Below are positions 1-64,000 of a DNA stretch of 64,000 bases, piece by piece; positions within the stretch are counted from its first letter, which is position 1; every line of letters starts with the position of its first letter. Both the position numbers and the translations under genes were made by a program. This DNA is from Utricularia gibba (Eukaryota; Plantae; Magnoliophyta): contig NEEC01000015.1 of the NCBI GenBank assembly GCA_002189035.1, positions 124,001 through 188,000 of the forward strand. The letters are read 5' to 3'. The notes beneath the pieces were generated by a model that searched no databases, was not told the DNA's origin, and worked only from the letters and a program-made list of their open reading frames with translations.

Positions 1-798
1 TTTGCTAACTCGTGATGGCTATTTGGTAAATATTCACAATGGGCTCCTTTTATCTTGTGAACGCCGTGTCAGCGTTGGCCGTAAGCAGTTTCTCCTCGTG
101 TTCTCCTGCGTGATAGCTATTGTGTTGGAGATTGGTACGTAATTTCTTGAGATCGCTGATCTTGTCTTGGATCTGATGGCATCTGAATTTCTTTAGCGGT
201 GGTTCTTAGATTTCGGTATTTTCAACCTGTGTTGAAGGTTTCTCCGATTCTGCAATTTCATTATTTTGTTCCGTGGAACCTCCTCGATTTTTAGACGAGT
301 GGTCTTGTTTGAAGTTGCCTTGGAGGTTTTTCTAATGCACCAGCCTTTTTATTTGGATGAGCCGATTGTTTGACTGTGTATTTTCTTGTGCATGAAATGC
401 ATCCTTACCCATCCCCGGGTTGGTGCTGGTTTTGTACTGATCGGGAACCGTCTCTTTCGGTTCAGATCTATTGGTGCTTCTGTTCGGTTTTTTTTTTAAA
501 TTTTTTTTTTGGTAATTACCGAGGGTGCTACTGCGAATGATTTTTAAGAAAACTGAATGGGATTCCGCTTTGCAACGTATACCAGAATATTCCAATCGTT
601 CTTCGCAAATATTACTACAAGATTTAAGATTGTCTTATTTCTTTTTTCATACGTATGACTCACAATATGGACTGAAAGAATGACCCAAGTTATGTAAGTA
701 TAGACACTTTCGCCTGTGTATAATTGAGGGAACAATGATTAGTGGTATTCCTGTTATAACGATCTGGCTTCATCAGAGAAACTATTTATATTTCATGA

Positions 799-2118
<1,320 letters not shown>

Positions 2119-2811
2119 AAGTTGAAGTGGTCTACTGCACCTAGTTTTGTCCAGTGTTATACTGTGTGTGTGTCACCGTGTTGCTACAGGCTCTTGAAAA
2201 ACTGCTCGTTCTGTTAGTTACCTTGTGGAACGTATACTTGTCTTTTTTTTTATCCATCGGTTTTGAATGTAAAACGACGGCCGGAATCCGTCTTCTGGCC
2301 CCTAGAACATAATCCACTTGTCACTTAGTGGAATATGCGATAGAAAATTAGTGCACAGTATGAATAAAGGGTTGTACGCCAGTCATTTGATTTGTGGCCC
2401 CAGGGAGTTGAGTGCACGCACATTGAGAGGTTCTGAGGATCCGGTGCATGATGTTCACATATCTTTGTCTTGTCTGTGTGTCGTGGACGCGGCTCCATAC
2501 TCTTGACCATCGGATATCACAACACATGATGCTGTGTTATTTCTGCTATGTTGGTAAACCTGCAGGTAGGACCCTGCATGGCTCCCACTCCATTCTCCTT
2601 TTTTAATCAAAGACTGCACAGGATTTACTTGAAATCTGAATTTATATGGTAAATGAAGCCTGCTGCAGGCTGTGGCAAACAAATGACTCTGCTCCCGTCT
2701 CCTCCTCCTCCTCCACTTGCACACCCGTGGATGGCGGTGGGCTTCATTGAGAGCGAGATGCCAAACCTCAAATTCTGTTCTCAGCCACCCAAATTCCCCC
2801 TCCCTCTTTCG

Positions 2812-2849
2812 TATTTATAAATAGACGGCAAGACAGATGGACACGTGGC
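2812..2849. promoter_or_regulatory. Palindromic TATA (TATTTATAAATA, 2812-2823) next to a consensus ABRE/G-box (GACACGTGGC, 2840-2849)
   Basis: Both motifs are read directly from the sequence. ACGTGGC is the established ABRE core. The site lies about 700 bp upstream of GolS. Confidence 0.5.
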
Positions 2850-3544
2850 AGAGAGGAACATCTGAGAGCGACTGACTTAGCCGGTCACTGGAGGACACCT
2901 GTCCACCTAACTGATTCCCTTCAACCTGATTGATTTTTTTATTTTTAGTCGGACGAGTTTTGTGGTCGACATAAAAATAAAATTGTGTATAACAAAGGCA
3001 CGTGATCATGATTATTCCTTTGGTTGTTTTAAAACTCTAAAAAAGGGAATAGTGCGTGCACCAAGTAAATCAATTCCATTCCGATTTTGTAATTTACGCA
3101 CTGCTCGGGAGTATCTTGTTTCTTATATGTATGTATATATGGGATACCTCTAGAACATCCATAATAATGGCCAGTCGGGACAGCCCACAATGTTAAAAAG
3201 ATTCAGGAAAACACTTTAAAATATGCAAATGATGATTCTTCGAATGTGGACCTGCCAACTAAAACAATCTAATCTCAGCCGTCCGTCCTGGTGATAAGGC
3301 TGAATCCACGGCGGGATGCCTTCCCCATCATTTTATTCCCACGCCGAAAAGGAAAACAAAAAGGGGACAATGAATATTTCACGGCTTTTTATCTCAATTT
3401 CATTTGAATCGCATTTCGCATGTCATTTGACGTCTATATAACCTCCGCAGCAACACCGTCTCAAACTCAGGAAGAAGGCAGAAGAGGCAAGAGTTAGCGC
3501 ATCTTTTTACTAACTCTCTCCCAGTCTAGTCTTCAACCCCTCAA

Positions 3545-4746
3545 ATGGCCCCCGTAGCACCGGTTGATTCTCTCTACAAAGCGCCCCCCGCCGCCGACGC
3601 CACCAAGGCCTATGTGACTTTCTTGGCCGGCAACGGCGATTATGTTAAGGGAGTTGTTGGCCTGGCCAAAGGTCTCAGAAAGGTCAACAGCGCCTATCCT
3701 TTGGTCGTCGCCATTCTGCCGGATGTCCCCGAAGAGCATCGTGAACTTCTCCGATCCCAGGGATGCATCGTCCGGGAGATCGAGCCCATTTACCCACCGG
3801 AAAACCAGATTCAGTTCGCCATGGCTTACTACGTCATCAACTACTCCAAGCTCCGTATCTGGAACGTGAGTTTATATCTTTCAACTACCAAACGATTTTG
3901 TGTTCCTTGTCTTGACCGATGTGGGATTCGTTGTTGCAGTTCGTGGAGTACAAGAAGATGGTCTACCTAGATGCTGACATCCAAGTTTACGCCAACATCG
4001 ACCATCTGTTCGACACCCCGGACGGCTACTTCTACGCCGTGATGGACTGCTTCTGTGAGAAAACATGGAGCCACTCGCCGCAGTACAAGATCGGTTACTG
4101 CCAGCAGTGCCCAGAAAAGGTGACGTGGCCGACGGAGATGGGTTCCTCTCCCCCACTCTACTTCAACGCCGGCATGTTCGTTCACGAGCCCAGCAAAGAA
4201 ACCTACGAGAATCTCCTCGCAACTCTCCGCATCACACCACCAACGCCTTTCGCTGAGCAGGTAAATACAATATAATTAAAATAATAGCCAACGCCATGTT
4301 AAAAAAAATATTTCTTTTTGCAGGATTTCTTGAACATGTTCTTCACCAAAATCTACAAGCCGATCCCTCTCATCTACAACCTCGTTCTTGCGATGCTGTG
4401 GCGCCACCCTGAAAACGTTGAGCTCGAGAAAGTTGAAGTTGTTCACTACTGCGCTGCGGTAATTGCGACTAAGTGAATCGTTTTTTTCTTATTCTGGAGT
4501 GTGTGTAAATAGGGGCGGTGTTTTAACGAACGAACGAATGATCAGGGCTCGAAGCCATGGAGGTACACTGGTGTGGAGGCCAACATGGACAGAGAAGACA
4601 TCAAGATGCTTGTGAAGAAATGGTTTGATATTTATGATGATTCTTCTCTGGACTACAAGCCCCTGGAGTCCCTCTTGAAGCCAGCAATCTTGGCTTCTCT
4701 TCCCGAACCAGGGGTTTCTTACATTCCTGCCCCCTCTGCTGCTTAA
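3545..4746 (+). CDS. GolS: Galactinol synthase (GT8), 4 exons
   Basis: Exons 3545-3865, 3940-4260, 4324-4458 and 4546-4746. Motifs AYVTFLAGNGDYVKGVVGLAKGLRKV, YLDADIQV, FAEQDFLNMFF, HYCAAGSKPWRYTG and the diagnostic C-terminal APSAA*. TATATAA at 3435-3441. Confidence 0.97.
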
Positions 4747-5199
4747 GGCGCTTCACGACCCGATTGCCCGCAGCAGGAATGCTATCCAACCAACATGTAT
4801 CTTAATTTCAATTGTTTTTGGTGTGTTGTAAGTAAAAGTATGCAATGTGCTTCTCCTGCAATCACCCAATACAATGACTATGTTATGTTTTAGCGTCTCA
4901 TTTCCAATAACAAGTATTCATGAGCAAATTTTGATGGGCATGAGAGGGTTAAATGGACTGCAGTAGTCCGTGTCAATTATTGGGCCTCGATTGTGGCCCT
5001 ATAAAGCCCATATGTACCAGTGCAGCCCTCCAGTCGCATCCATTTGTATCTGTTTGCGTTTGAAAAACCGGTTGAATGGCGGTGTTTCCTCGAATCACAC
5101 GTCGATCCGTTTTGTGGCGTGTTTTCAGTCGGATCGCAAGTTGATTTTGATTTGATCTGGTCGCTGTTGAATATTATCAATAGAAGGTTTGGGAATTTC

Positions 5200-6420
5200 A
5201 CGATTCGCTAATCCAGAGGATGACGGTGAGTTGCTTGTGTTTTCTGGCATATGCTTCTTGGATTCTGACCTGATCTTGATTTTCGATGCCAGACGCAGCG
5301 AATCGAGTGAAATGAAGAATACGATAACGTGTGTGCATAGAGATTGCGATGGTTGTTATTGTTTTCTCCGCCGATTGAATTCTTTCGAAATCCAGTTTTG
5401 AAAGCAGTCTAATCGAACTCTCTGTTGAGGTAGGTTGTCTATGTTTTTGAGCGTAGATCTCATTTTTCGAATAACTTTAGTGCATGACGTGTTCACTCTT
5501 TCCTTATGTTTAGTGTTATTACTTTCCTTAATTCCTTCGTTTGCAATGTAGATCGAACTCGTTTTCTTGTTCTTTTTAGAAGGTCGAAGAAAATCTCTAA
5601 TGGAACAGAAACTGTAAAGATGAGTTGCTCTTAGAAGAACGTAATGAAACAAAGTGGTTGCGCCTCCCCAGGTATTTTCCTTATGCATTAGCCACCGCTC
5701 GTTATCCCTGCACTTACTGAGGTACATCTCGCGATCGGACATGCGTAAGATTCGAATCTGCCTGTTATTTTTTGTTGAATTTCTTGCTGATTTCCGCGTT
5801 TCGCTACACTTGCCGTGGATGAAGCTTTAATAGGCGATGGGAATTTTGGATCCGCTTAATCTATTGAAAACGGGAGTTGCTCTTCATGCAGATCTGGTTG
5901 GAGACTTTCGCCGCCTTTCGATCTGAGCAAGTCGCACACTGTCGAAACGGCTTCGTTTTTCTCCGGTGTAGGCGCCGTTGTACGGTTCTCATGTCAATAA
6001 AAATACCTCCTTCAACGGCAGTGTGGCAACCGGCTCCAGGCTGCGAACAAATGCCTTCTTTAACGGCGCGCTATCTTCTCTTTTTTTCCGGCGGAGGAGT
6101 CGTCATATCGGCTTGAAGTTCCCGCCATTGATCTCGTCCGCCGGCACTATCTGGTGCATCCCTTGAACCCGCACATAAGAGGAGAACCGTTGTGGTCAGA
6201 AACAATAAAAGCTAAAAGTAGGCTGAGTATTATATGAGAAGGAACACCAACGAGGTTATTTTGTTATCTTTTTTCTTGTTTTCTGATTTGTTGTTGCGGT
6301 TGACAAATGGCGGCAGTCTCTGGAGTAGACTGGAGGGAAAACACAAGGCACATCAACCAGATTCGCCCTAACACACGGCCACTAGTAAGAGTCTTCACGC
6401 AATCTATACATTGAATCTGA
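5200..6420 (+). repeat. Diverged non-coding locus, copy 1 (paralogous to about 36225-37385)
   Basis: Colinear shared blocks, including identical AAGCAGTCTAATCGAACT (5402-5419 vs 36400-36417), TTCACGCAATCTATAC (6394-6409 vs 37365-37380) and the CG|GTGAGTTG donor (5226 vs 36253). No shared ORF seen. Confidence 0.7.
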
Positions 6421-9400
6421 AATAGGTGTCTTCTAGAATTGACTTTGAACCAGAGAATTGCCGATGCACTTTCAGTTAAAACTTTGTGTGAGATTTTCCT
6501 TGTCAGCAGCCTGTCGGTTAGAAGTGTGACTTGACCATCAATGCCACCAATGGTCTTGCCAATTGCTGTTTTCTTTATTCTTCTGGGAATGAGTTTTGTT
6601 TCCGGCATTTGGATCTTGTTATCTTCATCTCGTCAAGTACGTCAACTCTTTATTTGGTTTGATTATTGTTATGCATTGGTTCGTGGGAAATGATTTTTGG
6701 AGCGACAGGTGTGTTTTCGCAAGGAGATCCATTGATCATATTCCTCATAGGTTAGCCACGAGATATGAGGAGTGATGGTAAGATTCAAAGTTTTAACATT
6801 ATGCTGATATTCAAAGTCGTTATAAAATACGGTTACTCATAGGATATTTCAAGTAGTGAATCCTAAGTTCCGTACACTGCTCGTATGGCCTTTGCTTGAA
6901 ACTACAAAATAATCCGAGAATAGATCATTGCGGTAAATGGCAGTAAAAGCTGGCGGACCGTTTTCGAATTACAGGCCATACTGTTTAAAACCACAGAATT
7001 CTTCAAAGGCCCACGATATATCGTAGGGCCATTATATCATCTGAGGGCCCAAACGTCGTACATTTAATTTTGCTGGTAACTCCCTACCCAGAAGAGAACA
7101 GAGAAAATGCCTTGCAAACCTTAAAAGTTAAAATATATTGTACGTGATTTATTTACAATAAAACAAAATTAACGATTTTATTGTCGGACCCAAAACCCAA
7201 TTACAGTCTAAATGACTTCCTAACCTGACCAACTTTTTGAAATCTTTAATCAATATCCAATTAAAACCCGAAAATACACCCAAGGGTTGGATGGCATTTA
7301 TGCGTAAATAGGACTATCGCAAACAAAATAAACCATTCAAGTGAATTCATCCCTAGTCAAACGTAGACGAAATTTAGTGGTAACCTAAGGGTTACAACAC
7401 GATGGCAGATAAAATGTAGTGTCATTTTCCAGCAACCTACGTAGGGGCTTAGACTTGATGCCACGGGCAACATAAAGTGTCATCCAAGTTTGATGGTAAT
7501 GTAAAGTAACTCCACGGAAGAACTTCATTCTAACCTAACGGGAAAAGGCCGAAACAAATCACACCAAACGACCCCTTTATACATCTTACTACACAGACTT
7601 TACACCAACGGACTACCATTTATTTTACATCTATCAACTTAAATTTCACCTTTTAATCTCAACACTAAAATAGAAATCAAGAAATTGTTGAACAGCAAAA
7701 ATATGGACATGTTATTCCTCCCGCATTACCATTTTCAGACACCAACTACTTAATTAATCATTTAAGCTTCCGTCCATGAGGACCACACATGACAATCAAT
7801 CACATAAATTCAAGTGAAAAACAATGAAACTCATGGGAAATAAGTTAACGAAAGACATGCAGATTTACGAAATAAAACTAACATAAGCTAAAAGAGGGCC
7901 GACCTTGCATCAGACATGTTGATTGGCTGAACCTTCAGTTGATACCACAGGGCTGAAGTCAAGGTCTAGGAGCTCCAAGGAACCTCAGATGAAATCATAA
8001 CGTACTCCCTTCAAGCTAATATTTTTCTTCAACAAAAAACTTTTTTCACGAATGGATATGCCAAAAGATTGCCATGAGAGACATGTGAACCATACATGAC
8101 TGTTACATACAAATATAAGACACCAGATACCTTCACAAATTGATTTTCGAACGAAAAGCATCACGTTTGGCATTAACATGTGAACCATGAATGAGCGACA
8201 TACACTTTCTAGACTTTTCAGCGCAATCCTTGCTCTGATATTCTATCTGTACCGTGAGCGTGGCAGCTTTAGTGATAAATGCTCACCCCATAATCAAATC
8301 ACTACATATTCAGAAAACGGTGGATCATCTAGACAAGAAATCCATTACTAGGATTGGTGGTTATAGGAAATTAGGAAAATAATGAAAGGCGGATGTCTGT
8401 CAGCGCAATTATGTTTGTTGCGACAGATTAGTTGTTTATTCATAGCCACAGCAATTTGAAATCCAGATAGATGCATTCCTTTATCTACAAAACTAGACAC
8501 TCATCTTATCCTGAAGACATCACTAACCTGTGGACGGTTCCATCGTGAAGAATGGGCATGAGGCTGTTCATTCCTCAACAGGTGCCGAAGAGAAACTCAA
8601 GAAACAACCTTAGAAATTCAAAGTAAAAACAACCTTCAGATGAAGCACCAGAATACTTATTCTGAGAAAAATTAACAGTATTGAAACCCACACTTCAACA
8701 AGGAAAATTGCCGACGATGTCAGTTAGACAGCAGGTAGAACAATTAGGTCGGAATACGTGGAACTTCAACGAGTTAGCAAAGTTTCTGACCATAAATGGT
8801 GTGAACAGGATACACGAGAATCCGAGCAGGCGAATACCATAAAATTCATGAATGTAAACAGAGTTCACAAAATGCGGAAGTTATCGTCTGTAATCACTAC
8901 TGCATATGCAACAAAACGCAGTCCAAACAAGGGAGGTACCTTAGGACTTTGACCTTAGGCGAGTTCCCCGGGTAGATCTGAATACTTGGTGCGAATCCCG
9001 CACTAAAACGTGATCAAATTGAAAATAGTCCGTTGAAATCGTCATCTCCGTGAATCCTACGCATTGTATTATCAACTGAGAAATGTTACGCAAATGAGTT
9101 TCCTAGAGTTCCTGGATTAGAATACTAACGCGAAAAGCTCTTCCGTGAAATGATCGGAACCGGAATGGATCCGCGCAACCGCATTGCAATTCTTATCATC
9201 CACCGCGCTCGATAGCTCCTTGGAGAGATCGTCGCCGCTTCGGCAGTGAGCTCTTCGGAAGGATGTCTGCGTCCCGATTCAAAAATTTGAAAATAACATT
9301 TGTATGTTGGGCCCAGTCTGCAGAACGGTAAAGCAAGTGTCAATCCCTCTCCCCACGTACGACAAAAGGCCCAAAGAAAGGAGCCAGGAATTTTTTGTTG

Positions 9401-11577
9401 GACCAGAAGATGCTGATTGGCCCAAATAGCCAGTCCAAGGCGATGTGGTCCGCCATGGGGAGATTCTTCTTTTCAAGGCACAACACGTGAAGGAGATTCC
9501 TCTTGGCGAAGGAAAGCTTCGTCATTTTGGTGCAACATTTCTTTCGGCTATCCCCATGAAAAACAAAGGAGACCCTCTGGAAGCAACAAAATGCCTTGGT
9601 TGGAACTGGAAGAGCTTCTCTTACGTGCCCGGTTCAACACATGAAGAAGGAACTAGGAAGCCATCGCCAAACACCAACAAAATCAATTTTAAAATGAAAA
9701 GAAAAAGAGAAGATCGATGGTACATTGAAATTAAATTTTTAAAGAGAAAAATGATGATACGTGCACGTCATCGATAGGTCAGCATCAAAGTTCACGTTTT
9801 TTTTTATTTGTTTTTTCTACACACAGCACATGGCACCACGTAAAAGGAATCCGTTTTGGTGGAGTGAGGCAACGAACCGTGTAAACTGGATAGTGGATAC
9901 ATCCTACTTTTCTAATTGCGCATTAAAAGGGGTAATGCGCGTATGTAGGTAGTGGGAGTTGGGAGAAGAGGCATGTGTTTGTTGTAGTTCCTCATAGATG
10001 ACAGTTCTGGAAGGAAATGCACACTCACCCGACCTAAACTTCCAAATTAAAGTGCCTGTGTGGTTATGGGATCACAAAATCAGTAAGCTATTTAATGTGG
10101 ACTGCAGTAAAGTTGGACCCAACGTGGCCCAGTTGATAGAGACACCGAAGCAAAAGCTTGGAGGCATTGTCATCTTTTCTTATGTTTGGCCAGGCTACCG
10201 CATCAAGTATGACACAGAAACTGTCTGGGTTGGGCGCTGCCGCTGTCCATTTTACTCGTTTCGTAAATGCATGCTATGGCGCTTACCTGACTAACCATCC
10301 ATCCTTGGCGGGAGTGTTTTCCGGAATCAGAATACAAATTTACAAGGAACTTCCCTCCTCAATGGATCGTGAGTAAGTAACGTGGGGAGCCAACCCCAGG
10401 CGAGCCGAGCCGAGGCCGAGGTATATACAACATTTGGGGAAAGGACACACGGTGCAGAAACTGATGTGAACGGGGGGAGGCGCCGGTTTCCGGGAACAGG
10501 CCACCGCAGGACACCAAAGCGTACCGCACTCCTCACTGGCGGAGGGACCGCTGTCCACATGTCTTTCCCATCTCCGGGAGGGAGCGCCTGCCCCGCCCCG
10601 CCCCATATTCTTTGGGCAACAACGTAACCAATGGCGCTGGCGCTGGAATAAAAAAGGGGGAGTTATCCTGTAAATGGGAATGGGCGTGCCATCCTCATCC
10701 CAACATATTTAAATCCTGAACCACGTACACGAGACGAGAATATAACTGAGGGAGGAAGGTGTGTCATCAGAAAACGACGACGTATACAGCTTCTTCTTTT
10801 TCCATTTCTGTTTTTTCTTCATCCATTTTCCATGTGGGCGCCTCGCCAGCCACACAATCGCAAGTGTGAAGGGGGCTGAGCTACCCGTCACGGGCTGCCT
10901 GCCTTATTCCCCTCCCTCCCTCCACTCCTCCATAGGCATGCATCCCATGTATTAATAGTCTCTCCTCTCCTAAGAAAGCCCCTTCTTTCTTTCTAATCCC
11001 CTGCTTAAGAAAACTAAATACCATACCAGGTTCTTTTGGGGCACCCATAGCATATACATTTACAATATTACAAATTTATTGGGTACTTGCAGACAAAAAC
11101 AAAGCTAAAACCGCGTCCCCTCTCCCTCCCTCCCTCCGAGCCTCCACTTCTACCGGTCCCATGCCTCCGAAGACGCGTTTTCTGTCCCATTCCAACCTAA
11201 ACTTTTTCCCATAATTGTGCGCCCCTAGACGAGGAGATGGAGATGGGCTGGCCCTGACCCCCGAGTGCTAGGCTAAAATTTAACATTGGATTTGCGTCTC
11301 ACTGCGGTTACTCTGATGGGATGTGGTTTATTATTATTATTATTATAACTTAGAAATTCCAAATTTACAGCTCTGAATCCACCGGTCAATATTCATTTAC
11401 TTGCCCCTATTTATTTACTTGCTATATTGAAAGCAGAAAATTATAATCTACTCGTTTTTTAAAATTGCACTGCAGCAGCAGGTTTCCCTTTGTTGGCCGC
11501 CTTTCACTATAAAAGGAACGGCATCCTTCCGCAAATCCATCTGCTCCGGAGCTTCCCTTTCATCCCAAAAGGATACC

Positions 11578-13589
11578 ATGTCCCACGCGCCTCCTCCGCC
11601 GCTGCTCCGCCTCCCCCTCTTGCTTATCTTCATCTTGATTTCCGATGTAAAAACTCCGAAAACTCTCCATTTGTTTTTGTTTCAAGTTACGGAGTGTGAA
11701 TGCTGGGTTTTTGGTAGCAGCTCATAAATGTGGGATTTTCTGATGTCAATTAATGCAGGTGGGAGGAAGCAATGTAGCAGGAGAGAGTAATGGCGGGGAG
11801 AATCCCTTCACTCCCAAGGGCTTTCTGCTTCGGTACTGGAAGAAACAGATCAGCAACGATTTGCCCACCCCGGAGTTTTTGATTTCCAAGGCGTCACCGC
11901 TCACCGCCGCCGAGTACGTAGGGTTTACGAAGATTGCCAACGATCAGAACTCCCTCACGGCACATTTGCAGGATTTCTGCGCCAAGGCTAACCTTTTGTG
12001 TTTCCCCGACTTGGCTCCTAGTTTGGAGAAACACGACGGGGAAGTGAATTTCGCGAATTACAAGAATCAGAACTTTACTGGTTACGGAAATAATCGTCTC
12101 GGGGGGAAGGATAATTTCCAGAGCTACACCGAGAACGACAATGTTGTTATCGACACTTTCCGCCGTTACAGCCGCGGCGGTACCGGCCACATCGACAAGT
12201 TTACCGGATACGCCTCGGAGTCGAATGTTGTGGACCAGAGTTTCAACACCTACGGCACTGCCGCCGTTGGTGGCGAGGGCCAATTCACCAATTACAACGA
12301 CAACGTGAATGTGCCCAATCTGCGCTTCACATCCTATTCGGACGGCGGCAACGGCAGGAAACAGTCTTTCACAACCTATACCAACCTAGCCAACTCTGGC
12401 AAGGAGGGGTTTGCAGCATATGGGAAAAACGGCAACGCTGCCGTGAACGCATTCACGAGCTACGGCAATGATTCTAATGTAATGGGTTCCGGTTTCAAAA
12501 ACTACGGCGAAAGCGGCAATGGGGGAACAACACCTTCAGTTCTTATGGCTTCAATACAAATGTGCCGGAAAATACCTTCCAGAACTACGGCGCAGAAGGC
12601 AACGCTGCCACAGAGACATTCGCGAATTACAGAGAGCAGGCGAATGTGGGTGACGACACATTCAGTTCCTATGGCAAGCAATCAAACGGGGCGAAGAACA
12701 ATTTCGTCAATTACGGAAAATCTTTCAACGAAGGCAGCGATAAGTTCATTGGCTACGGCCAAGATGCCACCGGAGAAGCAAGTAGCTTCAAGATTTACGG
12801 TATGAACTACACCTTCAAGGAATACGACAAAGAAGGCAGTACCACATTCGCCAGTTACAGTAACGAGACCTCATCAGCCGCGGAAGCATCCATGGTTGCC
12901 AGCAGCAAGAGGGCAAACAGATGGGTTGAGCCCGGGAAATTCTTCAGGGAAGAATTGTTGAAGGAGGGAACGATAATGCCCATGCCCGACATTCGCGATA
13001 AAATGCCGATTAGGTCATTTTTACCGCGTGTAATCGTCTCCAAATTCCCATTTTCGTCCTCAAATCTCCCAGAAATCAAGAAGATCTTCCACGCCGGGGA
13101 CGATTCAAGTACGGCGAAAATGGTGACCGAGGCCCTGCGCGAATGCGAACGCGCACCGAGCCCCGGGGAAACGAAACGGTGCGTGGCGTCAATGGAGGAC
13201 ATGATCGACTTCGCGACGTCGGTGTTGGGGCGGAACGTGCAGGTACGCACCACCGCGACGACGGCGAGATCCAATGGCGAGATTATGCTGGGGAAGTGAA
13301 AGGAATCAACGGTGGCAAAGTGACGAAATCGGTGTCGTGCCATCAGAGCCTCTACCCTTACCTGCTGTACTACTGTCATTCTGTTCCTAAGGTTCGGGTC
13401 TACGAAGCGGATATTTTGGATCCGACAACGAAGACGAAGATCAATCACGGGGTCGCCATCTGTCATCTCGATACGACGTCGTGGAGCCCGGACCATGGCG
13501 CGTTCCTTGCCTTGGGCCTCGGCCCGGGGCAGATCGAAGTGTGCCATTGGATTTTTGAAAACGATATGACCTGGGCTGCTGCAGACTGA
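11578..13589 (+). CDS. BURP-domain protein, polygalacturonase-1 non-catalytic beta-subunit-like; two apparent 1-nt frameshifts
   Basis: Signal-peptide exon 11578-11646, then exon 2 from 11759 (ENPFTPKGFLLRYWKKQISNDLP, many FxxY repeats). The BURP domain (VEPGKFFRE; CH-x10-CH-x25-CH-x25-CHW) ends at 13589. The frame jumps at G5 12521-12525 and G4 13290-13293. Confidence 0.9.
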
Positions 13590-14103
13590 TCGCCAGAGCC
13601 CCCCGCCGGCCCCTTCTGGTCCAATGAAAGCCAGTTGCGTTGCACAAAGGGTAAACCACTGGCTCGACCACCGTCTCTCTCTCTCTCTCATTGCTTTCAA
13701 TTTACCACCATCAATCACCTCCTGGAATTGATTCACTTCATGTGTACATTACATCCTTTGGTCGCACACCACAGCAGCTTCTTCTTAATCCCCTAAAATC
13801 AATCTCTTGATTTTAGCACCGCCACGACCTCTTTTGAAAAAAAAAAAAATCTGAATTTTTTGTTCTTTCTTTAAAAACATGTGTATTTTGAATCCGGTAT
13901 TCAATTTTTTTCATTCGGTTATCTAAAATTTCAAGATTCGATATTTTATTTTTTCGGAATTCAGTTCTGAAAAGGAAATATTATTTATTCCTTTAATTAT
14001 GTAAAGCCTACGGGGAAATAAGATTTGCCCGCATGAAAGAGGTAGACTAGCAGCTGCGTAAACCATCCTGAATGCTGAGATTTGAGACCGACATCCTCCT
14101 CCT

Positions 14104-14381
14104 CTAGGGATAGCCTAGATGATGATTAGAGGGGATCCATGATGCGTCAGACGTCGATAGCTGAGATGATTGACCTTGTGTAGAGCTCTCGGCGGTGGCG
14201 GGGGTGGCGGATCCGGCCTCAGCGCTTCCCGCAGGGTTTACGGACGGTAAGTAAGCAAGACAATCGGCATCTAACAAGCAAACAAAAAGCAAACATAATT
14301 GATTGATGTACATGTACCTGACACCATGGCTGAAGAGATGAGCAGCAGAAGCAGTAAGAGCTTCACCAACTTGATATTCAT
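14104..14381 (-). CDS. Small secreted Pro-rich peptide, copy A (three-exon subfamily; last junction out of phase by 1 nt, possibly a pseudogene)
   Basis: Exon 1 14381-14318 (MNIKLVKLLLLLLLISSAMVS), exon 2 14224-14175 (ALRPDPPPPPPPRALHK), exon 3 14114-14104 (GYP* if entered in phase 1). Junctions are homologous to copies D and E. TATAAG about 40 bp upstream of the ATG. Confidence 0.55.
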
Positions 14382-14607
14382 TTTCAGTTTGCTGTGAGCT
14401 GCGAGGCGGCGTGTTACTTATAGGGAGAGGGGATTTTGTACGCACCGGCACCGTCATTTGTTTTCCGCAGATTTTTCCTTGGGACTGTTTCAACTTGTGA
14501 ATGCTTCTTTCCATGTTTCAACACGTTTTGCTTATAGCCAATCATATTTGTTATTTTCCCGGAAGCCACATGGAGAATATCCTGTTGGACTCCGTCAACT
14601 TTGGGGT

Positions 14608-14830
14608 GCTGTACTTTATTAAAGGTCTATTCACTACTATATTATAATTTGATGTTAAATAATACTCCTAAGTATTTAAATAATATATTTTTATTTAAAA
14701 TTTTTTTATGGTAAAACATAAATCCATTTTTCTTTAATTAATCTTATAAAGATAAAAAAAAATTTTATACGAATATATTATTATTATTTATTTAACATCG
14801 AGTAAATTAAAACACGGTACTAAATATATC
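14608..14830. repeat. AT-rich block duplicated at about 16539-16800
   Basis: CTGTACTTTATTAAAGGTCTATTCACTACTATATTATAATTTGATGTTAAATAATACTCCTAAGTATTTAAATAATATAT recurs with few substitutions at 16539 onward. Confidence 0.8.
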
Positions 14831-14924
14831 TTAAAATTTCTATTATTCACACGCAAATCATGAGAAATAAAATTAGACATGTGATTAATTTAACAGGTCT
14901 CCTAGAAAGTAGAATAAGAAATAA

Positions 14925-15990
14925 AAACCCCCGCTGGTGGGGTTGGGGTAGGTATCATTGCCAAATAACAAAGAATAATTACCAAATTCAGAGGAGAGGA
15001 GGACCTGGGGATGGGTCCCAAACCTTGACAGAACTATGTAATAGTTGTTGTTTTACATATTTCATATTCCAGCGCAGAGGCATCTTAACAAATTCGGCCA
15101 CCATTTTCGTCGTGGTTGTGACTTGGGGAAGATTTCTTTATAAGGGGCATCCGAATGCTTTAATCCAATCTGAGCAAATATTTGTATTTTTTGTCTTCAG
15201 ATATTCAGATCTCCATGCTTGTATATTCATTTTTATTGTAAATATTAAGCTGATTTATTTATTCGAAACCCAATTCTGGAGAAAGTAGTAAGAATGTGAA
15301 AGGTACAAGGAAGTCAGCCTCGAAAGAGACATGAGGCACAAATTCCGTTTCATTAAGGAGCTAGAGACCAGCGACTGCGTAGACCATCATCCATACAGGC
15401 AGGCAACAGCTTCAGAAGCTTGGTGATATCCATTTTCGGCTTCCAGCGAGCCGGGGACACCAAGTTTTTGTTATTTATAGCCAGCCAACCCCCTCAATTC
15501 CCGCGGACTCCTTCAACATTGGGTTGCTTTTTTTTCTTACCCCGATACGACTGCTACCGCAAACCATGACAACGCGTACTCGAGTCTCCCAAACAAATTC
15601 TTTGGAAATAAAATTTAATGCATCCAACCACAAAGTGCTCTACTCATTCAGCTTCATCATCATACTCGCCAACAACTCCCAGGCCCAGCCCAGCCCAGCC
15701 CAGCCCCCAGGTGGTGGAGGTGGAGGTGGAGGTGGAGGTAGAGTCTCATTGCTAGATAAGGGGAGCACCAAAGTCACGGTTGATTCACAACTAGGATCAA
15801 AAAACTAATATTAATTTTTGACCGAAATTTATAAAGGAATCCCAAATTCAATTCAGGGGGTTCACAAACCTTGACGCAAAAATGTTTCTTCTTTTACATG
15901 ATTCAAGTTTACTGTTTTTTCTACGTCTTCGCAAAATAAGACCACGAAGCAAAAGACCTGCTTCTTCTCCAACTTGGTCTCTTGCATGGC
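14925..15990 (-). repeat. Recent segmental duplicate of the copy D unit (about 18245-19600)
   Basis: Long near-identical stretches, e.g. 14996-15290 vs 18311-18595, and shared upstream blocks (CATATTCAGCTTCATCAT-like, TTGCTAGATAAGG, CACAAACCTTGA). Confidence 0.9.
15353..15433 (-). pseudogene. Internally deleted peptide gene, copy B
   Basis: ATG GAT ATC ACC AAG CTT CTG AAG CTG TTG (MDITKLLKLL, as in copy D) is fused directly to sequence matching the copy D 3' UTR (CTGCxTGTATGGATGATGG). About 370 bp covering the rest of exon 1, both introns and exons 2-3 is missing. TATAAATA is retained. Confidence 0.8.
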
Positions 15991-16538
15991 TGTGCTTTCG
16001 CGAAAATGAGAAATGAGTTATTTAAAGGATTATTTTGAATATCAATCATTTTTTTCTCTTCAAATTTGAGAATCACAATCTTTTCAATTTATTTTCAAGA
16101 ATTACTATCTCCAATATAAATGTTAAAATGATAATTTTATCTAAATTTAAACATTACACAAATTTATCATTGACAAGTTTTTTTTATTTTGTAATTTCAT
16201 TTCAATTTGTAAAATAAATTGAGATAATTTCTTCAAATTTAATTTAAAAATTGATATAGATGATTTAAAAATGTTATCCCAAAGTCGGCGATACATCATA
16301 AGAGGGGTCTGAAAGGAGATGGATGCTCTGAATGTTCTTAATCCAACTGTTTCATCCCCAGGAAATATGTGTGTTTGCCTTGTATTTTTTTTCGTATCTT
16401 TATCAAATGTTTAGATAGTTCAATATTCATTTTTATTTTATGTATTATTTTTTTTTTTGCATTTTAAAAATTCGAGGTTTTATTTTCTCAAAACACAATT
16501 CTGAACGAAGCGCATAAGAAAGCAGTGAGAATGCGCAA

Positions 16539-16800
16539 GCTGTACTTTATCAAAGGTCTATTGACTACTATATTATTATTTGATGTTGAATAATACTCGT
16601 AAGTATTTAAATAATATATGTTATTTAAAAGTATTTAAATAATATATTTTATTTAAAATTTTGTTATGGTAAAACATAAATCCATATTGCTTTAATTAAT
16701 CTTATAAATTATAAATATATTATTATTTTTCAAATAATATACTTTTAGGTAAATCAATTTTATTTATATTTAATATCGAGTAAACTAAAATATGATATTA
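16539..16800. repeat. AT-rich block, second copy of 14608-14830
   Basis: Direct sequence similarity to 14608-14830. Confidence 0.8.
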
Positions 16801-17000
16801 AATTTCTTTGGTTATGTTAAATGTTATTTTCTTATTATTTTTTAGATTGTGTTTATGCTTAATTGTTATTAGAAATGTTTAATTAGAAGTATATAATATA
16901 ATATTTAACTTTTTATTTAATTTAGAGTAATTTTTCTAAATCTTGTATTTTATATAATAATTTTGATAGTTTGAATTAAGTTTTTCTAGAGGTGTACACA

Positions 17001-18167
17001 TGATAGGAAGTGAAAGAAATAAAGCAGCAGATGATGACAAAATGGATCTTCCCAAGCTAACACTCTCTTGATTTCCGAAAGACTGTAGACGCCTAATCAT
17101 GAGCCTTGACATGCAGAACACTGGAATCTCTGACATGCAACATCATTAGTGTACCAGAGTTAGAGCAAACGTTTGCTTGCAAGTCACCCCAGTCCAGCAG
17201 AACCAGAGGAACACAAAATCTCACACAAAATAGTTTAGCTCAATTCAGTTTGGACAAGTTTTAGTTTTACTTTGATTTTATTTTAGACTTTTGTTTCTAT
17301 CTCTAGAGGATTTTTTTTAGCTTCTCTCTATAACCTTATTTCCATTTTCTCTAGATTGTATGGTCGTTCACGGTTAGAAACTCACGTTTCTGGGTTGGGA
17401 TACTCTCAGATCTATGTTTCGTTAGCTTATCTTCATCTCTTCTTTAAATCCGAACGAGTTTCGAGTTGTTTTCACGCGACTATGTTACAGTATTTCTGTA
17501 ACAGCCTCTTTATTCAAGACTCATGGTTAACTGATCACTACCCGCGAGTTTTGGAGAGTAGCAAGGTGGAGATCACAAACTCATGCACTTTTGGTAGGAG
17601 TAATACAACGTTTGGTGTGTGGTCGTATCTTAAGATCAATGGATAGATAGTGACCTCATATCTGTACTCATTGAGTTATTGGCAACACTCGGGCACACTT
17701 GCATAATTCGGACGTGAGGGTACACTAACAGGATCTCTTATTCTCACGTTCATCCAAGGAAGAGCAACATCGGGCTATTTCCATATCTTCTTGCAAGAGA
17801 GTGTAAGGGAGGGTAGACAATTCCTTATTCTTATAACCGAGTAATCGAGAAGGCCAAAGAAGAGTGAAGATGAAACAAACATAGCTGGACATGATTCCAA
17901 ACCCAAAAACATTTGTTTTATTCAAGGTTCATCGTTTACGTTTATTTCAGTTGTTTATTTAAAACCCTCTTATCCCTTTACTCAAGCTTCATCATTTATG
18001 TTTCTCACACCTTTACTTTACAAAACCGTTTATAAATCGTGACAATTGTATTCGGTGTAACATCATCATTCACTGAAAAACAAATCTCTGCGTTCGATAC
18101 TCATATTATGGTTTGTGTTTTACGAGTTTTAAAATATTAAAATTTGTTGTGGAAACGATATGCATCA
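17001..18167. mobile_element. Probable solo LTR (Ty3/gypsy-like) within the peptide array
   Basis: About 1.17 kb non-coding insert with TGAT...ATCA termini and a 3' end (CTCTGCGTTCGATACTC...GATATGCATCA) reminiscent of plant gypsy LTRs. No matching 5-bp TSD was found (ACACA vs GAATT), so the boundaries are tentative. Confidence 0.45.
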
Positions 18168-18780
18168 GAATTTTATACTCGCTATAAATTAGAATGAGAA
18201 GAATATTGTAATCGATATTGAGCTTCATCATGTTAGTGGGCAACAACCCCCCGTGGTGGGGTACGTATCAATGTCATTGCTGAATAAGAAAGAATAATTA
18301 CGAAATTGAGAGGAGAGGATGGACCTGGGGGTGGGTCCCAAACCTTGACAGAAATATGTTACAATTGTTGTTTAACATATTTCATATTCCCGCGGCCGCG
18401 CAGAGGCATCTTAACCAATTTGGCCACCATTTTCGTCCTGGTCGTGACTTGGGAAGATTTATTTATAAGTGGCATGGCCATCCGAATGTTTTAATCCAAT
18501 CTGAGCAAATATTTGTATTTTTTTTCTTCAGAAATTCAGATCTCATTTTTATTGTAAATATTAAGCTAATTTATTTATTCGAAACCCAATGCTGAAGGTA
18601 GTAGTAAGAACGTGAAAGCTACAAGGAATTCAACCTCGAAAGAGACATGACGCACAAATTCCGTTCCATTAAGGAGCTAGAGACACAGCGACTGAAACCA
18701 TCATCCATACAAGCAGGATTCGATCCAGTAACATTCAATCCAATGCTGCCGAGATTCCGGATCCACATCCATCCTTCACT

Positions 18781-19117
18781 TTATGGGTGGACTAGATGAT
18801 CGTACGGCGGATTAGGGGAGAGGAGGGGTCCATGATCTATCTATCTATCATAATTGAAATGAAATGATTTACCTGGCGGACGAGGATGCGGTGGTGGTGG
18901 GGATGGCGGATTTGGGCGGCGTCCCGATGGTGATGGGGGGACAGGCAGAGGTCTACAGGATGCTGAAAGCACGTATAACTTACTTACAAATGGGGGCGTA
19001 TGCATGTAAAACAAAGCGAGCAACATAATGCTGTATTTGATGATTACCGGAAAGGATGGCTGAAGAGATGACCACGAGAAGCAGAAGCAACAGGTGCACA
19101 AGCTTGGTGATATCCAT
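18781..19117 (-). CDS. Small secreted Pro-rich peptide, copy D (56 aa)
   Basis: Exons 19117-19048, 18962-18873 and 18791-18781, joined by two phase-1 GT-AG introns (85 and 81 nt): MDITKLVHLLLLLLVVISSAILS-ASCRPLPVPPSPSGRRPNPPSPPPPHPRPP-VHP*. TATAAATA about 50 bp upstream of the ATG. Confidence 0.75.
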
Positions 19118-20583
19118 TTTCAGCTTTCAGCGAGTCGGGCGCAAGACTGTTTTTTATTATTTATAGGCAAGCCAGCCTTGGACTGCTTCAACTTTGGGTT
19201 GCTTTACTTTCACGACTCCTCAAAGTCAAGACTGCTACTGATAGTTGAGTCTTGCAAACAAATGTTCTGGAAATAAAAGTTAATTCATCGCGTAGAATAG
19301 AATGACAACTACAAATACTGTTAGTACTCCATATTCAGCTTCATCATCTAACTCGCCAACGAAGCCCATCTGATGGAGTGTCTTTGCTAGATAAGGAAAA
19401 AAAAAAAAGCACCAAATTCAAGGTTGATTTACCACAAAACTAATCAATCATATTCAGTATTAATTTTTTAAAGTATATGAATCACAAATTCAACCGAGGG
19501 GCTCCACAAACCTTGATGGAAGTATATTATAATTATTTGTTTCATATTCGCTTTTCTCTACGCGTTGAAAAAAACCAGATGACGAATTTGGTCTCTGTTT
19601 TCGGTATGCGATGCGAATTCATAGGATTATTTTGAATAACAGTCATTTCTTTCTCTTCAAGTTTGATAATTACTATCTTATCAATTTCTTGAATTTAAAA
19701 GTTATATAAATTAACCAGTAACAAGTTTTTTATTTTGTATTTTTATTCTAATTTCTAAAATAACTTATTTTTTATTATTTTATTAATATTTTTAAAATTA
19801 TTGACAGCTTTATTCTTTTTTATTTAAACTGTAAAAATATAAAAATTGTTACAAAAAATGTAAATTATACTATTAAATTCTTATATATTTCACTATCATA
19901 AAAGTTGACTGCAGAATAGGGATATTTTCAATAACATCCATCTTAGTAACACAAAATTTGAAGAATCACTCTATTAACAATAGAAATTAAATTAATAAAA
20001 AACATATATATAATAATAATAATATACAAGTATATTTAATTTTAAAAAATAAATAGAATATGAATAATGTAATTATCTATATCTAAAATTCATTATTACG
20101 GATCAAAAAAATGGATATTAATTTTCAGGAATTAATTATTGCCATCCAAATTGATCATAAATTCAATGTATCGGACCACGCGTTCCCGAAATAAAGTTGC
20201 CTTTTAAAAAGCAGTATCGAATACTCCAAAAGGATACGCCACTAAAAGAGAAATCCACTCTACAAAGTTTCATGCACATCGTCTCCTTCTTAAAGTTACC
20301 CTACGTGAAAATGTCGTAGATATTAACGAGGTTGCTTTTTTGTGTTTTTTCTTGCAATGAAAAAAGATGGAGGGTGTAAGAATAAGGAAGATCCAATCAC
20401 ATCCTTGCTACTGTAATGTTTTCGAATTGTTGGGCCACCATTCAATCACTACCGAATACAGTGATATGAATACAACCCGATTCCATGTATTCAAGTTTGA
20501 GAATGGAAGAACAATTCCTAATGATGATAATTATATCAAATACAAATTGCTAAATAAAGGAGGTTGTGGTTCTGATGACACCT

Positions 20584-20846
20584 TTACGGATAGCCTGTCC
20601 GGTGGCGCGAGGGAGATGGAGTAGGGGTCGATGATGCGCCGACCATGGAAAACTGAAATGGCCGCCCGGCTTACCAGCTCCCGGTGGTGGCGGCGGTGGC
20701 GGGTCAGCTCGGCGCGCTATCCCAGTGGTGAAAAATGGTTACAAAGAAGAGGCCATCATGGTTATTATTTATACATGCGTACCTGATCCGATGGGTGAAG
20801 AGACGAGCACCAGAAGCAGTAAGAGCTTCAGTAATTTGTTATCCAT
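20584..20846 (-). CDS. Small secreted Pro-rich peptide, copy E (38 aa)
   Basis: Exons 20846-20783, 20716-20675 and 20594-20584, joined by two phase-1 GT-AG introns (66 and 80 nt; second donor G|GTAAGC): MDNKLLKLLLLLVLVSSPIGS-ARRADPPPPPPPGA-GYP*. Confidence 0.75.
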
Positions 20847-21444
20847 TTCCAGTTCCTGGTTCTGGTGAGGTGGGAATAGAAGCCCTCTTCTTCTCCGGGA
20901 AGTCACAGTGCGAATTTCTGCTTTATTGAATAGAATAGAATAGAATAGAAAACTGAGATGCTCGGCCCAATTCTCTCTCACCCAGTGGACTGATGGTTGC
21001 CATTTCCTACGCAAAGACAAGATCGGATCGGAGTAGACATCAAGAGTCTTGTCTGGTGTCGACCATTCAATGTTCTTATAGACGACCTGAGCGGAAAAGT
21101 AATCTCATCCATGGCACAGAAACTTGGTAGAATTGGAGAATTAGAGGAGAGAGAGAATTAATAGTTTAGATATATTTGTGTAAATTATTAAAATAATGTA
21201 TTTAAATATTAATATAAATTTTTTTGAAGATAATATTAATTTATATAATATTACTAATTAATTATATTATAATCATACATATTTTTTGGTAATTAAAAAA
21301 ATAATTATTTATCATTAAAAAATTTTCAATGGCAAGATCAACGACAGTTGAGTTGACACACGCCTCCGTCGTGGCAGCGCTGCTGCCGGCTACGGACAAA
21401 AAATGAAAGAATACCGAAACCATGTGGCCCAAGACCGCGAGTGA

Positions 21445-21520
21445 AGAAGGCATGTGTGGTGGTGGTGGGCCCGCCCTCATCAGTCACGTTGGTCCGGAAT
21501 GGGGAGTACAGAGGACGGGG
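21445..21520 (-). pseudogene. Possible degenerate remnant of a Pro-rich peptide exon
   Basis: RPL(YSP) followed in another frame by RAGPPPPH echoes copy D (RPLPVP...PPPPH) and copy E (RRADPPPP). No intact signal-peptide exon found. Confidence 0.25.
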
Positions 21521-21857
21521 GAAGCATCGACCCATATCCATATGGACTTGGATTCTTCAACCCCAAGCTTATTGTATACTTTTTATTAATTTATTAAATT
21601 GCATGTTGTTGTAGTAAAAAATCGTTACTAAGGCGGAGACCAATTTTCAGGTCACGGATATAGACGAACGCATCATATCTGATTAAGATATCGACGTTTT
21701 GAGTGATATGGTGCTGTTGATAAAAATGAAGAAATATAAGAATTTTAATGTGAAAATCGTTGGAGAACGTAAAAATCACAAAATTGTAGGAGCTCACCGA
21801 AAAATGATTTTACTATAAAAATGTGAAAAAAAGATACAAATTAGAGTACTCGGAGTT

Positions 21858-21987
21858 CAACCCCTTCTTCTTTATATTTTATTATATTTATAGAAGAGAT
21901 TAGTCTGATCGAATTCTGAATCCAACCCCTTCTTCTTTATATTTTATTATATTTATAGAAGAGATTAGTCTGATCGAATTCTGAATC
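21858..21987. repeat. Perfect 65-bp tandem duplication
   Basis: The unit CAACCCCTTCTTC...GATCGAATTCTGAATC occurs at 21858-21922 and 21923-21987. Confidence 0.9.
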
Positions 21988-22893
21988 TTATAGATGTTAG
22001 TTATTTTATGTGCCTGTTAATCGTACCGTAATCCTGCAATCGGATAATCATCGACTATTATGACATTACTGTAATTCGGTTATTTTTAAGAATGTTCAAA
22101 ATGATCGTTGTTGTCAAATTCTCACATTTATCGGTCTATCGATCTATAATAATTTATCATTATGACTTTTAGTTCATTTTCAGTAACCGATTAACCTAAT
22201 GTTACATCACATGTAAATTAGAAATGATATCTAATTAATTTATTGCCCCAGTTTCTTATGTGAAACAGCTAAATATTCCCAGTGGTGTAGTAGGTTCCTG
22301 CCGCCTTGATATTGCTTAGTCTAAAATATTTATCGAACCTCGTGCCGGATCACTCAGCTGCGCTTTTCCGTCACAACCACGGTGATCACCAATAGTCACC
22401 CGTCTCACTTCATATTCAAGACAAGTAAGTATTCCAAGGAAGGAATCGGGAAATTGTTTGGGTAAAGGTCTTCAAATTTGCGTGCCATTTGAATGGAAAA
22501 CTAGCTTTCACATACGAATCAGCGAAAGCCATTCGGCAAAGCCAATGGTGAGTAATTTTTTCATTTGTTCAATTGGGATGTGCTAACTGCTACCTTCGTA
22601 TAACCAGGGTATTTAATTTGTAAACCCCATCTCAATAAAAAAAAAAAAAAAGGTACCCAGTTTATGCAAATGTTCTTGGACCCAAATTCACATGCATGCA
22701 TGCATCCAAATCCAGATCTTCTCCCCTTTTAAATTGTGGAACTCCCTTTTTTCAACTCGCGCGTTTGCATGTAGTATGCGACAACCCTACTGACAAGAAA
22801 AAAAAAAAAAAAAGTAACCATGGACGACACACAATTACGTACATACGCCTCTATTGCTTTTGTGGGTTGCCCTCGAATTTTGATGCCTTAGTT

Positions 22894-23412
22894 TCAAGGC
22901 GCTGGACCATATATCGGGCTTCCCTCGTTATCCGACCCGGGTGACGGCTGTGGGTCCTCCGGCTTTGGCTGTGCATCAATTTCCATCCCCGCTGGTGGAA
23001 GGATGTCCTGGTTATATGGTGGTGAGTCTTCCTGCTCGGGCAGTGGTGGTGGATTCTCTAGAGCGTCTTGTGATGGTGGGATTTCCGGCTCATGCGTTGG
23101 TAACTCTTCCCTTACTGGTTTTTCCGCCTCCGGTGGTGATGGTGGCATGTTCCGCCGTATACGCTCATTGGCGGTCGGAGATGGCATTGAAGCCGGAACC
23201 CTCTGCTTAGAAAACGTAAAGGGAAATAACATCTTCCTATGGTAGAGAGTTGGTCGATAAATCTCCAGACCTTAGTGAAATTACAGGACAACCATTAAAC
23301 CAAATTAAAAAGCACTCGTTAATCTAAAAGTAAAACGTGCTTAAGATTTAACACACGAACCTGGCAACAGCATCACCATTAAGAAAACCAAAGCTGCCGC
23401 AGAGCAATTCAT
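22894..23412 (-). CDS. Secreted acidic Pro-rich protein, copy F (two-exon subfamily)
   Basis: Exon 1 23412-23361 (MNCSAAALVFLMVMLLP), phase-1 intron, exon 2 23270-22894 (GLEIYRPTLYHRKMLFPFTFSKQRVPASMPSP...SPIYGPAP*). The N-terminal mature region aligns with copy G. Confidence 0.7.
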
Positions 23413-24008
23413 CCTAAGAAGCGCAAAGAGAAGCAAAGTCAGAATAGCAAGTGCTGGCTTTTTGAAGGAATCATCAGCCTTAAAACAGCATTCGTTTTCA
23501 CAGGTTTACTTTGGATCCTCAGGTGGAAACCGGAGGATAGGAAAGACTTTTTAGTAGTGAATCGGCGATGCGTTTTATCAAGATTTTGTCAGTCAGATAC
23601 ATTGAATGTCACATTGAAGTCATTGCATATTGGTTTATCGTACAGGCTACAGGGCAGAGGCTAGAGCAGAGCTATTCCACTAGGTTTTATCTGCAAGCAA
23701 ATGTTTCCAAACCTACTTTTCTGCTTGCTATGCATGAGAACTGTGGGCTTCAACTCCAACCAGCGTCTTGTTCTTGAGAGCTGAACAACATATCTAACGG
23801 CCCAGCCCAATAATCAATGACTTTACTGGCTTTGATGGCAAGAAAATAATTCAAATTCTCTCTTTAAAAAATTATATATCTTTCGCGGACAAGCGTAGTA
23901 CAGATAACACGGAAGGTAATCAATCGTGGACAGATGTACAACTTATACAGCTCGTAATGTTGTACTCGGGTTCTACTTACTTCTAACAGGCTCATATCCA
24001 AACCGTGT

Positions 24009-24529
24009 TCAGTTGGTCGGACCGGGTGGCGGCGGACCTTCAGCATTCGTTGTTGGTGGATTTTCACTCGGGGTTGGTGGTGAGACTTCCGGTCCTGGTG
24101 GCGGCGGAGGATTCTCGGGCTGTGGTGGCGGAGGTGGATTCTCGGGCTCTGGCGGTGGAGGATTCTCCGGCTCCGGCGGCGGTTCACCACGTCGTATAAG
24201 TCCTCTCGCCGCCGGCGGTGGACCCCCAATTGGCAATTCCCGTTTAGAAAACTCGAAAGGAAACGCTTTACGATTGTATAGTGAGGGTGGTGCAAGAGGT
24301 CGCTCACCTAAAATCAGAGAAAGCAAGCAGCATAAAGGCATGATTTGTTTTGCTCGCGCAGAGAGTGGAGGAGGAGCACTGTCCCACTTGAATGAACACA
24401 CAAATATCTTTCACATAAAACTCCGGGAGTAAGCCGTGTACCTCGAACCGCCGTGGTTTGTCCACCCCAGAAACAAAGCGTGACAACCATAATCGCCGCC
24501 AGAAGAAGCACCCCGGCAAACTTATTCAT
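24009..24529 (-). CDS. Secreted acidic Pro-rich protein, copy G (two-exon subfamily) with PEPENPPPP repeats
   Basis: Exon 1 24529-24442 (MNKFAGVLLLAAIMVVTLCFWGGQTTAVR), phase-1 intron, exon 2 24307-24009 (GERPLAPPSLYNRKAFPFEFSKRELPIGGPPP...PEPENPPPPEPENPPPPPQPENPPPPP...GPTN*). Confidence 0.78.
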
Positions 24530-24994
24530 CTTGCTCGGGATCCTCGTAGAAAACTGGATTTGCTCTTCTTATAGGAAAGACCCCGCTCTCATTTTCCAGC
24601 GCCACTGTTTAATCTTTGAACATGTGGCGTCCCGGAAAGACGCGTACAGACTTCTAGTACATATCCAGTCTCCCTTGGCTCGTATGACACAACTCTAATT
24701 GCCCCACATTTTCAAACCAATTCTGTTGATCTGTAAGCAGTTCAAAATAATGTGGATTTAAATATTCGGGAAGATAAGGCGCTGCTGCGATTATTTTAAT
24801 CTTGCGAGAGGGGGGGTAAACTGAAGTCACGCCACGGCAGCGAAAAGTCATCGCTGATTTCCTCCTGCTTGCTCCCCAAACTTCGTCTTCCTCAAGGTGC
24901 GTCATTTTCCCGGCAACCAGCTTGAAAACCGGTACAGTCATCACTTTCGAAATACAAAAATAGAACGCTCTCAATGCAATAACAATGATCGGAT

Positions 24995-27074
24995 TTACAG
25001 GACAACAGAGAACACCTTGGTCAGTATCCACGTGTAGATCACTGCGAAGAAAGCACCCACGGGGATGGTGACGACCCAAGAAGTAACTATCTGTTTCACC
25101 GTCTCCGCCCTCACACTGTTCAGCCCTCTAGCGAACCCAACTCCCATTACAGCTCCCACCAGAGTGTGAGTCGCCGAGATCGGAAGCCCGAGCTTGGAAG
25201 CGCAAAGGACGACGGAGGCGGCTGCAAACTCCGCCGCGAATCCTCTCGTCGGCGTCAGCTCTGTGATCTTCTTCCCTATTGTGGAAATGACTCGATACCC
25301 CCACATCATGACTCCTGCCACAATCCCGAATGCGCCCCATGCCAATACATCATTAGGGATCAAAATCACGCCTCCACTTATTCCATTATGAAGGATCGAC
25401 AGAGCAGCAGCCAGAGGACCGATAGCATTCGAAACATCGTTCCCTCCATGAGCAAATGACATGAAGCAGGCGGACACGACTTGCATATACCCGAACACGC
25501 CGTACACTATTTCCAGCTGAGTGCCGGTAGGACCGGCTACTTTTGACAAGAAGCCCACGTTCTTTGATGAAGCACTTTCTGCTGGTTTAGGTTCTGCTTC
25601 CTCGTTGAGGAGGTGACCCAGCTGCTTGCGGATGATCCGGTAGATCAGAAAAGCTCCCGCAGCACCGCATAGGACTGCCTGAACAAGAGCTACGGGGAGG
25701 CTCTTGCTAAGAGGGAATGCTGCGAAGGAAACCCCGGCTACACCTAAAAAGACAGCGATTGGTCCGACTGCAGCTGCCGCCTTACCAGGATTTGGAGCGC
25801 TGTATACAAACTGTAAGTAGTGATGGTGGTTACACGCTTATTGAATTGAGCATGATGCATCTTACTTAACAATTTCGGGAAGGAAAGCAACATACCCTGC
25901 GGATGCATTTATACACAATGAAAGAAGCCAGGGCGCCTATGACAGGAGAAACCGCCCATGATAATGTCACTTTTGCAAGTGAGCTCCAAAAGACAGCTCC
26001 AGGTCCTCCATAAACCATTGCAAACCCAACCATCGATCCCACAATGCAATGCGTGGTCGACACTGGCCATCCGTAATAGGAAGCAACCTGATAAGCAAAT
26101 GAAGAAACTTGAACAAGTTGGACATTCTCTATAAAGGAGTTTCAAAGTTATGCTTGTGAATAAAGAGACCGCAAGAACTAAATCTGTCATTGTTGTAATA
26201 TGCTCAAAGCCAGCACCGTGTAGCTTTATGGAGCTCAGCCGAAATTAATAAACCACATGAGTCACTGAATTCATCCAACTTCTGTGCTGAAATTAAAGTG
26301 GAATCACTCCAAAACACTCCCCTAGCGCTGTTCTTATGCATAATTCATAATACAAGAACGACTTACCTGCAACCATGTGCCAGCAGCTGCCAAAGAAGAT
26401 AGCAAACCAGCAAAAAGCAGAGTATCCTTCCCCTGAAAAACACTTGTAAGAAGAATCCCTTTCTGCATTGTGCTCGTGACATGAGTGCCCATCAGCAGCG
26501 CGCCGGAAGACTCCAAAACCGCCGCCAACATAACAGCCTGCCGAAGAGTCAAAGCCCCAGAACCAACGGAAGTTCCCATAGCATTAGCCACATCATTAGC
26601 CCCTATATTCCAAGCCATGTAGAAACCAAACAAAAGGGTGGCATAAGATAGAATTTTGGTCTTGAGCGGCAGCCCCTGACCCAAAGAAGTCATGAACAAA
26701 GGGCAAACGAGCGCAGAAACTGCTATAACCACGGATATGGCAAAAGCTGTGCGCGGAGAAATGTTGAATGCCTGCGCCATTCCTGGAGCTTCATCGACTG
26801 CTTTGGAGTTCCCTTGATGATGGGTATGCTCTTTTGGCGAGACAGCCGCCTCTTCCATATGTTCCCCTTCTGATTCAGCAAAAGAGGATAAGCTAGCGAA
26901 AGACCGTGAAAACCCATTGATCCAAAGCCTTGGAAATGATCTGGGAATAGATTCTTGATGCTTGAAATAGAAGATTTCATTCCCGGGGTGTGAAGACGAC
27001 GTGCAAGATTGAAGCTTTGGGATATGGTATAGAGAAGCACTTCTAGTAGAAGACAAACCGTACAATGAATTCAT
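24995..27074 (-). CDS. PHT2;1: Chloroplast inorganic phosphate transporter 2-1 (PiT/PHO4 family), 3 exons
   Basis: Exons 27074-26367, 26087-25896 and 25810-24995 are in frame. Transit-peptide-like N-terminus; PiT signatures [34 protein letters not shown] and [11 protein letters not shown]. Confidence 0.96.
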
Positions 27075-29399
27075 AGCTCACTTGAAGAAACCAGACGATG
27101 AGACACTGGGAAGAAGGCGCAACAACGTCAAGAATTATTCGACTGGTACCCGCCCATGGAAAGCGTAGAAGTTGGGTTGCTGGAATTAAGATTTTGCCCT
27201 TTTTTGGATTTCGAACGAGTGGTGGGAAGATGATGATCATTCGGGTCGAGCAAGTGGCAACATTATCCAAACTCTTCTACCGGTTTTACACGAACCACCA
27301 CATTACAAAATCTGCTTTGGAAAACAAGATTGATTTAGTAATAGCTCCCAAGTTTGAATTTCCCAACTAATTTACATGCACAATCGGCTAACAAAAATCA
27401 AAATCCACTGGATGAAGATGATCCTTCCTACCTAATTGAATTGCGAAACCAGTTCGGGTTGCAAAGCCCAAACTCCAACTAGGCTGTTTAAAGCCCAATA
27501 GGTTGCTGCGGTGGTGTTATGTCGATTTCTGTGGGCCAAGCCCAGCAACGTTCAAAGTTCAAACAAGATGTTTACAGGAGCCTTCAATGAGGTGGCGCAG
27601 GCTTGTACTTGGTGGTAGGGGAGGGGAGGGAATACATACATGAACGTGGCGTAGGCGTAGGTGTAGGCGTAGCGAAGTCGTAGGCGTAGGCTATAATTTC
27701 CCCTGCGCCATGTGTGTAATAAAGCCAAGACAAATAGTCATTTCCTCGTTCACGCTTGTCTCGTCTTCCTCACGACATTTCTCTGCACCTCTCTATTTAT
27801 CGTCTCGGTGTTAATTATAAAATTAAATACAATAATAACAAAATTCGCTGCATCCCTCCCCTCGTCTTGATTGTGTATCGGACTGTCTTTGTGAATCTAT
27901 TTTTTTCATTTAAACGAATAAAAATATGGAAATTGTTGTTCGTTTTTTAATCACCGTCGGCGTCAGGTAATTTTGATGTCATTTCTAGAGCGCCGCTCTG
28001 GGTTGCCGGCATACCGCAACAACAGACGACTCCATCTCTAATGCCGTTGGCTGCGCATGCGACGCTGTGTCGACAAAGACGAACGGAGATTCCTCTCCTC
28101 TCTTGGTAGCGTGTGTGGGTGGGTATGTGAAACCTGATTACTGACACGAAGTCTAGTCAACCGTTCGTCGGTCGCACGGGGGGCAAGCCGCAATCTGGAG
28201 CCTGAGCGTATGGCAGCAGCAGGCCTTCTGGGTGTCCCTCCCCGGAAGAAAACGATTCTACTCGCAGATAACACACAACGGCTTCGAATTAAATTGTTTT
28301 ACACCCTAAACAATTGTTTTTTTCCCCATTCAATTGTAACTGCAATTCCTGAATTGAAATTCACATCTCTGGCTCTTGTACAGCAACTTCCGCTCCAACA
28401 TTTAACGCATCACTCCGACATCGTATCGTTGGGCATGCCTTGCCGCATCAAGTTTCTCTGTTCATCTTCGAATCTGCCGCTAGCTCAAAGATTCCCTCCT
28501 GTGTTTTCTGCATGCATTTTTTTATACACTATATATATATATTTGTTTTTTTTTTATGAATCCACTGCGGGTTTGTTGGTGCTGTGATAGGACCCATCCA
28601 CTCATATAAACATCACTGCAGCACGTGTTCAAATTCGCCGCTGTTCCCATTTCAAATGCCACCAGAGAGAGTCGAAATGGTGAACACATCCATCTCCATG
28701 GGAAAAAAATGAAGGAAGCAACTGGAGCATATGCGCTGAAGTAAATGTTACCTCTCCATGGGTCAACGACATAATCTTTTTAGTTTTCATTGTTCACTCA
28801 AGCCCAAATATGGACAAAGTTCTGCATTTCTGAGTGCCACCCCCTTGTCATAGAATCGGATACTCAACCGTCCAAGTAACATATAACAATTTTCTACGCC
28901 CACAGTAGAAATGAAATTACAGTATCCGACAAGGTTTTAATAGAAACACAGATCGGGGGGCTTGGCAGGGCGATGGATCAAGCTATGTGCACACTTCCCG
29001 TGTGAAAGCTGAACCCCCCCATAACTTCACACGCCTTGGAGCCTTGGATTTTTGTGGTTTGAGGACCGCCCTGCCCCATGCCCCTCCCCCTCCCCTCCCT
29101 CTATTAATAACGTTTCCACACTAAAATGTAATCAATCCTCCCTTACATCATCGCAGGACTGCAAAAATTTCAAGGGAACGCGCATCACGTTGCATCCCAG
29201 GACCAATATGCAATTATTAAATGATGCGTTCGAGGTCCTAATTTCATTACAAATCCAGCATGTAAGAAAGGTAGGCGATCATGCCCACCACTAAAACCGA
29301 CGGACGCGACCCCAAAAACTAAAAAAAGAATTGAAAAAGTTGTACCCGTCCCGAACAGGATCTCACTATTCTCGCTAAAATCTAATTAGCCTTTCTTGT

Positions 29400-29419
29400 C
29401 CCCCCCCCCCCCCCCCCCC
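29400..29419. repeat. C20 homopolymer
   Basis: Counted directly. Confidence 0.9.
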
Positions 29420-31593
29420 ATCGTAGTCGGTTGGTTTTCTTTTAATTTCGTTGATTAGGAGCATGCTGTATTGTGTACGCGGCCGGCGTCAGATACTGAC
29501 ATGTGCGTTATATTACCTTCAATTTTTTAATATTTTTTAAAAAAAAAATGAAAAATTGAAGCGTTCAGCAATTTGGCTGTCCTTCCCTAGCTTGCTTGTC
29601 AACGCCTCGTTTCACATTATCATTTTAATAAATGTTTTACATCAAGAAAAATAGAGATCCCTTGGGATTAGTTTCAGTTAATGATTGTTAAGGGACGTGA
29701 TAACTCATAGTTCAATAATGCCACGAGTAGGGGGAGTTAGTTATGTGGAGCAACCAACCCAATCCCAAAGTTAATCATTGATGCGATGCCCTACCCAAAG
29801 TCAAATCCCAAGATCCGAATTCGGATTCTCTCCGATATCTTCCTTTCATGAGATTGGTTCGTTCAGCTTGTCCGTATACCCCCTCCCTAATCAAGTCCCA
29901 AGTGTGGGTGCATTAACCCCGCATGGACCCATTGGGGATCCACATAGAGAAAGACGGAAATGCCCCCTCTACTGTTTGGTAAACCAACGAACCAACCATT
30001 GGGCTGGGGCATCAGATGTGGAGCAGGCGCCACCAGGGGAACTCCCTCCACTGATGATCCTCTTCGAAATCCGCAGCGAGGAGTTAATTACTCACCGCGT
30101 GTGAACTCGCGGAATCAAGCACTCGAACGCGTGGGAGCAGCAACGAACCGAACCTGCTGGGACTCTTCCTTCCTGCTCCTGCTCCTGCTCCTGATGGAAC
30201 GCGGCATGACATCTCCGTGAGCCCAACAGACTCATTTGATGTGATGGAACAAACTGGGTGTTGTTGTAAGAGAGGAGTCGCGTGGAATGGTATTGGGCGT
30301 CATTTTCTCTCAAACTAAAAGATATCATCATTCTACTCTTTGGAAAAAAAAAAGATTGAAGTGCTGCTATCCATGGTAGAGATGGGCTAGAAGAAGACAA
30401 ATAAATATGTGTGATATGACCGCTGGGATAGGATGTTTGGTCCAAAGATCGGTTAGAGAAATCCAAAGCAAGGACGCCTCGCCTCCCCTTTTATTTTCAA
30501 CATCTCTCACTTAGTTCTTTGGTTACAAAATTTTCCCTTGTGCAAACAACTAGCGCCCAGGCACACAAACATAGTGCTGCTATGGAACTGGACAGGTTAA
30601 TCTGTGTCTTGACAATTGAAATAAATTGATTAGTTACTCCGCTGTTTATCAGAGCCCATCATACCTTGAATTCCTAATTCCAAAATCGCGAATGAGAGCG
30701 GGGTGACAAGAAGGGAACAAACGATCCGGCGAAGCGAGAGAGAGAATGAGACAAGATCTGAGCGCCGCCAGTGTAATGATGATGATATGTAATCCCTTGG
30801 AAATCGGGACAAAGATTGAAAAAATTGCACTTGCAAAATCTATCCGGCCTGCCCGAAAATCCCGTTTCTTTCACTTCATGCTGGGGATTGCGACATTCTG
30901 AGGCCGACCTCTCCCCCGTTTTCTCTCCGGTAACAACTTCTTCCAGGACGTTCAGATGCAGCGCGAGAGGATCTGCCCAAGTCGAACAACCTTCCTTAAG
31001 ACAATGCACAATATTTGAAATCCAAATAATCAAATGAGGTTGGAATTTAGACTGAGGAGGCTGGTAACAATACCATGCCTTCAATAAACCAGCCCAAGCT
31101 CGAATTTTCTTGGAAATAGTCGATGGCCATTACTACTGCCCACTTGCTTTTTCCTCGCTGTCAATCGCCCAGATTTACTTCCCCCAGCAATTCAATTCAA
31201 ATGAAAACAATCATCCAGCGTGGTGTGGTGTAGTGAACCAAGCCCCATCCCCCTTCCTAATAGTCTACTCTTTCATCATTAATTAAGTACTGTGTGTAGT
31301 GTTTGTTAAATGGTCATTAGTTCTGAAATCAGCAATGTGTAGTTTATATTTCTTTTGTAGCCATCAGGCGCTGTACAGTAAAGCAGCGTACGTGGCGGAG
31401 AAATAAATAATAAATGCCACGTTAAAATAATATGGCAATTGGCTAGAGAGAGGGAGGGAGGTCTCTGGTTACGAATCGGCCTCCCCTCCTCCCTATAAGT
31501 ATCCATGAGCCCCCAACATTCATCAAACGAATCCTTCTCGCCAACCATTCCTGGTTCCTAGTTTTCTTCGCCTCTACAAAACAACCTTGTGTT

Positions 31594-32604
31594 ATGGAGG
31601 AAGCGCTGCGAAGGCTCAACGACACGCTTCTTCCTTCGACCGACCCCGGGCTCCCGAGGCGCTGCGGCGCCATCAAGCGCACACTTAAGGACGCCACCGG
31701 CGCCGGCAGCGCTGGCGGCGGAGGGGGGACCATGAGATATCGAGGCGTGCGCCGCCGTCCATGGGGCCGCTATGCGGCGGAGATTCGAGATCCACAATCG
31801 AAGGAGCGGCGGTGGCTCGGGACCTTCGATACGGCGGAGGAAGCCGCGTGTGCTTACGACTGCGCGGCACGTGCCATGCGTGGTGTGAAAGCTAGGACTA
31901 ATTTCGTTTATCCCAATTCGCCGACGAATCATGCCGGAGAAAATCTCGTACATCCGTTTGGCTTCGGGAAGCCTGGGTCTCAGTCGTCGATTCTGGGGTC
32001 CCGTCATCATACCCCCGTATCCCCTGATCTCGACCCCACCACTAGGCCGTCGTTTCGATCAACAGCAACTGCCCATAACGCTTCAAATTCCCTCAACTTG
32101 CTCTTCCTCAGAGACTACGTGAACAACTCCTGTTATTCTTCTAGTTCAAAACTTTCCCAACCCAGCTTCATTCAGCCCTTTGAGCAGCAGCCATTCGATT
32201 CTCCATGCACCCCCATTTCTCAAAGCCAAAAGGGGCAGCTACTTTCCGACGATCAAACCGAATCCGCCATGGATTCTGACATTTCCGGTTCTGGGCTCTT
32301 ACAGGAAGTGCTCAAAGGTTTTTTCCCAAAGCCCAAAACGGAGGAGCAACCGCCGCCTTCTGCCGCGCCGGTTCTTTTATCCGACAACCGCTGGAGTCAG
32401 GAGGATTCTGGCAGGGACGATTATCTGGTCTCACCTGTGGATCATTTCGGATTTTACCCGCCATTCGATAACTGGGATTTGGGCAATTTCCTCCTTCAAG
32501 ATTCCCCTTCAACAGCGGCTCCAGTTTCAAATGGCTTCTTGGGAGATATATTTCATTATCAAGAAGCGCTTAATGTATTCTCAGCAAGCGTTCAAAACGT
32601 TTGA
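31594..32604 (+). CDS. AP2/ERF transcription factor of the ESR1/DORNROSCHEN-ESR2/DRNL group, intronless
   Basis: AP2 domain [71 protein letters not shown] and the C-terminal motif fit the ESR subgroup. Confidence 0.92.
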
Positions 32605-35600
32605 GAGAGGAGGAGGGGACTAGGGGTGGGGGGTAGCCCAGGAAAAACCTTGGGTTTTTCTTTGTACTAATGTTTCTGATGACGTTGTCTTAACATAGCC
32701 TTAAAAAAAGTAGTCTTTTGAGGGGCTATTCCTAATTTTCCACTCCGTAATTTCGATCCGCACTGCTTCAATCCCTTTTGATGTTCCGTTTCTGGCTCTT
32801 TGGTTCCTATGCTTTCCACCCAGCTCGCAGGCAACGCCAGCTCCCCTTTCCTTGATTCAGCCCCATTATGCAACACTTTGTATCGTACGGACCATCCAAA
32901 TTATTTTGCTTATCCCGACTCGACTCCCTCTTCAGAAGTTCAATCAAGAAAAAGCAAAAAGACGATCAAGAGATGCCAGCGTGGCTCCTTTTCGTGAGTA
33001 AAAACGACAAGACATGAAGGTTAAATCATAAATCCTGAGTCGTAAATGGGATGTGACAATTGACAAGGTAAAATATGTGTCTTTGGTGGATCGATCTTTA
33101 ATCCCACACATTTTTATTTCGTTGAGAGCCCTGGCGAACAGCGTATAAAATTCTGCAGCTTTTTCGTATCATTGTGAAGTGTCCGTAAAATATCCGGATA
33201 TGTATTAAAAATACGTAAAACTTCTTGGATGAATAGGAATGAGCATGGGATGTTTCTGACAAATATTTATCATCGCCAAGGTTAACGTTGAAAATTTCGG
33301 AAATACAAACACGGAGTTTCGCTTTTTAGGGTGGGCAGAACATTAACTGCGAGGCGGTTCACACCTTAAATTCAATGAATGCGAGGAGGGGATTCCTGGA
33401 TACTTGTTCCATGTTTCGGACATTTAAATACAAAAATATCAAGCATCGCGATGCATGGTAAGAACAGTTTGTGTGTATCAGATACATCCATCTTCTGGTA
33501 AGGTTTCTGATTTGGTGGTGTGTTAAACAGCAGCACTTGCAAATGACTACTAGATTAAGTTTTCATAATGTAAAATTTGATTGAAAACTTGGAGTAGATT
33601 ATATAGCCCTCTGTTTGTCGAATGGAGTTTTCTTGATTGGCGGATGATCGCGCCTGGTAGTTCCACGACACAGCCATGATTCTAGGTAGAGGTGAAGGCT
33701 CCTGTGTGTGTGTGTGTGTGTGTCTATCCCCCATCAATGCAAATGATGTTCTTTCAATTTATGGAAATAATATAACGTGCATGATTTCGTTAGCATATTC
33801 CTCTCTATTCATCTGCATCGGGTGCCTGTTGTCATTCTGGGCACTTGTCCTTTGTGTTCATGATACTTACATGGCGATCGATAAGCGCCTTTCCTACGCG
33901 ATGCCTATGTCTTTCGTATGATCGACGTCCAATCCCATGTGGGATCCCGATTCGGAATTCGTGTTGTCTTGCGGCATCCTCTCCACCTGTCGATAGCTGT
34001 GCCAATGAAAACAGAAGTTAATAATCGACCCAACACAGACACACACCTTAGTTTTACCAACCCGTCGCTGTTTCCATGAACGTGATAGCGTTGGGAGTAA
34101 GTGGTGAACCGGATTCTCCAGCGAGCAAGCAAGCAACGGGTGGACCGGTTTGAGTTTGAGGGATCTAAACCCTGGCTATCCAAGTGCGTGCAGCAGTGAG
34201 CAGGGTTCGGGGTTGGGGTCCACGAGGCCCATGAACCACGTAAGCAGAGGATCATGCCTCCCGCACGAGCCCGGCCCCGAGCACCGGCATCCATTGAATG
34301 AATGATTTCATTATTGATGCCCCATTATTCTCAATAACTGACCTGTCCTTAACTTATCCCTTTGTTAGACAATCATGCACGCGTTTATGCCACTGTTTGT
34401 CACATGGGCCTGGGCGTGCTACATCTATCTAGCTATTTGTTTTTATATTTTTCTATTTGAATGAGTAAATGGTGAATTATTATGGGAGTCCCCTTACTCA
34501 CATCTCCCACTCAATCCATTTACCCTTTGCATTAATGCCTCTCATCGACCCGACCTCCAATTCTTTTCTGGCCATTGACTTCATCTGGGGCGACGCTGGG
34601 TTGGAAACCCAATTGCACAAAATAGTTTCGAGCCGCTGCTCCGCCCCGGAATCCCCACACTTGTACACCATAGCATCAGCGAGGTGGATCAGGGAATTCC
34701 AAACAAATATCATCACGCACGTTCTTCTTTCCTACATCATTCATTAATGGGAACATTATACTGCCTAGTGGAAAATGACGAGAGAAGGAAGAAAGTATAG
34801 TGGTGGAGTCACATCCATGGCCTTTAGCTTGCCCCTATCACCACCGGAATCAAGTCATGGCTCCAGGGCTCCTGGACCATAGGATGAGATGGATAGATGC
34901 TAAAGCTTTTGACTTGAGTTAGGCATGAGGTTAGGTTACAACCTTTGATCCTTCCAGTGTTGGATGTAGTAGCAGTAGGTTGCTGATATGGCTCTGTGCT
35001 GACCCTATCAAGTGGTTTTTTTACACGCCAAGTTTAGACGGCTCGAATGTATTTTATTTATTTATTTAATTATTATTGCATGAAGATGATTATTTTTATA
35101 TAAATTTTTGAAATTGAGTGCGTGCCTTAAATGTGAACTGCATGAGCATCTATTATTCTCAATATTTAATATACAACAAAATAAAAAGAGACAAATGAAT
35201 GTGGAAATTAAAATGAAGGCATCCGAATAATTATTTTCAGATATAATAACCAATGCACAGTTGTCTGGTCGGGCCCCGGCCCGTTATGTGGCCCAGCTCC
35301 ATTAAACGGCATCATTTAATGAAAAATTAAAAAAAGATTCTCCCAAATAAAATAAGGATTGACGTTTGAATTTGGAAGTCAAACACGCCTTGCCTTTTGT
35401 TCCACATTTCATAGGCGTTCAAAAATATAGCACTTTGGCTTGGTACGGGCACACCAGCCCTAAAGTTGATGTGTCCTAAAAATAATATCAATGACATAAT
35501 TATAATTTATCGTCATTGGCATCCATCGGACCATCTCTGAAAGAATTACAATGATGTTCTGATATTAAAATTTTCAATTATTTAGTTATATTAAAATAAA

Positions 35601-36224
35601 AAATATATATTCCAAATTTATAGTAATAATATATATACATATCAATTTTTTTTGCCAGCTCAATATAGTTGTCACCAATCCCGCTATGATAAAATAACTT
35701 TCATAATTGAAACCAGTTCAGTAGTTTATTTTATGAATTTGATCGAATTTATTGAATTATATAATGAAATTTAAACAGTTTTTTGAAATTGATATTTCCA
35801 AAGACGAAGGCAATCTGTTTGCTACGTTTTTAAACGTCAATGCAATGGGCATGTTATCCATCTATTTTAGCATCTTCTGTTAGGTTTAGCCTTTGCTCAA
35901 TTATAAATTATAAATGTAATTAATATTAAAAGTAGTCATTAACTAATATTTGGAAAGAACTTTGATGGGCCTGAGAAGCTTTTTGAGCGGTGTTGAGTAG
36001 TGGGCCTGATCCTTACGAAAGCCCAGCGTAGTAGTGGGCGTGTAAAAATATCTGATTGGAATTATCGCGTTTATTGCGTTTGAAATGGATGTTGTTGAAT
36101 GGCGGTCTTGGCGATTCGTCGAAGCGTCTTGGAAGATCCGTTTTCCGGCGTATCTCCTCCAGGATCTGCGGCAGTTCACGTTCCGAGTAATGTTCTTCCG
36201 GTCACCGTGGGCGATTCATTTCAG

Positions 36225-37385
36225 GATTCTCTAATCCGAAGCAGTCTGATCGGTGAGTTGTTTGTGAGACTGACGTATCATCTTGATTTTTCCCTACGAA
36301 ATGTAGCGAATCAAGTGAATTGAGAACTACGATGCGGTATATGGAGCAAGATGTTTTTCATTCCTCTGCCGATAGAATTATTTCGAAATCCTTTTCAGTA
36401 AGCAGTCTAATCGAACTTCTTGGAGACATTTTAGGGGTAACTTTTTTCTACGTTTTGGTTTAGAATTCTAGTGCATGTTTTGTTATTCTTTTCTTGGTTG
36501 TTTCATTTGAAATATAGATCGAACTGTTACAGGCGAGGTGATATTTTAGGTGGAACAATAGGGATGCTCCATGTCTAGAAAGAAGCGGCGTTTATACTCG
36601 TGAAGATCCGGATCAATTCTCGCCGGTACTGCAGATGCAATCGAGGCAGCTATTCTGTTTTTTTTTTTTTTTTGGTCGAATTTCTTTTGTGGTTGACTTA
36701 GGCGTTTCTGCGCAGGGCCGTCGATGAATCTGTGATCGGCGACAGGCGTTTCTTTTTCAGTAAAGGAAACGCGCGTTTTCCGTCACTCTTAGGTCTGCGG
36801 ACGTAATTCATGATCCGCATAATCTTGAAAAACCTGTGGAGTTGCGCTTCTGGCCGATCAGGATAGAAACTTCCATCGCCATTGTATTGAACAATTGCAG
36901 TACGGTAGATACGACCGATTCATTTTCCGACAATATTAGGATGATTGTGCCGTCAGCGGTGGCGTTCTGTGGCGCTACCTGGCACGTCCTCGATCCCGCC
37001 ATTAACAGGTGCTCTGGCCTCTCTCCATTCTTTTCCCAGCATATCCACCATGAGATGCGCTTCTTCTCCCAAGGGAAATGTAATGTGCTCTAATCGTACA
37101 TTTCTACGTTTAGGTAATGAACATTGAAAAAGTAGGCTATGTAGCCCTCGTCCACATCATTAACACTAAATGTCAACATATATGGTTGTTGAATTCTTTC
37201 TGGACTGAGGTATTTTTTCTATTCATTTTTCTGGTTTTTTTTGGTTCTACGAGAGCTTACTTTCGTTTATCGAATGTCTGGTGCTGCGTAATCCAATGAT
37301 GTGAAGGCGCCACAATCAGACGTGACTGTAAATTCACGGCCAATGGTAAGATTTGTTAGTAATATTCACGCAATCTATACTGACT
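36225..37385 (+). repeat. Diverged non-coding locus, copy 2 (paralogous to about 5200-6420)
   Basis: Shared blocks as listed for copy 1. Site II motifs (TGGGCC, GCCCA) at about 35965-36030 upstream. Confidence 0.7.
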
Positions 37386-38806
37386 AAATAATAAACGTCG
37401 TCTGTAACTCCAATTCATTCTAGTTTGGGTGGTGCCTTAGGACTAGAGAGTTAAATGTCAGTACCGTCTTATTGTGCACAGGTTTTTGCGAAGGGAAAGA
37501 TAAACGTCGCACATAGCACTTTCTTGGCACTCTTCAGAGGTTAGTCACACAATCCGCTGAATCTTAACGAGGTAGTATACCAAGTCTAACAATATATTGC
37601 TAGTTCGGTGGTTCAACAAGTTTTCAAAGTTCCCCTAAATGGTATGCTCATTTAGATTCGACTTTCTTGGTAGCCTACTTACATAGTTTCGACTTTCTCC
37701 TGGTTGGGCTGATTTGATTTGGAATTTAGATGGTATGCTCACATAGTTTGTCGCCCCCCCACGATTTGGAGTGTTGACTTCAGTGAAATGAAATGACTTT
37801 GAAATAAATGTTTTAATAAATATTTTTTATTAATTAAAAAAAATTACAGAATGGATTGATTTTATTTAAATATGTGTGTATCGTGGTTGAAGAAGCCATT
37901 TTCCGTGCTTCATTTCATGCCGATCGATTAAACATTTTAGAATGTTTTTATTCTTCATGTGTTTTTTATAAGTCATCTTTAGTTGAAAGGGATCACCTGC
38001 GAATTGGAAAAAAAAATCCAAATAAATAGCGAATTTTTTTTTATATTTACACAATTTTCTTTTAATAACAAAACTTTTAAAAGTTCATTTAGCACTCGCG
38101 TAGACCATGCTGAACAACATCCCGCCCCATAAAGCCCGCGTAGAATTTATGGTTTTCTTTAGGAAAACCATATTGGAATAGTGGAGGGCCATTTAAATAA
38201 ACATATGGAAATACACGACAATGGTAAAACTAAGAGAAACACTGACTCTAACGAGCTAAAAGCCAAATTAATGTTCATTGTCTCTTCGAATTTCAATGCA
38301 ACATCATGAAAATTCAAGAAACACCGAAAAAAACAAGAATTTCACCAATATACCTCAAGCATTACCATTTTCTGACATCTAATAAGCGGAATTCTTTTTC
38401 ACTTTCATGCCTCAGAGCACTCACGCCGAAAAATCAAATACTGCAACTGTGATTATTTTAATACAAGTCTACAAATGCTGACCTTTTCTTCATCTTTCTC
38501 CGCAAGAAACTCGTTCCTTTTCTGGAAGCCTCAAAAGTCGCAGATTCACACGAGATTCCCATACCGGAAAGTGCATGAAAAGCTTCTTTAACTGCTCATT
38601 TATGTAACTGGGAAGTGGGATCACCATTGAAGCATTCAACTCATGAGGATAAATTCAACCTGCAAACGCAGAACGAGTCAGATTTCTTACTGCATACCGT
38701 GCTGTTAGTTCACCAAGCTACGAATTGATCATAAGGGAATCAGATTCCATTCAAGAGCAATGCCTATAAATTCAGATCAAATCACCGAAGACTTCCGCAA
38801 ACACAA

Positions 38807-39055
38807 ATGGAAATGGAGAAAGGCAAGAGGCAGCGGCCTCGTGACGCCTACGAGCTCTACGAGATGGGACACAAGACACACAACTTACAGAAGCCTCGCA
38901 GTGCCAATGAAGGAGGTCTAGCTTCAAATGAAGCTGATGCTGGCAACGAGGACAACATTGATGCTAAGGCTGAGGAGTTCATCAAGAAGGAGCATCAGAA
39001 CTTCAGTATCAGAAGATGGATTTCTGTCAACTTAGGTGGCTGCATCAAATGTTAA
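38807..39055 (+). CDS. Small protein with a DUF761/cotton-fibre-expressed-type C-terminal motif (82 aa)
   Basis: NEDNIDAKAEEFIKK resembles the VDAKAEEFI motif. TATAAAT lies about 40 bp upstream of the ATG. Confidence 0.6.
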   Translation: MEMEKGKRQRPRDAYELYEMGHKTHNLQKPRSANEGGLASNEADAGNEDNIDAKAEEFIKKEHQNFSIRRWISVNLGGCIKC

Positions 39056-39556
39056 AAAGGCAACTATGTAATTGCAGATCATATGATCATGTTTATAGGG
39101 CTAATGAAAACATCTGTTTCTCATTCAATATCCTTTCTTTTAAACAGAACATCCACACACACACACACACACACACACACAATACCAAGGATCGAACTCT
39201 GGTTCGATCGCTCCTCCATGAATAAAATAGCACTAGACATCAACTTCTTGGGATCCAAGTTTGCAGTTTGCTCCACAATGACAAAGGAAGCACACACAAA
39301 ATACTTTTGAGGGTTGAACTCAAGATCTTTTATTCGTTGTTAATAAAAGCCATAAAGCACTAGACTATCGAGTTCTCACCGTTGATAGGTTCTACTTTTG
39401 CTTCACATTGAAAAAAGACAGACCCACAAATATACTACATGCGATCCTTGAACCATGGATTCGCTCATCCATAGCCGTAGACATTCAAAAGTCCCCCTCG
39501 GCTTTCAAGATTTCTCGTTCGCTTCACGCTGAGAATGAACTGCGAAACCATCTCGA

Positions 39557-39922
39557 TCAAGAAATAGAACGACACAGTGGACAAGATGCATGATGATTAT
39601 CAAACCATTTCTTCAAGCAGCTCCTGTGGAAAAAATGTCCACACGTAAGCTCGCTAATTTCTTCCTCTGCCTCAAACTTACACAAGCAGACAGAGCATTC
39701 CGGCGATCCACCGCGCCGCCCAATTGGAAACCCCCGGGTAATCGACATCCTTCGGTTCGCGGCGTCCAATTCGGCATCAGGTGGTGGACCCGCCACCGCT
39801 CCCATTGATTGAAGAACCGATTGCAGTTTGTTTCTTACAAGAGCCACCGACAAGACGGCCTTGAGCACGATGAAAGGCAGCACCCCGCCGTCTACTGGCC
39901 CGGGAAGGACGGGCAACCCCAT
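39557..39922 (-). CDS. RING-H2 E3 ubiquitin ligase, XERICO-like, intronless
   Basis: N-terminal hydrophobic segment (MGLPVLPGPVDGGVLPFIVLKAVLSVALVRN) and RING-H2 CSVCLCKFEAEEEISELTCGHFFHRSCLKKWFDNHHASCPLCR. Confidence 0.9.
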   Translation of the reverse strand: MGLPVLPGPVDGGVLPFIVLKAVLSVALVRNKLQSVLQSMGAVAGPPPDAELDAANRRMSITRGFPIGRRGGSPECSVCLCKFEAEEEISELTCGHFFHRSCLKKWFDNHHASCPLCRSIS

Positions 39923-40439
39923 AACTTCCCAGAGGTTACCTCGGAATCAAATATCAATTCTGTCGTAGCTAGGGTTATGGTGCTTTGGGAGTAAGGGTGG
40001 GTTTATAAGCGACTCGGCTCCCCTACGTGTCGTAAAAACTCATTTTCAGACGAAAAATCGCTTAGTTGTCGCCTTGGGGACCTGAAAATCCACGCGTCGG
40101 ACTCCGGGATACGCCTCGGCCGCCCAAACAGCTTTGTTTCTGCTAAAAATTATTTAATAAATGCCCAAAATTTGATATAACATCACTCTGTACACTGTTG
40201 GTTATCTCTAAACTGACCGTTGATAACGCCATCCCAAATTGATCTCGTCTTATAGAGTCAAATAACAAATACGGTTTTAAAATAAAGTTGAGCCTATATT
40301 ATTCCTCGGCCCATGTAAGCTCCGGCCCATTTATCCGACCGCACGGGGTTGGCACAATATCAGTCGCTCTTTTTTCATTGTTTTTTTTTTTGGTTTTCCT
40401 GGAAAAAAAACTATTGTGTGTTGATTATTCGGTAAGGAG

Positions 40440-42320
40440 ATGCTTTGGAGAAGGATGTTTTCCTGGATCGAAGAGTCGCTTCCATTGTTGGGTATGCTGG
40501 TGTCTGTGATTCTTCTGTCTTTGAACATGATTGTGAGTAAACTGGCCATGTCCAAAGGCACCAGCTTTTATATTCTTTCTGTGTATTCCCATGCCGCCGC
40601 TGCGGTTATTCTTGTACCATGTGGGTTCCTCTTTCATAGGTAGGTACTGTTTTGATGAAAATTGATGCTAAAATAGTTTTGGTATTTGAGTTTTCCTTTT
40701 TATGATGAGATGAATATGCCTGTATTCGTTGTAGGTCAAGGCTTCCTCCCATCACATTCTCGGTTCTTTGCAGAATCTGCTTGCTCGCAGTTTTTGGGTC
40801 AGTATTTTCTGCGATAAGTTATTCGTTTGAGTTGGTGATCGAGTTATTAGTGGGAGTCACGGTTTCTGGTATCAATGAAGTTGGATTTACTTCTGTTCTA
40901 GTCTTAAATCTTGGTTTCAATCCAATTTAGCAGACTCTGTGAAGTTTAATTAAGCTTGATGTTGTCTTGACTTATCGATTTCATGTTTATCTCTATTTGG
41001 AACCGAAGCCTTAGTGCTGGATCTCGTTTTGCTTCAGTTGTATCGGTGACATTACTTGCAATGCTGGTATCAAAAAGAGCTCTGCGACCCTTGGATCTGA
41101 GATACTGAATCTGGTTCCAGGTTTCACTTACATACTTGCCATCATTTTCAGGTTACAAGATACACCCAAATCCTGTATGCATCATGAATGTTTATCCATA
41201 CTGAAAATGTTCTTATTTGATGTGGGTTTTCTGTAGGATGGAGCACTTCGATGCTAGGCGAATTAGTGACATAGCAAAGTCCTTAGGAACAGTTGTGTTG
41301 ATCACAGGGGCATCCATTGTGACTCTGTACAGGGGGCCACCACTTTTAAGTGAGGGATTCACGGCTGGTTCTTTTGCAATTTTGCTCTCTTCACAATGGG
41401 ATTGGATTCTTGGAGGAATTCTTCTTTCAACATCTGCTCTTGCTGTTGCTGCATGGAATGTATTTCAGGTTTCCATATGGATCAGGGGCTTGATTTCGTT
41501 ATGAGCAAGTGGTTTCCAAACAAGTTAGAAACATCAATTTATAATAATATACGTATGCAGGCGTCTATTTTGAGGATATGCCCCTCGGAGATAATTGTTG
41601 TGGGCTTCTATTCCGTTTTTGTGACGTTGCAATCGGCCATTGTAGCTCTGGTTGCTGAAAGGGAACTGGATGCTTGGAAGCTTCAATCGGAGATGGGATT
41701 GGTTGCCGTACTGTTTGCTGTAAGCAGCTGGATTCTATGAACCCTTCACATAACCAATGCTTTGTTCTGCATGCAAGATTTTCCCATTGCAAAATCATTG
41801 AAACCTCTGAAAGGCAATTTTCTAGGAAAAAATCTGATCTGCAGAACAAGCCTGAAATGATTGATATATGTGTCTCCTTGTACATGATAATCGCACCGTA
41901 AGCTGAATTTTGTGTTTGTGATTCAGGGACTCATCAACATCACATTTCGAATCTACGTGATCACCTGGTGCCTTTCCAAGACAGGGCCTCTTTTCGTGTC
42001 ACTGTTCAACCCATTGACGATTGTTGTTTCGATTATCCTTGGTTTCATCTTCTTCCATGAAGCTCTCTACTTGGGAAGGTGCCACCCTCACCTCACATTT
42101 GTTCTTTCTTATTATTGTCCTGGCTTGACAGAGAAACCAGTGTTCTGTGCTGGCGTTTTGCAGCGTTGTCGGCACGATGGTGCTGGTTATCGGATTCTAT
42201 GCTGTGATCTGGGGCAAGGGTCAAGACTACCAAGGGAACAAACACGGAATGGGTGTCTCCAATGAAGAATCGGCAAGCTTTGATACCCCCTTAATACAAC
42301 AACATGCTGAGGAACCGTGA
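40440..42320 (+). CDS. WAT1-related / UMAMIT (nodulin MtN21, EamA) transporter, 7 exons
   Basis: Exons 40440-40639, 40735-40797, 41038-41151, 41237-41468, 41561-41719, 41927-42078 and 42164-42320 are in frame. Motifs NLVPGFTYILAIIFRME, AKSLGTVVLITGA, KTGPLFVSLFNPL and GFYAVIWGK. Confidence 0.93.
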
Positions 42321-45017
42321 TGGCTGATGCTTGGCAGTGCATGCTCCCTTCCATTGAAACGATTACTTGTGATTATATTAATTTGTGTAATGTGTATATA
42401 TTTTTGAAATAACGCCATCTAAATATCGAATTTCTCAAATTAACGACTCTCACCTCTCGCATCCATTTTCCTTTCCTACAAGCCGATCGGGCTAGACGAA
42501 GTACTTGCTTCCAACGCACATAGCCCATAAGATATTGGGCCACATGTTCAGTAGATTGGTGAACACAAGCTTAAAGTTCATTGTATTAGAACAAAAAAGC
42601 AAACGAGAAAAGGGCTTTCTAGTTGCCTTTTGTGACTAAAGAAGAACAAACAAAGACAAAGGGAAAAGGGAAATTTAGATAAGTTTTGGGCATATGGTCG
42701 TGTCTTTAGAGACGTCTTTGATTGTAAAGATGGCTCTTTTGTCTCCACCCTTTGGATGCAACTGCACACATTCAACACCCATTTTTATTTAGGACTTGGG
42801 GGAGTTTGTGTTCCATCTCAAACTCCTGCCCAGTAACGCATTCTCGCAGTCTCCCATTTTTTCGATCATATGTTGAAACTTAAAATCGGATGAATGTAGA
42901 AGATGATCGAGTGTTGAGTTCTGTCACACGCTCCACCCCATGACCAGGTGGTGATATTATTAGGTCTCTTTAGTTCCCCTTTACCCATCCACTTTCCGTG
43001 GGATCCAAAGAGAAAATCCATCCTCTTAGCTGGAAAAGATGAGAAGAATCGAACCAGGGGCACCAGGACCAATGAGGATAGCTGGGAGTGTGCATTTCAA
43101 CGGGATCAAACCTTCGGGTTTCTGTTACAACGGGCCGAATGGGGAAACAGGAACTAATCCGAAACCGCTTCTCAATGACATTGTTCAATTGCAAACATTG
43201 ATTGTATCTTGTAAGAATCATTCCTCCTTGAAGCTTCCTTCGCCACCAATGACATTTTCGTAGTGTGCGTGCGCAGAGTCAATTTATTCCATAAAGAGGA
43301 ATGGGACTTGGTGAAGAACGCTCCTCTTGTGTCCCTCACATGCTTGAGTTTCATGGGGAAGGACAAAAGGCTTCAATGGCTTTTGGGCATAAGGCAGCAG
43401 TGGATTCTCTTTGTGGATCACCCCTTTATAGTTTCCCATGAGAATGTCAACAAAAAAAAGCAGTGCAAGTGACGACTCATTTTGAAGATCATGCAATGGA
43501 TGCTATGCTTAACTTGATGTAACATCACATGGAGACAAAACTGCTAAACATGTGTGCATAAATGGCATGTGCTACTCCTAATGATTATGGGGTATTCATT
43601 GATCATAACATGATTATTGCTCCTGTTTCTTCTTCTCAAACAAACCATTAACTCTGGTTTCTTTGGCAACAAACCCCACTCTGTAGGACCTTCACATTTG
43701 TTTCCACTTGCTTTATTTCTTCCTCTTGGAGGACCACCTACCAGCTGTTTGTACCCAACATCTCAAAAATGTTTCTTCTTGCCATCAGCTAGTGAATTAG
43801 AATGCAGATCCAGTGCAAGTGTTCATTTCAGGAACCGAAACGGATGGTTTCAATGACGGGATGCGAGCCGTTCCTGCGATCCCAACCAAAGATGACTTGA
43901 TAGATTAGAGGAGTAGGAAGCAGGATAGACTGTTTGTTCCCCCTAATGCCTGCAGTACTGATAAGATGGTTTTTGATTGATCACATGGGAGGATCCTCAA
44001 TCACAGAAAGTAATGAGCTGAATACCTCTAAAAGAGTCTGTCACTTGAGCACGAGGAGTGTTCTCTTTACCCAAACTCGACAAATTGTACATTGGGGCAA
44101 CAAGGATACCCACGATTCCCTTCTCCAAGAGCTCTCGCTTTAAAATTACATCGCCCCCCTTTTTTTTTATCGTTTAACTGCGACACATTTCGGATCCGTG
44201 GCCTTGGATGAGCAAAAACAAACAAATCCGTCACGGTTTCAAACTGTTTGGAACCGCCGGTTTAAGTTCGTGACGATGTAAGAATAGACAACATTTGCCA
44301 AGGGTGAAACGAACACCCGGCTGACAAAAAAACATAGACACGAGGGTCACCTTTGGACTGCTTGTAGGACGAGTCATTCTTGTTGTCCGTAGCTGCAGCT
44401 CGTTCTTCCATGATTTACAAAATGCGATGTCATGCCTTCGGGATTCCATGCACGATCACATTAGACGATAACACAACAAACCGTACGCGTACAGTGTAAA
44501 TTACAACTGCATGAACATGCACAGAGTAGAGAAGCTGCGAAGTATGACAGGGATGGGAAAGAAAGGAAGAAGCTGCAGGGGCAGCAGTCTGCAATCCAGA
44601 TAAGGGGGCGCGGTTGTGCCAGTCACACTCATTGAACTGAGGGGCCAATTCAGCCTCACGCTCCTACAACCCACACATTAAACATTCCATAACCGTGCTT
44701 GTGATCCAGTTCCAGTGTACTACAAGGCTTAAATCAATTGCTTCAGGTGGGAGGATATTTCACTAATCCGCCACAGCTTTGAATCTGGGACCTTTTCCTT
44801 GAATGCTATAGATTATACTGTGTCTGAAGGGTGTGCAGTTTTGTTGAAGTGCAACATAACAAAATTCCTTTACGTCTTATCACAGCTTGATGATCACGTG
44901 CACTGTGTAAGTCGTCTCTGCACTCCCTTTTTTTTCAAAGGTGTAGGGGGTGGTGGGGCTGGTGAAAAATTCGCCCAAATGGAGTGCGCACTGGGGATCA
45001 ATAGTTGAAAAAATAGT

Positions 45018-45190
45018 GAAAAAGCCGGGCACGAAGACCATTCCACAGTGCGGCCATCTTTTGTGCATACAACAAATGGAAAATGCACCTCCTCCCCTGA
45101 CAACGCAAAGCAAATAAATTCCCCTTGAAAAGGTCGGCCACGAAGACCATTAGACAGACAGTGAGGCCACCTTTTGGCCATACAACAAAC
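45018..45190. repeat. Imperfect tandem duplication (period about 109 bp) downstream of cyclin D1
   Basis: CACGAAGACCATT...CAGTGxGGCCAxCTTTTG...CATACAACAAA starts at 45030 and again at 45139. Confidence 0.7.
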
Positions 45191-45331
45191 AAAACCTCTT
45201 AACAAACAAAACAAAACCCGTTATTCCAGAAAAATAATCAACAAATACCATCACCCCAGTCTCTGACAAGGTTTTTTTAATTTAAAACTAAGTACGGTGC
45301 CGGATTCCACCCCCTGGGGAACCTGCAAACA

Positions 45332-47131
45332 TCATCTTCCATGCACGGCCATGGCCATGGCCATCCATAGATTATCATCTACTTCACTCCTCTTAGAAAA
45401 ACCAGGAAGAATAGATAGCAGATCGGGATCCAACCTTTGGACCGCTTTATTCATTATTGTTATTACTAATTTTTTGGGTTTAGTCAGATACTCCCCCTTA
45501 TCCTCTTCATCTTCCCACAGTTCATTATTCAGTTTCCTTCTCTTGAAAAGTGGAGACGAGTCCCTTGAGGTTAACATACTCATCACTTGGAACTCTGGTT
45601 TTGGGAAGATCTGACGAATCTTTTGATAGCAACTCATGATATCTTCCTGCCAAAGGAGCGCAAATTGTATTTGAACACAGTGCTTTTATCTTTAGAAACA
45701 TCATATTTTATACTTACTTTGTGGAGTCCATCCCTCCACAGCTCCTCAAATGACAGACTCTGTAAATTGTTTGCAGCGCAGAGCGCAGCAGCAGCGGCAA
45801 CGCATGATGGCTTGTACTCGATGATGCTTGTTTCTGTAGAATCAAAATTGTATATCAGTTTCCGGAACCTGTTTACAAATAACAATCACTGATTAGTACC
45901 TCTAATTGTTGACAAAATGATGCTCTTAGCCTTGGACGCAATGAGGGTGGAGTAAGTCCCAGATGGGTCGATTTTCAATGAGAAAAATCTCAAGTAGCAA
46001 AACGGCGAAACTGACCGGAGTCTCCAATCCAGAACTTTGAGCACCAAAAGCTCCATTCTTTTGATCGTTCTCGGTTCGAATATCAATTTTGGATCCTCAA
46101 CCTAATCAAACCACATTAGCATCATCAATACCCAAGACTGATCATGTTTAAATCCTCTAAATGAAATAACCTGTAGGTCCAGCAGAGACGGCATGAGAGG
46201 CTCCTCTAGCTTAGCTGCTAAAGACAGGCACGCGACGGACAACAGTTGCAGTGGCCATCCATTTATTTTCTGCGTGCATTAGTTGTCAATTAATATTCAA
46301 TGATGATAACAAAAATAAAAAAATACAAATTGGGATGTTGGAAATGGATCAGGCAACTTTATTGCTGAGTCTCAACATGTGAAACATTTTATATCAATTT
46401 AATGAGAGAGTATACAAGTTGACCATATTCATGATAATATTATTTCTCGTTTATAAAGCTATGAATAAATGTAAAATTAACCGACTTACGCCTTAGGGTA
46501 TAATTATAGAAAACTTATGTAATCCAATTAGAAAATTGTAGTAATATTAAATAAAAAAATATCTGAAAATCAAAAGATCTCCTTTACGGTGAGCGAGGAC
46601 TTACGGGCAAGGGATGAGAATGCAAGAAACGGTCGAAATAGTTGACGGAGAGAAACGCCGTTAATGGCTGGAAGCCGTAATAACGTTGCACCTGCAACAG
46701 CGAATCAAATCTCCGTTAAGCCTGCGACGGTGACAACTGTCTCATTCATCGGGTTCTGGAACTGGAACTGGAATTGGAATCCTCTGCCAGTTCTTGAACA
46801 CCAACAAGCCAGGGAGTCGCTAACGTGCGCCGCTGCCCGCGGGCGAAAAATAAGAATTAATTGAAGAGGAAAAGGATGATACCTTGAGCATCCACGTTAC
46901 GGATTCACATCTAGCGGCGGTGTCGACCGGTTCGCGAGGCCGGCGGGAAGTGATTCCGGCGAGAGCGCTCTCTTCCTCCAGAAGATCGGCGATGGAACAT
47001 TCCAACTCCAGTGGGAAAGATTCGAGATCCGATGCGTATTCCGGAGAGTCGCCTCCGCATTCGGAGAAAATGACGCTGGAGTCCTCGCCGCAGAGAAGGT
47101 CGGAGGAGGAGAAGCAGTCGGAGGACGACAT
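45332..47131 (-). CDS. CYCD1;1: D-type cyclin, CYCD1 class, 6 exons (true stop may be at 45480)
   Basis: Exons 47131-46883, 46691-46605, 46269-46171, 46101-45900, 45833-45718 and 45646-end. Rb-binding LxCxE (LLCGE), cyclin box (VNYFDRFL, WPLQLLSVACLSLAAKLEE, MELLVLKVLDWRL) and KRRKLNN. Confidence 0.95.
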
Positions 47132-48406
47132 TGACGTGAGTCACTACTCTCTTGGGAACATCACGTAGAAAGGATTGCTTGGATCTACCGCCGGAGATTC
47201 ATAGGCAAATGCAGCGGTGTTGCGCAGTGTGTGCGTGAGTAGGATTCCCACTGTGTGCTGGTCTAGTTTGTTTGGTGTTTTCTCTTCTCTTCCCCTGTGA
47301 TAGATATAGAGATGGATGCAATTATTTATATTTTTATTCCCTTATCTTTTTCTTGTATTTCACACGCGGCATTTGTTATTTTGTGTTTTTTTTTGGTTAA
47401 TTGTTTTTCATAAGCAATATCTAATTCCTACTGTTCAGTCGTTCGTGATTAAATATTAGACTATAGCCCACGCTTCATACAACAAATCATACTTCAACCT
47501 CTATCCACACATGCGTTTCCGCATCGCCCGATTTTCTGACGATTGGGCCGGACTGACTCGGTTTGGTATAATGGGCCGATACGGTCCAACCTCTATCAAT
47601 TCGACCCCATCAAAATGTGAAAATGACGTAGCCAAGATAGTTCTACGTTCCCATCGGTCCTTTTTCATTTTTTCCCAAGTGGTTTTTGATGACACAAAGC
47701 ATAGATTACGTTGGACAAAGAGATTATTTGGTGGTAGAAACTTCTCTATTGCATTAATGACCACACGATGACATTGTTCACTCAAGTTTCTTTCTTCACC
47801 TTTCAATAGCATATGTGTATACCAAATTATCAATTTAAATATTGTTGGTATTTCTCCATTATTTTTTCCTTTTGGCGCCAGGGTTGGAAAAAAAAAAAAA
47901 AGTGTAAAAAATATCTGGCAAAAGGGGAACAACGTGCCCTCTAGGAGTGTAGGGACATGAGGAGGAAACGTCTCATCTCTCTGGGCTGTCGTCTTTCTGT
48001 TCAATAAATACATGCATACATATTTCTCTGACATATTTGACCCTTCAGACCCCCCCACTCTTTGAAAATGAAAACCCAGCCCCTCCATTTCTTTTTAATT
48101 CCCTATTGGATGGGGATGAATGGGATGTGAACCAAGTTGCATACATCATTTGAGATTTGGGCCACCCGGAAATTGCATGGCCTCCATTGGGCTTTTATCA
48201 AGCCCACCTAAGCAAACAACGAAGTTGGGGCCCATTCTTGAGAATATTTTGCCAACTTAAATGTTACGTAAATTGATTTTTTGAAGGTAAAATCGAGTCG
48301 TGGCGCGATGGCACTTTAGTGAACTCATATCCTTTCCAAGGTCCATACTACAAAACCATTGCCATTTTTTTATTATTTTATAGAAAATGAAAATAATAAT
48401 AATAAA

Positions 48407-48431
48407 GGGGGGGGGGGGGGGGGGGGGGGGG
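48407..48431. repeat. G25 homopolymer
   Basis: Counted directly. Confidence 0.9.
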
Positions 48432-49884
48432 AATAAAGCCCATTTATGCAGATTCCTTCGCTGCATGTGATGGTGGGCCTCCAACAAGTTGAACAGAATG
48501 AATGACCTCCCGAGTCTTGTCTCCCAGTCAATAGATACGAATTCTATAGTTATCCTATGGAATTAAATAATAATATCACTTTCAAAAGAACAAAAAAAAA
48601 AGAAAAAAAAGGTCGATTCAGTTTTTGAACATCGTTAACGTCGTCCGCCGTTATAATTATTATGCAATAAATAAATACATTTTTCAATATACTTGAGATC
48701 TTCACAGAGGCCATGCAATGCAAATGATTGTGAGGGATGGGAAGGAATAATAGTAGCAGCGCGGTGTGATGAATAATAATTAGATAATTTCTCTTGGAGT
48801 CAGGGAACAATAATAATTTAATTAATAGTGCGCTCAATAATAGCGATTATTCCACATTGACCATAAATATTCATTATTATTGTTTTATTATTATTTTTGA
48901 ATGCGAGAAGGCATGCGCTGTCCATACATATTTATATACATGATGAAGACGTTCAAAATTAGGTGCATCGGTCAAGCTCCCTCCACCACTCTACGTGCAG
49001 TGCATTCCTGGCTCATTGCAATTTGCAACCTTGGGTTAGTTAGTTAGTTAGTTAGTTATGTAATTAATAATTATGTGGCACCATGAATGCACATGCACCC
49101 ACGTCATCATATAAATAAAGGGAGGCTGCTGCTGCTGCTGCTTCTTCTTGCTATCGCCTTTCCAACGGTATCCGATTTGTGTATCAAAAGAAGGCTGGAA
49201 TCCATTGAATATGAGATGTTACATCCGGGCCTTTTGTGTATTGTATATTGGGATGGGGGGGGTTGGAATTTGGAATGGTGTCTTTTTCAGTGTGTGGAGG
49301 GTCATGTTAGCGTATCATTGACAATTAGGCGTCCGAATCAATGTTTTCACATCTCGGTGAGCCGTAGGGTTTCCCCATAGGCGGTTCACCCGCCAACCAA
49401 CCCCAACAATAACATGATGCTGCGCTTCAATACGTTCCTTCAACATTGTGCAATGTTGACTCCAGGGTAAAAAAATGGGTGATTTGGAAATGTCCAGGAA
49501 AAAATTGATCATTTTTAATATTAATTTTTTTATGTTTTGTGATGTGTGTGACTAATTTTGGAAGTTTTTGATGTCTCAAAATTAAAAAAAGTTATATTAA
49601 TGTTTATTAATCCGCCGTTTTTTCTTTTTTTTTTTGAAGTCGGCAGCCGGATTCATTTTTATTTAACTTATGAAATGAATTCAATCAGCGTCAAATATTA
49701 TATGATCAAAGGCGTTAGTTTAAATAATTTAGCCGTAAATAATAATATAAAACGCTTGAGGGACATGGCACGTTATCCCATTTCCCCACAGGTTGAGAGT
49801 CCAGCGGTGAGGTCAGCACTCGTCTTTCCCTCCCATTCACACCTCCGCCGCTGTCTCCAGCGCAGGTTGAGTATTTTGATAACG

Positions 49885-51218
49885 ATGCGTGTGGAGGAGC
49901 GTAATTCCGGCGACCTGAAAATGCGAGTGAGTGGCTATCTGGGTAAGCTCTCCGATCGCGACACTCTTTCCATGGCGGCGAACGAGTTGGAGACAATCGC
50001 CAGGGGTCTTCAGAAGGAGTCCTTGGCGCAGTTTCTGAGATGTATATCGTCTACAGACGCGTCGGAGAAATCTCCGGTTCGCCGCCATCGCGTGCGTCTC
50101 TTAACGGTGATGTCATCCGCTCACGGAGACGCACTGTCTCCTCATCTGCCTCAAATGATCTCCGTCGTCCTCCACCGCCTCCGCGATGCCGACTCCGCCG
50201 TTCGATCTGCCTGCGTGGACGCTGTGTCCTCGATTGCCATCCACGTGAAGACGCCGCCATTTTCCGTCATCCTGAAACCGCTTGTAGATGCTCTTGTCCA
50301 CGAGCAAGACCCGAATGCCCAACTAGCGGCGGCCCTTTGCTTATCCGCGGCGGTCGAGGCCTCGCCGCAGCCGGACACAGCGGAGTTGAAGAAACTATTA
50401 CCGAAGATTTTAAAGCTCGCAAGGAGTGACTCCTTCAAAGCGAAACCAGCATTGCTCTGTTTCATCACAGGAATCGTGAACGCCGGTTGTTTAAAATCTC
50501 CGGGCTTATTAAATTCCGTCGTGTCCACGGCGGTCGAGTTCTTAACAAGCGAAGATTGGGCGGTACGGAAAGCGGCGGCGGAGCTTCTAGAAAAAACGGC
50601 GGCCACCGGCGAAATCCCATCCCATGCGCAGAAAACTCGTTGCATCGCAGTTCTGCAAAATCGGAGATTCGACAAAGTGAAGCTCGTGAGAGAGACAATG
50701 AATCGAGCTTTGGAGAAATGGAGAGATGTTTCCAGCCAATTTCAGGAAGACCCATCTTCACCGGAAGTTCACCGCCACACCTCAGCTCCGATTTCATCCC
50801 CTCCCTCGAGCTGCTCATCCTCTAACAGCACCATAACCACAGAAAACGCAACAAGCCCCTTCCCTGAAGCCAACGAACCAAACAAAAAGACTCCAAATCA
50901 TCAAGATTTCGAAGAACTGTGCCTAATCAAACAACAGCTTCTGCAAATCGAGGACCAACAATCTGCTCTTCTTCACCTTCTCCAGGTTCCCACTAATCTT
51001 CATCAACTTCCTCAATACTTTTTTACGTATATTCAATCTCGTTTACAGTCCTTGTCAAAATCGATCAGAATTTCATTGGGCGGTCTCAGAAGAGCATGTG
51101 CTCCCTCCGAAAACGAGTCGATGGCCTGGAGAAAGCAGTGGGTGAGATCTCAAGAGATCCCAGAGTCGGTGGCGGGAGAAATGTTCGCGCTACATGCTGC
51201 CAAGGGGAAAATTTCTGA
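49885..51218 (+). CDS. TORTIFOLIA1/SPIRAL2-like microtubule-associated HEAT-repeat protein, 2 exons
   Basis: Exons 49885-50985 and 51069-51218. Motifs LGKLSDRDTLSMAANELETIARGL, HRLRDADSAVRSAC, SEDWAVRKAAAE, RFDKVKLVRETM and coiled-coil LIKQQLLQIEDQQSALLHLLQ|NFIG. Confidence 0.88.
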
Positions 51219-52257
51219 GCTTTCAGTGCAATTTGTTCTTCATCATTATCTTTTCAGAAATCAGACCTCGGATCAAGCGTAGCTCAGACATGGGTAAATA
51301 AAATATGGTCCCCTAAACCCCCACAACCCTCCTGGATACATATAATATATCTATATATGTTTTTTCTGATGTGTTAAATAATTAAACCTCGGAATTAGTT
51401 TTAGTATAGAAAAACTGTATATGGGCCAAATTCCTGCAAGGTCGTCAGAGCCCGATATCCATTAATGACCAGCCTATAAACAGCCCAATATAAAGGCCCA
51501 TAATCTCAGATTCCATTCTCAAGGCGTAAGGATGCAAAGAAAAAATTACTTCTATTTATTCAGTTTTCATTAAGGATTTTTAAAAATCATTTCAATTATA
51601 CTCATATTGTTTCATAAATAATTATAATCATTATTCTTTTTTAAAATAAATTTAAATTGTATTTTAGTTTTAATATAAATCTTTTTCAATTATTGAAATA
51701 ATATAAAACATAATTTTTTACAGATTTATTTAATACAAATAATTTCTAGAATATTATTTTTTAATTTATAGATTTATAAAATATAGTTATTAATAAATAT
51801 GCTATTTAACTACGAAAACCAGTTTTAATTAATTAAGGGTTTTTGACAGGTAATATGTTGTGGGAGGGACGGACCACGTTTTGCCAACCTGAATTAAGTT
51901 CCTGCCAGTTTGTCAGTAATGTGTTAATTAATGAAGGGATTAATAAATAATGCATGCGACGTCGTTTTCGCTTTTCTATTTTGCAGTTCAAAGCTTCCGC
52001 TCTGAAACGTTGCCGGTTGCCTTTTGCCACTCGCACCTCACGCACAGGAGCATCACCCTGAAACCTCGCTCGCACTACCCAATTCGGATCCACGTTCCTG
52101 CGCTTTCCACTGCGGTGGTAAAGATACATTTTCTTGTTGTTTAATACTTAGATTAGATTTTCTGCGCGCGTGTTGTTGTGGTAAAGAAACAAACTCATGA
52201 TGGAAGATCGTTTTTTGTTCCAAAACGAGTAAACCCAGATTTATATCTGGGTTCGGA

Positions 52258-54954
52258 ATGGGTTCAAATAAGAGAGGGAGGCTCGACTCGTTGATGTCGT
52301 GGAGTCGGCTTCGATCGATTCAAGTGTTGACTGCCCTGCTGATTTTGTATATTGTTTTCGTCGGTTTTGAGATTCCCCTGGTAATAAGGGGCGGGTTTGC
52401 AACTGAATCACCCGAGGTGGAGCAGTCTTTGTCTTTGAATTCCCATCCGATTGTGGTGCCCAACAATGATAGTCAGTTCTCAAAGGAGAAAGTGACGCCC
52501 GTGGCTCCGGTGAAGGATTGGAAAATCGGAGAGTTTACGAACATTTCAGGTCTTGTGTTTGACATCGACGCCCTTAATAACATTAGCAATGACGAGTTTT
52601 CAGAGATGCATAGGGTTGCTAGGGGTGCTTTTGAACTCGGAAAGAAGGTATGGGATGATTTGGCGTCGGGGAAAATGGTTAATCATTCAGAGAAGATGAA
52701 ACCTGAGAGAGTACTGGAGAAATGTGCAAGTTCTGTGGTATTTTCTGGGGATGTATTTGTGAAGAAAGGAAATATGATGGAGATACCTTGTGGGATGTCC
52801 TTGGGTTCTCATATAACCGTTGTGGGAAGACCTCGGCCAACTGGAAGTGGAGTGGGCTCTGAGGAATCACAATTTATGATTGAACTTCGAGGTTTGAAGG
52901 TTGTGGATGGTGAAGAACCACCAAAGATACTGCATTTCAATCCCAGGTTAAAAGGGGATTGGAGTGGGCGTCCTGTGATTGAGCTAAATACTTGTTATAG
53001 AATGCATTGGGGAATTTCTCAGCGGTGTGAAGGATGGAAATCCAGAGCAGATGAAGAAACTGGTATCGTACTTTGTAGTTTTGTCCTAATTAATCCTAAT
53101 AGCCTTTCTTTGCATGCTTTTTCACGGCATTACTTATAGTACTAGAAAAAAGTGAGGGATACTACTTCAGTCTGGTTTTCCGATTTACATCCTCGGCTCT
53201 TTTAGATTTCTCCTGAATATTTAGCATACCAACACATGTTCCTTGTGGGATTAGTTGATAGGTCTTTCCGGTAGCCTGCGTGTTTTAAATTTTATGTGGT
53301 AACCTTATCTGGAAAATCACTTGTGTACTTCACGGTTAATTGGATTTAGTAGATTGTTCATAAACTCATGTTCTGAGAAAAAAGTAGATTGTGTCTCCTG
53401 TGTGATTAAAAAAATTGTGTTTTTATTTTGTTTGCATGAAGTTGATGGAAAGGTGAAATGTGAGAAATGGATCAGAGATGACACCGGTTCTGAGGAAATA
53501 AAGATCAGCTGGTGGCTGAAAAGGCTAATTGGAAGGACAAAGACGGTTATTGTTGATTGGCCTTTTCCTTTCGCAGAAAACAAACTCTTTGTTCTCACAG
53601 TTACTGCTGGTTTAGAAGGATATCACATCAATGTAGACGGCAGACATGTATCCTCATTTCCATATCGCCCTGTGAGCGCTAAATGCTACTCTCTTATTGT
53701 CTGTGGCCACAATTTCAAATGTCCTATTCACATAAGTAAGTTCATGTTTCTTGACAGGGTTTTACTCTTGAGGATGCCACTGGACTATTTATAGATGGGG
53801 ATGTTGACATTGATTCTATAGTTGCAGCCTCTTTGCCGACTGTGCATCCAGTCACAGCTCCAAGGAGGCATCTTGATCTATCCCCAGAATGGAAAGCCCC
53901 TAGCAATCGGATCTCCCCTGTGGATCTCTTCATTGGGGTTCTATCTGCTGGAAATCACTTTGCTGAAAGGATGGCCGTGAGAAAATCATGGATGCAGTAT
54001 AATGCATTGAAATCTGGAAACATCGTTGCTCGTTTTTTTGTAGCACTGGTTAGATTATTTTTTTGCTCCGAAGACATCTCCCCGATTCCTTTCACATCAG
54101 ATATCCCTGACCAAATTCATCATTTTTGATAGCACAACAGACAGGAAGTGAATATTGAGCTCATTAAAGAAGCGCAGTATTTCGGGGATATTGTAATTGT
54201 GCCATACCTTGATCATTATGACCTTGTTGTGCTGAAGACGGTTGCAATCTGTGAGTATGGGGTGAGTATTTTTTGCTACTTAGGTTCTTCATATACCCCT
54301 GGTTTCAGATATTTAACTGTTTTCAGGTGCGCCAAGTCGAGTCGAAGTATATCATGAAGTGTGACGATGACACCTTTATAAGAGCAGATGCTGTGATGAT
54401 GGAAATCAACAAGATTCAAAGTGGCAAAAGTTTCTACATCGGAAACATCAATTACTATCACAAGCCTCTAAGGCATGGCAAATGGGCAGTCAGCTATGAG
54501 GTCAGTCTGCTTAATGTTTCTTGCGAGCAATGCAGTCGCTTGTTCACCGTCTGCATCTCCAGGAATGGCCAGAGGAATCATATCCACCTTATGCAAATGG
54601 GCCTGGTTATATCATATCATCAGATGTATCCGCTTACATTGTAGCGGAGTTTGAGAAGCATAAACTAAGAGTAAGGGAGCCTAAGTTACCTGTTAGAGAA
54701 ATGGATTCGCAGATGATAAATGGGTACTGTTGTTTATCTTGACTCAGCTGTTCAAGATGGAGGACGTCAGCATGGGAATGTGGGTAGAGAAATTCAACGA
54801 ATCATGGCATGTCGATTATGTTCATAGCTTGAAGTTCTGCCAGTTCGGATGCATCGAAGGCTACTACACGGCGCATTACCAGTCACCTCGACAGATGAGA
54901 TGCTTGTGGGAGAAACTGCGACTTCTTGGAAAGCCCAGATGCTGTAATATGTGA
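52258..54954 (+). CDS. GALT: Hydroxyproline O-galactosyltransferase (GT31 with galectin domain; GALT2/4/5/6 group), 7 exons
   Basis: Exons 52258-53062, 53442-53671, 53758-54048, 54133-54261, 54327-54500, 54563-54670 and 54748-54954. Type II TM anchor, galectin domain ([14 protein letters not shown]), [42 protein letters not shown]. Confidence 0.95.
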
Positions 54955-55158
54955 TGAGTCGGTTAAATAGATTTGTACATGCTTTAGCTTCGAGTAGCGT
55001 TTTGGTTTCACACTCATTCTTTTACTTGGTCACCATGTTTCTCCTACTCCGCCTCAGCAGAGCTGTGATTTAAGCCTTGCAGGACCGTGCTTAACAACTA
55101 CTGATTACCCCACACAAATAATTTGTTTCTTCTGAAGTACACACATTTGGCTGTAAAC

Positions 55159-57157
55159 TCATGGAGGTAGGGGTACAAATACAGTCTTAGTCCGTAATAA
55201 CAAGGAAAAACCGCTGCCACAGTACACTTGGGAACAAAAGAGCCCCCTTTCTGAGATGCACTGTGCAAATGTTAGTGCTTGAGGAACAGTTTGATCATTT
55301 GTATCGCCTAAGCCAAGCTGTCCATGTTCTCCCCAGCCCCATGTCATGACCGATCCGTCGCCTGTGAAATCGGTAACCGCAGTTAAGCAAGAGCTGAGCC
55401 AAGCCAAGTTTGATGATTACAAAAAGTAAAAGTTGGGAAGGTTTCCTGCCTGTGACCAACGCCGAGTGCTCTGCGCCGGCAGCAATCTGCTCTACTCGTG
55501 CTTCAGAAGGACAGGGCACAACTCGCAGAACCCCGTTCTCTGGTTCTCCTATGTGCTTATCAACATCAAATGCAATAGATTGATGATGTCAGTGAATAAA
55601 GCTGGATTAGAATCTGATCGAACCAGATGAGTCACGTGCCATGGATGTTTTCAGGGGATCACTAAGCTCTCCATGGCGATTTCCACCCAACATGAAAAGT
55701 TTTCTTTCTTCTGCGAAGTAATAGAGGAGCCATTATTTCTTCTAGAATTTGCAAGCTACAATTTTGTAGCTACCGTATGCTCACAAAATCAGCAATAAGC
55801 AATCTTTAAGTTGGGAATGTCTGTCTGTAGACTCGATGGGACAGCGACAAACCTGAAAGCAGTAAAGCATGGTTCCACCCTAGAGCAACATCATGGAAAG
55901 ACAAGCATACATCTAATGCTCGAGGTATGTATGCATCAGGAGCCGAGCCAAAACCTCTTCCCCATGTATACAACTTTCCATCAGCTTGTTCAAAAACAAA
56001 TGAAAAGACACCGGAATCAGATGTTGGGAAAAAAGGTCATCTGCCTTCATCCAATATTTTCAAGCCAATCATGTAGCAACTGACCTGATAAGGCTGCACT
56101 GTGATCAGCATTAGCGAAAATATTGGTTATTTTAAGACCCTCCAACCCCAAGGTCATCCGAGGAATGCTGGTTGATTCCATTTTGGTGTTAGCAATGCCG
56201 AGTTGACCACGCCGTCCGGCTCCAAATGCATACACCTGATTTTCTGCATTTCCCGCAACATGTGACAGTGACATTTAAGCATAAGAATACAACAATCAAA
56301 GAAGAACAGTGAGCTATAAACGATGAGGCATAAGGAGAAGTAATGGATGGATTTCAGTAGAAGGAAATCATAGATTGTGGAAAGGTTTTGTTCTCGTCCA
56401 TTAACTAATCAAAATTCAATCATCTGATTTCGGGTGTTCGTAGTTGGAAAAGGGATCATAGTTTGGACTTGAGGTTCCATGAAAATTACCTCCGACCAAC
56501 ACCAACGTGTGACGCATTCCACAAGCAACTTTTTTGACATCGTAACCGCTAAAGAAGGAAACTTCAAGAGGAATACATAGGGAATTGTGGTTGCCATGTC
56601 CAAGTTTACCAAACGAGCCATCTCCGCAGGTAAAAAAGCGAGAATTCTCTGAAAGAAAACCAATCCAAATTTCATTTCAACACAGAAGAAATCTTTTAAA
56701 TAAATGTGCAACCTGAAACAAATCCAGAATGATTCCATCCAGCAGAAACATGAACAATCACAAAGCTTTGTAATGGCTTCACGACTTTGGGACTTAAATT
56801 GTTAACCATCTCTCCATGGCCGAGTTGCCCGGAGTTACCTCTTCCCCAGGCCAGCACTTGCCCATCTGCAGCAAAAATAAATAACGATTAAAGAATTTTA
56901 GCAGCAGTGCCTAGATCAGCCAGTGCACCTTGGCAGAGAGCGATGACATGCGCACCACCGCAGGATACATAAGTGATAGGCGGAAGGCTTCTGAGCGAGC
57001 GGAGTAATTGTGGACAGAGCTCATCCTGAAGCTTCTCCGTCCCCAGTTGTCCATCGGTTCCGGCGCCCCAGGTCCATACTTGTTGTTCAATGTGTGTTTC
57101 TTCAATTGGTTCCTCCGAAGCATTGGGTATTGTTCGCGGGGACAAATTCTCCTCCAT
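55159..57157 (-). CDS. RCC1-repeat (UVR8-like fold) protein, 8 exons
   Basis: Repeated RCC1 blades (VWTWGAGTDGQLG, VLAWGRGNSGQLGHG, FTCGDGSFGKLGHG, VYAFGAGRRGQLG, VMTWGWGEHGQLGLG) splice in phase 1. The last intron (55449-55362) needs a GC donor. Confidence 0.92.
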
Positions 57158-58141
57158 TACCTCATTCTTGCATTTAGACTAGGTTTTCCACCATCGACAA
57201 AACGAAACGAAGAGGGAATACTCATCAGAACCCATAGCATCAAACTGAATCCATTTCCTAAAAAAGATTACAGAACTTGAAGCAAACAATATTCATAAGT
57301 CCGCTGTTCTTTTCCACCCATAAAAAAAAAAAAAAAAAGCTTTGAACGTGGCCACGCACGCATTCCCCACTGCAAAAACAGGGCAGGATATGAGAGTTTT
57401 TTTAGAAAAATGCCCACTGCACAAAATCAACATTAAAAATCTATCCATCTCAGCACCACTTTTACAAAAATATCCATCCTTGATTTCTTTAATAAAATTA
57501 CATAGCACACATAAACATTTGTATTTTTTTATATTTTAATAACAGTTGTGGTTCATTTATATTTTAAAATTACTATAGGATAAAATCAGTATGATTCAAT
57601 TTTATTTTTATGAATTTATAAAATTATGTTAAATATATTTTAAAACTAGTTATATGATTTAAAATTAGGTTTCTTATAATATAATAAACTAGGCTGATAA
57701 CAAAATCCAAAACTAGCATTATCATAAATACTTTATTTGTATTTATTTATTTTTAAATAGCTCATATTTTATTATTAAACATGAATTTTTATTTTTTAAA
57801 AAAATAAAAATATAAAGTAGTAATTATTTTTTAAAAAATTAAAGATTCAACTTATATTTTATAAGAAGTAAATTTTGAAAGCATCATACAGCACGCTGTG
57901 TCTGTGACTTAGGGTAATGAATGTACGAGCTATTAATTACGGAATACTAATATTGGTTGCCAAGAAAAACAAACACCTAATAACTACAAAACATCTAAAG
58001 GGTCAATGTAATCCCACTTTATGGAACTAGGGTCTAAAATGCGCACCCGTTTTTGACTTTGTTTCCGATGTCACACGTCAAGTAGCTACTCTTTGTCACT
58101 AAGACATTGAGAGGAGCTCGCGCGCTCAGAAGAAAGCTAAT

Positions 58142-60018
58142 ATGGCTGCCGGTGAAGGAGAACATATCGTCCGCAACTCCCTCGACGTCTCCGGCCCCAA
58201 AACCGGGGAGCCTGGAGCAATATTCGTCCTCAAGTCCCAAGGTATTTCCGGACTAGTCGTCTGTGTGTTTTAGTTCCTTAGTTGAAACCAGATGTGAGTG
58301 AGCGTGTGTGCGCTAGGATCATGGTGGCACTGCGGCTACCATATGACCACAGCCATAGTGGCGCCGGTGCTATTGACCCTGCCCTATGCCTTTGCTCTCC
58401 TGGGTTGGATCGGAGGGGCTCTCTGTTTGTCCCTTGGGGGGATCGTCACCTTCTATTCCTACAACCTGTTGTCCATTGTTTTGGAGCACTTCGCCAAACT
58501 GGGTCTCCGGCAATTACGTTTTCGCGACATGGCCGTCGATATTCTAGGTGACCATATCACTACCTTTTTTTTCTTGTTTGAGTGCTATAATAACATGGCT
58601 GCGGTTATAGGACCGGGATGGGGCAGATACTTGGTGAGTCCGCTCCAATTGGTGATTTGCTGCGGCGCAGTTATTTCACTTATACTTCTCAATGGTCAGA
58701 GCTTGAAGGTTTTTCCGATCGAAGAGCTGTTCCCTCTTTTTATGCTTCCTCCCGAGCCAAATGCGTGTGCTGGGGGATGGTTTCTTCTGTAGGGTTATGT
58801 ATGGCTAACACCAATTTGGCCACGTGCAGTATATATACGTGATGTTTTCATCACATTGGCGCATGGAACTCCACCATTTCATCATAATCTCTGGAGCATT
58901 TACGATGGTCATGGCTCAGATGCCTTCGTTTCACTCGCTAAGACACATCAATCTTGTTTCTCTTATGCTGTGCATAGCCTACAGTGCTTGTGCCACCATT
59001 GGTGCTGTCTACATAGGTACCCCATCTCCTCCAAACCTCTTACTTGCAGAAAGCAAGGTACCCCCCACCTTCTCATGATACACTGTGAAGGTTACACGAG
59101 GAATGCTCCGATGAAGGATTACTCGATCCCGGGGACCGGCGTAGGGCGTGTGTTCGGCTTCTTCAATGCGTTTTCGCTCATTGCTACAACTTACGGCAAT
59201 GGGATGATTCCAGAAATCCAGGTGAATCATCTGTCATTGTTTTTCTTTTTTTCCAGGTGCACCGGAAATTTCAGGAACTTAAAAATCAACCTTCATATTT
59301 CTTGACTGGTTTGGGTAGGCAACAATAGCGCCGCCGGTTACGGGAAAAATGCTGAAGGGGCTGCTGCTGTGCTATTCTGTGGTGATCTCGACGTTCTTCA
59401 GTGTCGCTATTTCTGGGTATTGGGCATTTGGTAACCAGTCTCAGGCGTCATCGATCCTTGCGAATTTCATCGACAGGGGAACGCCATTGCTGCCTCGGTG
59501 GTTCCTCCTCCTCATCAACGTTTTCACGCTTGCGCAGACATCAGCGTGCTGTCTAGTAAGCATACATCTCTTTTTTCGTGGGTGGGCAGTCGATCATCTG
59601 CTCTTGCTGTTTACTTGACTTGCTCTGATTTGGTAAGGTGTATCTTCAACCCATCAACGTGGTATTGGAAAACCTATTTTCCGATCCAAAGAAGGATGGC
59701 TTCTCGAGTCGAAACACTGTTCCCCGATTGCTCTCCCGGTCGTTGGCCGTCGCTGTCGCCACCCTACTAGCAGCGATGCTTCCGTTCTTCGGCGACATCC
59801 AGGCGTTGATCGGAGCATTTGGTATAATTCCGCTAGACTTCATTTTGCCGATGGTTTTCTACAATGTTACTTTCAAAGATTCGCGAAGAGGGCTTGTGTA
59901 TTGGGTTAATGTCATCATCGGCGTGGGCTCCGCTGCGCTAGCCGCCATCGGCGCCGTCGCGTCTGTGCGTCAGCTGGTTCTGGATTCGGGAAAGTACCGA
60001 TTGTTCGCTAATCTGTAA
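58142..60018 (+). CDS. GAT1: GABA transporter 1-like amino-acid permease (ProT/GAT family), 7 exons
   Basis: GAIFVLKSQ|GSWWHCGYHMTTAIVAPVLLTLPYAF, QMPSFHSLRHINLVSL, TTYGNGMIPEIQ|ATIAPPVTGKMLKGL, LPFFGDIQALIGAFGIIPLDFILP. Confidence 0.92.
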
Positions 60019-61741
60019 CATCGGCCATTTGGGCCTGGTCCATAGTAAATTGGGCTGAATATACAGCCCTAAAAGATCAAGCCCAATTCAAAATCAACCA
60101 AACATAGTAAACCTTTTTTCCCACCTATTTTTTGTTTCTTTTTTCCGAATTTCAGATTACAATTTTTTGTTACATTTTTCAATAGTTTCAGATATTTATA
60201 TTCAAAAATTTATAATTTTTACCGAAATTTATAATTTACTGAACATATATTTACATTTAAAATAAAAAAAATTACAGTGGTTAAATTTATAAAAGTCCTT
60301 TTTAAGAGGAGTAGAATTGTGAGTGAAAGGCACAAGCACCAAAAGGCTCCCACGCTTGGTTGCTGGGGTCCCATTGCACACATCACTGTCAATCACTTGA
60401 AAAGGTGTGGCAGAATTCACATCACCAAACCCCAGATCTCCCAATTCCATCAATTCCCCACTTGCCATTCACCGAACGACACAGAAAACAATAAATTCCA
60501 CCCCCTCCCCCTCCCCAGTCATCACTTATCAGAGACGAGAAATGGGTGGGCTGGGTGTCTGTCACTCGCCTCTTCTCAACCGCAATCCCCGGTCGCTGTC
60601 CACACTCGACTCCAAACCCTTAGGGCCTTGAGCCCTGGAGTGGGCCAGGCCCAGAAGGGACGGGCCCAGCCACCGCACACGTGGAGTAGCTGTGGCCGTG
60701 GATGGACCACAATCTGACCACCTCTGTCGCCACCCTACCTAAAAGGCTCCGGGTTCGGCGCCGTGCATTTCACTGGGGCAGTAAAATTTATAAATATTTC
60801 CTGCATATTATATGTTGATATTTTCTATTTTCTTATTGGTTGCTGTGTTGACGAATGGGCGTGGATGAGCAGCAGGTGTCAGGATTGGCTAGTTTAATAT
60901 TTTTGTCCTTTTCATTTAACAGTTACATGTTTTTTTTTCCTCATTTTGATAACAACCCACCCAACCAAAATTAGAAAAGCCTAATCCCAAATTAAGCCCA
61001 CTAAATTATTCCTGTTATAATTTATGACCAATTTCCCAATCATTTTATTTGGTTCTTTCTACTTTTCACTATTTTAATTTCTAAATTAATTTCGCTTTTT
61101 CTGATTAAAAACTCAATATATAATATCATGTTCGCTGAAATTTTTTAAAAAAAAGAGAGGAAAAAAAGGCCTTTTCTTGACTTTTGCGGGCTTAGTGTCC
61201 CCCATCTTTCCTTCTTTTGTAGGGTAGATTCCTTTTCGATTTCACATTCAGACAGGAGCACAATTAAAAAAATATGTGTGCAGACATATTAATGTAGCGA
61301 AAGAAGATGACGTCACGGCAGTTTAAAAACCTTTCTCGGTTAATGCTAACATGCGATTTCGAGCCCATAAAGAAACATAGATTTTTTTTTTTTTCGTCTG
61401 TCGGAGAGAAATTACAATACCAGGGTTTGGGTTTAGAGACAAGCGTGGATTTGTTAGGCTGGGAAGAATCAAGAAAAACGACACGCTGGGGTCATTGGTG
61501 AAGGAAAAACACGACTTTCTATTTCTACTTACAGCGGATTCCGGGATAAGCGCGACTTTCTCTAATAACGACAAACTACAGAAGCCAGTCATCGCGAGTT
61601 TTTACCGTGTGCAGCATTCATGATGATGATGAGGGGCCATTGCAAAAGCAATGAAGCACGGACTCTGGTACCGTGAAGAAAGGATTTTTCACCGATTATT
61701 CTTACGATTTACGTACAATAAGGGGGTGAAAATGAAGATCG

Positions 61742-62695
61742 TTAGTGCCAGAACCATGTGCCCTGATTCTGAACTGGGAATCCAAGGTTACAGCAATTCG
61801 GCTGGAGATCATCGTGCGATTCGAACTCCAGTTTCGGACAGAAGGGATGATGCAGCAGAATGTTACATGGGGTGTTTTCCTCTTCTTCTTGCGAGTACTC
61901 GGAGTCGGGGCAATGCATGCTGTCTGAATCCAGAACATCGGAGCTCGCGGCGGCCGGAGTGACCGCCTCGGCCGCTTTCTCGGGCGGGAAAATTTGATCG
62001 GACTTCTCTTCCTTCGTCTCCTCTTGCTGCCCCCCGCAGATTTTCTCAGTTAGGACCCTAATCTGTTGCCAGAAACATTGCAATTTACAACAAGGGAGAT
62101 AAGAGAGGGATGAGTTTGAATCTGCGTTACCTCGTTGCTCATTTCCTCGTTCTCTTTGAAAAGCTTGACGTAATCCGCTTTTAATTTCTCATAACTTGCT
62201 TTCAAGCAAGTGTAATCTTTCTCCAGAAGCTTGGTTTTGTATCTTGCCCTTCTATTCTGAAACCAGATAGCAATTTGTCTTGGCTGTAAACCAACTTCTT
62301 TGGCAATCTGGGCTTTTCTCTCTGGCTCAAGCTTATTCTCCAACTCAAATGTTTTCTCAAGAAACTGAACTTGCTCAGGTTTCAAACGCCGTTTCTTCGG
62401 CAAACAACCGCCGTCCAACTCCTCACAGGAATTCTCCGTTTTATCAGCATCCCCTAGTTCCACATTTCCCAATGTTAGCACAAATTTCTTCAAATAGGAT
62501 ACAAAAACCCATAAACAAGAAGCTACAAACAAAAAAAACGATAAGAAAGAAGAAACATCTGTTTTTTTTTTTTTTTTTTTTTTTTTTACCTTGAACAGAG
62601 GAAACCCAAACAGGGGGGTCACAAGGAGCGTTCTCAGTCTTGATGAAAACCTTTTCAGAGGCAGAGCAATCTTGAACCTCGTTGCTGCTTTCCAT
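61742..62695 (-). CDS. HD-Zip class I transcription factor (HAT5/ATHB-like), 3 exons
   Basis: Exon 1 62695-62590; exon 2 about 62522-62131 (acceptor uncertain); exon 3 62062-61742. Homeodomain [28 protein letters not shown]...[13 protein letters not shown], leucine zipper, aromatic C-terminus WFWH*. Confidence 0.92.
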
Positions 62696-64000
62696 TGACT
62701 TCCCAGTAAGAAAAAAACACAGAAAGATCGGAACTTTACTGAGAGAAAATGATCAGATGACGTGGATGAAGTGAACCGAGTTAGAGCATTAGGGAAATGT
62801 AACAGTCTTCGCCGTAGCTGCGCAGCAGCACACTCATCAGTCGGCAGATGGGGAAAAAGTAGATAGTTTTTCCTTAGAGAAAAAAAAAATTAGGCGTCGA
62901 AATAACAAGAGTGGGGATGAAGATGAGAAGAGAGAGATTGTGTGAAGGTGAAGCAGGAAGAGCTGGGATGACGCTTGCAGCAGAATATAACAGAGTAGCT
63001 CGTTTCTTGCGGGAAAGAAACTCGTCATGTGAAATGACCGTCGAGCCCCCCCGGGCCAGCACCATGCACGGGCATTTGAAAAATATCCCCAAAAATAAAC
63101 TCATCCCCACCTTAAACAAGGTAACGCAATACGAACAAGATAGAGTCAAAAATATCATTTTTATGTCGCATTCAAACATGTAGAATTGATTATTGAAATT
63201 AAAGATACATCGATGGATCCAATGAATATACATGATACAAGTATATAATAAACATTGATTATATTAGAAACGAATTTTTTTTCTAATATAATTTTTTCTA
63301 GTTATTTATAATTCTGTATAAAATTATTTGTTTTAATACGCACAAAACGAATTTGCGGGTGTGGTGCTTTCCTTCATCCCAAACATCTAAAGAGAGAGTG
63401 TGTCTGGTCTGTATGTGAGGATGATGGAAGGGCATAAATGGGAAAGGGAGGGAAAGGAAATAAGAAGCGACAAGTGGGAGGAAAACAAGGGAGGGCTCGA
63501 AGCCGTCCAATCAGTCGCCATCACGCTGCCAGCTCTGCGCCCCCCTCCACTAACTCTCACGAACCCAAACCCAGCAATCAGACAGACCTTAACAACATCA
63601 TCTAATTTTAACATGAAAAAAAAAAAGGAAGCAAGGCCAAGAAAAAGCAAATGAATCTGTATTTGTGGGTCAGACAGAACGAGGGAAGTGCATGCGATGC
63701 GACTCAAGCGGCTGGCGCCTCAGCTCATCTCATCTCCCTCGGTACTTGTAGCCAATGAATTTATTCTGCATTGGGCTGGCCCACTTTCCGTTTGATAGGT
63801 CGCTGTTTTGGGCCAATGCCCGATTTCCTTCACATGCCATGCCCTGTCCCCATCACTTGGAATTGCCTCCCCGATGGAGATGTTTTGTGCCTCTGCTTTT
63901 CAAATTCATAATTTAATTTTTAAAAAATACCTTTGAATGAGAAAAATCAAATGGACCGTATGAATGAATTACATAAAGCTGTTACTGGATGCAGATAGGA

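Follow-up and report, generated by a model that had tools for sequence, protein, structure and literature searches.

A partly decayed tandem array of tiny, probably secreted proline-rich peptide genes in Utricularia gibba, with an intron in one copy that resembles former coding sequence

Between 14.0 and 20.9 kb of the window (the whole 64,000-nucleotide stretch of Utricularia gibba DNA that was analysed, contig NEEC01000015.1), very short proline-rich reading frames recur on the minus strand. The question that they raise is whether these are genes and how they are spliced. An initial annotation had described three copies, A, D and E, built to one plan: a Leu-rich signal exon, a phase-1 intron, a Pro-run exon, a second intron and a selected terminal exon of 11 nt. 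We interpret the locus as a tandem, partly decayed array of tiny, lineage-restricted genes for secreted Pro-rich peptides, with a probability of about 0.6 for the explanation as a whole, i.e. the gene models, secretion, a two-exon ancestor and a coding origin of the second intron of D. A and D are real, transcribed, very small genes; E is a model only. The coding spans of the three paralogues are 14381-14104 (A), 19117-18781 (D) and 20846-20584 (E), all on the minus strand. All three have the Leu-rich signal exon, a phase-1 GT donor at its end and then a Pro-run exon, and this part of the common architecture stood, as did the second intron in D; the second intron in A did not. An exon-1 pattern of 33 nt had 2 matches against 0 expected by chance. 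Identity among A, D and E is 69-83% in exon 1, with A and E the closest pair (83%), and 48-59% in all other parts.

A and D are expressed as capped, spliced mRNAs of ~320-390 nt, with TATA boxes ~30 nt upstream. No RNA depth was recorded over the two silent spacers (14650-18449 and 19250-20049), evidence against DNA carry-over. Copy D comprises the following features:

18574..19131, minus strand: copy D, three-exon gene (RNA contigs with both joints; translation)
19131-19048, minus strand: exon 1, ATG at 19117 (two contigs begin at 19131)
19047-18963, minus strand: intron 1, 85 nt, GT..AG (joint 19048/18962)
18962-18873, minus strand: exon 2 (contigs)
18792..18872, minus strand: intron 2, 81 nt, GT..AG (joint 18873/18791)
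18791-18574, minus strand: exon 3, 218 nt, with 11 nt coding (stop 18783-18781) and then 3'UTR (contigs)
19158..19165, minus strand: TATA box (TATAAATA), ~34 nt upstream of the D 5' end

Both D joints were found in contigs of RNA runs X1, X3 and X5 and, from a diverged allele, in X9; these four runs belong to three studies. The two introns are exactly as predicted. The mRNA is ~390 nt long and its spliced translation matches the proposed precursor of 56 aa ending in VHP and a stop. Splicing removes 81 nt and leaves V-H-P-stop as the sole coding part of the last exon, which at 218 nt is not the micro-exon that had been described.

Copy A is organised differently:

13988..14396, minus strand: copy A, two-exon gene (RNA contigs with joint 14224/14318 and none at 14175/14114)
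14396-14318, minus strand: exon 1, ATG at 14381 (contigs)
14317-14225, minus strand: intron 1, 93 nt, GT..AG (contig joint 14224/14318)
14224 to ~13988, minus strand: exon 2, stop 14106-14104 (contigs and translation)
14115..14174, minus strand: 'intron 2' of the first reading, kept in the mRNA as part of the reading frame
14415..14422, minus strand: TATA-like box (TATAAGTA), ~26 nt upstream of where the A contigs begin (14396)

The predicted junction 14175/14114 is absent at the level of contigs, which drop rare isoforms and could hide minor splicing. Intron 1 alone is spliced, and contigs rec7 of X9 and rec1 of X1 are unbroken over 14050-14224/6, spanning the predicted 60-nt intron; on its donor side the contigs show no break. 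One X3 contig ends exactly at the predicted acceptor, 14114, but owes this end to a 65-nt snap-back contig (a stem of 29 nt, a loop of 7 nt and the reverse stem, built around two CTAG palindromes) that makes the graph branch at this position. The window has CCCC at 14134-14131 and every A RNA contig has one C more: with five C the frame is open to the GYP-stop, and with four it stops at CTAG. Translated with the RNA version of the C-run, the A precursor is 61 aa long. The proposed GYP end is therefore reached, but by read-through with the extra C and not via a spliced exon; the spliced model is out of frame, since 64+50 nt puts the junction at phase 0. A 136-aa ORF at 14104-14514 was rejected as a gene because it requires the run of four C and takes no account of the proven intron 1. 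The window seems to lose one base in runs of G/C, an error that can produce false frame shifts and false 'introns' when the sequence is read by itself. Word depth for A is 128-370 in X1 and X3 (high expression) and that of D is 6-23 in the same runs, making D ~10-30 times less abundant.

Copy E is a model built from sequence alone:

20584..20846, minus strand: copy E, predicted
20846-20783, minus strand: exon 1 coding part, predicted
20782-20717, minus strand: intron 1, predicted, 66 nt
20716-20675, minus strand: exon 2, predicted
20674-20595, minus strand: putative intron 2, 80 nt, 62% GC
20594-20584, minus strand: terminal coding part, predicted

It is self-consistent, translating to 38 aa as claimed if spliced, and to 76 aa with a different tail if unspliced. 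In X5, ~0.12 of the sampled words are unexplained by D, an indirect sign of E expression, and the word shares fit the spliced and unspliced E models equally well. The second donor predicted for E is 8 nt upstream from the GT that A and D have in common.

What, then, is the second intron of D? The 'intron 2' DNA is homologous across A, D and E. A tblastn search of A against 18927-18784 in D gave an E-value of 8e-6, and D intron 2 aligns over its whole length with the stretch that A translates. Its 81 nt are in frame with the flanking exons, save for one in-frame TAG within a GATA repeat; the equivalent stretch is 61 nt in A (RNA version) and 80 nt in E, open in both, and in E in two frames. A search of D intron 2 found no repeat or transposon signature, and an intron homologous to a relative's coding sequence and free of inserted DNA is the pattern by which intronization is recognised. 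The donors, GTCAAT in A and GTAAAT in D, differ solely at +3. RNA contigs, which hide minor isoforms, show the stretch spliced out of D and kept in A, with no single gene giving both forms. Being in frame and homologous to A coding sequence, D intron 2 looks like coding sequence made intron, by the exitron route or by intronization. The ancestral gene would have had two exons; latent splice sites flanking the coding stretch would have given rise to D intron 2 (and to that of E, if used), and splicing in D would bypass the in-frame stop and retain the C-terminal tripeptide.

The change might also have run in the reverse direction, from a three-exon ancestor like D, with A losing intron 2 (de-intronization or exonization) and the stretch being open to GYP by luck. 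A and E are the closest pair by exon 1, as noted above, and, should E use its modelled intron, losing the intron once in A would take fewer events than gaining it twice and be no less parsimonious; A also keeps a branch-like CTAAT and a CTAG acceptor. We nevertheless consider this direction rather unlikely, for a 61-nt intron would by chance have to lack stops and restore the frame (~0.1 by our own estimate). Moreover, a coding past would account for the in-frame D intron with its one stop and for the two open frames of the putative E intron, and the D and E donor positions differ, fitting separate origins.

Another reading is that A is the one functional copy and that D and E are decaying duplicates, spliced at cryptic sites into short products devoid of a role. 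Dead copies fill the array, as follows:

15230..15487, minus strand: copy B, truncated duplicate of D (no RNA in four runs)
14955..16217, minus strand: segmental duplicate of 18274-19763, 80-93% identity
about 15105-14920, minus strand: C1, decayed C-type unit in the segmental duplicate
about 15990-15640, minus strand: C2, decayed C-type unit with a Pro10 exon, in the segmental duplicate
18210..18440, minus strand: C3, decayed C-type unit, paralogue of C1
19320..19600, minus strand: C4, decayed C-type unit, paralogue of C2

B joins the promoter and opening 10 codons of D directly to the 3'UTR; what corresponds to D 18718-19086 has been deleted. No RNA was found for B, the segmental duplicate or C1-C4 in the RNA runs analysed. 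The low depth of D relative to A in the same runs also fits its being a duplicate in decay like B and C1-C4, as do the in-frame stop of the homologous stretch in D and its frame shift in E. Against this, the TATA box, start context and signal exon of D are all preserved and its splicing is clean and constitutive; this splicing restores exactly the family C-terminus, x-aromatic/His-Pro-stop. Its ORF is also intact in two alleles: in the X9 allele both the A and D ORFs stay open, with two synonymous changes in the D signal exon besides HP-to-IR in D and S-to-P in A. That A alone is functional appears improbable.

The plan first proposed, in which A, D and E all use a conserved intron 2 and a selected 11-nt terminal exon and encode Pro-hydroxylated ligands of an unrecognised family, fared less well, and we find it quite unlikely. 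D was shown to use exactly this structure; E has a good predicted donor (CTG/GTAAGC), an AG acceptor at the homologous site and the correct frame; and 9 of the 11 terminal nucleotides are the same in A and E. A match of this size against the local background has, however, a chance of ~0.07 (our own binomial estimate), the E donor is off the A/D position, and A is unspliced there, its spliced model being out of frame, so that the 11-nt exon is not a family-wide plan. The argument that splice sites are kept while introns diverge proved weak, 'intron 2' being no more diverged (53-59% identity) than intron 1 and UTR (48-58%). Nor do the mature parts of A, D and E, which diverge strongly from one another, too far for purifying selection on them to show, contain a conserved motif or a known ligand motif, unlike conserved ligand families, which speaks against a role as peptide ligands.

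The products are most likely fast-evolving, lineage-restricted, cationic peptides of hydroxyproline type that are predicted to be secreted. The N-terminal Leu-run would be a cleaved signal peptide: Lys lies within the first 5-7 residues, 10-aa hydropathy of the cores is 3.1-3.5 in A, D and E, and the c-regions read SSA/VS-A, SSA/LS-A and SSP/GS-A, i.e. the basic n-region, core of at least 8 aa and small -3/-1 residues of a classical secretory precursor are all present. The predicted mature parts are 17-40 aa long, with a pI of 8.8-12 and 25-48% Pro, and are almost Cys-free. D has one SPPPP block and PPS-type motifs, and A and E have runs of seven Pro (Asp-Pro7). Pro runs in secreted plant proteins are hydroxylated and arabinosylated, and the mature peptides probably undergo prolyl hydroxylation and O-arabinosylation along the secretory pathway before their release to the apoplast. 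Given a conserved signal exon and fast-changing mature parts, a defence- or wall-associated peptide family fits better than a conserved receptor ligand.

The earlier view that the family is unrecognised was borne out. A Pfam search of the products with E-values up to 10 returned noise only (DUF5437 at 0.056, DUF1180 at 1.3), exact look-up of four products among 15 billion proteins gave no entry, and no relative was found by word-seeded protein searches with A, with exon 2 of the neighbouring gene F or with an A/D/E profile, or by full HMMER searches with a profile of the neighbouring genes F and G against 1.84 billion representatives. The AP2 ORF neighbouring the array was likewise not on record. 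Rfam gave no match over 13.5-25 kb, indicating that no RNA gene is hidden there. It is very unlikely that the transcripts lack coding function or come from young de novo genes, with short ORFs that yield no stable products. Such a reading would agree with the lack of homologues in every protein search and with ORFs of very small size and low complexity. However, the first AUG, ~14 nt from the cap site, is in good context; old paralogues are best conserved in the signal-peptide-like exon; mixed CCN codons specify the Pro run; and both ORFs are kept in a second allele.

Two further genes were modelled beyond the array:

22894..23412, minus strand: gene G, model, 142 aa (signal exon, phase-1 intron, acidic Pro-rich exon)
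24009..24529, minus strand: gene F, model, 128 aa, G paralogue with 45% identity and a common LYxRK..FPFxFSK block

G has the strand and build of A, D and E. Homology of G and F to A, D and E was not detected, local alignments scoring within the range of shuffled sequences (p 0.26-0.84) and the DNA of exon 1 giving no match; candidate equivalents of the F/G RKxFPFxFSK motif (GKSFHFNYDR in D, GHFSFPWS in E and HKVNHLSYRR in A) were rejected on the same shuffles.

A (very abundant) and D are expressed, have 56-61 codons and are missing from the large protein collections searched, which suggests that gene calling still misses peptides of this small, secreted kind. The family is apparently confined to one lineage and its wider impact is for now limited. 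The A/D pair is a compact, testable case of a coding stretch becoming an intron, involving one donor base, one stop and a kept frame. A bolder reading, in which the peptides have a biological role (e.g. in defence or the trap fluid of bladderwort) and A and D are the 'before' and 'after' of the birth of a stop-bypassing intron, is speculative and on present evidence doubtful. If true, it would be a case of stop-driven intronization, a route for which documented cases are lacking according to a review (PMC3443670).

How do these genes compare with known systems? The motifs of small secreted peptide families (CLE, IDA, PIP, CEP, PSY, RGF) were all absent from A, D and E: no match was found to the IDA/IDL C-terminal motif [SG]PS-x-[KR]-H-N (nor, by regex, to [KR]HN anywhere), to strict or loose patterns of the CLE motif R-x-x-P-x-G-P-x-P-x-H-N/H (nor in Pfam), or to the CEP (SPG-x-GH) and PIP (SGPS-x-x-G-x-GH) motifs, and no product contains the DY of sulfated peptides (PSK, PSY, RGF, CIF). 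D shares with IDA/IDL a signal peptide and a small precursor, and its PVPPSPSGRRPN matches the IDA peptide at 6/12 residues. The resemblance that had been pointed out is, however, absent from A and E and therefore probably compositional; D has RRPN instead of the Arg-His-Asn end, and the genes here have introns. A search for extensin/HRGP-type repeated Ser-Pro(3-5) blocks gave nothing in A or E and the single SPPPP in D; unlike extensins, A, D and E lack repeated SP3-5 and Tyr cross-link motifs.

HypSys peptides are Hyp-rich, pentose-glycosylated and 18-20 aa long, and derive from wound-induced precursors of 146 aa or longer, each yielding several peptides. HypSys and short extensin-like peptides resemble the products described here in having a signal peptide and short, Pro/Ser-rich, basic mature parts, a likeness of composition (the libraries searched hold no HypSys sequence profile) and not of sequence, and here each gene encodes one tiny precursor. 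Defensin-like/NCR genes have the same intron right after the signal peptide, conserved signal exon, tandem arrays, many dead copies and rapid turnover, but a cysteine framework where the mature parts here are Pro-rich and probably unstructured. Animal apidaecin/Bac peptides are likewise short, cationic, Cys-free and Pro-rich (25-48% Pro in A, D and E), and D contains PRP/HPRPP-type motifs; this resemblance is compositional, without homology, and plant hydroxylation would alter the A, D and E peptides. As to the intron, exitrons are exonic introns without a stop codon that a single gene splices alternatively (Marquez et al. 2015, PMC4484396). They have canonical splice sites, and their length is often a multiple of 3. 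The D stretch is like them in lying inside a coding exon, in being spliced out in D and translated in its paralogue A, and in being a multiple of 3 and homologous to coding sequence. It differs in that D is apparently constitutively spliced and contains a stop, and A is apparently constitutively unspliced, so that the contrast lies between paralogues.

The array at 14.0-20.9 kb holds three paralogous mini-genes on the minus strand (A, D and E), each built of a Leu-rich exon with a phase-1 GT donor at its end, followed by a Pro-run exon. A 33-nt exon-1 pattern gave 2 matches where 0 were expected by chance; with exon 1 of A as query, E showed 83% identity and D 71%. The array is bigger and messier than the initial annotation had it, as it includes decayed relatives (B and C1-C4). 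Two larger gene models, F and G, follow on the same strand.

14381, minus strand: start codon of copy A
19117, minus strand: start codon of copy D
20846, minus strand: start codon of copy E
14955-16217, minus strand: segmental duplicate of 18274-19763, 80-93% identity
ATG at 15433, minus strand: copy B, D-type, with the equivalent of D 18718-19086 gone
14920-15105, 15640-15990, 18210-18440 and 19320-19600, minus strand: C-type decayed units C1-C4, interleaved with the other copies
23412-22894, minus strand: gene G (model), 142 aa; signal exon, phase-1 intron, Pro-rich exon
24529-24009, minus strand: gene F (model), 128 aa; signal exon, phase-1 intron, Pro-rich exon

The C-type units have a start context resembling exon 1 of A, D and E, a TCAAG/GTTTG donor, and a second exon that carries a GATGATGAAGCTGAAT block as well as a run of prolines (Pro10 in C2). 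Between E and G, the spacer contains a 65-nt AT-rich unit tandemly duplicated in perfect register (21850-21979, plus strand, 95% identity). ORFs for TORTIFOLIA1, AP2, PHO4 and a galectin-domain protein identify the window as plant DNA.

RNA contigs from four runs of three studies (X1, X3, X5 and X9) were placed on 14050-20049, the region of A, B and D. None of the four runs had any depth over the spacers 14650-18449 and 19250-20049, so the signal does not stem from DNA carry-over; no RNA for B or C1-C4 was seen in these contigs. The two introns predicted for D were found at their exact joints, 19048/18962 (85 nt skipped) and 18873/18791 (81 nt skipped), in one contig each of X1, X3 and X5. Each is a minus-strand GT..AG intron, and a diverged D allele in X9 is spliced at identical positions. 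Two contigs start at 19131, which in X5 is preceded by 25 foreign letters, the last ones GGG; we infer that these are a template-switch oligo and hence that 19131 is the cap site. A TATAAATA box lies ~34 nt upstream of this 5' end, and the D contigs stop at 18574/5, inside AATAAATAA, a polyadenylation-signal-like motif. The D mRNA is 392 nt long, with a 56-codon ORF that opens at the first AUG and ends V-H-P-stop. The proposed 11-nt terminal micro-exon holds for D as far as its 11 coding nt go, but the whole exon measures 218 nt, which makes the term a misnomer. In the X9 allele (18873-18889), at the exon 2 end, CATCCT gives way to ATACGT, changing His-Pro to Ile-Arg with the same exon 3 junction, and the 3'UTR carries several differences; X9 is probably another accession. 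The D gene model is solid.

The gene model of A is solid too, and unlike the version first proposed. Word depth in X1 and X3 was 128-370 for A versus 6-23 for D. The sole intron spliced out of A contigs is intron 1 (14317-14225, 93 nt), while the predicted second intron (14174-14115) is retained, contigs X9 rec7 and X1 rec1 spanning it unbroken. Splicing as first modelled would moreover break the frame: after 64+50 coding nt the junction falls at phase 0, and translation of the "last exon" would go A-I-P-R and continue. In the run 14134-14131, all A contigs show an extra C relative to the window, to which those of X1 and X3 are otherwise identical. Five C let the retained stretch run in frame to G-Y-P-stop, for a 61-aa precursor, whereas four C end it at CTAG. 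We take the four-C run to be a mistake of the assembly and not a polymorphism, because ~3 of 20 G/C runs of at least 4 bases in the checked sequence (A included) look one base short. On the plus strand at 11753-13600, two frame shifts (12521-12525 and 13290-13293), both in G runs, leave a BURP/polygalacturonase-beta-subunit-like gene with FxxYG repeats in three overlapping ORFs, and one unknown base per run restores a single 612-codon ORF; these shifts are probably homopolymer assembly errors and not the marks of a pseudogene.

An X3 contig end at 14114 was considered as the predicted A acceptor and rejected: a 65-nt snap-back contig branches the assembly graph there, and the donor is unbroken. 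This contig (14103-14142, depth 158; 29-nt stem, 7-nt loop, reverse stem) is centred on two CTAG palindromes near the A stop and is a cDNA or assembly artefact mimicking a break at that site. Separately, low-depth X9 contigs at 14468-14517 reach upstream of the A TATA box and continue into 112 letters unlike the window, which could be a structural difference in the strain or a chimeric contig; with no AG at the break, a canonical splice is excluded.

The most interesting aspect is the contrast between paralogues: the stretch that separates the Pro run from the final 11 coding nt ("intron 2") is exon in A and intron in D. It is homologous among A, D and E, with conserved blocks including TCAYYTCA, CATCATGGAYCCC and CATCTAG, and the A protein aligns with the unspliced translation of D at an E-value of 8e-6. 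In A the stretch is read as coding sequence. The D version measures 81 nt and preserves the frame of the exons on either side, its only stop being a TAG within a GATA repeat; the E version has two open frames, but its length misses a multiple of three by 1 nt. A GT occurs at the same position in A (GTCAAT) and D (GTAAAT), +3 being the sole difference, the predicted E donor GTAAGC lies 8 nt upstream of this position, and the AG 11 nt before the stop is common to all three.

We prefer intronization in D over the reverse direction, with a probability of about 0.6. The ancestor would have been an A-like two-exon gene, a build also seen in the non-homologous neighbours F and G. Intron 2 of D would have been born from coding sequence between latent splice sites, and would now take out a premature stop with the C-terminal tripeptide kept. 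That A instead lost splicing of the stretch is somewhat less probable; by exon 1, no two copies are closer than A and E, so were E spliced, a single loss and two gains would be equally parsimonious. D leaves ~0.12 of the words sampled from 18700-20900 in X5 unexplained, which is the sole hint that E is expressed and fits a spliced and an unspliced E alike. The 80-nt putative "intron 2" of E contains one G/C run, 20624-20627; were it one base short, which is unlikely, E would reach its GYP-stop unspliced.

F and G share 45% identity, are acidic, Pro-rich and predicted to be secreted, and have the blocks RPxLYxRK..FPFxFSK and IRR..PP.PPE in common. They matched no Pfam family, found no relative in a search of 1.84 billion representative proteins, and showed no significant similarity to A, D and E after composition control; their tie to these copies is one of position and gene build only.

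The N-termini of A, D and E combine an n-region with Lys, a hydrophobic core with a hydropathy score of 3.1-3.5 and small residues ahead of the exon boundary. The predicted mature parts (A 40 aa, D 33 aa, E model 17 aa) have a pI of 8.8-12, 25-48% Pro and 0 or 1 Cys. Plants hydroxylate and arabinosylate contiguous Pro and Ser-Pro4 in the proteins they secrete, and these products may be modified likewise. No Pfam family was matched, no CLE, IDA, PIP, CEP, PSY, RGF, CIF or PSK motif and no Asp-Tyr was present in the products, and protein searches returned no relatives of A/D/E, F or G, in agreement with the initial annotation, which had not recognised the family. From sequence, A, D and E form a family of small secreted Pro-rich peptides that is unrecognised and apparently confined to one lineage. 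Overall, the original observation was partly confirmed and its interpretation partly supported.

Selection on the family is weakly shown. Exon 1 is the conserved part (69-83% pairwise identity), but "intron 2" is no more alike than intron 1, the 3'UTR and the upstream region (all 49-59%), and the terminal 11 nt (A versus E 9/11, either versus D 6-7/11) are too short to weigh. Apart from the Pro run, the mature parts have little in common. In the X9 allele both ORFs, A and D, are still open, with two synonymous changes in the D signal exon; the mature parts carry non-synonymous ones (D, HP to IR; A, S to P). Such a pattern, the signal exon conserved and the mature peptides changing fast, is what rapidly evolving families of secreted peptides typically show, and is unlike that of conserved ligand families. 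Nor does the suggested likeness to IDA hold up, D alone agreeing at 6 of 12 residues and lacking the His-Asn end. The origin proposed for D intron 2 fits the stop-associated intronization route described in a review (PMC3443670) and is near the exitron concept (PMC4484396).
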